From IMG/VR virus record IMGVR_UViG_2690316285_000016: a stretch of DNA of 8,002 nucleotides; one strand, written 5' to 3'. The notes below the pieces were generated by a model. It did no database searches. It saw only the letters and a program-made list of their open reading frames with translations, and was not told the origin of the DNA. This stretch comes from a virus. Its lineage: Duplodnaviria; Heunggongvirae; Uroviricota; Caudoviricetes. Both the position numbers and the translations under genes were made by a program. This document shows, one piece after another, positions 1 through 8,002 of this stretch. Numbering within the stretch: position 1 is the stretch's first letter; the number at the start of each line of letters is the position of its first letter.

Positions 1-84
1 GCCAAACTGCGATCGATTCAGATGCCATTTTGCAATCAGCGCCAGAACAGCAGCTGACAGGCCGTATTTGATTTTTGCGCTCAT
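1..84 (-). CDS. Putative phage endolysin, N-terminal 28 codons only (gene continues past left edge of window)
   Basis: Hand translation of minus strand from ATG at 84..82 gives MSAKIKYGLSAAVLALIAKWHLNRSQFG; in-frame TAA at 93..91 fixes the start. The hydrophobic GLSAAVLALIA stretch resembles a signal-anchor of SAR-type endolysins, which pair with S21-type pinholins. Sits directly after holin + DUF1327 as in Qin-type lysis cassettes. No convincing SD; residues after the hydrophobic stretch look atypical from memory. Confidence 0.45.
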   Translation of the reverse strand, partial: MSAKIKYGLSAAVLALIAKWHLNRSQFG

Positions 85-139
85 GGATATTTATCAGGAT
101 GCTACCAATGAAAGATACTGGAAAGCCAACTGCAAAAAG

Positions 140-454
140 CTAACAACCCGTAATCGAGTTATCAGAACTGTTAATTTTTATGGTATACCGCGCCTCTGAA
201 CAGGGGCGCGTTTCTGGCAACAGCTCGTCCCCTTCACATAACCCGGCAGCAACATCCAAGAAGACCTGTCTGATGCTCCTTCTGGCTGCTGCCTCATAAA
301 ACTCCAGCGCGGCACCTTCAACACGGTCCAGCGAGATGTCCAGGTCAAAAATTTCACCGTCAAAGCGTTTTTTGTCCCGTAACGCTAAAGTTACCGTAAC
401 TTTATTCTCAAAATTGCGGATCCCTTTCACAATCAGTTCATAGTTTTGAGTCAT
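140..454 (-). CDS. DUF1327-family small prophage protein (YdfR-like), 104 aa
   Basis: ORF-track protein MTQNYELIVKGIRNFENKVTVTLALRDKKRFDGEIFDLD... matches my recollection of the YdfR/DUF1327 family that sits between holin and lysozyme in E. coli lambdoid prophages. SD GGGGAGAG lies 7 nt upstream of the ATG (454..452) and overlaps the last holin codons; 4-nt gap to holin stop. Confidence 0.6.
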   Translation of the reverse strand: MTQNYELIVKGIRNFENKVTVTLALRDKKRFDGEIFDLDISLDRVEGAALEFYEAAARRSIRQVFLDVAAGLCEGDELLPETRPCSEARYTIKINSSDNSITGC

Positions 455-458
455 TGAA

Positions 459-674
459 TTACTCTCCCCGTGCAGCCTTACGACGGTCCTCTCTGATTTT
501 GAAATACAGGTTAGTCAGATATGTCAGCAGCCCAAACAGCAGACTCCCCAGCACGCCTATTGCCGCCCACTGAGACGGGGAAACCCTGTCCAGCAACTGC
601 AGGAACCAGTAGCCCGTTCCCACCGCTGACGTGGTGTATGACACACCTGTTGTGATTTTTTCCATCTGGTACAT
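459..674 (-). CDS. S: Class II pinholin, phage 21 / 933W S-like, 71 aa from Met at 674 (alternative start Met at 665); dual-start MYQMEK motif
   Basis: Translation [71 protein letters not shown] is a close match to S21-type holins (two TM helices, charged C-terminus). SD GGGAGAcGGGG immediately upstream of ATG 674. The 97-aa ORF-track version (to 752) would have to be translated through the terminator hairpin at 708-740, so the extension is probably not real. Confidence 0.8.
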
Positions 675-707
675 ACCCCGTCTCCCGTTATCCGGAAGCT
701 GACAACA

Positions 708-740
708 ATAAAAAAAGCCACCAGTTAAGTACTGATGGCT
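708..740 (-). terminator. Rho-independent terminator on minus strand between nanS-p stop and holin start
   Basis: Minus-strand RNA AGCCAUCAGU-ACUUA-ACUGGUGGCU: 10-bp stem (one G-U pair), 5-nt loop, followed by UUUUUUU (forward A-run 710-716). Paired by hand, not folded computationally. Confidence 0.55.
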
Positions 741-824
741 CTGATAACTCATGCAGGCATCTCAGACGACCCACTGACACTACCGGTGAGTTTAACGATA
801 CCTTCCATTTGGCTGGCTCACTTT

Positions 825-2678
825 TTATGATGATGCCGGTGCATTTATCTCCAGCACCAGACTTTCTATCTCAACGCCATACGCTGCATTTTTGGTAATA
901 TCCGTCAGCGTCAGCGCATTCAGCCCCAGTGTCAGACTGTCTTTTATGACCTGGAATGCCGGGCCAGCCACTCCATTCAGTTTCGGAGTAACCGTGGCAC
1001 TGCCGGCGGTGAACACCAGCTCCAGCGTCAGCCAGTCGTTACTGTAATTCCCGAACTCGCCCAACTTTGTGTTTCCTGCTTTCTTGTGATGCATCAGATT
1101 CAGTTTGCCGTCTGTGGTCTGGGTGAAGAACGACATCAGGAACGGGTTACCAGTCCCGGTCATCGCCACGACGTCAGGTAACGCTACATCGGTATACAGA
1201 TAAATTCCCAGACCGAACTGGTTGTTGGTCAGTGCGCCTGACAGTCGAAACTTACAGCTCAGTCTGCCACCCCGTGTCAGCAGGGAGACTGCGTCATCCA
1301 CCGGGCGCGTCAGGGACCAGGCTTTATTGCTCTGCTTGGTGATCTTAAATACACCATCTGACAACTGAACTCCGCCATTCTTAATGCTCCAGCCCTGCGC
1401 AGCAGCGTCTCCGGCTGTCGGCAACAGGGAGATTGTGCGTATGGATGCATCTTCAGACGGCCCCGATGGCGTGTCGCCGCCGGGCGAGGGTTTGATTTCC
1501 GGTGCCTTACCACTAATGAAGGCTAAGGTGCGACCGGCTACGTTCAGAATAGCAGTTGCCATACGATCGGGAATAATGCCACGACGCGCCCATGAGCTGA
1601 AATGCGTCGGGCGATTTGATGATACCCAGTTTTTGTTCGTTCGGGATGCCGAACCGTAATAACCAGACCCGGCAATATCAGGATCTTCTGACGGGTTGTT
1701 TGTCGGTGTATTAACTCCGCTACCATCGGTCATAAAGGGAACAAAATAAATCTGCTGGGATTCTTTACCTTTATATGCACCATATACCACTTCATATTGC
1801 GTACCGTGTTCTTGTTTCCACGCGTATGTCGTGTCGCCACAAATCCAGGGGACTGATGCCGGACTTCCACCGTGACACTGCGCCGCCAGCCCGGCAAGGT
1901 CAGCACGGAACTGCTGTACCATTGCAAGAAATGCTGCTGGCTGCTGGGCGTAACTGGCATTCGTCATATCGAATTCCCCCTGCATCCAGCATATCGCCAG
2001 CAAAACGTTTTTCGGGTTTTTCTGCAATGCTGCCTTCGTGCGGAAAAGCAGATCCTGATATAACGGCTTACCCACTCCCCAGCGAGCCGAATCCTGACTG
2101 GCCCCCGTGGACTCGCTGAATGTCCCCTCCGTGCCCTGGGTGAATGCCGAACCACCACAACAGCATGGTACCAGCAGGATCCCCGCATTATTAGGGATAT
2201 ACGGAAGCAGTTTTTTGGCAATATGTAAGCCCTGTCCGACACAGCCGTACTGCCCTTTGCTCAGGTCAGCCCGGGGATGGTTAATCGTACTCATATCCTG
2301 AACATCATGCAGACAATGGTCAGCAGGAATGATGTCGTTAAATACGCATACTTCACCACCGGGAGTCACTGTGTTACGACGGGCCAGTTGCTTAATGCGC
2401 GGATGGGGCGCATCGTATGAATCCGGAAGCGGAAGACCTTCACCGTAAGCCATGGCATTGGATTGCCCGGCCAGTACGATGACGTAGTACCACTCCGGCT
2501 CAGTTGCACCACTGACGACCACATCACCTTCTGCTGCAATCGCCTGCATCAGGGTATAAGGGGTTATGGCCACCGGACTACCAAACGGCTGCCAGCCCTC
2601 CTTCAGTTTTTGTGTCAGTCGTTTCGCAAGGTCTGACGGCGATGCCGCCCTGACCACGTCATAGTGTTTAAATGCCAT
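825..2678 (-). CDS. nanS-p: Prophage-encoded sialate (9-O-acetyl-Neu5Ac) O-acetylesterase, NanS-p-like; SGNH/SASA hydrolase core, 617 aa
   Basis: 617-aa ORF with SD GGGAGGA 5 nt before ATG 2678..2676. SGNH block I motif VIVLAGQSNAMAYGE (GQSN encoded at 2468..2457, candidate catalytic Ser73). N-terminus MAFKHYDVVRAASPSDLAKRL... is typical of the DUF1737 N-domain of NanS-p proteins in EHEC prophages. Position between the tRNA/stx slot and the holin matches Stx-phage synteny. Confidence 0.85.
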   Translation of the reverse strand: MAFKHYDVVRAASPSDLAKRLTQKLKEGWQPFGSPVAITPYTLMQAIAAEGDVVVSGATEPEWYYVIVLAGQSNAMAYGEGLPLPDSYDAPHPRIKQLARRNTVTPGGEVCVFNDIIPADHCLHDVQDMSTINHPRADLSKGQYGCVGQGLHIAKKLLPYIPNNAGILLVPCCCGGSAFTQGTEGTFSESTGASQDSARWGVGKPLYQDLLFRTKAALQKNPKNVLLAICWMQGEFDMTNASYAQQPAAFLAMVQQFRADLAGLAAQCHGGSPASVPWICGDTTYAWKQEHGTQYEVVYGAYKGKESQQIYFVPFMTDGSGVNTPTNNPSEDPDIAGSGYYGSASRTNKNWVSSNRPTHFSSWARRGIIPDRMATAILNVAGRTLAFISGKAPEIKPSPGGDTPSGPSEDASIRTISLLPTAGDAAAQGWSIKNGGVQLSDGVFKITKQSNKAWSLTRPVDDAVSLLTRGGRLSCKFRLSGALTNNQFGLGIYLYTDVALPDVVAMTGTGNPFLMSFFTQTTDGKLNLMHHKKAGNTKLGEFGNYSNDWLTLELVFTAGSATVTPKLNGVAGPAFQVIKDSLTLGLNALTLTDITKNAAYGVEIESLVLEINAPASS

Positions 2679-2871
2679 GAATCCTCCCGGCCGGGATAAT
2701 ATTGTGAGTAAAATAAGGAGCGGGCTGAAGTCCGGAAGTTACAGGACAATGGCAGAAGAGAGACGACAGCCCGCAATTCGAAAAAGACCGCGCAGTTGCG
2801 CAGAGTGATTACTATGGGGTATTATTCGCCAGCTGAAATATTACTTCACGTTTTATTGTTTATTCCTTGCC

Positions 2872-2900
2872 GCCCGCGTCTCCCAGCGCGGGCTTTTTTT
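2872..2900 (+). terminator. Plus-strand intrinsic terminator-like hairpin + T7 (duplicate at 4291-4319)
   Basis: GCCCGCG-tctcccag-CGCGGGC perfect 7-bp GC stem followed by TTTTTTT on the plus strand; identical copy in repeat 2. Confidence 0.5.
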
Positions 2901-2906
2901 GCCCAC

Positions 2907-2929
2907 AAGAAAACCCCTCCGGAGAGGGG
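2907..2929 (-). terminator. Minus-strand intrinsic terminator-like hairpin + U-tract (duplicate at 4326-4348)
   Basis: Minus RNA CCCCUC-UCCG-GAGGGG (6-bp GC stem, tetraloop) followed by UUUUCUU; lies 6 nt from the plus-strand terminator, forming a convergent pair. Confidence 0.5.
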
Positions 2930-3177
2930 CTAAAGCCGCGTATCTGTATCATCATGCACATGGTGCCGGGTGCCTCCCGGTGAGTTCAGCCCGGTGCCAC
3001 TAAACCCGCGTCATTCTCGTTTTGATAATCAGAGATTATACCGTCACCAGTCGCCCCTCCGCTCAGGGGGATTCACCATGCGAAATTTTTTTAACAAATG
3101 CCCAGTCTGACAGGCAACTGTCAACTTACTGAATTGTGAGCAACATAGCATTTAACGGGGAACCTGTTTTCTGCAGT

Positions 3178-3204
3178 AAAAAGGCCCACCGGAGCGGATG
3201 GGCC
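3178..3204 (-). terminator. Minus-strand hairpin + U5 (duplicate at 4597-4623)
   Basis: Minus RNA GGCCCA-(10-nt loop)-UGGGCC followed by UUUUUAC; forward A-run 3178-3182. Confidence 0.4.
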
Positions 3205-3395
3205 TGGAAGGATAGCGGTCATGTGATGCCGGTTTCCCGGTAACTCAGCACCGGTATCTGAGTCAACGTTTTCTCTACTGGGTCATTTCCGATACGCCCT
3301 GCCTGCTGACAGGCTTTCATCACATCTGAAAATATAGCACCCTGACTGATACTGTAGTACCTAAGGTTCCAGAAACTGTGATGTATCCGGCACAG

Positions 3396-3416
3396 AAAAG
3401 CCCCTCCGGAGAGGGC
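3396..3416 (-). terminator. Minus-strand hairpin + U4 (duplicate at 4815-4835); diverged homolog of the 2907-2929 element
   Basis: Minus RNA CCCUC-UCCG-GAGGG followed by GCUUUUCUG; weaker (5-bp stem). Confidence 0.35.
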
Positions 3417-3809
3417 TGGAGAGTGGCGCTATGTGCCATTGCATGATGCCGGGTGCCTCCCGGTGAATTCAGTACCAGCACCTGAATCCGCGATTATCCC
3501 ATATACCTACTCGCTGATTGCCCCTCCGCACAGGGGGATTCACCATGCCAGTTTCTTTTAACAAACTCCCCGCAAACCAGACAACAGTCAACCGCCTGAA
3601 TTGTGAAGTATTTAAAAATTTCTCCCGCTAACTGATACCCGGCTAACAGTCTGGCGTTTTCTTTTTCAGCAACGGGAAAGCAACAACCACCACACCCGCC
3701 ACCAGCACACCGTCAGCCAGCACTGACATTATCCGGCTGCTGCAATGCCATTCACAAAAACAGTAAGCAATCACTTTTTACCGTAACAGGTGATAATCCA
3801 GATATGTAT

Positions 3810-4136
3810 CTACCCCAGATGAGTAATCCGAAGTTCATCCATACCACAGGTCCTGGCTATTCTGTTGTACTCCTGAACAAGAGCAAATAATTCTGAATTA
3901 GCAACCATGAACTCATCGCAAACCCTCTGTATAGCATCACTATTCAGAATAATAACGTCTCTTCCCGAAAGACGATCAGGAGTACAGAACAAAACTGTCA
4001 AACGGCTGAAGGCCTTTGCTCGTGCTGCATTGACTATATCAATACGCTGCCTAAGGATGAAACACCCCGACGCCTCATCAATATTCACTCTACCCACACC
4101 ATATGAATGATAAATATTTAATGCTGAAAAAACCAT
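3810..4136 (-). CDS. Hypothetical protein; unrecognised cargo ORF in AT-rich insert (108 aa from first ATG at 4136; ORF-track 117 aa assumes TTG start at 4163)
   Basis: Only ORF over 100 codons in the 2.3 kb between tRNAs and nanS-p, and on the same strand as the late operon. No strong SD before either start; no motif I recognise. Local sequence is AT-rich (hand count 25 G+C in 90 nt over 4141-4230). Could be non-coding or a gene remnant. Confidence 0.35.
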   Translation of the reverse strand: MVFSALNIYHSYGVGRVNIDEASGCFILRQRIDIVNAARAKAFSRLTVLFCTPDRLSGRDVIILNSDAIQRVCDEFMVANSELFALVQEYNRIARTCGMDELRITHLG

Positions 4137-4230
4137 TAGACCGTATAACAAACACTCAATCAATACTTAACAGAACTTTTATTTTTGACAAACATAAAAT
4201 ATTTTCAACAATATCCTGAGCCAGGTATAT

Positions 4231-5036
4231 NTATGGGGTATTATTCGCCAGCTGAAATATTACTTCACGTTTTATTGTTTATTCCTTGCCGCCCGCGTCT
4301 CCCAGCGCGGGCTTTTTTTGCCCACAAGAAAACCCCTCCGGAGAGGGGCTAAAGCCGCGTATCTGTATCATCATGCACATGGTGCCGGGTGCCTCCCGGT
4401 GAGTTCAGCCCGGTGCCACTAAACCCGCGTCATTCTCGTTTTGATAATCAGAGATTATACCGTCACCAGTCGCCCCTCCGCTCAGGGGGATTCACCATGC
4501 GAAATTTTTTTAACAAATGCCCAGTCTGACAGGCAACTGTCAACTTACTGAATTGTGAGCAACATAGCATTTAACGGGGAACCTGTTTTCTGCAGTAAAA
4601 AGGCCCACCGGAGCGGATGGGCCTGGAAGGATAGCGGTCATGTGATGCCGGTTTCCCGGTAACTCAGCACCGGTATCTGAGTCAACGTTTTCTCTACTGG
4701 GTCATTTCCGATACGCCCTGCCTGCTGACAGGCTTTCATCACATCTGAAAATATAGCACCCTGACTGATACTGTAGTACCTAAGGTTCCAGAAACTGTGA
4801 TGTATCCGGCACAGAAAAGCCCCTCCGGAGAGGGCTGGAGAGTGGCGCTATGTGCCATTGCATGATGCCGGGTGCCTCCCGGTGAATTCAGTACCAGCAC
4901 CTGAATCCGCGATTATCCCATATACCTACTCGCTGATTGCCCCTCCGCACAGGGGGATTCACCATGCCAGTTTCTTTTAACAAACTCCCCGCAAAACAGA
5001 CAACTGTCAACCGTCTGAATTGTGAGACATTTAAAA
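4231..5036. repeat. Direct repeat copy 2 (~806 bp), abutting the tRNA-cluster terminator
   Basis: Same comparison as copy 1. Position 4231 is a single ambiguous n exactly at the copy boundary (copy 1 has c at 2812). Confidence 0.85.
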
Positions 5037-5058
5037 AAAAGGCCCGCAAAAGCGAGCC
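5033..5058 (-). terminator. Intrinsic terminator immediately downstream of the tRNA cluster (minus strand)
   Basis: Minus RNA GGCUCGC-UUUU-GCGGGCC (7-bp stem with one G-U) followed by UUUUUUUU (forward A8 at 5033-5040); starts 15 nt after the tRNA-Arg(UCU) 3' end. Confidence 0.5.
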
Positions 5059-5072
5059 AGGGAAAATAAGTG

Positions 5073-5149
5073 TGGCGCGTTGTACTGGATTCGAACCAGT
5101 GACCGATTGCTTAGAAGGCAATTGCTCTGTCCGGCTGAGCTAACAACGC
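5073..5149 (-). tRNA. tRNA-Arg (anticodon UCU), 77 nt with encoded CCA
   Basis: Minus-strand GCGTTGTTAGCTCAGCCGGACAGAGCAATTGCCTTCTAAGCAATCGGTCACTGGTTCGAATCCAGTACAACGCGCCA; cloverleaf built by hand: 7-bp acceptor stem, D stem GCTC/GAGC, anticodon loop CUUCUAA, T loop TTCGAAT. Third tRNA of an ileZ-argN-argO-like trio as found downstream of Q in Stx phages. Confidence 0.85.
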
Positions 5150-5162
5150 ATGATGCAGATAA

Positions 5163-5239
5163 TGGACCGCCATCGGGGACTTGAACCCCGCGCAGCCAGC
5201 TTCGAAGGCTGGCGCTCTTTCCTGATGAGCTAATGGCGG
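5163..5239 (-). tRNA. tRNA-Arg (anticodon UCG), 77 nt with encoded CCA
   Basis: Minus-strand CCGCCATTAGCTCATCAGGAAAGAGCGCCAGCCTTCGAAGCTGGCTGCGCGGGGTTCAAGTCCCCGATGGCGGTCCA; acceptor CCGCCAT/ATGGCGG, anticodon stem CCAGC/GCTGG with loop CUUCGAA, T stem CGGGG/CCCCG with TTCAAGT loop. Starts with C1-G72, which is unusual but pairs correctly. Confidence 0.8.
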
Positions 5240-5246
5240 TATGTGA

Positions 5247-5322
5247 TGGTGGCCCTTGCTGGATTTGAACCAGCGACCTGGCGATTATGAGTCGCTCGCT
5301 CTCACCACTGAGCTAAAGGGCC
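5247..5322 (-). tRNA. tRNA with CAU anticodon, most similar to tRNA-Ile2 (lysidine, ileX/ileZ-like); tRNA-Met cannot be excluded; 76 nt
   Basis: Minus-strand GGCCCTTTAGCTCAGTGGTGAGAGCGAGCGACTCATAATCGCCAGGTCGCTGGTTCAAATCCAGCAAGGGCCACCA; closely resembles E. coli ileX as I recall it; canonical cloverleaf with T loop TTCAAAT. Confidence 0.85.
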
Positions 5323-5362
5323 GGGAGCCGCATAATAACGACGCGTAATTAATTCTTCAATA

Positions 5363-6421
5363 TCATCCGTTCTGGCTGACTAAATCCTGTACTTCCCGAA
5401 CCGTCTGCTCAAAACGTTCAGTCTCCAGCTCAACGCCAATTGCACGACGCCCGAGCGCCAGTGCCGCTTTCACTGTCGAACCCAACCCCATGAAAAAATC
5501 TGCAATCAGGTCACCCGGACGACTGCTAGCGCTGATTATCTGCTGCAGCATTTCTGCCGGTTTTTCGCACGGATGTTTCCCGGGATAGAACTGCACCGGT
5601 TTATGCGTCCACACATCGGTATACGGCACCTGCACCGTCACGCCAAAATACCGCCGCAGATGTTTATATTCACTCAGCAGCTCCGCATACTGCCGGTTCA
5701 GTGAGGTATACGTATCCACCAGCTGGTGGTGGAGCTTTTCCAGTTCACCACGCCGATGCTTCTCTTCTGCCACCCGGGCAAACAGCGCCTGTAATTTCAG
5801 ATAATCGCTTTCATTCGGCAACTGCCACTGACCGGCACTGAACCAGTGCGACACCATGTTTTTCTTTCCTGTGGCATCTGCAATCTGTTTTGCCGTTATC
5901 CCCAGGGCAGCTCGCGCATCACGAAAGTAAGAAATCAGCGGGGCCATCACATGCTGTTTCAGTGCACTGCCCTTCGCCGCATACCCGGCATCTTTCGGAC
6001 GATACGGCCCCTGATAATGTTCCGCGAACAGAATGCGCTCTGTGGCGGGGAAATACGCCCGCAGGCTTTCCTTGTTGCATCCGTTCCAGCGTCCGGACGG
6101 CTTCGCCCAGATAATATGGTTCAGCACACTGAAGCGTTCACGCATCATGATTTCGATATCAGATGCCAGGCGATGACCACAGAACAGGTAAAGACTTCCG
6201 GCAGGTTTCAGCACCCGCCAGAACTGCGCCAGACACTGGTCCAGCCACTTCAGGTAATCATCGTCGCCCTTCCACTGGTTATCCCAGCCCTCAGGCTTCA
6301 CTTTAAAGTACGGCGGGTCCGTGACTATCAGGTCAACAGAATTTTCGGGTAACGACCGGATAAATTCCAGGCAGTCGGCGTTGATTAACTCACAACTGGA
6401 TATTTTTACAGTATTAAGCAT
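5363..6421 (-). CDS. Orphan DNA methyltransferase, beta-class N6-adenine/N4-cytosine (N6_N4_Mtase fold), 352 aa
   Basis: Catalytic motif IV DPPY near the N-terminus (LIVTDPPYF) and SAM-binding motif I near the C-terminus (DFFMGLGST): the permuted order typical of beta-class amino-MTases. No restriction endonuclease partner in the window. ATG 6421..6419 overlaps the upstream gene's TAA (6416..6414): ATGCTTAA. Confidence 0.85.
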   Translation of the reverse strand: MLNTVKISSCELINADCLEFIRSLPENSVDLIVTDPPYFKVKPEGWDNQWKGDDDYLKWLDQCLAQFWRVLKPAGSLYLFCGHRLASDIEIMMRERFSVLNHIIWAKPSGRWNGCNKESLRAYFPATERILFAEHYQGPYRPKDAGYAAKGSALKQHVMAPLISYFRDARAALGITAKQIADATGKKNMVSHWFSAGQWQLPNESDYLKLQALFARVAEEKHRRGELEKLHHQLVDTYTSLNRQYAELLSEYKHLRRYFGVTVQVPYTDVWTHKPVQFYPGKHPCEKPAEMLQQIISASSRPGDLIADFFMGLGSTVKAALALGRRAIGVELETERFEQTVREVQDLVSQNG

Positions 6422-6815
6422 GGATCATTAAGCCTGTCTCTGATAGGCTCATTCTGCTTTTGCGCAAAGCAGTGGGCCTGAGGTTTGCTTGTGAACCCAA
6501 CGCATGAGNNNNNNNNNNNNNNNNNNNNNNNNNNNNNNNNNNNNNNNNNNNNNNNNNNNNNNNNNNNNNNNNNNNNNNNNNNNNNNNNNNNNNNNNNNNN
6601 NNNNNNNNNNNNNNNNNNNNNNNNNNNNNNNNNNNNNNNNNNNNNNNNNNNNNNNNNNNNNNNNNNNNNNNNNNNNNNNNNNNNNNNNNNNNNNNNNNNN
6701 NNNNNNNNNNNNNNNNNNNNNNNNNNNNNNNNNNNNNNNNNNNNNNNNNNNNNNNNNNNNNNNNNNNNNNNNNNNNNNNNCTGGCGGTTTCTGTCATATC
6801 CTGCTGTTTTAGCAT
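6414..6815 (-). CDS. Hypothetical protein upstream of and overlapping the methylase; interior N-masked (only MLKQQDMTETA... and ...HALGSQANLRPTALRKSRMSLSETGLMIHA visible)
   Basis: Candidate start ATG 6815..6813 preceded by AAGGAAAAG SD-like sequence; C-terminal fragment 6508..6417 ends in a TAA that overlaps the methylase start. Both visible ends are in the same frame only if the N-run length (272) is exact, which cannot be verified. Confidence 0.3.
   Translation of the reverse strand: MLKQQDMTETAXXXXXXXXXXXXXXXXXXXXXXXXXXXXXXXXXXXXXXXXXXXXXXXXXXXXXXXXXXXXXXXXXXXXXXXXXXXXXXXXXXXXXXXXXXXXHALGSQANLRPTALRKSRMSLSETGLMIHA
6509..6780. other. Run of 272 N (masked or unresolved sequence)
   Basis: Literal n characters in the sequence. 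Confidence 0.99.
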
Positions 6816-6847
6816 GTCTTTTCCTTTTCCGGTTAACGTGACACACC

Positions 6848-7585
6848 NNNNNNNNNNNNNNNNNNNNNNNNNNNNNNNNNNNNNNNNNNNNNNNNNNNNN
6901 NNNNNNNNNNNNNNNNNNNNNNNNNNNNNNNNNNNNNNNNNNNNNNNNNNNNNNNNNNNNNNNNNNNNNNNNNNNNNNNNNNNNNNNNNNNNNNNNNNNN
7001 NNNNNNNNNNNNNNNNNNNNNNNNNNNNNNNNNNNNNNNNNNNNNNNNNNNNNNNNNNNNNNNNNNNNNNNNNNNNNNNNNNNNNNNNNNNNNNNNNNNN
7101 NNNNNNNNNNNNNNNNNNNNNNNNNNNNNNNNNNNNNNNNNNNNNNNNNNNNNNNNNNNNNNNNNNNNNNNNNNNNNNNNNNNNNNNNNNNNNNNNNNNN
7201 NNNNNNNNNNNNNNNNNNNNNNNNNNNNNNNNNNNNNNNNNNNNNNNNNNNNNNNNNNNNNNNNNNNNNNNNNNNNNNNNNNNNNNNNNNNNNNNNNNNN
7301 NNNNNNNNNNNNNNNNNNNNNNNNNNNNNNNNNNNNNNNNNNNNNNNNNNNNNNNNNNNNNNNNNNNNNNNNNNNNNNNNNNNNNNNNNNNNNNNNNNNN
7401 NNNNNNNNNNNNNNNNNNNNNNNNNNNNNNNNNNNNNNNNNNNNNNNNNNNNNNNNNNNNNNNNNNNNNNNNNNNNNNNNNNNNNNNNNNNNNNNNNNNN
7501 NNNNNNNNNNNNNNNNNNNNNNNNNNNNNNNNNNNNNNNNNNNNNNNNNNNNNNNNNNNNNNNNNNNNNNNNNNNNNNNNNNNNN
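6848..7585. other. Run of 738 N (masked or unresolved sequence); likely hides the Q 3' end and the late promoter/qut region
   Basis: Literal n characters; every ORF-track protein containing X runs is an artefact of these blocks. Confidence 0.99.
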
Positions 7586-8002
7586 ACCTAGTTACCTTTT
7601 TTAACTGCCGCTCAGCCCATGCTTCTTCAATATCAAACCGGGTCACCAGCGCATCATAAAATTTCTTAACTGTTTTTTCCCATGACGCGCGTGTTATCTG
7701 GTTTGTCACCTCGCATATAGCATTAAATGCCTCCGTTGATGGTAGTCTTTCATAGCCACGACCACCACAACGCTGGCAGTCTCTGATAACAGGCATACCA
7801 CGTTTTACCGACTCTTCACGATGAATGGCGACACCACGCCCACGGCAATCCTTACAGGCGGTGGAAACCTCACCCTTTCCGCCACACTCCGGACAGGCAA
7901 CTTTTACCACCTCCCTGACTTTTTTCCATTCTTCCCAGTAAGACGGATACACACCTTTCGTACACTTTGCCCATACCGGCGGCTTACCATCCGGATACTG
8001 GA
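7586..8002 (-). CDS. Partial CDS (5' end beyond window, 3' end runs into N-mask): Q-family late antiterminator-like protein with three DnaJ-type CxxCxGxG zinc-finger motifs
   Basis: Minus-strand frame open to the window edge: ...QYPDGKPPVWAKCTKGVYPSYWEEWKKVREVVKVACPECGGKGEVSTACKDCRGRGVAIHREESVKRGMPVIRDCQRCGGRGYERLPSTEAFNAICEVTNQITRASWEKTVKKFYDALVTRFDIEEAWAERQLKKVTR. The C-terminal pattern (C.RC.G.GY.R.P ... W..TVK..YDALV ... VTR) matches my recollection of QuuD/QuuQ-type Q antiterminators. The ORF-track 'Met' at 7952 is GTG and is not a supported start. Confidence 0.5.

What the first reader, a model, noticed from the sequence alone, without database searches (positions are those of the whole stretch)
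705..5058. Stack of hairpin-plus-U-tract terminators on the transcribed strand between the tRNAs and the holin
On the minus strand I find GC-rich stem-loops followed by U-runs at 5033-5058 (after the tRNAs), three in each repeat copy (4815-4835, 4597-4623, 4326-4348 and 3396-3416, 3178-3204, 2907-2929), and one 33 nt upstream of the holin start (708-740). Lambda-like late operons are known to rely on Q antitermination to read through tR'; an array of up to eight terminators would keep nanS-p, the cargo ORF and the lysis genes tightly silent in the lysogen and strictly Q-dependent. The number is unusual.
Basis: partly seen in the sequence, partly recalled or inferred. Interest (0 to 1): 0.6.

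Follow-up and report, generated by a model that had tools for sequence, protein, structure and literature searches.

The report
Terminators of prophage small-RNA genes
The eight hairpin-plus-U-tract sites are real, but six are the ordinary terminators of already described prophage small-RNA genes (STnc100/PasD family), present twice because of a duplicated block, so this is a known arrangement and not a new terminator array.

Summary
All eight hairpin-plus-U-tract sites exist at the stated minus-strand coordinates and fold at -9.8 to -16.5 kcal/mol. They are not a purpose-built stack; each closes its own small transcription unit.

- **5041-5058:** ends the tRNA cluster. The same hairpin precedes stx2A in Sakai Sp5.
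- **Six sites:** these are the 3' ends of small-RNA genes. Four match Rfam STnc100 at 122-161 bits (cut-off 47). Two belong to a diverged relative, "M", at 30 bits.
- **Own promoters:** each STnc100-type unit has a conserved TTGnCT-N17-TTAAAA promoter. It sits at a fixed distance from the RNA-seq-defined 5' end of the EPEC homologue PasD2.
- **Plus strand:** a convergent small RNA abuts unit B. It is a homologue of an Hfq-bound EPEC RNA and sits where AsxR sits in Sp5, as Tree et al. (2014) described for the "moron" site.

The count of eight comes from a 1,419-bp duplication with 764 identical bases. Its junction carries a single N and is found in none of 5,426 complete E. coli genomes. It may be an assembly join.

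The hairpin before the holin (714-742) is conserved with compensatory changes whatever gene lies upstream.

Verdict: observation confirmed, interpretation partly supported, already known, low interest.

The parts
5033..5058 (-). Intrinsic terminator of the tRNA cluster (tRNA-Met/Ile-CAT, Arg-TCG, Arg-TCT at 5322-5073): stem 5041-5058, U8 tail 5033-5040
   Evidence: -12.6 kcal/mol, z = -4.2. The same hairpin follows argO2 and precedes stx2A in Sakai Sp5, and follows the tRNAs in UTI89. dRNA-seq in Sakai found a separate promoter driving the tRNAs (PMC7547250).
4809..5003 (-). Small-RNA gene A, copy R2 (STnc100 family): -35 TTGTCT 5003-4998, -10 TTAAAA 4980-4975, predicted +1 about 4967, terminator stem 4836-4818, tail to about 4809
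   Evidence: Rfam RF02076 at 123.6 bits (cut-off 47). Promoter and RNA alignment with PasD2 and Sakai EcOnc27. Terminator -9.8 kcal/mol.
4596..4758 (-). Small-RNA-like gene M, copy R2 (diverged relative of STnc100): extended -10 TGcTATATT 4758-4750, predicted +1 about 4744, terminator stem 4624-4601, U5 to 4596
   Evidence: STnc100 at 30.1 bits, E = 0.0014, below the cut-off. Fold with a long-range closing helix plus terminator, z = -1.9. Conserved in phages PhiR5_2 and 640R1 with changed but still pairing hairpins. Present in 673 of 5,426 genomes.
4324..4536 (-). Small-RNA gene B, copy R2 (STnc100 family): -35 TTGCCT 4536-4531, -10 TTAAAA 4513-4508, predicted +1 about 4500, terminator stem 4350-4331
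   Evidence: Rfam RF02076 at 161 bits; alignment; terminator -14.4 kcal/mol.
4251..4319 (+). Convergent small RNA C, copy R2, on the opposite strand: terminator 4291-4312 plus U7. The native -35 is lost at the junction.
4231..4231 (.). Single N exactly at the junction between repeat copy R2 and the unique segment U
   Evidence: The junction is absent from 5,426 complete E. coli genomes, where hits stop at 4230. It is also absent from genome contigs and metagenome contigs.
3607..4230 (-). Unique segment U between the repeat copies. It holds a small region annotated as DUF3927 in strain 2D (about 3641-3757) and an unannotated 117-aa ORF (3810-4163).
   Evidence: same segment in strain 2D. The 117-aa ORF has no Pfam match.
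3390..3584 (-). Small-RNA gene A, copy R1: -35 3584-3579, -10 3561-3556, predicted +1 about 3548, terminator stem 3417-3399
   Evidence: Rfam RF02076 at 122.5 bits.
3177..3339 (-). Small-RNA-like gene M, copy R1: extended -10 3339-3331, terminator stem 3205-3182
   Evidence: 30.1 bits. Identical to the R2 copy.
2905..3117 (-). Small-RNA gene B, copy R1: -35 TTGCCT 3117-3112, -10 TTAAAA 3094-3089, predicted +1 about 3081, terminator stem 2931-2912
   Evidence: Rfam RF02076 at 161 bits. Its counterpart in Sakai Sp5 lies 75 nt after stx2B (207.7 bits).
2796..2900 (+). Convergent small RNA C, copy R1: -35 TTGCGC 2796-2801, -10 TATTAT 2820-2825, predicted +1 about 2832, terminator 2872-2893 plus U7 to 2900
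   Evidence: unstructured 5' part plus terminator, z = -2.9. Nearly identical to the E2348/69 PP6 Hfq RIL-seq small RNA E2348C_1409.E2348C_1408.IGR (PMC8550237 table S6). It occupies the position that AsxR holds in Sp5.
2780..2803 (-). Weak same-strand hairpin plus UCUUUUU upstream of nanS-p. It overlaps the -35 of unit C on the other strand.
   Evidence: (-9.3 kcal/mol, z = -3.4). Conserved in Sakai Sp5, UTI89, 2D, E2348/69 PP6 and PhiR5_2.
825..2678 (-). nanS-p type sialate O-acetylesterase (DUF1737 + SASA + DUF6645)
707..742 (-). Terminator-like hairpin of the lysis-cassette module: stem 714-742, U-rich tail 707-713, about 40 nt upstream of the holin start at 674
   Evidence: (-17.0 kcal/mol, z = -5.0). 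Twenty-six sequence variants upstream of the same holin all fold. The consensus has 11 pairs, 5 with compensatory double changes.
459..674 (-). P21-type class II holin, 71 aa, with the start MYQM
   Evidence: PF04971, 112 bits.

Best explanation
The hairpins are ordinary intrinsic (rho-independent) terminators. Each closes its own short transcription unit, inserted in the late operon of a lambdoid prophage between Q/pR' and the lysis genes (the "moron" site).

In order on the minus strand:
1. The tRNA cluster and its terminator.
2. A three-gene small-RNA array, A-M-B. A and B belong to the STnc100/PasD family and M is a diverged relative. Each has its own sigma-70 promoter, a structured RNA of roughly 150-180 nt, and a terminator that probably also serves as the Hfq-binding 3' end.
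3. A short convergent small RNA, C, on the other strand, whose terminator sits back to back with B's.
4. A weak hairpin before nanS-p.
5. A conserved terminator-like hairpin that travels with the P21-type holin.

The A-M-B-C block appears twice because of a 1,419-bp duplication.

In the lysogen the small RNAs are made from their own promoters and stop at these hairpins. After induction, Q-modified RNA polymerase starting at pR' ignores all of them. That step is inferred from established lambda biology.

A terminator on every inserted promoter-bearing unit is what one expects, because read-through into the holin would harm the lysogen.
For: **Family assignment.** Rfam STnc100 (RF02076) matches at 161, 161, 123.6 and 122.5 bits against a cut-off of 47. 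The terminator stem is part of the model. The same family is found 75 nt after stx2B in Sakai Sp5, with AsxR convergent to it.

**Own promoters.** An alignment of nine units from five sources shows invariant TTG-CT and TTAAAA 17 nt apart. Both lie at a fixed distance from GCAUGGUGAAUCC, which is the RNA-seq-defined 5' end of PasD2 (coordinates from PMC8550237 table S6; sequence).

**Expression without induction.**
- PasD1/PasD2 were verified by Northern blot as Hfq-dependent small RNAs (PMC8550237).
- Eleven STnc100 copies are expressed in EDL933 and one was confirmed by Northern blot (PMC5331693).

**Prior description of the layout.** Tree et al. 2014 describe convergent small-RNA genes between the moron coding sequence and the conserved downstream ORF in Sp3, 4, 5, 9, 10, 11, 15 and 17.

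**Unit C.** It is nearly identical to an Hfq RIL-seq small RNA of EPEC.

**tRNA unit.** It has its own transcription start site in Sakai.

**The array in phages.** The A-M-B-C array, with all its hairpins, occurs in phage genomes PhiR5_2 and vB_EcoS-640R1 at about 78-80% identity.

**Holin hairpin.** It is conserved with 5 compensatory pairs.
Against: - No transcript 5' or 3' ends were mapped for this locus. Promoters and +1 positions are inferred by homology.
- The A-unit terminator is weak here: a 1-nt deletion in the stem, -9.8 kcal/mol, tail UUUCUGUG, z = +0.14. It may leak.
- M is below the Rfam cut-off, and I found no published description of it as a small RNA.
- pR' and tR' are hidden in the run of N at 6848-7585, so Q-dependence of the whole region could not be examined in this window.
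- The hairpin before the holin has no small-RNA gene attached.
Confidence: 0.85

Rival explanations
1. Dedicated terminator stack. The hairpins were selected as a series of roadblocks that keep nanS-p, the cargo ORF and the lysis genes silent in the lysogen and strictly Q-dependent. Their number would be the adaptive feature.
For: - All lie on the transcribed strand between the tRNAs and the holin.
- The pre-holin hairpin is conserved at a fixed distance from the holin whatever gene precedes it, with compensatory changes. That suits an insulator for the lysis genes.
- nanS-p rises 1-2.4 logs on induction in Stx2a phages.
Against: - Six of the eight are integral parts of small-RNA genes with their own promoters.
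- The count is doubled by a duplication that may be an assembly join.
- Stx2a phages manage with one STnc100 unit at this position.
- Basal nanS-p expression was detected.
- Two of the hairpins are weak.
Confidence: 0.1
2. Processing model. The small RNAs are not independent genes. They are cut out of read-through or Q-antiterminated late transcripts, as StxS is cut from the pR'-tR' RNA by RNase E. The hairpins would then act mainly as protective, Hfq-binding 3' ends rather than as stop signals.
For: - The units are on the same strand as the late operon.
- StxS is generated by RNase E processing.
- The mature 5' end of PasA is thought to arise by cleavage of a longer transcript.
Against: - The -35 and -10 elements are invariant, with fixed spacing to the mapped 5' end of PasD2.
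- Family members are expressed in uninduced cultures.
- The U-tracts directly follow the stems, as in true terminators.
Confidence: 0.08
3. The count is inflated by an assembly artefact. The source genome would have one A-M-B-C block per prophage, for example a UTI89-like and a 2D-like prophage, and the two were joined through the shared 764-bp repeat. The true number of same-strand terminators per late operon in this stretch would then be five or six. This is compatible with the best explanation.
For: - The two copies are 100% identical over 764 nt.
- A single N sits exactly at the junction, 4231.
- BLAST hits from 2,044 genomes stop at 4230 and none spans the junction. The junction pattern is absent from genome contigs and metagenome contigs.
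- The left half matches the UTI89 layout and the right half matches the strain 2D layout.
- The R2 copy of unit C has lost its native -35.
Against: - A recent real recombination between two prophages would look the same.
- A few SNPs distinguish the 5' edges of the two copies.
- I have no read-level data.
Confidence: 0.5

Closest known systems
STnc100 (Rfam RF02076) / PasD1-PasD2 (EPEC) / EcOnc27 and EcOnc13 (EHEC) prophage small RNAs
   Same: - Units A and B score 122-161 bits on the family model.
- They have the same 5' start sequence, GCAUGGUGAAUCC, the same long-range closing helix and the same 3' terminator.
- They hold the same position, upstream of the nanS-p esterase and downstream of Q, the tRNAs and the moron (bioRxiv 10.64898/2026.05.13.724894).
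   Different: - Here there are three tandem units (A, M, B) instead of one, and the block is present twice.
- M reaches only 30 bits.
- The PasD seed UGUGAG is not present in A or B.
Convergent small-RNA pairs at the moron site of lambdoid prophages (Tree et al. 2014, PMC4104026), e.g. AsxR/EcOnc27 after stx2B in Sp5
   Same: A same-strand STnc100-type RNA and an opposite-strand short RNA have terminators back to back, between the moron and the conserved esterase ORF.
   Different: - Unit C is not AsxR or AgvB: neither Rfam model matches at E <= 1.
- C is the EcOnc08/21/42-like type that RIL-seq detected in EPEC PP6.
Lambda pR'-tR' 6S RNA and StxS (Sy et al. 2020, PMC7547250)
   Same: Short terminated RNAs made in the lysogen inside the late region. 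Their terminators are overridden by Q.
   Different: - StxS and 6S RNA start at pR' itself, directly after Q.
- The units here lie downstream of the tRNAs, have their own promoters, and show no sequence relation to the Sp5 pR'-tR' leader by eye (sequence).
- pR' and tR' of this window are masked by N.
Morons (Juhala et al. 2000, as cited in PMC4104026 and PMC8065619)
   Same: Autonomous promoter-gene-terminator units inserted in the late operon, expressed from the prophage and read through during lytic growth.
   Different: Classic morons are protein-coding. Here the cargo is RNA, plus nanS-p and a small region annotated as DUF3927 in strain 2D.

Membership tests
Rfam RF02076 STnc100 small-RNA family | Covariance-model score at or above the curated gathering score (47 bits) | tested here: met
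   The four copies at 3110-2901, 4529-4320, 4996-4807 and 3577-3388 score 161, 161, 123.6 and 122.5 bits. The two M copies score 30.1 bits and do NOT meet it.
Rfam RF02076 STnc100 small-RNA family | 3' stem-loop followed by a U-tract (terminator / Hfq-binding site) as part of the conserved structure | tested here: met
   Model positions about 175-199 align to the hairpins at 2931-2912 and 4836-4818.
Rfam RF02076 STnc100 small-RNA family | Independent expression as a discrete, Hfq-associated RNA | not testable with these tools
   Known only for homologues: PasD1/2 Northern blots and RIL-seq, and STnc100_4 Northern blot in EDL933. Conservation of the promoter was tested and supports it.
Intrinsic (rho-independent) terminator | G+C-rich stem-loop of adequate stability | tested here: met
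   Stem-only energies are -9.8 to -16.5 kcal/mol for the eight sites.
Intrinsic (rho-independent) terminator | Run of U immediately 3' of the stem | tested here: inconclusive
   - Strong for 5041-5058 (U8) and 714-742 (reads as U7).
- Moderate for 4601-4624 (reads as U5) and 4331-4350 (UUCUUGUG).
- Weak for 4818-4836 (UUUCUGUG).
- A rough d'Aubenton-Carafa-type score, with the formula taken from memory, did not separate my positive controls (-25 to +41), so it was not used.
Intrinsic (rho-independent) terminator | Transcript 3' ends at the U-tract in vivo | not testable with these tools
   Needs Term-seq or 3' RACE.
Anti-sRNA class AsxR/AgvB (Rfam RF02703 / RF02702) | Match to the family model / conserved 3' region of about 42 nt | tested here: not met
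   No AsxR or AgvB match at E <= 1 in the window, whereas Sakai Sp5 gives AsxR at 88 bits. Unit C shares only position, orientation and the terminator tail with AsxR.
EcOnc08/21/42-like small RNA (E2348C_1409.E2348C_1408.IGR of EPEC) | Sequence homology over the seed (CCUUGCC) and the terminator | tested here: met
   The alignment shows near identity from the -35 through the U-tract. The published 3' sequence and target motif GGCAAGG are.
Lambda-type Q-antiterminated late operon | Q gene followed by pR', a Q-utilisation site and tR' | tested here: inconclusive
   Q is present (PF03589, 109 bits). The DNA after Q is a run of N (6848-7585). In strain 2D and phage 640R1, an identical Q 3' end is followed by TTGATT-N17-TAAATT and a hairpin plus U6.
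Moron | Own promoter and own terminator, inserted between conserved late-operon genes, variable among related phages | tested here: met
   Promoters, terminators. Content varies at the same site: Sp5 has stx2AB plus one unit, UTI89 and 2D have A-M-B-C, and E2348/69 PP2 has a DUF3927-family gene plus PasD2.

The most novel reading that the evidence does not exclude
The hairpin fixed about 40 nt upstream of the P21-type holin may be a dedicated, selected terminator (insulator) of the lysis cassette. It would protect the lysogen from the constitutive promoters that small-RNA genes, tRNAs and other morons bring into the late operon. Lysis would then stay Q-dependent however much cargo is inserted upstream. 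Separately, unit M may be an undescribed small RNA that diverged from STnc100 inside a three-gene array.
Probability: 0.3. Interest if true: 0.4.

Novelty: already known. Interest (0 to 1): 0.18.

Why it matters
The finding mainly corrects an annotation. What looks like a surprising pile of terminators is an unannotated island of prophage small-RNA genes. RefSeq annotates none of them in the records I inspected.

Members of this family bind Hfq and pair with virulence and core-genome mRNAs in EPEC and EHEC, so it is useful to know that a prophage carries three to six such genes.

Two modest open points remain:
- Does the conserved pre-holin hairpin really insulate the lysis genes?
- Is unit M a functional small RNA?

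Neither would change current understanding of Q antitermination.

Tried and rejected
1. **PasA/PasC.** I expected the hairpin at 714-742 to be the 3' end of PasA or PasC, which lie between the esterase and the holin in EPEC. Rejected: PasA is on the opposite strand (743499 to 743415 in E2348/69), in a 447-nt spacer. The window's spacer is about 150 nt and has no PasA-like sequence.
2. **Relics of pR'-tR' (StxS/6S-like).** I considered that the STnc100 units were such relics. Rejected: they resemble neither the Sp5 leader (by eye) nor lambda's (from memory), and in related genomes a separate pR'/tR' lies directly after Q.
3. **Terminator score.** A d'Aubenton-Carafa-type score written from memory gave -25 to +41 for known terminators. 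It was not discriminating, so I report energies and tails only.
4. **The duplication junction.** I looked for it in complete E. coli genomes, GTDB species representatives and JGI metagenomes. There were no hits, so the duplication could not be confirmed or explained.
5. **L059.** I checked whether the pre-holin hairpin follows a Q gene there and so might be an ancestral tR'. The 400 nt upstream are AT-rich non-coding DNA, so this was uninformative.
6. **Weak Rfam hit.** The OmrA-B match on the plus strand (E = 0.2-0.7) is only terminator resemblance. The element is the EcOnc42-like RNA.

Full report
**Context.** The window is the late region of a lambdoid prophage, read on the minus strand. 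In order it holds:
- the 3' half of a Q antiterminator gene (PF03589);
- two runs of N (6848-7585 and 6509-6780);
- a DNA methylase (6421-5363);
- three tRNAs (5322-5073);
- about 2.4 kb of mostly non-coding DNA;
- a nanS-p type esterase (2678-825; DUF1737 + SASA + DUF6645);
- a P21-type holin (674-459) and a DUF1327 ORF.

It is the layout of Stx phages, with small-RNA genes where stx would be.

**Observation.** All eight hairpin-plus-U-tract sites are present on the minus strand at the stated places.
- Stem-only energies run from -9.8 to -16.5 kcal/mol. With flanks they run from -12.5 to -17.0.
- The sites after the tRNAs (U8) and before the holin (reads as U7) are textbook terminators and beat all shuffles.
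- The 4601/3182 and 4331/2912 sites are decent.
- The 4818/3399 site is weak: -9.8 kcal/mol, tail UUUCUGUG, z = +0.14. It carries a 1-nt deletion in its 5' arm relative to UTI89, strain 2D and phage PhiR5_2.
- Terminator-like sites are enriched, 28 against 6.9 +/- 2.5 in shuffles. The count includes nested calls and both repeat copies.

**What the six repeat-borne hairpins are.** A scan against Rfam finds four full-length matches to STnc100 (RF02076) on the minus strand. Positions 3110-2901 and 4529-4320 score 161 bits. Positions 4996-4807 and 3577-3388 score about 123 bits. The cut-off is 47. Two sub-threshold matches at 3349-3176 and 4768-4595 score 30 bits (E = 0.0014). I call the units A, M and B.

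**Own promoters.** I aligned nine units: window A (two copies), window B, Sakai Sp5, E2348/69 PasD2, and A and B from phages PhiR5_2 and 640R1. The alignment shows invariant TTG-CT and TTAAAA 17 nt apart, followed after 6-9 nt (7 in the window's own units) by the invariant GC-TGGTGAATCC. That sequence is the 5' end of PasD2 as defined by RNA-seq (NC_011601 741157-741328; PMC8550237 table S6; sequence). So each unit has the parts of an autonomous gene: a promoter, a structured RNA of roughly 160-180 nt, and a terminator.

**Unit M.** It has a conserved extended -10 (TGcTATATT), a long-range closing helix like that of STnc100, and the strongest of the three terminators. Its hairpins differ in sequence but still pair in the two phages.

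**Published knowledge of these RNAs.**
- PasD1/PasD2 are abundant, Hfq-dependent small RNAs of EPEC, verified by Northern blot.
- Zhu, Shabalina and Storz (bioRxiv 2026) conclude that PasD and STnc100 share an ancestor and lie next to the esterase gene.
- EDL933 has eleven expressed STnc100 copies, one confirmed by Northern blot.
- In Sakai Sp5 the family member lies 75 nt after stx2B, with AsxR convergent to it.
- Tree et al. 2014 state that the site downstream of the Q-antiterminated pR' tolerates morons and "carried convergent sRNA genes" between the moron and the conserved downstream ORF, in eight Sakai prophages.

**The plus-strand partner.** At 2832-2900 (and 4251-4319) the plus strand encodes a roughly 69-nt RNA with an unstructured 5' part and a strong terminator. 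It is nearly identical to E2348C_1409.E2348C_1408.IGR. That RNA is an Hfq RIL-seq small RNA of EPEC prophage PP6, with homologues EcOnc08/21/42 in EHEC and a CCUUGCC seed. It is a positional analogue of AsxR but not a family member, since neither the AsxR nor the AgvB model matches it. Its -35 overlaps the weak minus-strand hairpin at 2788-2803.

**The other two hairpins.**
- *5041-5058.* This hairpin follows the last tRNA. The same hairpin precedes stx2A in Sp5. dRNA-seq in Sakai found a separate promoter that drives the tRNAs. It is therefore the terminator of the tRNA unit.
- *714-742.* This hairpin is not the end of nanS-p as such. I examined 80 viral contigs that encode a 97-100% identical holin. 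The upstream gene varies among them, yet a hairpin of 11-12 bp with a T-rich tail always lies about 40 nt before the start codon. A consensus fold of 21 variants gives 11 pairs, 5 of them with compensatory double changes. The hairpin belongs to the lysis-cassette module.

**The number eight.** Positions 2813-3576 and 4232-4995 are 100% identical at an offset of 1,419. The copies are separated by a segment U, which holds a small region annotated as DUF3927 in strain 2D and an unannotated 117-aa ORF. The junction between copy R2 and U is a single N at 4231.
- No complete E. coli genome spans that junction: 2,044 genomes match, and hits stop at 4230.
- The junction pattern is absent from GTDB representatives and from JGI metagenomes.
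- The left side (Q, methylase, tRNAs, block) has the UTI89 layout. The right side (U, block, nanS-p, holin) has the strain 2D layout.
- The R2 copy of unit C has lost its native -35.

The duplication is either a very recent recombination between two prophages or a scaffold join. I cannot tell which. A single A-M-B-C block is common: unit M occurs in 673 of 5,426 complete genomes. The block also occurs in phage genomes PhiR5_2, whose record names E. coli K-12 as host, and vB_EcoS-640R1. Five to seven same-strand terminators between pR' and the holin are therefore present in phage genomes as well as in prophages.

**Mechanism.**
- *Shown here:* family membership, conserved promoters, foldable terminators, conserved position, and covariation in the holin hairpin.
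- *Taken from the literature on homologues:* expression in uninduced cells, Hfq dependence, and a separate tRNA promoter.
- *Inferred from established lambda biology:* Q-modified polymerase from pR' reads through all of these sites during lytic growth. Any promoter-bearing insert upstream of the lysis genes must carry its own terminator, which yields the apparent stack as a by-product.

nanS-p is not fully silent in related lysogens. Basal expression was detected and rose 1-2.4 logs on induction.

**Verdict.** The arrangement is already known. Interest is low. The residual points worth a small experiment are the conserved pre-holin hairpin and unit M.

Noticed in passing
window 4231 (and 2813-3576 vs 4232-4995): A single N sits exactly at the junction of a 1,419-bp direct duplication whose copies are 100% identical over 764 nt. 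The junction occurs in none of 5,426 complete E. coli genomes, nor in the genome or metagenome collections. It may be a scaffold join of a UTI89-like and a 2D-like prophage.
   Followed up: yes
window 707-742 (-); loci L008-L087 about 40 nt upstream of the holin start: A terminator-like hairpin travels with the P21-type holin whatever gene precedes it. There are 26 sequence variants; the consensus has 11 pairs, 5 with compensatory double changes. It is a possible insulator of the lysis cassette, and I found no description of it in the papers I read.
   Followed up: partly
window 4744-4596 and 3325-3177 (-): Unit M looks like a promoter-plus-terminator small-RNA gene. It has an extended -10 (TGcTATATT) and a long-range closing helix. 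It scores only 30 bits on STnc100. It is present in 673 of 5,426 complete E. coli genomes and was not annotated in any of the records I listed.
   Followed up: partly
window 5025-5015, 4558-4548, 3606-3596, 3139-3129 (-): The 11-nt motif TCACAATTCAG has four exact copies (0.14 expected). Each lies about 10 nt upstream of the -35 of an STnc100-type unit. It is also present in Sakai Sp5; the two phages carry close variants (TCACAATTCCA in their A units, TCATAATTCAG in 640R1 unit B) and only PhiR5_2 unit B has the exact motif. It is absent from PasD2. It may be a regulator-binding site or a module boundary.
   Followed up: partly
window 2832-2900 and 4251-4319 (+): An antisense small RNA of about 69 nt is nearly identical to the EPEC Hfq RIL-seq RNA E2348C_1409.E2348C_1408.IGR (EcOnc08/21/42-like, seed CCUUGCC). 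In EPEC that RNA gave 767 chimeras with the cfa 5' UTR. The weak Rfam OmrA-B hit here is only terminator resemblance.
   Followed up: yes
window 6848-7585 and 6509-6780: Runs of N hide the DNA directly after Q, where pR', the Q-utilisation site and tR' should be, and part of the region before the methylase. The Q-to-methylase gap is about 590 nt longer than in UTI89.
   Followed up: no
window 3810-4163 (-): A 117-aa ORF with a TTG start lies in the unique segment between the repeat copies. It has no Pfam match and is not annotated in the identical segment of strain 2D. A small region annotated as DUF3927 in strain 2D follows at about 3641-3757; in E2348/69 a DUF3927-family gene directly precedes PasD2.
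   Followed up: partly
window 4818-4836 and 3399-3417 (-): The terminator of unit A carries a 1-nt deletion in its 5' arm (AGCCC-TCTCC) compared with UTI89, 2D and PhiR5_2. This lowers the stem to -9.8 kcal/mol. Both window copies share the deletion.
   Followed up: partly
window 664-674 (-): The holin begins MYQM, a dual-start arrangement like the P21 holin/antiholin pair. The three extra residues lack the positive charge usual in antiholins.
   Followed up: no

Follow-up and report, generated by a model that had tools for sequence, protein, structure and literature searches.

The interval between the late tRNA genes and the nanS-p-like esterase gene of a lambdoid prophage is a known sRNA compartment, and its doubling is most likely an assembly chimera

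Tree et al. (2014) described a "convergent sRNA pair in the PR' moron site" in the Sakai prophages Sp3/4/5/9/10/11/15/17 (PMC4104026). These pairs are convergent dyads of Hfq-binding sRNAs, such as EcOnc27/AsxR located 3' of stx2B in Sp5 (PMC4104026; reviewed in PMC7873438). EcOnc27 corresponds to sRNA103 of O157:H7 and overlaps STnc100, a family represented in EDL933 by 11 copies, all of them transcribed and one confirmed by northern blotting. A related sRNA of EPEC, PasD, adjoins an esterase gene, and its two forms, PasD1 and PasD2, were described in strain E2348/69 (Pearl Mizrahi 2021, PMC8550237; Zhu, Shabalina & Storz, 2026 preprint). Members of the STnc100 family are abundant in uninduced lysogens as Hfq-bound RNAs (PMC5331693, PMC8550237, PMC4104026). 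For the homologues, the evidence is from Hfq-CRAC plus northern blotting (Sakai), RIL-seq plus northern blotting (EPEC), and RNA-seq plus a single northern blot (EDL933).

The stretch of viral DNA analyzed here, referred to as the window, is 8,002 nt long and covers part of the late region of a lambdoid prophage. The initial annotation had listed the order Q, methyltransferase, tRNA trio, slot, esterase, pinholin, DUF1327, and endolysin. All these elements are present in that order, the endolysin gene only with its beginning. The genes and sites that frame the slot are as follows:

8002-7586, minus strand: C-terminal part of Q (PF03589), the remainder being N-masked
6421-5363, minus strand: N6/N4 methyltransferase (Pfam profile)
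5247-5322, minus strand: tRNA-Ile2(CAU) (ARAGORN); the identical UTI89 gene is annotated as tRNA-Ile
5163-5239, minus strand: tRNA-Arg(UCG) (ARAGORN)
5073-5149, minus strand: tRNA-Arg(UCU) (ARAGORN)
5058-5041, minus strand: terminator-like hairpin with a T-run after the tRNA trio (terminator scan)
5072-2679, minus strand: the slot, from the tRNA trio to the esterase
2679-2812, minus strand: conserved esterase leader, homologous to the ECs_1207 leader of Sakai Sp5 (alignment)
2803-2788: terminator-like hairpin in the esterase leader (terminator scan)
825-2678, minus strand: nanS-p-like SASA carbohydrate esterase, 617 aa (Pfam DUF1737, SASA, and DUF6645)
752-459, minus strand: P21-type class II holin
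454-140, minus strand: DUF1327 (Pfam profile)
84-1, minus strand: endolysin, first ~28 codons only

The tRNA trio (5073-5322) lies downstream of Q/PR' and the methyltransferase gene and scored 58-72 bits with the Rfam tRNA model; its Sakai Sp5 equivalents are annotated as ileZ/argN/argO. The esterase gene, a conserved ORF, forms the boundary of the slot. An identical protein occurs in 530 blocks of the assembly collection, with S. sonnei 53G among the matches listed (10 loci).

The proposal that the slot corresponds to the stx interval of Stx phages held up. In Sakai Sp5 and in a Stx2a phage the order is three tRNA genes, stx2A, stx2B, an STnc100 gene (208 and 160 bits, respectively), and a nanS-p-like ORF, and the interval between the last sRNA unit of the window (B3, below) and the esterase gene aligns with the stx2B-to-ECs_1207 interval of Sp5. 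The slot is also free of toxin genes, as had been claimed: tblastn with Stx2A and Stx2B against the window gave only chance matches (E ≥ 0.44), none within the slot, so that neither stxA nor stxB lies between the tRNAs and the nanS-p-like gene, as they do in Stx-converting prophages. The idea of an insert carried instead of the toxin had to be abandoned, however, as the STnc100 gene beside nanS-p is a constant resident that coexists with stx. The whole slot is accounted for by features other than stx. Related loci carry varied cargo in the slot (TolA-like, PmrD-like, or IS), and IS insertions into it occur in many S. sonnei-like genomes.

The slot contains two direct repeats of 806 nt each (5037-4232 and 3618-2813), far beyond chance, with a GC content of 51% versus 41.5% in the intervening segment of 612 nt (4230-3619). 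The copies, A and B, share 764 identical nt and differ by six mismatches, all at the upstream end. These fall in the first 42 nt of copy B, whose six variants are typical of the locus type linked to the intervening segment, and the rest equals copy A. A cmscan search with the STnc100 model (Rfam RF02076, gathering score of 47 bits) yielded six collinear matches in the window, all on the minus strand:

4232-5037, minus strand: sRNA module copy A, three tandem STnc100-family genes, each with its own intrinsic terminator
4996-4807, minus strand: unit A1, RF02076 at 123.6 bits, terminator 4836-4818
4768-4595, minus strand: unit A2, RF02076 at 30.1 bits, terminator 4624-4601
4529-4320, minus strand: unit A3, RF02076 at 161 bits, terminator 4350-4331
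2813-3618, minus strand: sRNA module copy B, three tandem STnc100-family genes
3577-3388, minus strand: unit B1, RF02076 at 122.5 bits
3349-3176, minus strand: unit B2, RF02076 at 30.1 bits
3110-2901, minus strand: unit B3, RF02076 at 161 bits, terminator 2931-2912

Units A1, A3, B1, and B3 exceeded the gathering score, each over the full-length model (1-206), and share the architecture, the terminator, and the prophage late-region location of the STnc100 family. The middle unit of each module is diverged, as its 30 bits indicate. A2 and B2 stay below the gathering score (E = 0.0014 for the window and 3.9e-05 for a 231-nt stretch), and yet they display all eight of the eight closing-stem pairs, the internal hairpins, and a 3' intrinsic terminator (AGGCCCATCCGCTCCGGTGGGCCT followed by TTTTT). 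Four of the eight closing-stem pairs are doubly compensated (AUGUGAUG/CAUCACAU versus GCAUGGUG/CACCAUGC). We filed A2 and B2 as diverged STnc100 relatives at the score level of PasD and not as curated members; PasD1 and PasD2 themselves reach 38-41 bits on the STnc100 model. The window units share with PasD the 5' core GCAUGGUGAAUCC. In the alignment, the 3' part of PasD, including the UGUGAG seed and the terminator, was absent from all six units, which are thus not PasD genes.

The three units of a module differ in the single-stranded region that precedes the terminator; hence, their targets probably differ. Folding of single sequences performed no better than that of shuffled ones (z = -1.0 for A3 and -1.9 for the convergent RNA described below) and was uninformative, so the covariance model was relied on instead.

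The description of the slot as mostly non-coding is correct for proteins, but the interval is dense in RNA genes and holds 22 terminator-like sites against 2.8 expected (terminator scan). Nor is its content unrecognized: the repeats are RF02076 arrays of an organization already published (PMC4104026). The count of a single ORF longer than 60 aa was incomplete, with two more mechanical ORFs above this length overlapping the tRNA/first-unit region and a 43-aa DUF3927 gene also missed.

It is highly improbable that the repeat units encode small proteins and not sRNAs. Mechanical ORFs of 42-55 aa appear in copy A and again in copy B, and some EDL933 STnc100 copies carry ribosome footprints (ribosomal coverage value up to 3.2). 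The recurrence, however, is due only to the duplicated DNA, whereas conservation lies in the terminators and in base-paired stems that carry compensatory changes, the covariance model scores up to 161 bits, and the family members are Hfq-bound RNAs seen on northern blots. Both the small-peptide reading and that of an stx remnant were rejected on the ORF list, the repeat scan, and tblastn.

The repeat units, read as sRNA genes, face a gene on the opposite strand:

2719-2900, plus strand: convergent sRNA gene of the EcOnc08/21/42 type, with a strong terminator at 2872-2893, overlapping the esterase leader
4232-4319, plus strand: 5'-truncated duplicate of the last 88 nt of the convergent gene

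The convergent gene is near-identical to a 182-nt Hfq-associated EPEC sequence, E2348C_1409.E2348C_1408.IGR, a candidate from Hfq RIL-seq (Table S6, PMC8550237). The northern probe of Tree et al. for EcOnc08/21/42 (PMC4104026) matches the window from 2826 to 2792. B3 on the minus strand and the EcOnc08/21/42 homologue on the plus strand converge, and the interval is collinear with Sp5, in which AsxR is the convergent partner of STnc100. No match to AsxR (RF02703) or AgvB (RF02702) was found in the window at E ≤ 1, whereas the same scan gave 88 bits for AsxR of Sp5. The window thus has no 51-60-nt antisense-strand sRNA with the conserved 3' region ...GCCCGAACCCACTCGGGCTTTT of AsxR/AgvB, and its plus-strand terminator sequence differs from theirs. 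A plus-strand OmrA-B match (23-25 bits, under the gathering score of 40) overlaps the EcOnc08/21/42 homologue, is probably driven by the terminator, and was rejected; weak Rfam matches to Plastid-ycf2 (antisense to tRNA) and Yar_3 were dismissed as not meaningful.

The locus therefore resembles the Sakai dyads in its position downstream of Q, PR', and the tRNAs and directly upstream of the nanS-p-like ORF, in the sense STnc100-type sRNA facing a convergent sRNA with back-to-back terminators, and in the shared upstream motif CACAATTCAG..TTGACAGTTGCCTG and esterase leader. It differs in the lack of stx, in having three tandem sense units versus one, and in the partner, which is of the EcOnc08/21/42 type and not AsxR/AgvB.

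The initial annotation expected the slot to be expressed under Q-dependent late transcription, a view at odds with the abundance of family members in uninduced lysogens, which implies promoters of the units' own. A scan for the sigma-70 consensus gave no convincing promoter ahead of the sense units. Published 5' ends disagree, PasD2 (172 nt) starting at the G of GCAUGG and EcOnc27 giving bands of ~235/247 nt on northern blots, so that the promoters are putative. Read by eye, the sequence has extended -10-like elements before A1/A3 (TGtTAAAAA) and before A2 (TGcTATATT).

The lower-GC segment between the repeats, designated INS, contains two protein genes:

3619-4230, minus strand: INS, a common prophage late-region module
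4163-3810, minus strand: orphan protein gene, mechanical ORF of 117 aa
3774-3643, minus strand: DUF3927 (PF13064) peptide gene, 43 aa, 95.6 bits against a curated cut-off of 25, annotated likewise in RefSeq

The true start of the orphan gene is probably the GTG at 4088, giving a product of ~92 aa. Its homologues (35-64% identity) begin at query residue ~26, and the substitutions by codon position (35/33/55) show a third-position excess. The protein matched no Pfam family and had no relation to the 247-aa protein encoded at the equivalent place in EPEC. The AlphaFold model is a two-helix hairpin (mean pLDDT of 71.6), for which Foldseek found nothing among viral structures at E ≤ 0.001. With the DUF3927 gene, the window also follows the gene order of the PasD loci, in which Q, DUF3927, the sRNA, and the SASA esterase come one after another.

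At least 80% of INS is present in 1,183 of the 5,426 complete E. coli genomes, and in 12 out of 12 natural contexts it is preceded by tRNA-Arg and an invariant 46-nt spacer. INS is a separate, very common module, which in nature directly follows tRNA-Arg in a second prophage type. In E. coli 2D (NZ_CP059003.1) and L025-type loci the order is tRNA-Ile, tRNA-Arg, the 46-nt spacer, INS, and STnc100; INS with its downstream part is 99.2% identical between E. coli 2D and the window, but these loci, unlike the window, have no sRNA module upstream of INS.

Direct repeats around a segment of lower GC content, in a slot known to receive IS elements in S. sonnei-like genomes, could suggest that the repeats are the ends or relics of a mobile element (an IS, MITE, or composite transposon) with the AT-rich segment as its cargo. 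The window, however, gave zero inverted-repeat pairs, no transposase ORF, and no duplication at the junctions; the repeats are fully explained by the sRNA genes and their terminators, and INS, in the 1,183 genomes that carry it, has no repeats at its sides and immediately follows tRNA-Arg in every case. None of the features of an IS, MITE, or transposon was thus found, and we consider this explanation effectively refuted, its probability being negligible.

The module itself is widespread. Of the 5,426 complete E. coli genomes, 2,728 have at least part of a single module and 353 have 80% or more of it. S. sonnei 53G (HE616528.1), UTI89, and E. coli ATCC 11775 have a single module without INS at this locus. 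The S. sonnei 53G type matches the window at 100% identity to either side of the 1,419 bp by which the window is longer, with an identical esterase, and accordingly the methyltransferase-to-esterase gap is 1,265 bp there versus 2,684 bp in the window; the single-module locus of UTI89 is 97.5-99% identical. In the 5,426 complete E. coli genomes, the single module was common and the doubled form absent. The repeats are therefore known elements in a standard single-module setting, largely as had been named in advance as grounds for giving up the novelty claim, but the exact 2.3 kb arrangement was found nowhere else.

The two repeats around an AT-rich insert are indeed in the sequence as first described. 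Their doubling is probably an artefact and hinges on one position:

4231: single N exactly at the novel junction where copy A ends and INS begins

It is the only isolated N of the window, and the chance of its falling on the junction is about 1 in 8,000. Copy A ends with ...GAATAATACCCCATA and INS begins with ATATACCTGG..., and the homology switch between locus types falls exactly at 4231. From 8002 to 4232 the window is 100% identical to L007-L009, which are of the S. sonnei 53G type with one module, and from 3576 to 1 it is 100% identical to L008 of the same type. From 4230 to 3447 it is 100% identical to L025, a different locus type. On its left side the junction stops within the EcOnc08/21/42 sRNA gene, on its right INS stands without its 46-nt spacer, and homology at the junction does not extend beyond ~3 nt. 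The order INS, module, esterase occurs in three complete genomes, e.g., E. coli 2D, and is natural, so only the left junction is suspect.

A 199-nt junction query was not found in the 5,426 complete E. coli genomes, and the exact junction pattern was absent from the genome (GTDB representative), viral (IMG/VR), and metagenome (JGI) contig collections. A copy-A-specific pattern revealed no other instance of the junction in genome contigs, and every locus retrieved by exact look-ups of the esterase, DUF3927, and MTase proteins was of the single-module, INS-first, or IS-interrupted kind, without the junction. In another draft covering this prophage region (L011), the methyltransferase gene contains a single-N join that is obviously chimeric.

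Judged from sequence comparison, the doubled repeat-insert-repeat structure is probably a scaffold or gap-fill chimera of two prophages joined at 4231. The alternative is that two resident lambdoid prophages recombined, leaving six STnc100-family genes, and that the N is an ambiguous base call. Both building blocks are natural, with the INS-module-esterase order present in complete genomes; lambdoid late regions are mosaic, with varied slot cargo at related loci; the 764-nt identity could mean a very recent event or gene conversion, and a rare true recombinant would look alike except for the N. Against this stand the position of that N, the minimal junction homology, the truncation of the convergent sRNA gene and loss of a spacer kept in every other context, the lack of a second instance in any collection searched, and the analogous chimera in L011. 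We consider such a recombination unlikely. That the doubling is real and arose by very recent recombination, giving one late region six STnc100-family genes and 1.5 convergent partners, is, in our estimate, quite unlikely; if true, it would capture the PR' slot while it enlarges by gaining sRNA cassettes that share a conserved scaffold but vary ahead of the terminator.

Under the chimera reading, the real content of the slot would be three STnc100-family sRNA genes arranged in tandem on the strand of the late operon, each with a closing stem, internal hairpins, and a Rho-independent terminator, and a convergent EcOnc08/21/42-type gene on the opposite strand would abut the esterase leader. By homology, the STnc100-family units would be Hfq-binding, base-pairing regulators made in the lysogen. 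Upon induction, Q-modified polymerase could plausibly read through the many terminators to the esterase and lysis genes. The assembly would have strung a segment of the second prophage into the first at the N at 4231.

Altogether, we consider it likely that the slot is the known sRNA compartment of the PR' moron site, that INS is a separate module, and that the 2.3 kb doubling, the only unusual feature of the locus, is an assembly chimera, its best explanation. The slot content is already described as the sRNA compartment of lambdoid late regions and adds nothing beyond published work, which removes the false lead of an stx-equivalent slot with unknown cargo. Two lessons follow: "non-coding" prophage intervals ought to be scanned with Rfam before novelty is claimed, and an isolated N that coincides with a homology breakpoint in a draft assembly ought to be treated as a join. 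RNAs of this kind (EcOnc27/sRNA103, PasD, AsxR, and AgvB) matter for the rewiring of host regulation by prophages.

The genes of the late operon all lie on the minus strand, running from 8002 to 1, and the order proposed in the initial annotation was confirmed via Pfam matches and near-identical annotated loci.

8002-7586, minus: antiterminator Q (PF03589), sole visible part
7585-6848 and 6780-6509: N-masked stretches
6421-5363, minus: N6/N4 DNA methyltransferase
5322-5073, minus: tRNA-Ile2(CAU), tRNA-Arg(UCG), tRNA-Arg(UCU)
5072-2679: the slot between the tRNAs and the esterase gene
4088-3810, minus: orphan ORF (homologue in locus L028, 911-1261)
2719-2900, plus: convergent sRNA gene, adjoining the esterase leader
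2678-825, minus: SASA/DUF1737/DUF6645 esterase
752-459, minus: P21-type holin
454-140, minus: DUF1327
84-1, minus: endolysin, first ~28 codons alone, at the window edge

The N-masked stretches cover Q's 3' end, the PR'/qut region and, ahead of the methyltransferase gene, a 65-aa ORF; in identical loci such as L007, this ORF gave a sub-threshold TrmB-like HTH match (18 bits vs. a cut-off of 25.6). The endolysin gene of the S. sonnei-type locus (L007 8595-8765) is degenerate: it is a 56-aa ORF whose similarity to UTI89 RrrQ, a lysozyme, is confined to the first 18 residues, and IS elements come next. The window therefore probably represents a cryptic, lysis-defective prophage. No Stx homology was found within the window.

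The slot contains two direct repeats of 806 nt each (copy A, 5037-4232, and copy B, 3618-2813), with 764 nt identical and six differing positions at the upstream end, separated by a 612-nt segment of 41.5% GC. The repeats around an AT-rich insert described initially are thus real as sequence. An Rfam scan detected six collinear STnc100 (RF02076) matches, three in either repeat, all on the strand of the late operon. In both repeats, units 1 and 3 scored 122-161 bits across the whole model, and the middle one 30 bits (gathering score, 47). This middle unit keeps 8/8 family pairs of the closing stem, four of them via compensatory double changes, along with the internal hairpins and a terminator of its own; it is a diverged relative. 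All three units have a common 5' core (GCAUGGUGAAUCC…) and scaffold, diverge in the stretch preceding the terminator, and end with an intrinsic terminator (22 terminator-like sites in the slot vs. 2.8 expected). In many S. sonnei-like genomes (L029-L031, L033, L034, L036 and L037, ~6780-8040 in locus coordinates), an IS3-family element with a 385-aa transposase sits within the sRNA module and interrupts the tandem STnc100 array, the methyltransferase-to-esterase gap being ~2,533 bp vs. 1,265 bp without the insertion.

The convergent gene is near-identical to the Hfq-associated EPEC candidate E2348C_1409.E2348C_1408.IGR, equated with EcOnc08/21/42 by Pearl Mizrahi et al. (PMC8550237), and the EcOnc08/21/42 northern probe of Tree et al. 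(PMC4104026) matches the window at 2826->2792. Sequence and model matches show STnc100-type genes arranged in tandem on the late strand, with their terminators, and one convergent sRNA gene.

Elements of this kind are already known. Tree et al. 2014 (PMC4104026) described convergent Hfq-binding sRNA genes downstream of the Q-antiterminated PR' promoter, exemplified by EcOnc27/AsxR, 3' of stx2B in the Sakai prophage Sp5, with the same organization in Sp3, 4, 9, 10, 11, 15 and 17. The order in Sp5 is ileZ-argN-argO, stx2A, stx2B, STnc100 (208 bits), AsxR on the opposite strand (88 bits) and ECs_1207; an Stx2a phage has the same order (STnc100, 160 bits). The stretch running from unit 3 up to the esterase gene aligns with the stx2B-to-ECs_1207 interval of Sp5, conserved upstream motif and leader included, which supports the proposed stx-equivalent position. 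The claim that the insert stands there instead of toxin genes did not hold, since both Stx phages carry stx2AB and STnc100 in the same slot: the sRNA genes are constant residents, and stx is inserted between them and the tRNAs. STnc100 downstream of stx2B has been discussed as EcOnc27/sRNA103 (PMC12711010, PMC12370729), and EDL933 has 11 transcribed copies. EPEC PasD1/PasD2 scored 38-41 bits on the STnc100 model and occupy the same neighborhood (Q, DUF3927, PasD2, esterase); a 2026 preprint argues for their common ancestry with STnc100. The CUCACA hexamer, reported as the target site of PasD (seed UGUGAG), occurs on the minus strand at 5026, 4559, 3140 and 2708: it recurs in the conserved CTCACAATTCAG box preceding units A1, A3 and B3 (TTCACA at B1), with one further occurrence in the esterase leader. 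It could simply belong to the promoter regions, or act as a pairing site should longer transcripts contain it.

The AT-rich module (INS, 4230-3619) is common: among 5,426 complete E. coli genomes, 1,183 have at least 80% of it, in most cases at ≥99% identity. Its products are a DUF3927 peptide (43 aa, 95.6 bits) and the orphan protein. The ORF initially called unrecognized belongs to a small orphan protein family with homologues down to 35% identity. These begin at query residue ~26, which implies that translation starts at the GTG at 4088 and yields ~92 aa. Third codon positions carry an excess of substitutions, and the protein is probably real; its predicted structure is a two-helix hairpin, for which no informative fold match was found among viral structures. 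Clustered at 50% identity, the family forms ~20 groups, and its members are ~91-95 aa long. The ORF lacks RefSeq annotation in E. coli 2D. In a Logan contig, an AraC-type (HTH_18) regulator gene precedes a 56%-identical homologue by 21 nt, and a 45-aa ORF follows.

Outside the N-masked stretches, the window from 8002 to 4232 and from 3576 to 1 matches the S. sonnei 53G-type loci at 100% identity; these differ in carrying a single module and a methyltransferase-to-esterase gap of 1,265 bp. The extra 1,419 bp begins at 4231, the window's one isolated N, after which 784 nt are 100% identical to another locus type, L025 (Q, two tRNAs, spacer, INS, STnc100, PmrD). At the junction, at most ~3 nt are common to both sequences, and neither end at the N is a natural module boundary: the left one breaks off midway through the EcOnc08/21/42 gene and the right one lacks the otherwise invariant spacer. 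The junction occurred in none of the 5,426 complete E. coli genomes, nor in the genome, viral and metagenome collections. The main alternative, a rare genuine recombinant, appears unlikely. An evidently chimeric join of the same style as that at 4231 is present in L011 (GCA_900158365.1, FTVJ01000050.1), another draft of this prophage region, in which a single N at 3885 joins unrelated sequence into the interior of the methyltransferase gene, with methyltransferase-tRNA-STnc100 sequence duplicated on either side. As to whether the architecture is common, rare or novel, the precise 2.3 kb layout is unique, but it is most likely an assembly artefact. Of the sigma-70-like matches in the slot, the best (4185-4212, plus strand; TTGACA, 16 nt, AACAAT; 10/12) lies within INS and is directed into the truncated convergent-sRNA copy at 4232-4319, a juxtaposition that would be meaningless if the junction is artefactual.

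Homologues bind Hfq, are expressed in uninduced lysogens and base-pair with host and island mRNAs (PMC4104026, PMC8550237, PMC5331693); by homology, the units of the window may do the same. Each unit would have its own promoter, and upon induction Q-modified polymerase from PR' would pass about eight terminators into the esterase and lysis genes. From the differing pre-terminator stretches we infer different target specificities, so that the three units would act on different targets. INS directly followed tRNA-Arg and an invariant 46-nt spacer in 12/12 natural contexts read, and what lies downstream varies: an STnc100 unit, then TolA-like genes, a PmrD-like gene or the esterase. Alternative cargo downstream of the DUF3927 module was seen in the related loci L017-L026 (4130-5500, locus coordinates), with two TolA-domain ORFs in L017, L018 and L020 and one called in L023, an antisense PmrD-like gene in L019 and L021-L026, and a full-length or truncated esterase. 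This varied cargo illustrates the cassette-like variability of the site.

What the first reader, a model, noticed from the sequence alone, without database searches (positions are those of the whole stretch)
2812..5036. Two ~0.8 kb direct repeats with 765 bp of apparently perfect identity and a sharply diverged tail
2812-3576 and 4231-4995 show no mismatch by eye; identity then drops over the last ~40 bp (first mismatch 3577 vs 4996), which is the signature of a recombination or gene-conversion boundary rather than ancient duplication. Such repeats can loop out or amplify the intervening cargo by homologous recombination. Caution: a single n sits exactly at the copy-2 boundary (4231), so a mis-assembled or collapsed repeat is a real alternative.
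Basis: seen in the sequence. Interest (0 to 1): 0.55.

Follow-up and report, generated by a model that had tools for sequence, protein, structure and literature searches.

The report
Scaffold-join false duplication in prophage
The two identical 0.8 kb "repeats" are almost certainly one stretch of a Shigella sonnei prophage written twice, because a draft-genome scaffolder joined two overlapping contigs with a single n, so this is an assembly artefact and not a mobile or amplifiable cassette.

Summary
Bases 2813-3576 equal 4232-4995 exactly (764 bp). A 42-bp tail with 6 mismatches follows, and beyond it the sequences are unrelated.

The R-cargo-R structure is not believable. Every non-N base of the window occurs exactly in two separate prophage loci.
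- Window 1-3576 and 4232-8002 are 100% identical to one single-copy locus of Shigella sonnei 53G and other complete genomes: Q, methylase, three tRNAs, R, nanS.
- Window 3447-4230 (the tail plus the "cargo") is 100% identical to a second prophage type, in which the cargo runs straight on into a tRNA-Arg gene.

The two types share 130 identical bases (3447-3576), and the printed sequence switches from one to the other there. The only new junction, 4230/4232, is the single n. I found that junction in none of 5,426 complete E. coli genomes and in none of three large contig collections. The natural continuation of the cargo turned up 103 times in one of them.

The two long N runs nearby are scaffold gaps of wrong size (272 against 226 bp, 738 against 194 bp), so this region is a patchwork of small contigs.

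What really sits here, once, is a known array of STnc100/PasD-family small-RNA genes upstream of the prophage sialate esterase gene. Interest is low.

The parts
2813..3576 (.). Copy 1 of the 764-bp exact duplicate. It is part of the stretch 1-3576, which is identical to the single-copy S. sonnei locus (P1).
4232..4995 (.). Copy 2 of the duplicate. It is the first 764 bp of the stretch 4232-6508, which is identical to the same P1 locus at an offset of -1419.
4231..4231 (.). A single n, read as a scaffold join between two contigs. It is the only junction in the window that has no counterpart in any other assembly.
3447..4230 (.). A 784-bp stretch exactly identical to a second prophage type (P2). 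It holds the end of one STnc100 unit, tail 1 and the 'cargo'. In P2 it continues directly into tRNA-Arg.
   Evidence: L024, L010; for the continuation.
3447..3576 (.). A 130-bp stretch identical in P1 and P2. The printed sequence switches from P1 to P2 here.
   Evidence: the exact match to P1 ends at 3576 and the exact match to P2 starts at 3447.
3577..3618 (.). Tail 1, the P2 version of the region upstream of STnc100 unit 1. It has 6 differences from tail 2.
4996..5037 (.). Tail 2, the P1 version of the same upstream region.
3388..3577 (-). STnc100-family sRNA unit 1 in copy 1 (122.5 bits, gathering score 47), with an intrinsic terminator at 3417-3399. Its twin in copy 2 is 4807-4996 (123.6 bits).
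3176..3349 (-). Degenerate STnc100-like unit 2 (30.1 bits, below the gathering score), with a terminator at 3205-3182. Its twin is 4595-4768.
2901..3110 (-). STnc100-family sRNA unit 3 (161 bits), with a terminator at 2931-2912. Its twin is 4320-4529.
3643..3774 (-). A 43-aa DUF3927 ORF, the only annotated gene in the 'cargo'. It belongs to prophage type P2.
5073..5322 (-). Phage tRNA cluster: Arg(TCT), Arg(TCG) and a CAT-anticodon tRNA that RefSeq annotates as tRNA-Ile.
825..2678 (-). Prophage sialate O-acetylesterase (NanS-p; DUF1737 + SASA + DUF6645). The protein is 100% identical to that of S. sonnei.
5363..6421 (-). N6/N4 DNA methyltransferase of P1.
6509..6780 (.). A scaffold gap of 272 N. 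The complete genomes have 226 bp here.
   Evidence: L005 7364-7589.
6848..7585 (.). A scaffold gap of 738 N. The complete genomes have 194 bp here.
   Evidence: L005 7103-7296.

Best explanation
The window comes from a scaffolded short-read draft of Shigella sonnei or a very close relative. This genome carries two lambdoid prophage types that share modules.

P1 reads Q, a small hypothetical gene, DNA methylase, tRNA-Ile/Arg/Arg, tail 2, R (three STnc100-type sRNA units), nanS, holin.

P2 reads (methylase or Q), tRNAs, about 30-45 bp, the AT-rich DUF3927 segment (the 'cargo'), tail 1, one STnc100 unit, iraM.

One contig (1-4230) starts in P1, runs through R, and leaves it on the P2 branch, crossing inside the 130 bp that the two prophages share exactly. 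A second contig (4232 onward) is P1 again, beginning 764 bp before that branch point. A scaffolder put the two contigs next to each other and wrote one n. A likely reason (inferred) is that read pairs from the P2 cargo land in the tRNA/methylase block, which P1 and P2 share at 99.6% identity. That would give a negative gap estimate.

The 764-bp 'repeat' is therefore the same P1 sequence printed twice, and the 'diverged tail' is the P1/P2 difference. The real locus has one R.

Shown: the exact identities, the absence of the junction elsewhere, and the wrong gap sizes. Inferred: the read-pair mechanism and the kind of assembler.
For: (1) Exact string matches: window 1-3576, 4232-6508, 6781-6847 and 7586-8002 all occur in S. 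sonnei 53G (HE616528.1; L006, L028) and in L007 as one colinear locus. The methylase-to-nanS distance there is 1265 bp, which is the window's distance minus 1419.

(2) The only mismatches of window 1-3618 against that locus are the six tail positions.

(3) Window 3447-4230 occurs exactly in L024 and L010, a different prophage context.

(4) In L001, L002, L003 and L024, the four cargo-bearing loci whose sequence I read past this point, the cargo continues past ...CCAGGTATAT with TTCAGTATAAGGCTC... into tRNA-Arg. That continuation is found in 103 IMG/VR contigs.

(5) The junction 4230/n/4232 is found in one piece in 0 of 5,426 complete E. coli genomes, although 1,182 of them hold the cargo. It is also found 0 times in genome contigs, metagenome contigs and viral contigs, even when 0-30 spacer bases are allowed.

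(6) The N runs of 272 and 738 correspond to 226 and 194 real bases, with a 67-bp contig between them. The region is therefore a scaffold of small contigs with poor gap estimates.

(7) Another draft scaffold carrying the same nanS protein (L010) shows the same pattern: single Ns at 3882 and 7885, each directly followed by another copy of the methylase block.

(8) No natural homology boundary exists at 2812/2813 in any fetched locus. This fits an arbitrary contig end, not the edge of a genetic element.
Against: There are no reads, so the mis-join is inferred and not seen. I cannot explain why the contigs end exactly at 4230 and 4232, because neither position is a homology boundary in the loci I fetched. 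The source assembly itself was not identified. That L024 is S. sonnei is inferred from its IS-rich context and from neighbouring accession numbers of S. sonnei-type loci (L029, L032), not shown. A contig with nanS-R-tail1-cargo is a natural arrangement in some E. coli (strain 2D, L001, 99.2% identical), so contig 1 alone need not be chimeric.
Confidence: 0.9

Rival explanations
1. The source strain really carries R-cargo-R. A P2 fragment (tail 1 plus cargo) was inserted into P1 together with a duplication of R, and the n is merely an uncalled base. The repeats could then loop out or amplify the cargo by homologous recombination, and the STnc100 gene dose would be doubled.
For: The two copies are perfectly identical, as expected for a very recent event. 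Prophage modules of this kind do recombine: mosaic forms such as L001 and L003 exist.
Against: It needs one homologous and one illegitimate join, and the only undetermined base of the region falls exactly on the illegitimate one. The junction is absent from every other assembly searched. All complete S. sonnei-type loci fetched have a single R. The surrounding sequence is a scaffold with wrong gap sizes.
Confidence: 0.05
2. Unequal crossing-over between P1 and P2 at their shared 130 bp produced a large chromosomal duplication in the source strain. The genome then truly holds both the recombinant junction (R-tail1-cargo) and the parental junction (R-tail2-tRNAs), far apart. The scaffolder wrongly placed them side by side.
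For: Both junctions are present in the assembly. The switch point lies in an exactly shared stretch. Contig 1 as such is a natural arrangement in E. coli 2D.
Against: A plain wrong turn of the assembler at a 130-bp repeat explains the same data without any rearrangement. The local R-cargo-R adjacency would still be false. No complete genome that I fetched shows such a duplication.
Confidence: 0.05

Closest known systems
False duplication flanking a scaffold gap (a known class of draft-assembly artefact)
   Same: A gap character sits exactly at the edge of one copy. The copies are identical. The new junction is unsupported elsewhere. Each side matches a different true locus exactly. Neighbouring gaps are of wrong size.
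   Different: The duplicate is not simply the two edges of one gap. One contig also takes a wrong branch into a paralogous prophage, so a 654-bp foreign piece (3577-4230) lies between the copies.
Rfam STnc100 (RF02076) / PasD family of prophage small RNAs upstream of the sialate esterase gene
   Same: Two units per copy score 122-161 bits against a gathering score of 47, on the late-operon strand. Each ends in an intrinsic terminator and lies directly upstream of nanS-p. This is the arrangement described for pasD/STnc100 in bioRxiv 10.64898/2026.05.13.724894.
   Different: Three units in tandem, the middle one degenerate (30 bits). Expression and targets were not tested here.
The stx locus of Stx-converting lambdoid phages (Q, tRNAs ileZ-argN-argO, stx, nanS-p, lysis genes)
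   Same: Same gene order and homologous flanks. In phage records the stx2A/B genes lie between the tRNA cluster and the esterase (H72/H73).
   Different: No toxin genes here. The interval holds only the sRNA array.

Membership tests
Scaffold-join false duplication (assembly artefact) | A gap or ambiguity character lies exactly at the boundary of one copy | tested here: met
   The n at 4231 is directly followed by copy 2.
Scaffold-join false duplication (assembly artefact) | Complete genomes of the same organism hold the sequence once, and both flanks fit that single copy exactly | tested here: met
   Window 1-3576 and 4232-8002 are exact in HE616528.1 at an offset of 1419.
Scaffold-join false duplication (assembly artefact) | The junction created by the duplication is not seen in independent assemblies | tested here: met
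   0 of 5,426 complete E. coli genomes and 0 in three contig collections. The positive control gave 103 hits.
Scaffold-join false duplication (assembly artefact) | Read depth and read pairs contradict two copies | not testable with these tools
   No reads of the source assembly are available.
Direct-repeat-flanked cassette (real R-cargo-R able to loop out or amplify) | Determined, contiguous sequence across both cargo-repeat junctions | tested here: not met
   The cargo-to-R junction is an n. In L001, L002, L003 and L024 the cargo continues into tRNA-Arg instead, and that continuation occurs in 103 IMG/VR contigs.
Direct-repeat-flanked cassette (real R-cargo-R able to loop out or amplify) | Both the occupied form and the single-repeat form are found in related genomes | tested here: not met
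   Only the single-repeat forms were found (L004-L009, L011-L014, L025-L034). The occupied form was found nowhere.
Gene-conversion or recombination tract boundary | The drop in identity marks the end of a homogenised tract between two old paralogues in one element | tested here: not met
   The 6 tail differences are exactly the differences between two separate prophage types. Left of the tail the two 'copies' are the same locus, not homogenised paralogues.
Rfam STnc100 (RF02076) | Covariance-model score at or above the gathering score of 47 bits | tested here: met
   161 and 122.5-123.6 bits for units 3 and 1. Unit 2 scores only 30.1 bits, so it does not meet the score.
Rfam STnc100 (RF02076) | Transcribed as a discrete small RNA | not testable with these tools
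   Only terminator-like hairpins at the 3' ends were seen.

The most novel reading that the evidence does not exclude
The source strain truly carries nanS-R-cargo-R-tRNAs. It would have arisen by recombination between two resident prophages, giving a doubled STnc100 sRNA array and a small DUF3927 segment that can be excised or amplified through the 764-bp repeats.
Probability: 0.05. Interest if true: 0.3.

Novelty: not a real feature. Interest (0 to 1): 0.05.

Why it matters
It matters mainly as a warning. Single-n joins and N runs in draft genomes of prophage-rich bacteria such as Shigella can place paralogous prophage segments in series, and the result looks like a perfect recent duplication with a cargo. 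Taken at face value, it would inflate counts of sRNA genes (six STnc100-type hits where three exist) and suggest a mobile cassette that is not there. The real content of the locus, a tandem STnc100/PasD-type sRNA array between the phage tRNA cluster and nanS-p at the position where Stx phages carry stx, is already described.

Tried and rejected
- I looked for a natural homology boundary at 2812/2813 that would explain why copy 2 starts there. No fetched locus has one: all P1-type loci run through it, and P2-type loci share only 2914-2989 weakly.
- I looked for a boundary at 4230. L001, L002, L003 and L024 run on into tRNA-Arg, and that continuation occurs in 103 IMG/VR contigs. The exact contig ends remain unexplained.
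- I tested the 117-aa ORF in the cargo (3810-4163, minus strand). It has no Pfam match and RefSeq does not annotate it, so I treat it as a chance ORF.
- The weak OmrA-B match at 2812-2900 (+) scores 25 bits against a gathering score of 40. Its fold is not better than shuffles (z = -1.8). I did not accept it as a family member.
- I tried to identify the source record and the organism of L024 and L010 through the literature and through junction scans. Nothing was found.
- A simple tandem duplication is rejected, because the sequence left of the junction (3577-4230) does not belong to P1 at all.

Full report
**Observation.** With an offset of 1419 bases, window 2813-3576 and 4232-4995 are identical (764 bp). 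Position 2812 is C and 4231 is n. Six mismatches follow in 3577-3618 vs 4996-5037, after which the two sequences are unrelated (one search finds the same pair).

**Context.** On the minus strand, which is the direction of lambdoid late transcription, the window reads as follows:
- the 3' part of an antiterminator Q gene (7586-8002);
- two N runs (6848-7585 and 6509-6780);
- a DNA methylase (6421-5363);
- three tRNAs (5322-5073);
- copy 2;
- the n;
- a 612-bp AT-rich segment (3619-4230) whose only family match is a 43-aa DUF3927 ORF;
- copy 1;
- the prophage sialate esterase NanS-p (2678-825);
- a holin and a DUF1327 protein.

In Stx phages the toxin genes lie between this tRNA cluster and the esterase.

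**What the repeated unit contains.** Each copy holds three tandem, mutually homologous units on the minus strand. Two of them match Rfam STnc100 (RF02076) at 161 and about 123 bits against a gathering score of 47. The middle one is degenerate at 30 bits. Each unit ends in a terminator-like hairpin, and the region has 21 such sites against 2.5 expected. A recent preprint places STnc100 and the related PasD directly upstream of the prophage sialic acid esterase gene (bioRxiv 10.64898/2026.05.13.724894). This content is therefore a known kind. The 42-bp tail is the region just upstream of unit 1.

**Comparison with complete genomes.** The NanS protein of the window is identical to one found in many assemblies, including HE616528.1. 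Papers cite that record as the Shigella sonnei 53G reference.

In that genome and in others (L006, L007, L028), window 1-3576 occurs as an exact string. So do 4232-6508, 6781-6847 and 7586-8002, all in one colinear locus in which the second block lies 1419 bases closer than in the window. The only mismatches of window 1-3618 against that locus are the six tail positions. The complete genomes therefore have a single R, and both halves of the window fit that single R perfectly. E. coli O121 strain 201805972 (L004) shows the same single-copy form at 98-99% identity.

**The sequence between the copies.** Window 3447-4230 occurs as an exact 784-bp string in L024 (CP049175.1) and in L010 (FTVJ01000050.1). 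There it belongs to a different prophage arrangement: tRNAs, this segment, one STnc100 unit, then iraM. The two prophage types are identical over 3447-3576 (130 bp), and this is where the printed sequence changes from one to the other. In L001, L002, L003 and L024, the cargo-bearing loci I read past this point...CCAGGTATAT (ending at 4230) is followed by TTCAGTATAAGGCTC... and a tRNA-Arg gene about 45 bp further on. The window instead has the n and then the start of copy 2.

**The junction.**
- A query across 4230/4232 finds no one-piece match in 5,426 complete E. coli genomes, although 1,182 of them hold most of the cargo. Matches either stop at 4230, start at 4232, or consist of two pieces in the opposite order.
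- The exact junction, with any base at the n or with 0-30 spacer bases, is absent from the genome, metagenome and viral contig collections.
- The natural continuation is present in 103 viral contigs.

**The N runs.** The 272 and 738 Ns stand where complete genomes have 226 and 194 bases, and a 67-bp piece lies between them. They are scaffold gaps with estimated sizes, not masks. The window is a chain of small contigs in a region that the assembler could not resolve.

Another draft scaffold carrying the same nanS protein, L010, shows single Ns at 3882 and 7885, each immediately followed by another copy of the methylase block. Its first 2,074 bases also show that a P2 form with methylase, three tRNAs, 30 bp and then the cargo exists, at 99.6% identity to the P1 methylase/tRNA block. 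From this I infer why a scaffolder would link the end of the cargo to the second contig and estimate a negative gap.

**Conclusion.** The 764-bp repeat is one prophage sequence printed twice. The "cargo" belongs to a second prophage. The "tail" is the difference between the two prophages. The n is a scaffold join. I put this at about 0.9.

The alternatives each get about 0.05. One is a true R-cargo-R in the source strain. The other is a true large duplication that produced both junctions at distant sites. Under the second, the printed adjacency would still be false.

**What remains unexplained.** I cannot say why the contigs end exactly at 4230 and 4232. Neither position is a homology boundary in any locus I fetched.

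**Novelty and interest.** The finding as stated is not a real feature. The underlying single-copy sRNA array is already known.

Noticed in passing
window 6509-6780 and 6848-7585: The N runs (272 and 738) do not match the true lengths in complete genomes (226 and 194 bp), and a 67-bp contig lies between them. They are scaffold gaps, not masking.
   Followed up: yes
window 3209-3213; L025-L027, L029, L030, L032, L033 at about 6795-8056: Many complete S. sonnei-type genomes carry an IS3-family insertion sequence of about 1.26 kb inside R, at window 3209-3213 (5 bases duplicated). It interrupts the degenerate middle STnc100-like unit. The window's strain and 53G lack it.
   Followed up: partly
L010 (FTVJ01000050.1) 3882 and 7885: This draft scaffold has single Ns, each followed by another copy of the methylase-tRNA block. 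Three paralogous prophage segments are chained in series, the same pattern as in the window.
   Followed up: partly
window 2812-2900 (+); twin at 4231-4319: A small element on the opposite strand ends in a strong terminator hairpin (GCCCGCG...CGCGGGC followed by a run of T). It gives a weak OmrA-B match below threshold (25 bits against 40), and its fold is not better than shuffles (z = -1.8). It may be a convergent terminator or an undescribed small transcript.
   Followed up: partly
window 5247-5322 (-): ARAGORN calls this tRNA Met (anticodon CAT). RefSeq annotates the homologue as tRNA-Ile, and one phage record names it ileZ.
   Followed up: no
window 2650-5100: Terminator-like hairpins are strongly enriched (21 against 2.5 expected). 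One follows each sRNA unit, one follows tRNA-Arg (5058-5041), and one lies just upstream of nanS (2803-2788). Late transcripts would have to read through all of them, presumably by Q antitermination.
   Followed up: no
window 3810-4163 (-): A 117-aa ORF in the AT-rich cargo has no Pfam match and is not annotated in RefSeq genomes. It is probably not a gene.
   Followed up: partly
L001 (E. coli 2D), L003 (OZ040035.1), L004 (O121): Natural mosaics of the same modules exist in complete genomes: nanS-R-cargo-tRNAs-Q, nanS-like gene with one sRNA unit, cargo, three tRNAs and methylase, and nanS-R-three tRNAs-methylase. This interval is a recombination hot spot among lambdoid prophages.
   Followed up: partly

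Follow-up and report, generated by a model that had tools for sequence, protein, structure and literature searches.

The Q-to-lysis interval and its repeated modules

The window considered here is the whole 8,002-nucleotide stretch of the Caudoviricetes record IMGVR_UViG_2690316285_000016. The flanking genes, identified with Pfam and ARAGORN, are all encoded on the minus strand, and the gene order is Q antiterminator, DNA methylase, tRNAs (the ileZ-argN-argO set), small RNA (sRNA) arrays, sialate esterase, holin and DUF1327 (Table 1). The locus is the moron/stx insertion slot of a lambdoid prophage; at a Stx2a phage locus (L003), this interval is occupied by stx2AB, and a copy of the STnc100 sRNA lies just downstream of stx2B.

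Within this slot, a repeat finder recovers three diverged modules, denoted A, B and C below, near 2905, 3175 and 3395, in the order and at the coordinates proposed in a sequence-only reading of this DNA, along with every one of the ordered shared blocks described there (a GC hairpin, a CCGGG/CCCGG motif and an ATG-leader block). The GC hairpin (CACAAGAAAACCCCTCCGGAGAGGG and variants) is located at 2904, 3174 and 3391 and again at 4323, 4593 and 4810; CATGRTGCCGGGTGCCTCCCGGTGARTTCAG is found at 2959 and 3442 (94% identical), with a shorter version, TGATGCCGGTTTCC, at 3224, and an 88-nt block, GCCCCTCCGC..CTGAATTGTGA, at 3053 and 3520 (78% identical). The complete three-module stretch 2905-3617 recurs at 4324-5036, 1,419 nt downstream.

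The functional strand of the modules is the minus strand, not the plus strand on which they had originally been read. On the minus strand, the GC hairpin with its A/U tract is a Rho-independent terminator that forms the 3' end of each module, the CCGGG/CCCGG motif comprises hairpin P4 and the 3' strand of the closing helix of a conserved RNA fold, and the string ATG...tttaacaaa...gtcaac...ctgaattgtga is the reverse complement of the leader and start region at the 5' end of the sRNA, the 5' strand of helix P1 and hairpin P2. The short ORFs that follow the ATGs are accordingly antisense to the sRNA leader. Terminator-like sites are numerous in the region (22, compared to 3.1 expected). On the opposite strand, the array is adjoined by a convergent RNA gene that ends back to back with module A, is 93.8% identical to the minus strand of the Sakai Sp4 locus (L020, 2432-2735), matches the EcOnc08/21/42 probe at 2792-2826 with 5 mismatches, and has its own plus-strand terminator at 2872-2893 followed by T7.

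Table 1. Positions of genes, modules and RNA elements in the window
Feature	Position	Strand	Remarks
Q antiterminator	7587-8000	-	Pfam
N6/N4 DNA methylase (N6_N4)	5363-6421	-	Pfam
Three tRNAs, anticodons CAT, TCG, TCT	5073-5322	-	ARAGORN, Rfam
Module C, second copy	4811-5025	-	RNA body identical to the first up to 4995; few leader substitutions; RF02076 match 4807-4996, 123.6 bits
Module B, second copy	4597-4758	-	Identical to the first; RF02076 match at relaxed threshold 4595-4768, 30.1 bits
Module A, second copy	4324-4558	-	Identical to the first; RF02076 match 4320-4529, 161 bits
Module C, EcOnc05 type	3392-3606	-	~212 nt; RF02076 match 3388-3577, 122.5 bits, E 9e-28
Block equivalent to TCACAATTC, C	3598-3606	-
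Structured core, C	3441-3548	-	P1 3541-3548/3441-3448, P2 3521-3537, P3 3465-3489, P4 3449-3463
Linker equivalent, C	3418-3440	-	..CACUCUCC
Terminator of C, intrinsic	3394-3417	-	Terminator scan
Block equivalent to TCACAATTC, B	3373-3381	-	TCACAGTTT
Module B, divergent STnc100-like	3178-3339	-	Extended -10 to terminator; RF02076 match at relaxed threshold 3176-3349, 30.1 bits, E 4e-4; nhmmer 8e-7
Extended -10 of B	3331-3339	-	TGCTATATT; adjoins P1
Structured core, B	3220-3326	-	P1 3318-3326/3220-3228, P2 3301-3314, P3 3242-3264, P4 3229-3240
Linker equivalent, B	3206-3219	-	CCGCUAUCCUUCC
Terminator of B, intrinsic	3178-3205	-	AGGCCCATCCGCTCCGGTGGGCC + UUUUU; 9-bp stem, U5
Module A, EcOnc27/sRNA103 type	2905-3139	-	~230 nt if start at TCACAATTC block; RF02076 match 2901-3110, 161 bits, E ~1e-37 to 4e-37
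Conserved block TCACAATTC, inferred 5' end of long form of A	3131-3139	-	Conservation and northern sizes
Structured core, A	2958-3081	-	P1 3074-3081 (5')/2958-2965 (3'), P2 3054-3070, P3 2982-3007, P4 2966-2980
Variable single-stranded linker, candidate seed, A	2932-2957	-	Between P1 and terminator
Terminator of A, intrinsic	2907-2931	-	AGCCCCTCTCCGGAGGGG + UUUUCUU
Convergent partner RNA, EcOnc08/21/42 homologue	2602-2900	+	Ends back to back with module A
DUF1737-SASA-DUF6645 sialate esterase, NanS-p type	825-2678	-	Pfam
P21-type holin, then DUF1327	beyond esterase	-	Pfam

The two arrays include a perfect duplication: positions 2813-3576 and 4232-4995 are 100% identical over 764 nt, and a lone N at 4231 lies exactly at the junction. 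The sequence to the left of this N agrees with that of strain 2D, in which it is a tRNA that follows; a colinear 2.4-kb match is absent from all the best-matching complete E. coli genomes listed. The duplication may result from recent recombination between two prophages or from an assembly join or artefact; its origin leaves the finding of three modules unaffected.

Parts of the 2.4-kb region are matched in 2,815 of the 5,426 complete E. coli genomes, and A-like sequences are present in 354 phage records, mostly those of Stx phages, being unannotated among the matches listed. A strict two-block pattern scan of genome contigs yielded 10 loci, so the taxonomic breadth observed is a lower bound. 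The three-gene array is not confined to this locus: UTI89 and strain 2D each contain one A-B-C triplet in the same place, strains S88 and ATCC 11775 carry the array too, and the order X, B-like, C-like is found in UTI89 and 2D as well as in ECONIH6, E. albertii and phage PhiR5_2. In Fels-1, three STnc100 matches are located between Q and the holin. Among the matches listed, PGAP and phage records annotate these genes as 'none' or 'hypothetical protein'; gene callers place spurious plus-strand ORFs on the sRNA genes.

Relationship to the STnc100 family and the consensus fold

Modules A and C, in both copies, match the full length (positions 1-206) of the Rfam model RF02076, STnc100 ('Gammaproteobacterial sRNA STnc100'), on the minus strand and with scores far above the gathering score of 47 bits (Table 1). 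Judging by their sequences, they are members of a known family in a known genomic niche, and we consider it very probable that each of the three modules is an STnc100-family sRNA gene on the minus strand, co-directional with the phage late operon, in the moron/stx slot. The sequence-only reading, which did not recognise the modules as a named element, had itself set a match to an element with established annotation against its proposal; the STnc100 match is of this kind, and orthologues have been published as EcOnc27/sRNA103 and EcOnc05, so the claim of novelty falls. Its description of the modules as cis-regulatory or small-RNA units rather than genes was correct as to the small-RNA class, but the modules are sRNA genes, i.e., more than cis-regulatory units.

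The orthologous relationships are close. Module C matches the EcOnc05 locus of Sakai Sp4 in 211 of 216 positions (97.7%); EcOnc05 was detected as an Hfq-CRAC peak and gives a northern band of ~222 nt (PMC4104026, Table S2). For module A, identity is 86-87% with the copy that directly follows stx2B in the Stx2a phage Stx2_95 and 76% with the EcOnc27 locus of Sakai Sp5. EcOnc27 (= sRNA103) is Hfq-bound, with forms of 235 and 247 nt, the latter of which is destabilised in the absence of hfq (PMC7873438), and it overlaps an STnc100 prediction (PMC12711010). Strain EDL933 encodes 11 STnc100 copies, one of which, STnc100_4, has been confirmed by northern blot (PMC5331693), and STnc100 is among the most frequently annotated sRNAs, with the function not given (Boutet et al., PMC9029176). 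Modules A and C have the same fold, orientation relative to the late operon and 3' terminator as these RNAs (EcOnc27/sRNA103, EcOnc05 and EDL933 STnc100_1-STnc100_11) and likewise lie between Q/tRNAs (or stx) and esterase/holin, with no essential difference; the late-region location, co-oriented with Q and the lysis genes, is evident from the Pfam matches, the tRNAs and the annotated homologous loci. What distinguishes the present locus is that three paralogues are arranged head to tail, that the triplet occurs twice, and that module B scores below the family threshold. In essence, then, the finding is an ordinary one: A and C belong to a catalogued family whose residence in the Stx/moron slot has been on record since 2014.

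The RNA bodies of the modules are 68% (A/C), 58% (B/C) and 54% (A/B) identical, and in a distance tree module A groups with the EcOnc27 type and module C with the EcOnc05 type, whereas B stands apart. These separate groupings indicate that the modules are old paralogues rather than products of a recent local triplication, in agreement with the earlier view of them as diverged copies of an older unit.

The fold was derived from an alignment of 20 homologues from E. coli, E. albertii, E. ruysiae, Shigella, Salmonella phage Fels-1, Phytobacter and Enterobacter, with PasD2 and module B included. In 5' to 3' order, the consensus consists of P1, P2, a variable insert, P3, P4, a variable linker and the terminator; P1, the closing helix of 7-8 bp, has the consensus CAUGGUG/CACCAUG, P2 CCCC..GGGG and P4 CCGGG-AGGCA-CCCGG. 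Across the alignment, 93% of the cells are paired, compared to 37-53% when the partners are slid, both sides change in 17 of the 27 pairs (4-9 in the slid controls), and none of 500 column shuffles reached the observed values. Covariation is seen in P1, P3 and the terminator. In P1, for example, the pairing CAUGGUG/CACCAUG of module A is replaced by AUGUGAUG/CAUCACAU in B and by CUACAGUG/CACUGCAG in Fels-1, i.e., the compensatory changes expected of a conserved STnc100 structure. As the sequence-only reading had anticipated, conservation is at the level of RNA and structure and not of protein; neither the lengths nor the sequences of the ORFs are conserved. P2 and P4, in contrast to the covarying helices, are almost invariant in sequence across genera, including their loops (GUGCGG and AGGCA, respectively), which makes them uninformative for covariation; this near-invariance exceeds what structure alone or a plain Hfq-sRNA model explains.

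The minimum free energy folds of B and C reproduce the family architecture. However, for RNAs of this composition the folding energies are ordinary (z = -1.0, -2.6 for B and -0.25 for C), so thermodynamic stability was dropped as evidence and the case for structure rests on covariation. Two further candidate elements were rejected. No covariation accompanies a possible pairing between AAUUCAG in the leader and CUGAAUU in the 3' strand of P3, the P3 strand being CUGAACU or CCGAACU in A and the homologous locus L014 while the leader is unchanged, and a TGACAG..CTGTCA palindrome in the leader of A, considered as an operator or hairpin, is not conserved in C. The linker next to the terminator is the least conserved transcribed segment of the alignment; it is C/U-rich in B (CUAUCCUUCC) and C (CACUCUCC), and in the STnc100 copy downstream of stx2B it is the segment targeted by the EcOnc27 northern probe.

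The divergent module B

Module B falls below the RF02076 gathering score (30.1 vs 47 bits), and its match to the model appears only at a relaxed threshold. Nevertheless, an nhmmer search of 208 kb with a profile of 18 homologues that included neither B nor PasD detects it at E = 8e-7, which supports its homology to the other modules. From its sequence, B is best described as a divergent STnc100 relative rather than a formal member of the family.

We tentatively propose, with some hesitation, that B represents an unannotated third sub-family of STnc100/PasD, i.e., a functional sRNA of ~150-200 nt with an anti-Shine-Dalgarno-like linker (CUAUCCUUCC), encoded by the middle gene of a conserved three-gene array (E. 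coli, E. albertii, PhiR5_2). B-like sequences are present in 673 of the 5,426 complete E. coli genomes, with no matching annotation among the matches listed. If this reading is correct, the array would be the way in which these phages diversify seeds on a constant scaffold, and the cross-genus invariance of P2 and P4 would point to a partner other than Hfq.

The low score could also mean that B is a decayed STnc100 pseudogene, such that the locus comprises two functional sRNA genes and a relic, and this would fit with the lack of the long conserved leader and with the small number of B-like phage records (5, compared to 354 A-like ones). We regard such decay as rather unlikely: neither allele of B has lost the extended -10 (TGCTATATT), and the four helices and a strong terminator are all preserved. 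The two alleles, which account for the 673 genomes, differ chiefly by changes in P2 and the terminator that maintain pairing, and B is the middle gene in E. coli and E. albertii as well as in phage PhiR5_2.

An assignment of B to the PasD family was ruled out by the alignment, in which the 3' halves are unrelated, and by BLAST, which detects only 17-42 nt of 5' similarity between the modules and PasD of E2348/69. A 2026 preprint of the Storz laboratory links STnc100 to PasD and proposes a common ancestor (10.64898/2026.05.13.724894). PasD1 and PasD2 of EPEC E2348/69 (= EcOnc13 type) are Hfq-dependent sRNAs of this sister family with RIL-seq targets (PMC8550237). They share with the STnc100 family the 5' half, which comprises GCAUGGUGAAUCC.., a hairpin resembling P2 and the P1 helix, as well as Hfq dependence and the position upstream of a sialate esterase, and PasD2 itself scores 41.4 bits against the STnc100 model. 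By contrast, the 3' half of PasD and its predicted seed UUCCUUGUGAG, which lies next to the terminator at the position equivalent to the linker (PMC8550237, fig. S5), are absent from all modules of the window, and PasD has a short leader, with a TTGACT-N17-TTAAAA promoter directly before P1 and an RNA-seq 5' end at GCAUGG that gives an RNA of 172 nt.

Transcription, proposed function and related systems

Each module probably has its own promoter, although a consensus sigma-70 scan detected no strong site at the modules. The TCACAATTCAG block, located 55-60 nt upstream of GCATGG and preceded by TTAAAT- or TATGTT-like -10 elements, is kept in most Escherichia STnc100 copies, including A and C. 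A start at the conserved block predicts ~231 nt for EcOnc27 and ~212 nt for EcOnc05, and the northern bands are 235/247 and ~222 nt, respectively. By analogy with these orthologues, and given the conservation of the block, A and C probably start there as well. An alternative promoter, TTGCCT-N18-TAAAAA, suggested by homology to the PasD 5' end, was rejected for A and C, as the northern sizes favour the TCACAATTC block; a short form may also occur.

We propose the following model. Each gene would be transcribed from its own sigma-70 promoter, A and C from the TCACAAUUC block to give RNAs of ~212-230 nt, and B from the extended -10 next to P1 to give an RNA of ~150 nt; in the lysogen, every transcript would end at its own terminator. 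The RNAs are predicted to be Hfq-dependent base-pairing regulators that act in trans on host and prophage mRNAs. Production in lysogens and Hfq binding are here extrapolated from the literature on the orthologues. After correction of a ~135-nt shift of the Tree et al. 2014 coordinates at Sp5 relative to NC_002695.2 (made by locating AsxR and the EcOnc27 probe), the EcOnc27 Hfq peak covers the 3' 80 nt, i.e., P4, the linker and the terminator. The constant structured domain would serve as a scaffold, with the diverged C/U-rich linker beside the terminator as the candidate specificity seed and the conserved 5' end (CACAAUUCAG) as a second candidate. Because the scaffold is constant and the linkers have diverged, A, B and C in tandem would present three different seeds on a common scaffold. 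The series of terminators might, as a by-product, silence the downstream lysis genes unless Q-modified RNA polymerase reads through.

This by-product could be imagined to be the principal function, with the modules acting mainly in cis as a stack of terminators or insulators in the late transcript and the small RNAs being by-products, like StxS of tR'. Indeed, seven minus-strand terminators occur in series between the tRNAs and the esterase (the six of the modules and one at 5058-5041), all of them co-oriented with Q and the lysis genes, and StxS is a precedent for an sRNA produced by early termination (PMC7547250). Terminators, however, need neither covarying P1 and P3 nor invariant P2 and P4 upstream, the 5' leader and start region of each module are conserved as well, and in uninduced lysogens the orthologues are present as abundant discrete RNAs bound to Hfq (PMC4104026, PMC8550237). 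A primarily cis-acting role thus appears improbable.

Even less credible is the notion that the conserved blocks encode small proteins, either from the plus-strand ATGs or from the AUG in GCAUGGUGAAUCC on the minus strand (MVNPP...). On both strands, start codons do fall within conserved blocks; some EDL933 STnc100 copies have reported ribosome coverage values of 1.5-3.2 (PMC5331693), and PGAP annotates a partial plus-strand pseudogene ('hypothetical protein') here. However, direct reading of the plus-strand ORFs that begin at 3078 and 3545 gives the 10 and 28 codons noted previously, with neither length nor sequence conserved; on the minus strand, the ORF of A has 11 codons and that of C 25, while B has an unrelated one of 33; neither Fels-1 copy retains the minus-strand AUG, the changes that replace it leaving P1 paired; the indels of the variable regions are not multiples of three; and the substitutions follow the covariation of pairs. 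Finally, an origin as dispersed REP/BIME- or MITE-like repeats or as tRNA-derived sequence, which the multicopy nature of the family and the adjoining tRNA genes might bring to mind, can practically be dismissed: ARAGORN and Rfam RF00005 find only the three true tRNAs at 5073-5322, no inverted repeats, and hence no terminal ones, were detected in the region, and every copy in annotated loci, rather than being dispersed in the REP-like manner that had been considered, sits in the lambdoid prophage slot between Q and lysis.

Returning to the interpretation of the modules as sRNA genes, several known systems offer comparisons. Eight Sakai prophages have been described to carry convergent pairs of Hfq-bound sRNAs at the moron insertion site, 3' of PR' (Tree et al. 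2014, PMC4104026); these pairs, e.g., AsxR with EcOnc27, were named dyads in a review (PMC7873438). The AsxR/EcOnc27 and AgvB/EcOnc06 dyads resemble the present locus in that the 3' end of an STnc100-type RNA on the late strand abuts that of a second RNA, Hfq-bound in the dyads, encoded on the other strand; they differ in that the partner there is AsxR or AgvB and here a longer RNA of the EcOnc08/21/42 type, and in that two further STnc100 paralogues precede the dyad here. AsxR (RF02703), AgvB (RF02702) and Esr41 (RF02676) were rejected as identities of the modules or the partner, as no Rfam match was obtained between 2700 and 5100 even at E<=10, whereas the AsxR model detected its target in L014, which served as a positive control. 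Adjacent paralogous sRNA genes that have their own terminators and combine a shared with a differing part are likewise known from OmrA/OmrB, PrrF1/PrrF2 and Qrr1-5. In those cases, the seed is conserved and the genes belong to the core, whereas here the scaffold is conserved, the presumed seed varies and the genes are prophage cargo.

The practical value of these observations lies in the annotation of sRNA genes that are unlabelled by PGAP and in phage records. STnc100 members are not known to have a validated direct target; the reported effects, on fimZ and espA, are indirect ones of overexpression (cited in PMC12711010 and PMC7873438). The combination of a constant scaffold with a variable linker in a tandem triplet suggests a simple way to locate the STnc100 seed. 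According to a recent preprint, Pas/STnc100-type copies derive from repeated phage acquisition and not from tandem duplication; this locus, Fels-1 and E. albertii indicate that head-to-tail arrays of old paralogues exist too.

The 764-nt duplication and its contents

The stretches 2813-3576 and 4232-4995 form a perfect duplication of 764 nt, the exact left junction of which is marked by a lone N at position 4231. To the left of this N, the sequence runs on as in strain 2D, a carrier of a comparable sRNA array, where a tRNA comes next. The duplicated layout has no colinear match in any best-matching complete E. coli genome among the matches listed. The duplication may stem from two prophage loci joined during assembly, or from very recent recombination. 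The second repeat retains only the end of the plus-strand RNA gene that faces module A, one of the STnc100-type sRNA genes. Together with the sigma-70-like promoter ahead of it, this truncated copy could yield a shorter RNA (~100 nt) starting at a new 5' end.

Between the two repeats lie a mini-protein gene and an ORF, both on the minus strand (see table); no gene is annotated by PGAP in the matching stretch of strain 2D. A DUF3927 gene also adjoins PasD2, an Hfq-dependent sRNA of a family sister to STnc100, in E2348/69, and the sRNA array in ECONIH6.

Features of the window discussed in the text
Feature	Position	Strand	Remarks
RNA gene	2602-2900	+	convergent with module A; homologue of Sakai Sp4 EcOnc08/21/42
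Strong terminator of this RNA gene	2872-2893, then T7	+	
Hairpin P4	2966-2980 and 3449-3463		STnc100 modules
Hairpin P2	3054-3070 and 3521-3537		STnc100 modules
DUF3927 mini-protein gene	3643-3774	-	43 aa
AT-rich ORF	3810-4163	-	117 aa, TTG start; without Pfam family
Sigma-70-like promoter	4185-4212		TTGACA-16-AACAAT
Truncated copy of RNA gene	4232-4319	+	last ~88 nt only
Intrinsic terminator of tRNA cluster	5041-5058	-	3' of tRNAs
tRNA cluster	5073-5322	-	anticodons CAT, TCG, TCT
Long N runs (masked)	6509-6780 and 6848-7585		between methylase and Q antiterminator

RNA genes and their homologs

By sequence comparison, the complete plus-strand RNA gene shares 93.8% identity with the EcOnc08/21/42 locus of Sakai Sp4, the RNA of which is Hfq-bound and ~271 nt long; the gene runs antisense across the start codon of the esterase (2678). 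Within the STnc100 fold, the hairpins P2 and P4, together with their loops, are near-constant in sequence across Escherichia, Salmonella, Phytobacter and Enterobacter, and the adjacent helices covary. A protein or tertiary contact could be the cause of this constraint.

In Escherichia sp. MOD1-EC7003, the copy at 6113-6329 of the homologous locus has a promoter and terminator of the PasD type, yet scores 98 bits as STnc100, and is an intermediate linking the two families. An E. coli Stx2-phage STnc100 copy (207.7 bits), located beside AsxR, was identified in NZ_JPLE01000080.1, an 888-bp contig labelled 'Xanthomonas pisi', which almost certainly reflects contamination of that assembly. The Sp5 EcOnc coordinates in Table S2 of PMC4104026 lie ~135 nt below those of NC_002695.2, whereas the Sp4 coordinates agree; uncorrected, the former misplace AsxR and EcOnc27 on the current RefSeq record.

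The tRNA cluster and the masked region

The three anticodons are those of the ileZ-argN-argO set, which is characteristic of Stx-type phages. The masked runs hide the late promoter region, the expected place of PR', qut, tR' and any StxS-like RNA. The terminator of the tRNA cluster itself gives a partial, weak STnc100 match (15 bits).

What the first reader, a model, noticed from the sequence alone, without database searches (positions are those of the whole stretch)
3618..4230. AT-rich unique insert with an unrecognised cargo ORF (3810-4136/4163), bracketed by the direct repeats
The 613 bp between the repeat copies is visibly AT-richer than its flanks (hand count 25/90 G+C over 4141-4230) and carries a 108-117 codon minus-strand ORF (MVFSALNIYHSYGVGRVNIDEASGCFILRQRIDIVNAARAKAFSRLTVLFCTPDRLSGRDVIILNSDAIQRVCDEFMVANSELFALVQEYNRIARTCGMDELRITHLG) that I cannot assign to any family. 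It is co-oriented with the late operon, in the position where phages carry toxins, defence or anti-defence morons. Caveats: no strong SD, first start is TTG, and an overlapping 67-aa plus-strand ORF (3907-4110) exists, so it may be non-coding or a gene remnant.
Basis: partly seen in the sequence, partly recalled or inferred. Interest (0 to 1): 0.65.

Follow-up and report, generated by a model that had tools for sequence, protein, structure and literature searches.

The report
Small conserved prophage gene, function unknown
The AT-rich segment carries a real, selectively conserved 92-amino-acid gene of unknown function found in the accessory slot of E. coli lambda-like prophages (where Shiga toxin sits in other phages), but the flanking "direct repeats" are probably an assembly artefact.

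Summary
A 613-bp segment (3618-4230, 41% G+C against about 51%) lies between two 805-bp repeat copies and carries a minus-strand ORF.

The ORF is a real gene, but shorter than proposed: 92 codons, 3810-4088, GTG start. Three E. coli lineages 28-33% diverged in DNA keep exactly 92 codons without indels (dN/dS about 0.25). Their amino-acid identity exceeds every one of 20,000 neutral simulations. The overlapping plus-strand ORF is not conserved.

The family is tiny (20 clusters among 1.84 billion proteins; E. coli, Shigella, Citrobacter). It has no Pfam domain and matches two PHROGs of unknown function. RefSeq leaves it unannotated in about 1,200 complete genomes. The model is an acidic alpha-helical hairpin with only generic fold matches.

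It sits in the prophage late region between Q/methyltransferase/tRNAs and the lysis genes. Other lineages show a fuller module: YdeO/Psr-like AraC regulator, this gene, TerB, DUF3927. Here only the gene and a degraded DUF3927 remain.

The repeats carry STnc100 sRNAs. The right junction (an N at 4231) occurs in no other sequence searched, so the bracket is probably a scaffolding artefact.

A protein-binding regulatory role is my inference (about 25%).

The parts
3810..4088 (-). orf92: conserved 92-codon CDS plus stop, with a GTG start (VNIDEASGC...RITHLG). It encodes a 10.4-kDa, pI 5.7, Trp-free protein predicted to be an alpha-helical hairpin.
   Evidence: Three lineages keep 92 codons, a GTG start and no indels, with dN/dS 0.25-0.26. 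Amino-acid identity exceeds 20,000/20,000 neutral simulations. phrog_2873 matches at E 5.6e-58. The model has pLDDT 84 with helices 3-35 and 50-81.
4089..4163 (-). In-frame upstream extension (ATG at 4136, TTG at 4163). Most likely a 5' leader rather than coding sequence. It contains a degenerate Shine-Dalgarno (TGGGTAGA before the GTG).
   Evidence: The extension is not conserved in the protein alignment. It has 6 variable sites in 75 nt against 10 in 276 nt for the core. The homologous position in L007 and L105 is a strong AGGAG-N4-GTG. DNA homology with L008 extends up to window 4165.
4166..4230 (.). The most AT-rich stretch, at the upstream edge of the cassette. In other genomes it abuts a 45-nt spacer and a tRNA-Arg.
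   Evidence: 4141-4230 is 27.8% G+C. The natural neighbour is shown. The sigma-70-like site TTGAAA-16-AAAAAT at 4208-4181 on the minus strand is not above shuffle expectation.
3643..3774 (-). DUF3927 (TciB-like) small membrane-protein gene, 43 aa. It is degraded at the N-terminus relative to the 54-aa form, with the first hydrophobic helix lost.
   Evidence: Pfam PF13064 E 1.7e-27 and phrog_1470. DNA homology starts only at 3742. PGAP annotates it as WP_000562553.1.
3775..3802 (-). 28-nt footprint of the TerB-stop/DUF3927-start junction, a scar left by deletion of a TerB gene.
   Evidence: 86% match to L005 2712-2739, which spans the TerB/DUF3927 gene boundary.
3907..4110 (+). Antisense 67-aa ORF. 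Not a gene.
   Evidence: No Pfam or PHROG match. The same antisense frame has 2 stops in L008, 6 in L010 and 7 in L098.
2813..3617 (-). Repeat copy A. It holds two STnc100/PasD-like prophage sRNA genes (2901-3110 and 3388-3577) and is naturally contiguous with the insert and with the SASA esterase gene.
   Evidence: Rfam RF02076 at 161 and 122.5 bits. The region is contiguous at 99% in L038 and H34.
4232..5036 (-). Repeat copy B, with two more STnc100 copies (4320-4529 and 4807-4996). It is naturally contiguous with the tRNAs, but not with the insert.
   Evidence: Loci H38-H53 show tRNAs-repeat-esterase without the insert.
4231..4231 (.). Single N exactly at the insert/copy-B junction. Probably a scaffold join or an unresolved base.
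   Evidence: The junction is absent from 5,426 complete E. coli genomes, from IMG/VR and from metagenome contigs.
5073..5322 (-). tRNA cluster: Met/Ile2 (CAT), Arg (TCG), Arg (TCT). It is the landmark upstream of the moron slot.
   Evidence: ARAGORN and Rfam. The same trio precedes stx2AB in phiSTEC1575-Stx2k.

Best explanation
Shown. The window is the late region of an E. coli lambdoid prophage, read on the minus strand: Q, DNA methyltransferase, three tRNAs, STnc100 sRNAs, the AT-rich segment, STnc100 sRNAs, SASA/NanS-p esterase, holin. Positions 3810-4088 encode a genuine 92-aa protein (GTG start) under purifying selection. It belongs to a very small enterobacterial prophage family (phrog_2873 and phrog_4827) with no Pfam domain.

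The gene is an accessory (moron-type) gene in the variable slot between the antiterminator/tRNAs and the lysis cassette. Fuller versions of the module elsewhere read: YdeO/Psr-like AraC regulator, orf92, TerB, DUF3927, holin. In this lineage the regulator is absent, TerB has been deleted leaving a 28-nt scar, and DUF3927 is 5'-degraded. orf92 stays intact in 83 of 84 sampled copies and is present at >=99% identity in about 1,170 complete genomes.

Inferred. No terminator separates it from the tRNAs in natural loci, so it is transcribed with the Q-dependent late transcript. It may also have a weak promoter of its own.

Mechanism I commit to (inference, about 25%). The product is an acidic, Trp-free antiparallel helical hairpin that acts by protein-protein contact, not by catalysis or DNA binding. 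It would be a small modulator (anti-activator or co-factor) of YdeO/Psr/GadX-type AraC regulators. In two lineages that regulator is encoded immediately upstream. In the orphan lineages the chromosomal paralogues would supply it.

Inferred, about 80%. The repeat-insert-repeat architecture in this window is not part of the biology. It is a scaffold join through multi-copy prophage sequence.
For: Real gene:
- Window, L007 and L008 copies are 67-72% identical in DNA. All have 92 codons, a GTG start and no indels. Third-position changes are in excess (39-43 against 18-24) and dN/dS is 0.25-0.26.
- None of 20,000 neutral simulations reaches the observed amino-acid identity. Only 5-7% of simulations stay free of stop codons.
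- More distant members (32-40% identity, 91-95 aa) come from Citrobacter and metagenomes.
- L007 and L105 have AGGAG 4 nt before the GTG.
- Within this lineage, 83 of 84 copies are intact, with 5 synonymous and 5 nonsynonymous sites.

Module and position:
- Q...MTase-AraC(HTH_18)-orf92-TerB-DUF3927-holin in L105 and L106. AraC-orf92 in L103, L104 and L008. orf95-TerB-DUF3927-holins in Citrobacter L010-L013.
- The two AraC partners are 64% identical, like their orf92 partners (64%), which fits joint descent.
- The AraC partner matches YdeO over its full length (E 1.7e-34) and also GadX and Rns. Psr and PatE regulators of this type are known in prophages (PMC10877973).
- The slot is variable. 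Many genomes have tRNAs-repeat-esterase with no insert, and stxAB occupies the slot in a Stx2k phage.

Fold and chemistry: helical hairpin with pLDDT 84. Seven of the nine aligned members have pI 4.8-5.7 and eight lack Trp.

Artefact:
- An N sits at the junction.
- The junction is covered in 0 of 5,426 complete genomes, with 0 hits in IMG/VR and 0 in metagenome contigs.
- The natural 35-mer junction to the tRNA spacer is present in 59 fetched loci.
Against: Against the mechanism:
- The commonest lineage (this one) has no adjacent AraC gene. Neither do the Citrobacter lineage or the 51 complete genomes with the P0024-type allele, so the pairing is not obligatory.
- No interaction was tested.

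Against expression in this lineage:
- The Shine-Dalgarno is degenerate.
- PGAP does not call the gene in about 1,200 RefSeq genomes.
- The promoter-like sites are no more frequent than in shuffles.
- Near-identity of the copies means within-lineage selection is only weakly testable.

Against the artefact reading: tandem arrangements of late-region modules do exist in IMG/VR contigs (L033, L069), so a private real duplication cannot be excluded without reads.
Confidence: 0.6

Rival explanations
1. orf92 works with the downstream TerB and DUF3927 (tciA/tciB-like) proteins as a cytoplasmic component of a membrane-associated stress, exclusion or lysis-timing module. The copy here is an orphan left after that module decayed.
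For: orf-TerB-DUF3927-holin order is seen in two distant lineages, E. coli L105/L106 and Citrobacter L010-L013. The window keeps a TerB scar and a DUF3927 remnant directly downstream.
Against: The L008/L103 lineage and L007 lack TerB and DUF3927 downstream. TerB-DUF3927 pairs occur without orf92, in JLK-2012 and SCU-125. orf92 remains intact where TerB is deleted. The tci names have no experimental basis that I could find.
Confidence: 0.15
2. orf92 is a GapR/DUF2312-like nucleoid-associated protein that binds AT-rich or overtwisted DNA.
For: The family profile's best PDB sequence matches are GapR/UPF0335 chains (E 0.054-0.25). The alignment covers the first helix and the turn. hhalign against a DUF2312 alignment gives P 4.9e-4 over 50 columns.
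Confidence: 0.07
3. The ORF is non-coding or a decaying remnant in this lineage: the reading frame is open only because the copies are young.
For: Weak Shine-Dalgarno. PGAP omits it. The neighbours are degraded. The copies are >=98% identical, so there has been little time for decay.
Against: Between lineages the frame, length and start codon are conserved with dN/dS about 0.25. 83 of 84 copies are intact, and the synonymous:nonsynonymous ratio of 5:5 is above the roughly 1:3 neutral expectation. G+C is highest at the first codon position, a pattern I read as typical of coding sequence.
Confidence: 0.08
4. The repeat-insert-repeat structure is real: either a strain-specific 1,419-bp duplication or recombination between two prophage late regions, or cargo of a repeat-bounded mobile unit.
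For: The sequence as given. IMG/VR contigs L033 and L069 show that late-region modules can lie in tandem. There is a short ATA microhomology at the junction.
Against: An N lies exactly at the junction, and two long N runs (272 and 738 nt) lie elsewhere in the window. The junction is absent from every collection searched. The 'repeats' are 805-bp sRNA-bearing phage segments, and the scan reported no inverted-repeat pair flanking the insert. The other end of the insert is an ordinary, widely shared junction.
Confidence: 0.18

Closest known systems
PHROG families phrog_2873 and phrog_4827 (phage proteins of unknown function), deposited as 'hypothetical protein' (e.g. WP_001017777.1, AKK54112.1, UniRef A0A136WL65_ECOLX, Citrobacter WP_079938455.1)
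   Same: Full-length profile match: E 2.8e-70 for the 108-aa form and 5.6e-58 for the 92-aa core. All nine aligned relatives hit phrog_2873 and eight hit phrog_4827. The exact sequence is in public databases.
   Different: Nothing differs. This is the family. It has no name, no Pfam model and no assigned function, and PGAP leaves this allele unannotated in most complete RefSeq genomes.
ANR family (AraC Negative Regulators: Aar, Rnr, Cnr), PMC4983702 and PMC4038620
   Same: A small all-helical protein that accompanies AraC/XylS-type regulators of horizontally acquired DNA in enteric bacteria. In two lineages orf92 lies directly downstream of such a regulator.
   Different: ANRs are under 10 kDa with three predicted helices and a signature of A10, E14, A22, W26, A29, W43 and R47 (PMC4983702). 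orf92 is 10.4 kDa, is modelled as two helices, and contains no tryptophan, as in seven of the eight other aligned members. It is a possible analogue, not a member.
Prophage-encoded YdeO-like AraC regulators PsrA, PsrB and PatE of EHEC (PMC10877973)
   Same: The gene upstream of orf92 in L008, L103 and L105 is a 241-242-aa AraC protein. It resembles YdeO over its whole length and sits in a lambdoid prophage.
   Different: That regulator is absent from this window. Its identity to PsrA, PsrB or PatE themselves was not tested.
TerB/DUF3927 (tciA/tciB-like) pair in the late regions of lambdoid phages, e.g. phage JLK-2012
   Same: Same slot after the tRNAs. The window's 3643-3774 is a DUF3927 member.
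   Different: TerB is deleted here, and DUF3927 lacks its first hydrophobic helix. orf92 itself is unrelated to either protein.
TraM-type helical-hairpin anti-activators (PDB 2q0o) and other generic antiparallel coiled-coil hairpins such as prefoldin beta and ROP
   Different: The similarity is not significant or specific (Foldseek E about 1). The highest scores include designed helical bundles. There is no sequence relationship.

Membership tests
phrog_2873 / phrog_4827 | Significant full-length match to the family HMM | tested here: met
   E 2.8e-70 over 1-108/108. The 92-aa core gives E 5.6e-58. phrog_4827 gives E 2.2e-5 for the window protein and 2.5e-16 for the best relative.
Protein-coding gene (against chance ORF) | Reading frame, length and start codon conserved across diverged homologues, with an excess of synonymous change | tested here: met
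   92 codons, GTG start, no indels, dN/dS 0.25-0.26. 0 of 20,000 neutral simulations reach the observed amino-acid identity.
Protein-coding gene (against chance ORF) | Recognisable ribosome-binding site at the conserved start | tested here: inconclusive
   AGGAG-N4-GTG in L007 and L105, and GGGAG/AAGGG in Citrobacter-type loci. The sites are degenerate in the window (TGGGTAGA-GTG) and in L008.
Phage moron | Present between conserved phage genes in some genomes and absent from the same place in close relatives | tested here: met
   H38-H53 have tRNAs-repeat-esterase in 1,380 bp with no insert. H34 and L038 carry the insert at that place.
Phage moron | Base composition different from neighbouring phage genes | tested here: met
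   41.4% G+C against 51-52%.
Phage moron | Own promoter and terminator allowing expression from the repressed prophage | tested here: inconclusive
   One 9/12 sigma-70-like site lies upstream on the minus strand, but the count in the region (3) is not above shuffles (2.0 +/- 1.4). No terminator-like site lies after the stop codon.
ANR (AraC Negative Regulator) family | Mass under 10 kDa with three conserved predicted alpha helices | tested here: not met
   10.4 kDa. The model has two helices, 3-35 and 50-81. The criterion is from PMC4983702.
ANR (AraC Negative Regulator) family | Signature residues A10, E14, A22, W26, A29, W43, R47 | tested here: not met
   No tryptophan in the window protein or in 7 of 8 relatives. 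No Pfam or NCBIfam hit.
ANR (AraC Negative Regulator) family | Direct binding to and down-regulation of an AraC/XylS partner | not testable with these tools
   Only genomic adjacency to a YdeO-like AraC gene in two lineages is available.
GapR / DUF2312 (PF10073) | Match to the family profile over the DNA-binding helices | tested here: inconclusive
   hmmsearch against PDB gives E 0.054 for the N-terminal half only. hhalign probability is 32%. No member hits PF10073 at E <= 10. The protein is acidic.
Repeat-bounded insertion or mobile cassette | Both junctions reproducible in independent sequences, with element-type ends (target-site duplication or inverted repeats) | tested here: not met
   The left junction is common. 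The right junction has an N and zero occurrences elsewhere. The scan reported no inverted-repeat pair flanking the insert.
DUF3927 (the neighbouring gene, 3643-3774) | Pfam PF13064 match above the gathering score | tested here: met
   95.6 bits against a cutoff of 25, covering profile positions 7-53 of 53.

The most novel reading that the evidence does not exclude
orf92 founds an unrecognised class of small acidic helical-hairpin partner proteins for prophage YdeO/Psr-type AraC regulators. It would be functionally analogous to ANR or TraM anti-activators but unrelated to them in sequence. The orphan copy, carried by roughly a fifth of complete E. coli genomes, would tune chromosomal GadE/YdeO acid-resistance (and, in EHEC, LEE) regulation from within a prophage late region.
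Probability: 0.15. Interest if true: 0.6.

Novelty: new member of a known kind. Interest (0 to 1): 0.33.

Why it matters
The gene sits in the prophage slot that carries Shiga toxin, nanS-p, AraC regulators and sRNAs in related phages. It is present at >=99% identity in about 1,170 of 5,426 complete E. coli genomes, including CFT073 and O104:H4 C227-11, yet RefSeq usually leaves it unannotated.

Showing that it is a selected gene closes an annotation gap and names a cheap experimental target. If it does modulate YdeO/Psr-type regulators, it would add a layer to prophage control of acid resistance and virulence. As it stands it is one more conserved hypothetical moron gene.

The finding is also a caution: the striking repeat bracket most likely comes from scaffolding multi-copy prophage DNA.

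Tried and rejected
- Pfam, NCBIfam and PADLOC scans of the window protein and two diverged alleles gave nothing significant. The RHIM hit (E 0.075) and the PRK05248 hit (E 0.026) were dismissed as noise.
- GapR/DUF2312 lead: I followed it with a DUF2312 alignment and hhalign. Probability was 32%, so it stays inconclusive, and the acidity of the protein makes it unlikely.
- ANR membership was rejected on the published signature.
- A search for an AraC remnant upstream of orf92 in the window, L007, L010, L098, L014, L099 and L102 found none.
- Antisense 67-aa ORF: rejected, because the frame is interrupted by stops in four of the five relatives examined.
- The window's right junction was searched in complete E. 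coli genomes, IMG/VR and metagenome contigs, with zero hits.
- The search for related loci with the nine-sequence alignment failed for lack of a conserved stretch. The three-sequence alignment found only E. coli and one probably mis-binned MAG in species-representative genomes.
- A literature search for DUF3927, TciB, WP_001017777 and phrog_2873 returned nothing relevant.
- P0034, next to Mu-like baseplate genes at E 1.6e-5, was treated as a doubtful family member.
Full report
**Context of the window**

All recognisable genes are on the minus strand, and they form the late region of an E. coli lambdoid prophage. In order on that strand:
- The 5' part of an antiterminator Q gene. Window 7586-8002 is 99% identical to the 5' part of the annotated Q gene of L001.
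- Two N runs, 6509-6780 and 6848-7585.
- An N6/N4 DNA methyltransferase at 5363-6421 (Pfam E 7.9e-42).
- Three tRNAs, Met/Ile2-CAT, Arg-TCG and Arg-TCT, at 5073-5322.
- The repeat-insert-repeat region.
- A 617-aa DUF1737/SASA/DUF6645 esterase (NanS-p type) at 825-2678.
- A P21-type holin at 459-752 and a DUF1327 protein at 140-454.

**Checking the observation**

The repeats are 2813-3617 and 4232-5036. They are identical for about 770 nt and differ only at the end next to the insert or the tRNAs. The 613 bp between them is 41.4% G+C against 51-52% in the flanks.

The ORFs are as described: minus strand 3810-4163 (TTG start) with an internal ATG at 4136, and plus strand 3907-4110.

A single N sits at 4231, precisely at the junction between the insert and copy B. 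A DUF3927 gene lies inside the insert at 3643-3774 on the minus strand. Each repeat copy also carries two STnc100 (RF02076) sRNA genes, scoring 161 and about 123 bits. A 2026 preprint relates this prophage sRNA to PasD (10.64898/2026.05.13.724894).

**Is the ORF a gene?**

Yes. The 613-bp segment is present at full length in 1,183 of 5,426 complete E. coli genomes. The ORF region is present at >=99% identity in 1,169 of them, with no feature annotated under it in any of the 27 near-identical records listed. Diverged copies also exist at 60-80% DNA identity.

I compared three lineages: the window, L007 (annotated WP_001017777.1) and L008. They are 67-72% identical in DNA and 59-64% identical in protein. 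All three have exactly 92 codons, start with GTG at the aligned VNID(E/D) position, and have no indels. They differ 39-43 times at third codon positions against 18-24 at first and second positions. Nei-Gojobori dN/dS is 0.25-0.26.

In 20,000 simulations per pair, with the same number of substitutions placed at random, no replicate reached the observed amino-acid identity (simulated mean 0.40-0.47, maximum 0.59). Only 5-7% of replicates stayed free of stop codons.

A profile search of 1.84 billion representative proteins found just 20 clusters. These include 91-95-aa relatives at 32-40% identity. One of them is a Citrobacter freundii-complex protein, WP_079938455.1.

Within the window's own lineage, 83 of 84 sampled copies are intact. 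Variable sites are 5 synonymous and 5 nonsynonymous in the core. The 75 nt upstream of the GTG are about twice as polymorphic as the core.

In L007 and L105 the GTG is preceded by AGGAG at 4 nt. In the window the homologous bases are the weaker TGGGTAGA.

So the gene is 3810-4088 (92 aa), not 108-117 aa. The antisense 67-aa ORF is not conserved: the same frame has 2 to 7 stops in four of the five relatives examined.

**What family is it?**

There is no Pfam, NCBIfam or PADLOC match for the window protein or for any of eight relatives. It does match phrog_2873 over its full length (E 2.8e-70) and phrog_4827 more weakly. Both PHROGs have unknown function. The exact 108-aa and 92-aa sequences are already deposited as 'hypothetical protein' from E. 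coli and Shigella.

The family profile's best PDB sequence matches are GapR/UPF0335 chains (E 0.054). A profile-profile comparison with a DUF2312 alignment gives only 32% probability, limited to the N-terminal half. The proteins are acidic (pI 4.8-5.7 for seven of nine members) and lack tryptophan. I regard the GapR link as unproven and unlikely.

**Genomic context across the family**

In every lambdoid locus found, the gene lies between Q/methyltransferase/tRNAs and the lysis genes.
- In L105 and L106 the order is MTase, AraC-type HTH_18 protein (242 aa), orf92, TerB, DUF3927, holin.
- In L103, L104 and L008 it is MTase, AraC-type protein (241 aa), orf92. That pair is intact in 79 of the 80 complete genomes that carry it; those listed include O91:H21, O113:H21 and O104:H21 strains.
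- In Citrobacter it is orf95, TerB, DUF3927, two holins, endolysin.

The two AraC proteins are 64% identical, matching the 64% identity of their orf92 partners. They resemble YdeO over their full length (E 1.7e-34) and also GadX and Rns. That places them with the prophage AraC regulators PsrA, PsrB and PatE (PMC10877973).

The pairing is not obligatory. The P0024-type allele is an orphan in 51 complete genomes. The window and Citrobacter lineages show no AraC remnant.

Other distant members lie next to a PapB-type fimbrial regulator, a GerE-type regulator, or a type IV pilus operon. These contexts were not examined further.

**History of the window's cassette**

Homology to L105 covers orf92 plus 36 nt upstream (75% identity), and then resumes only in the 3' part of DUF3927. 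A 28-nt stretch at 3775-3802 matches the TerB-stop/DUF3927-start boundary of L005.

The window's DUF3927 protein shares only its C-terminal 'SSRIMSVLADGVLVAGVVVVAFPLLKKK' with the 54-aa form and has lost the first hydrophobic helix.

The segment is therefore a reduced module. The AraC gene is absent, TerB is deleted, DUF3927 is eroded, and orf92 is intact.

**The repeat bracket**

The left junction (insert to repeat copy A to esterase) is ordinary. It is contiguous at 97-100% in all but three of the fetched loci.

The right junction is not ordinary. In nearly all of the 82 related loci, window position 4230 is preceded by a 45-nt spacer and a tRNA-Arg (…CTTATACTGAA|ATATACCTGG…). That exact 35-mer occurs in 59 of the fetched loci.

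The window instead reads …CCCCATA-N-ATATACC…. A 201-bp probe across this junction is never covered by more than its first 101 bases in the best-ranked records, and in none of 5,426 complete genomes does one place cover 80% of it. The 35-mer with the N allowed has no match in IMG/VR or in metagenome contigs.

Complete genomes show two natural arrangements: tRNAs-repeat-esterase in about 1,380 bp (H38-H53), and tRNAs-insert-repeat-esterase (H34, L038). The window looks like the two spliced together.

With the N at the splice, I think a scaffold join through multi-copy prophage sequence is the most likely explanation. A private rearrangement remains possible, because contigs L033 and L069 show late-region modules in tandem.

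**How it most likely works**

Shown:
- It is a selected 92-aa gene in the variable moron slot of the late operon. A Stx2k phage has stxAB directly after the same three tRNAs.

Inferred:
- It is transcribed with the Q-antiterminated late transcript. No terminator-like site was predicted upstream within the insert, and none is evident in the 45-nt spacer that precedes it in natural loci. Promoter-like matches in the AT-rich leader are not above chance.
- From the acidic helical-hairpin fold and the ancestral linkage to a YdeO-like activator, I commit, at about 25%, to a protein-binding modulator of AraC-type regulators. This is an analogue of ANR or TraM anti-activators, not a member. ANRs are under 10 kDa, have three helices and carry invariant tryptophans (PMC4983702). 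All three criteria fail here.

Rivals are a role with TerB/DUF3927 (15%), a GapR-like DNA binder (7%), and a decaying remnant in this lineage (8%).

**Verdict**

This is a real but ordinary conserved-hypothetical prophage gene. It is already present in databases without a name or function, and it is systematically missed by RefSeq annotation. The architecture that made it look like bracketed cargo is probably an artefact. Interest is modest. The one lead worth an experiment is the linkage to Psr/YdeO-type regulators.

Noticed in passing
window 2901-3110, 3388-3577, 4320-4529, 4807-4996 (all minus strand): Four STnc100 (RF02076) sRNA genes, two per repeat copy, at 122-161 bits. A 2026 preprint (10.64898/2026.05.13.724894) relates STnc100 to PasD prophage sRNAs. 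A TTGAC(T/A) -35-like box lies just upstream of the insert-proximal and tRNA-proximal copies, in the only part of the repeat where the two copies differ.
   Followed up: partly
window 4231, 6509-6780 and 6848-7585: A single N sits exactly at a repeat boundary, and two long N runs lie between the methyltransferase and Q genes. The listed ORFs 6414-7952 (512 aa), 6406-6846 and 6814-7659 run through Ns and are spurious. The MTase-to-Q distance is about 590 nt longer than in L006, so something unread may lie there.
   Followed up: partly
RefSeq complete genomes matching window 3800-4170, against L007 3977-4255: No feature lies under the match in any of the 27 near-identical records listed (1,169 complete genomes carry it at >=99%, including CFT073 and O104:H4 C227-11). 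The diverged allele with a strong Shine-Dalgarno is annotated (WP_001017777.1). This is an annotation inconsistency for one gene family.
   Followed up: yes
L003 2335-2460 and L006 3835-3960 (equivalent to window ~3434-3559, plus strand): PGAP annotates a partial 'hypothetical protein' pseudogene on the plus strand that lies inside the STnc100 sRNA gene. It is probably a mis-call over a non-coding RNA.
   Followed up: no
L008 4323-5048, L103 3969-4694, L105 4142-4870: 241-242-aa YdeO/GadX-like AraC regulators are encoded in the late operon directly upstream of orf92 homologues. This allele is in 80 complete genomes; those listed include O91:H21, O113:H21 and O104:H21 strains. Their relation to PsrA, PsrB and PatE was not tested.
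   Followed up: partly
L033 4246-8587 and L069 1699-7452 (IMG/VR contigs): Two late-region modules lie in tandem on one contig (tRNA-insert-partial repeat, then MTase-tRNAs-repeat-esterase; L069 has two copies of the insert). This is either real mosaic duplication or the same kind of assembly problem as in the window.
   Followed up: no
window 5073-5322: The tRNA trio CAT/TCG/TCT is the same set that precedes stx2AB in phage phiSTEC1575-Stx2k (L107 3741-3992). ARAGORN calls the first one Met, while RefSeq annotates its counterpart as Ile.
   Followed up: partly
window 3956-3974 (minus strand), inside orf92: A terminator-like hairpin (7-bp stem, then TTATTATT) lies within the coding sequence, at the conserved TPDRLSGRDVIILN turn. 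It is probably fortuitous.
   Followed up: no
L010 and L098, about 50-60 nt upstream of the orf95 start: A conserved strong intrinsic-terminator-like hairpin (CCATCTCCCGTGAGGTGG followed by a T run) precedes the Citrobacter-type homologues. This suggests an upstream transcript end, or a Q-readthrough site, just before the gene.
   Followed up: no
L017 (JAEWMQ010000075.1, labelled MAG: Bacillota bacterium): A 2.7-kb contig binned as Bacillota encodes a 62%-identical orf92 homologue. It is probably a mis-binned enterobacterial prophage fragment.
   Followed up: no

Follow-up and report, generated by a model that had tools for sequence, protein, structure and literature searches.

A probable M.EcoGII orthologue, preceded by a conserved leader, in a Shigella sonnei-type prophage

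The window, by which we mean the entire 8,002-nt stretch analysed (IMG/VR record IMGVR_UViG_2690316285_000016, Caudoviricetes), contains a methyltransferase gene on the minus strand at positions 5363–6421. The open reading frame starts with ATG, encodes 352 aa and has exactly the limits given in a preliminary description made from the sequence alone. Its product matches the N6_N4_Mtase family (PF01555) over residues 29–340 with an E-value of 7.9e-42 and a score of 144.1 bits against a curated cut-off of 26.7, covering positions 1–219 of the 221 in the profile, and PADLOC assigns it to MTase_II (PDLC03265, E = 5e-163). The catalytic motif IV, D-P-P-Y, occupies residues 35–38 (6308–6319, minus strand) and is invariant in the protein alignment, while the AdoMet-binding motif I (FxGxG), here F-M-G-L-G, lies at residues 310–314 (5480–5494, minus strand). 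This order, IV followed by I, places the enzyme in the beta class, as had been proposed, and the PF01555 match bears the assignment out; we describe it as a beta-class N6-adenine DNA methyltransferase of the M.EcoGII family. A Dam-type (alpha-class) phage methyltransferase was considered and rejected, since it would carry FxGxG first and DPPY last, the reverse of the order found here. The Dam homologues of Stx phages are separate genes in a published list (PMC6602927).

The protein is laid out with DPPY at the N-terminus, a helical DNA-binding region in the centre and FxGxG at the C-terminus. Its best sequence matches among solved structures are the beta-class enzymes M.BceJIV, RsrI, CcrM, MboIIA and HpyAVI. 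The motif order and, as judged by sequence, the catalytic core are shared with the solved beta-class set (M.BceJIV, 8urk/9c3u; M.RsrI; CcrM; M.MboIIA; M1.HpyAVI; M.PvuII), to which the sequence matches with E-values of 7e-25 to 1e-14 over two core halves, residues ~8–140 and ~270–345. The solved enzymes are sequence-specific and 230–370 aa long, whereas the central helical region of the window protein, of ~130 residues, has no counterpart in them. An AlphaFold2 model built from a 35-sequence alignment (74–94% identity) was of low confidence (mean pLDDT 63.5, pTM 0.49). When this low-confidence model was searched against the PDB with Foldseek, the 46 best matches were all DNA methyltransferases, with beta-class enzymes leading and TM-scores of 0.34–0.61, a result which only repeats the family assignment.

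Upstream of the methyltransferase gene, on the same strand, lies the C-terminal part of a Q antiterminator of the PF03589 type with a DnaJ-like zinc finger (7586–8002, minus strand). This part is a 100% match to the Q gene of S. sonnei, and the orthologue in an E. coli O121 locus (L002) gives a Pfam E-value of 2.4e-50. Downstream are three tRNA genes (5073–5322, minus strand), CAU, Arg-UCG and Arg-UCU, called by ARAGORN and by the annotation of relatives; the CAU tRNA is Met according to ARAGORN and tRNA-Ile (ileZ) in the relatives, whose set is annotated ileZ/argN/argO. A sigma-70 promoter-like site (TTGAAG, 17-nt spacer, TATTAT; 5332–5360, minus strand), recognised by consensus match only and also present in L002, fills the gap from the end of the methyltransferase gene to the first tRNA, and past the tRNAs there is an intrinsic terminator-like hairpin with a T run (5031–5058, minus strand). 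Genes for a nanS-p esterase, a holin and a DUF1327 protein also lie on the methyltransferase strand.

Two runs of N make parts of the region between Q and the methyltransferase unreadable, one of 272 nt (6509–6780) and one of 738 nt (6848–7585), and both are longer than the corresponding S. sonnei sequence. Opposite the first, the S. sonnei twins have 226 nt comprising the 5′ part of a leader, a terminator and most of a 65-aa ORF; opposite the second, they have 194 nt comprising the last bases of Q, a pR′-like promoter and a tR′-like terminator. The S. sonnei 53G locus (L208) is 100% identical to the window wherever the latter can be read on the upstream side of the tRNAs, and in L002 the terminators between Q and the methyltransferase lie at 5590–5605 and 5916–5933 of that locus. 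Because this region is masked in the window, the layout of promoter and terminators is taken from these twins. The window sequence also shows an apparent 806-bp duplication.

The exact protein is already public as a Shigella methyltransferase and occurs on at least 997 contigs. Matches were also found in 247 phage records, chiefly Stx2-converting phages, and a query consisting of the gene plus the tRNAs was covered to at least 80% in 1750 of the 5426 complete E. coli genomes. The order in annotated relatives is Q, 65-aa ORF, methylase, tRNAs, stx or cargo, nanS-p and holin. In the window, too, the methyltransferase comes after Q and before the tRNAs, the stx/cargo slot and the lysis genes, with every one of these on a single strand, which supports the late-region placement proposed for it. 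Loci from Salmonella, Enterobacter and Photorhabdus have Q, of one or the other Pfam family, on one side of the gene and a phage lysozyme gene on the other, and the Xenorhabdus locus checked has a lysozyme gene downstream and an IS110 transposase upstream. The ‘DNA methylase’ of Stx-converting phages (phiP27 L24, the Stx2a, Stx2c and Stx2d phages and 1720a-02) is this same gene, likewise placed, with 84–95.5% nucleotide identity to the window gene. The surroundings differ in that the window has no stx genes, its cargo slot holding STnc100 sRNA copies and small ORFs, and in that Q is of the PF03589 type in the window but short and differently annotated in Stx2_95 and phiP27.

The methyltransferase had been described as an orphan, and no cognate endonuclease gene is present among the window ORFs or in the annotated neighbourhoods of seven relatives. 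A Type II restriction–modification system, in which an endonuclease gene would be adjacent, was accordingly rejected for the window and for these seven relatives.

The closest characterised relative is M.EcoGII, an enzyme from E. coli O104:H4 prophages whose methylation of adenine without sequence specificity has been published (Murray et al., Nucleic Acids Res 2018; PMC5778455). Aligned with the M.EcoGII reference, which was taken from the machine-read text of supplement file 5 of the SUPREM paper (PMC11551740), the window protein is identical at 324 of 348 residues, or at least 93%, a lower bound because the printed M.EcoGII sequence contains machine-reading errors such as NHHIWA and GRRRAIG. 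The first 102 residues are identical, and the motif order is shared with both M.EcoGII and its twin M.EcoGI (E. coli O104:H4 C227-11), the lengths being 352 aa here and 349 aa there. Like M.EcoGII, the window gene is prophage-borne and has no endonuclease partner. The differences amount to ~20 substitutions, including Leu for Ser313 within FxGxG and Gly for Ser197, and to a C-terminus ending in ...DLVSQNG rather than ...DLIV; the host lineage is Shigella in one case and E. coli O104:H4 in the other. Phage 1720a-02, named in PMC5778455 as the bearer of a very similar enzyme, is 95.2% identical to the window gene at the nucleotide level.

M.EcoGII methylates up to 99% of adenines in any context (PMC5778455), acting on DNA and, more weakly, on RNA (PMC5778455, PMC11551740), and the lack of specificity is retained in reconstructed ancestors deeper than the window allele (PMC11551740). 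Given the identity of at least 93%, the specificity of the window enzyme is likely known already: the gene is likely an M.EcoGII orthologue which, by analogy with the published enzyme, would methylate adenine irrespective of context. The preliminary description was thus right to point to broad-specificity prophage adenine methyltransferases, as the gene falls in that very family, although the specificity that it put forward as a novelty worth testing has in effect been published for the orthologue (PMC5778455).

The alternative would be a sequence-specific modification methylase, either the solitary survivor of a restriction–modification system or a regulator acting at specific sites, as CcrM and Dam do. 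Database names of the form ‘site-specific DNA-methyltransferase’ suggest as much, and M.PflMI, the nearest site-specific relative of the clade, has a similar predicted overall structure (PMC11551740). Such a specificity would nevertheless have to be reconciled with the near-identity to an enzyme that modifies almost every adenine, with the persistence of non-specificity in the deeper ancestors and with the absence of a nearby endonuclease gene in every relative examined, and we regard it as extremely improbable. A further orphan adenine methyltransferase of relaxed specificity from the same outbreak strain as M.EcoGII is M.EcoGIX, which is described in PMC7736820 as encoded on plasmid pESBL, acting specifically on single-stranded DNA and associated with conjugation. 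On that description it is set apart from the window gene and was rejected as the family of this prophage gene.

The window allele departs from its family at two positions. Residue 313, inside FxGxG, is Leu (codon TTG at 5485–5483, minus strand), a position occupied by Ser in 185 of 186 relatives, and residue 197 is Gly where Ser is found in 183 of the 186; both residues are unique to this allele in the comparison. The F, G and G residues of the AdoMet motif are kept, so that the change at 313 affects an x position. Because Leu313 and Gly197 replace near-invariant serines, the allele may be weakened.

Carried further, this would make the Shigella allele a decaying remnant, an intact ORF for an enzyme inactivated or weakened by S313L, together with S197G, in a defective, IS-ridden prophage no longer under selection. 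The two replaced serines are consistent with decay, as are the fixation of the allele across S. sonnei-type genomes, the IS3-family and other transposases that flank and break the prophage in those genomes, and the disrupted N-terminus of an S. boydii relative (P0002); the S. sonnei prophage, peppered with IS elements, may indeed be defective. The reading frame of the window gene is, however, complete, and comparison with the nearest E. coli allele gives 18 synonymous against 10 non-synonymous codons, unlike a free-running pseudogene. The x residue concerned is also variable among active beta-class enzymes, being Val in CcrM at the position equivalent to 313 and Thr in TTHA0409. Synonymous and non-synonymous counts against near alleles (18:10, 24:13 and 27:19) do not settle whether selection has been relaxed. 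On balance we consider decay rather unlikely.

A different question is how translation of the methyltransferase begins. The gene had been described as translationally coupled to an upstream gene through a start/stop overlap, and the overlap sequence ATGCTTAA is indeed present at 6421–6414 on the minus strand. An upstream gene with the overlapping stop was not confirmed. The frame that ends there spans 512 aa in the window (6414–7952), but it crosses both runs of N, and it looks long because these hide stop codons. In the unmasked twins, S. sonnei 53G (L208) and E. coli O121 (L002), the same frame is a 60-aa ORF with a TTG start. The real gene upstream of the methyltransferase is the 65-aa ORF, of which the first 11 codons (MLKQQDMTETA) can be read in the window at 6781–6815 on the minus strand; the readable part is a 100% match to L208 from position 5653 of that locus on. 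The 65-aa ORF belongs to phrog_331 (E = 1.4e-37), and its winged-helix Pfam matches are all sub-threshold. In the twins its end lies 150 nt ahead of the methyltransferase start, and an intrinsic terminator comes next. The coupling claim therefore fails, the overlapping ORF being an artefact of N-masking together with a short, uncalled frame.

Some observations do favour co-translation across ATGCTTAA. The frame ending at that TAA has 31 readable codons without a stop in the window and 60 in the twins, and help with initiation is plausible because the methyltransferase start has no Shine–Dalgarno sequence. In addition, the start is overlapped by a 4-codon mini-ORF of the E. coli/Shigella type (ATG ATC CAT GCT TAA), which has AGG 4 nt before it. 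Yet this mini-ORF is missing outside the E. coli/Shigella type, and the 60-aa frame is TTG-started, overlaps the real 65-aa gene at its 3′ end, crosses the terminator hairpin and a 12-bp hairpin, and is called in none of the seven annotated relatives. Among 96 distinct leaders none of the frames is consistently open: stretches of 40 or more codons without a stop occur in 36–39 of them, split between two frames, and groups of leaders differ by one-nucleotide indels. In only ~13 of 70 species loci does any ORF of 40 aa or more end at the start. A coding reading of the leader was rejected for this inconsistency of frame across leaders, and we regard co-translation with an upstream gene as very improbable.

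The sequence before the ATG is better described as a leader of ~145 nt, of which the 3′ 87 nt can be read in the window (6422–6508, minus strand). Leader alignments and pair counts show strong conservation and, apparently, structure. Close to the start there is an in-frame TGA at −9 to −7 and GATC at −7 to −4. An Rfam search at the gathering threshold and at E-values up to 5 assigned the leader to no family; the weak match to P26 reached 24 bits against 36 and was confined to a hairpin.

We suggest tentatively, at odds somewhat below even, that an undescribed leader RNA, which acts in cis and can adopt two mutually exclusive folds, controls the methyltransferase and would confine synthesis to the late lytic phase. 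Conservation of the leader extends from Escherichia/Shigella as far as Providencia and Morganella, and Rfam 15 contains no match to it. One predicted fold pairs GGUCA-AAGC with GCUU-UGAUC over a long range and would close off the bases immediately 5′ of the AUG; the predicted competing hairpin pairs UUnGCU with AGCnAA. The 65-aa winged-helix-like protein, which co-occurs with the leader, may act jointly with it.

The 5′ end of the leader carries an extended −10-like motif, TGTG(R)AAAT in the leader alignments, and the interior contains the near-palindrome GCTTTAGCGCTAAAGC. A promoter inside the leader was looked for and rejected, as a sigma-70 consensus scan of positions 5400–7600 of L002 found none there. 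The extended −10-like motif lacks the critical −11 A in about half of its variants (TGTGGAAAT, TGTGGTAAAT) and is accompanied by no conserved −35, although the weak TGTGGTAAAT form may allow some Q-independent transcription.

These elements would acquire another meaning if the module were autonomous instead of Q-driven, with the 65-aa protein serving as a C-protein-like controller of a promoter at the leader 5′ end and the leader RNA regulating as well. In 58 of 74 species loci the small ORF has a homologue immediately upstream in the same orientation, its product is weakly similar to a winged helix, and a terminator separates it from the leader, which carries the −10-like motif and the near-palindrome. 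The promoter features just described are inconsistent across variants, however, the small ORF is missing from 16 loci that have the leader, and the winged-helix matches stay below the Pfam thresholds. The place between Q and the lysis genes, moreover, is conserved across two unrelated Q families, and autonomy of this kind appears distinctly unlikely.

Taking the locus as a whole, the best explanation, which we hold with a probability of about 80%, is an M.EcoGII orthologue in an S. sonnei-type prophage that is expressed late under Q and whose non-specific m6A protects phage progeny. In the lysogen the gene would be silent, since transcripts would stop at the terminators between Q and the gene. 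Silence in lysogens has been reported for M.EcoGI, M.EcoGII and O111 homologues (PMC5778455, PMC6602927), and M.EcoGII is deleterious when made constitutively (PMC5778455); for the window gene both properties, like the lack of specificity, are carried over from the published orthologue, and what the present analysis itself establishes is the identity, class, orphan status and gene order, together with the conservation of the leader. Late in the lytic cycle, Q-modified RNA polymerase would read through the terminators and produce the methyltransferase transcript, whose translation would proceed independently of any upstream gene. The leader would probably limit or time production of the enzyme, whose constitutive synthesis is toxic. 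Once made, the enzyme would methylate adenines across the replicating phage DNA regardless of sequence, and as such methylation is independent of context, progeny would be shielded from many adenine-sensitive restriction systems of the next host, a role that we propose for the gene.

The family, its prophage home, its orphan status and its context-free adenine methylation have all been published, so that the gene call itself adds little. M.EcoGII is a commercial reagent for chromatin footprinting, and the unique Ser-to-Leu change in the cofactor motif of the Shigella allele offers a natural test of the weight of that residue in M.EcoGII. The leader is the only item of this analysis that may be new. 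In the literature searched, we found no explanation of how phages keep so toxic an enzyme off until late in infection, and a conserved and apparently structured leader that lacks a Shine–Dalgarno sequence, together with a small winged-helix-like partner gene, provides concrete and testable candidates for that control.

With an ATG start, the methyltransferase ORF (5363-6421, minus strand) specifies a protein of 352 residues, of which residues 29-340 match almost the entire Pfam profile N6_N4_Mtase (144 bits, cut-off 26.7; E 7.9e-42). Because the D-P-P-Y catalytic motif (residues 35-38, window 6319-6308) precedes the F-M-G-L-G AdoMet motif (residues 310-314, window 5494-5480), the protein has the order of the beta class of amino-methyltransferases, as the preliminary description had proposed. 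The solved structures nearest by sequence are beta-class enzymes (M.BceJIV, M.RsrI, CcrM, M1.HpyAVI and M.MboIIA). Matches to them are confined to the two halves of the catalytic core; none of these enzymes has an equivalent of the central segment of ~130 residues. This segment is predicted to be helical in an AlphaFold2 model of poor quality (mean pLDDT 63.5, pTM 0.49), which was used solely for a fold search whose top matches were beta-class DNA methyltransferases. Antisense to the gene, a 168-aa ORF (5846-6352, plus strand) is open in E. coli O121 too; the conserved coding sequence on the opposite strand most likely accounts for it.

The gene is of an already known kind, and its protein is already catalogued. 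An identical protein, ‘MULTISPECIES: site-specific DNA-methyltransferase [Shigella]’, is found in at least 997 contigs, and S. sonnei chromosomes, such as that of strain 53G, encode the exact window protein. S. sonnei genomes match window segments 4232-6508, 6781-6847 and 7586-8002 at 100% identity. The gene also occurs in 247 phage records, mostly of Stx2-converting phages (84-95.5% identity), and a gene-plus-tRNA query was covered to at least 80% in 1750 of 5426 complete E. coli genomes.

Over 348 aligned positions, the window protein agrees with M.EcoGII of E. coli O104:H4 prophages at 324, and this identity of 93% is a lower bound, since the reference was the supplement text of PMC11551740 with its machine-reading errors. 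Irrespective of the surrounding sequence, M.EcoGII methylates adenine (in vitro, as much as 99% of dA), and it is also active on single-stranded DNA and RNA; it is prophage-borne, unexpressed in the lysogen and harmful if constitutive (Murray et al., PMC5778455). The same authors name phage 1720a-02 as the carrier of a very similar enzyme (PMC5778455), and this phage is among our phage matches at 95.2% identity. Non-specificity was retained in reconstructed ancestors of the M.EcoGII clade (PMC11551740), and homologues in O111 STEC have been classed as ‘nonspecific’, with a lysogen methylome showing no motif other than GATC and CTGCAG (PMC6602927). Specificity had been put forward as a question for experiment; given these published findings, the literature has already answered it for a near-identical orthologue, M.EcoGII, as non-specific (PMC5778455).

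The Shigella allele differs from its relatives at two positions. Leu313, the second variable residue of FxGxG, is unique to the window protein, with Ser in 185 of the 186 relatives compared (61-98% identity), and Gly197 is nearly so (Ser in 183 of 186). The Leu313 codon, TTG (5485-5483, minus strand), is one base change from Ser; all five of the S. sonnei genomes inspected share the Leu. Leu313 may weaken cofactor binding; however, the active CcrM has Val at this position and TTHA0409 has Thr. The several IS elements in the S. sonnei prophage suit a decaying element, and a codon comparison with near alleles (18 synonymous and 10 non-synonymous differences) does not show decay of the methyltransferase gene. 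An IS3-family insertion sequence (~1.26 kb) follows the tRNAs in most S. sonnei genomes (loci L205-L207 and L209, at 7794/9057); its site, equivalent to window 4628-4632, is empty in strain 53G and in the window.

All neighbours of the gene lie on the minus strand, in keeping with the late-region setting first described. Upstream is the C-terminal part of a Q antiterminator of PF03589 type (7586-8002); downstream are three tRNAs (5322-5073; ileZ/argN/argO-like by annotation in relatives), the cargo region, a SASA/nanS-p esterase (2678-825), a phage-21-type holin (752-459) and a DUF1327 protein (454-140). The first tRNA (5247-5322) is Met (anticodon CAT) according to ARAGORN and tRNA-Ile (ileZ) in RefSeq and phage records. 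Such a placement is the general one: loci of Salmonella, Enterobacter and Photorhabdus have the gene between a phage lysozyme and a Q antiterminator of either of two unrelated Pfam families, PF06530 or PF03589. The Xenorhabdus locus inspected is flanked by lysozyme on the downstream side but by an IS110 transposase on the upstream side. The proposed orphan status also holds, with no endonuclease-like ORF among the window ORFs and none in the annotated surroundings of the gene in Stx2_95, phiP27, E. coli O121 and five S. sonnei genomes. In the unmasked twins of the window (S. sonnei 53G, locus L208; E. coli O121, locus L002), Q is separated from the gene by, in order, a lambda-like late promoter read by eye (TTGATT, 16 nt, TGgTAAATT), a strong terminator 60-80 nt beyond it (L002 5590-5605), a 65-aa ORF and a second terminator (L002 5916-5933). 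This layout, taken from the twins because that part of the window is masked, fits Q-dependent read-through.

The masked stretches of the window measure 738 nt (6848-7585) and 272 nt (6509-6780), against 194 and 226 nt in S. sonnei, and may contain extra DNA; either the masking was not length-preserving or the source itself has additional sequence. The cargo region, which holds stxAB in Stx phages, lacks it here. Two copies of an 806-bp direct repeat (2813-3618 and 4232-5037, 99.3% identical) flank a 613-bp insert (3619-4230), with a single N at the junction (4231). The copy nearer the tRNAs matches S. sonnei at 100%, and the other has 6 mismatches; the repeat-insert-repeat arrangement is absent from the S. 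sonnei genomes examined, and the insert is present in E. coli prophages without the methyltransferase (strain 2D). This arrangement resembles a scaffold join or a recombinant formed from the late regions of two prophages. Each unit carries two copies of the STnc100 sRNA (RF02076; 2901-3110, 3388-3577, 4320-4529 and 4807-4996, minus strand; 122-161 bits, gathering score 47), in the slot that stxAB takes in Stx phages. The insert encodes late-region cargo on the minus strand: a 117-aa ORF (3810-4163; phrog_2873) with no Pfam, NCBIfam or PADLOC match, and a 43-aa ORF (3643-3774) whose strain 2D counterpart is annotated as a DUF3927 family protein.

The preliminary description is correct except for the upstream gene, to which the methyltransferase was said to be translationally coupled by a start/stop overlap. 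The string ATGCTTAA is indeed present (6421-6414), but the 512-aa ‘ORF’ ending at its TAA is a product of crossing the N runs at 6509-6780 and 6848-7585. Read in S. sonnei 53G and E. coli O121, this frame amounts to 60 aa from a TTG start; it overlaps the 3' end of the 65-aa gene, crosses the terminator hairpin and a 12-bp hairpin, and is called by no annotation of the relatives. An ORF of at least 40 aa ends at the start codon in only ~13 of 70 loci (one per species), and two different frames are open in different leader groups (36 and 39 of 96 distinct leaders), set apart by one-nucleotide indels. We therefore reject coupling, because the frame is unconserved, the 60-aa ORF is uncalled and the true upstream gene ends 150 nt earlier.

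That gene is the 65-aa ORF (phrog_331; minus strand; first 11 codons at window 6815-6781, complete at L208 5653-5850), which in the twins has its own terminator after it. In 58 of 74 species loci it is the immediate upstream neighbour, in the same orientation, with identity down to 39% in Xenorhabdus and Photorhabdus; its winged-helix similarity is only below threshold, and it may regulate the methyltransferase. A 4-codon mini-ORF (ATG ATC CAT GCT TAA), confined to the E. coli/Shigella type, overlaps the start and may have some role there.

The ~145 nt before the ATG (minus strand; L002 5935-6079, L208 5856-6000; last 87 nt readable in the window, 6422-6508) form a leader with no Shine-Dalgarno sequence before the start codon and an in-frame TGA three codons upstream. 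Its conservation exceeds that of the protein (column identity averages 75-79%, against 61-80% for proteins relative to the window protein) and is kept in at least 11 genera (Escherichia, Trabulsiella, Mixta, Kosakonia, Enterobacter, Klebsiella, Salmonella, Citrobacter, Buttiauxella, Providencia and Morganella), varying mostly in a single short linker that is also the site of indels. At least 120 viral contigs contain the 21-mer AATGGGCGGCTGGTGGGTGTT, with a methyltransferase start 129-132 nt downstream in 114 of 121 matches. Three of the other seven are too near a contig end to judge, and in four (L101, L139, L165 and L184) the leader is retained for just its first ~55 nt, after which comes a different, AT-rich 237-aa gene; this suggests a recombination breakpoint within the leader. 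Nearly all aligned leaders have a GATC (Dam) site 3-6 nt before the start codon (window 6422-6428), which supplies part of the in-frame TGA. No Rfam 15 family matches the leader.

Single leader sequences fold better than their shuffles, with z-scores of -2.6 to -5.0 that are not a probability, and two mutually exclusive helix sets are both kept. Fold A is a three-way junction (UGGGC/GCCCA, the 12-bp hairpin and UUnGCU.../...AGCnAA). In fold B, AUGGGC is paired with GCUCAU, the GCUUU/AAAGC hairpin is extended, and a long-range helix (GGUCA-AAGC / GCUU-UGAUC) covers the bases just 5' of the AUG. Pairing over the 96 leaders is 88.9% for fold A and 92.0% for fold B, against 29-49% for slid partners, in counts that come from related sequences with few independent changes and from structures derived from those same sequences. 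Covariation is clearest at pair 67-93 of the fold A hairpin (UA 37, CG 34, AU 16, UG 4), then at pair 107-129 of the extended hairpin (CG 57, UA 21); the long-range helix has AU-to-GC compensations in a few sequences, read as Morganellaceae leaders. On this comparative sequence evidence, the leader is probably a cis-regulatory RNA that would limit translation of a toxic enzyme.
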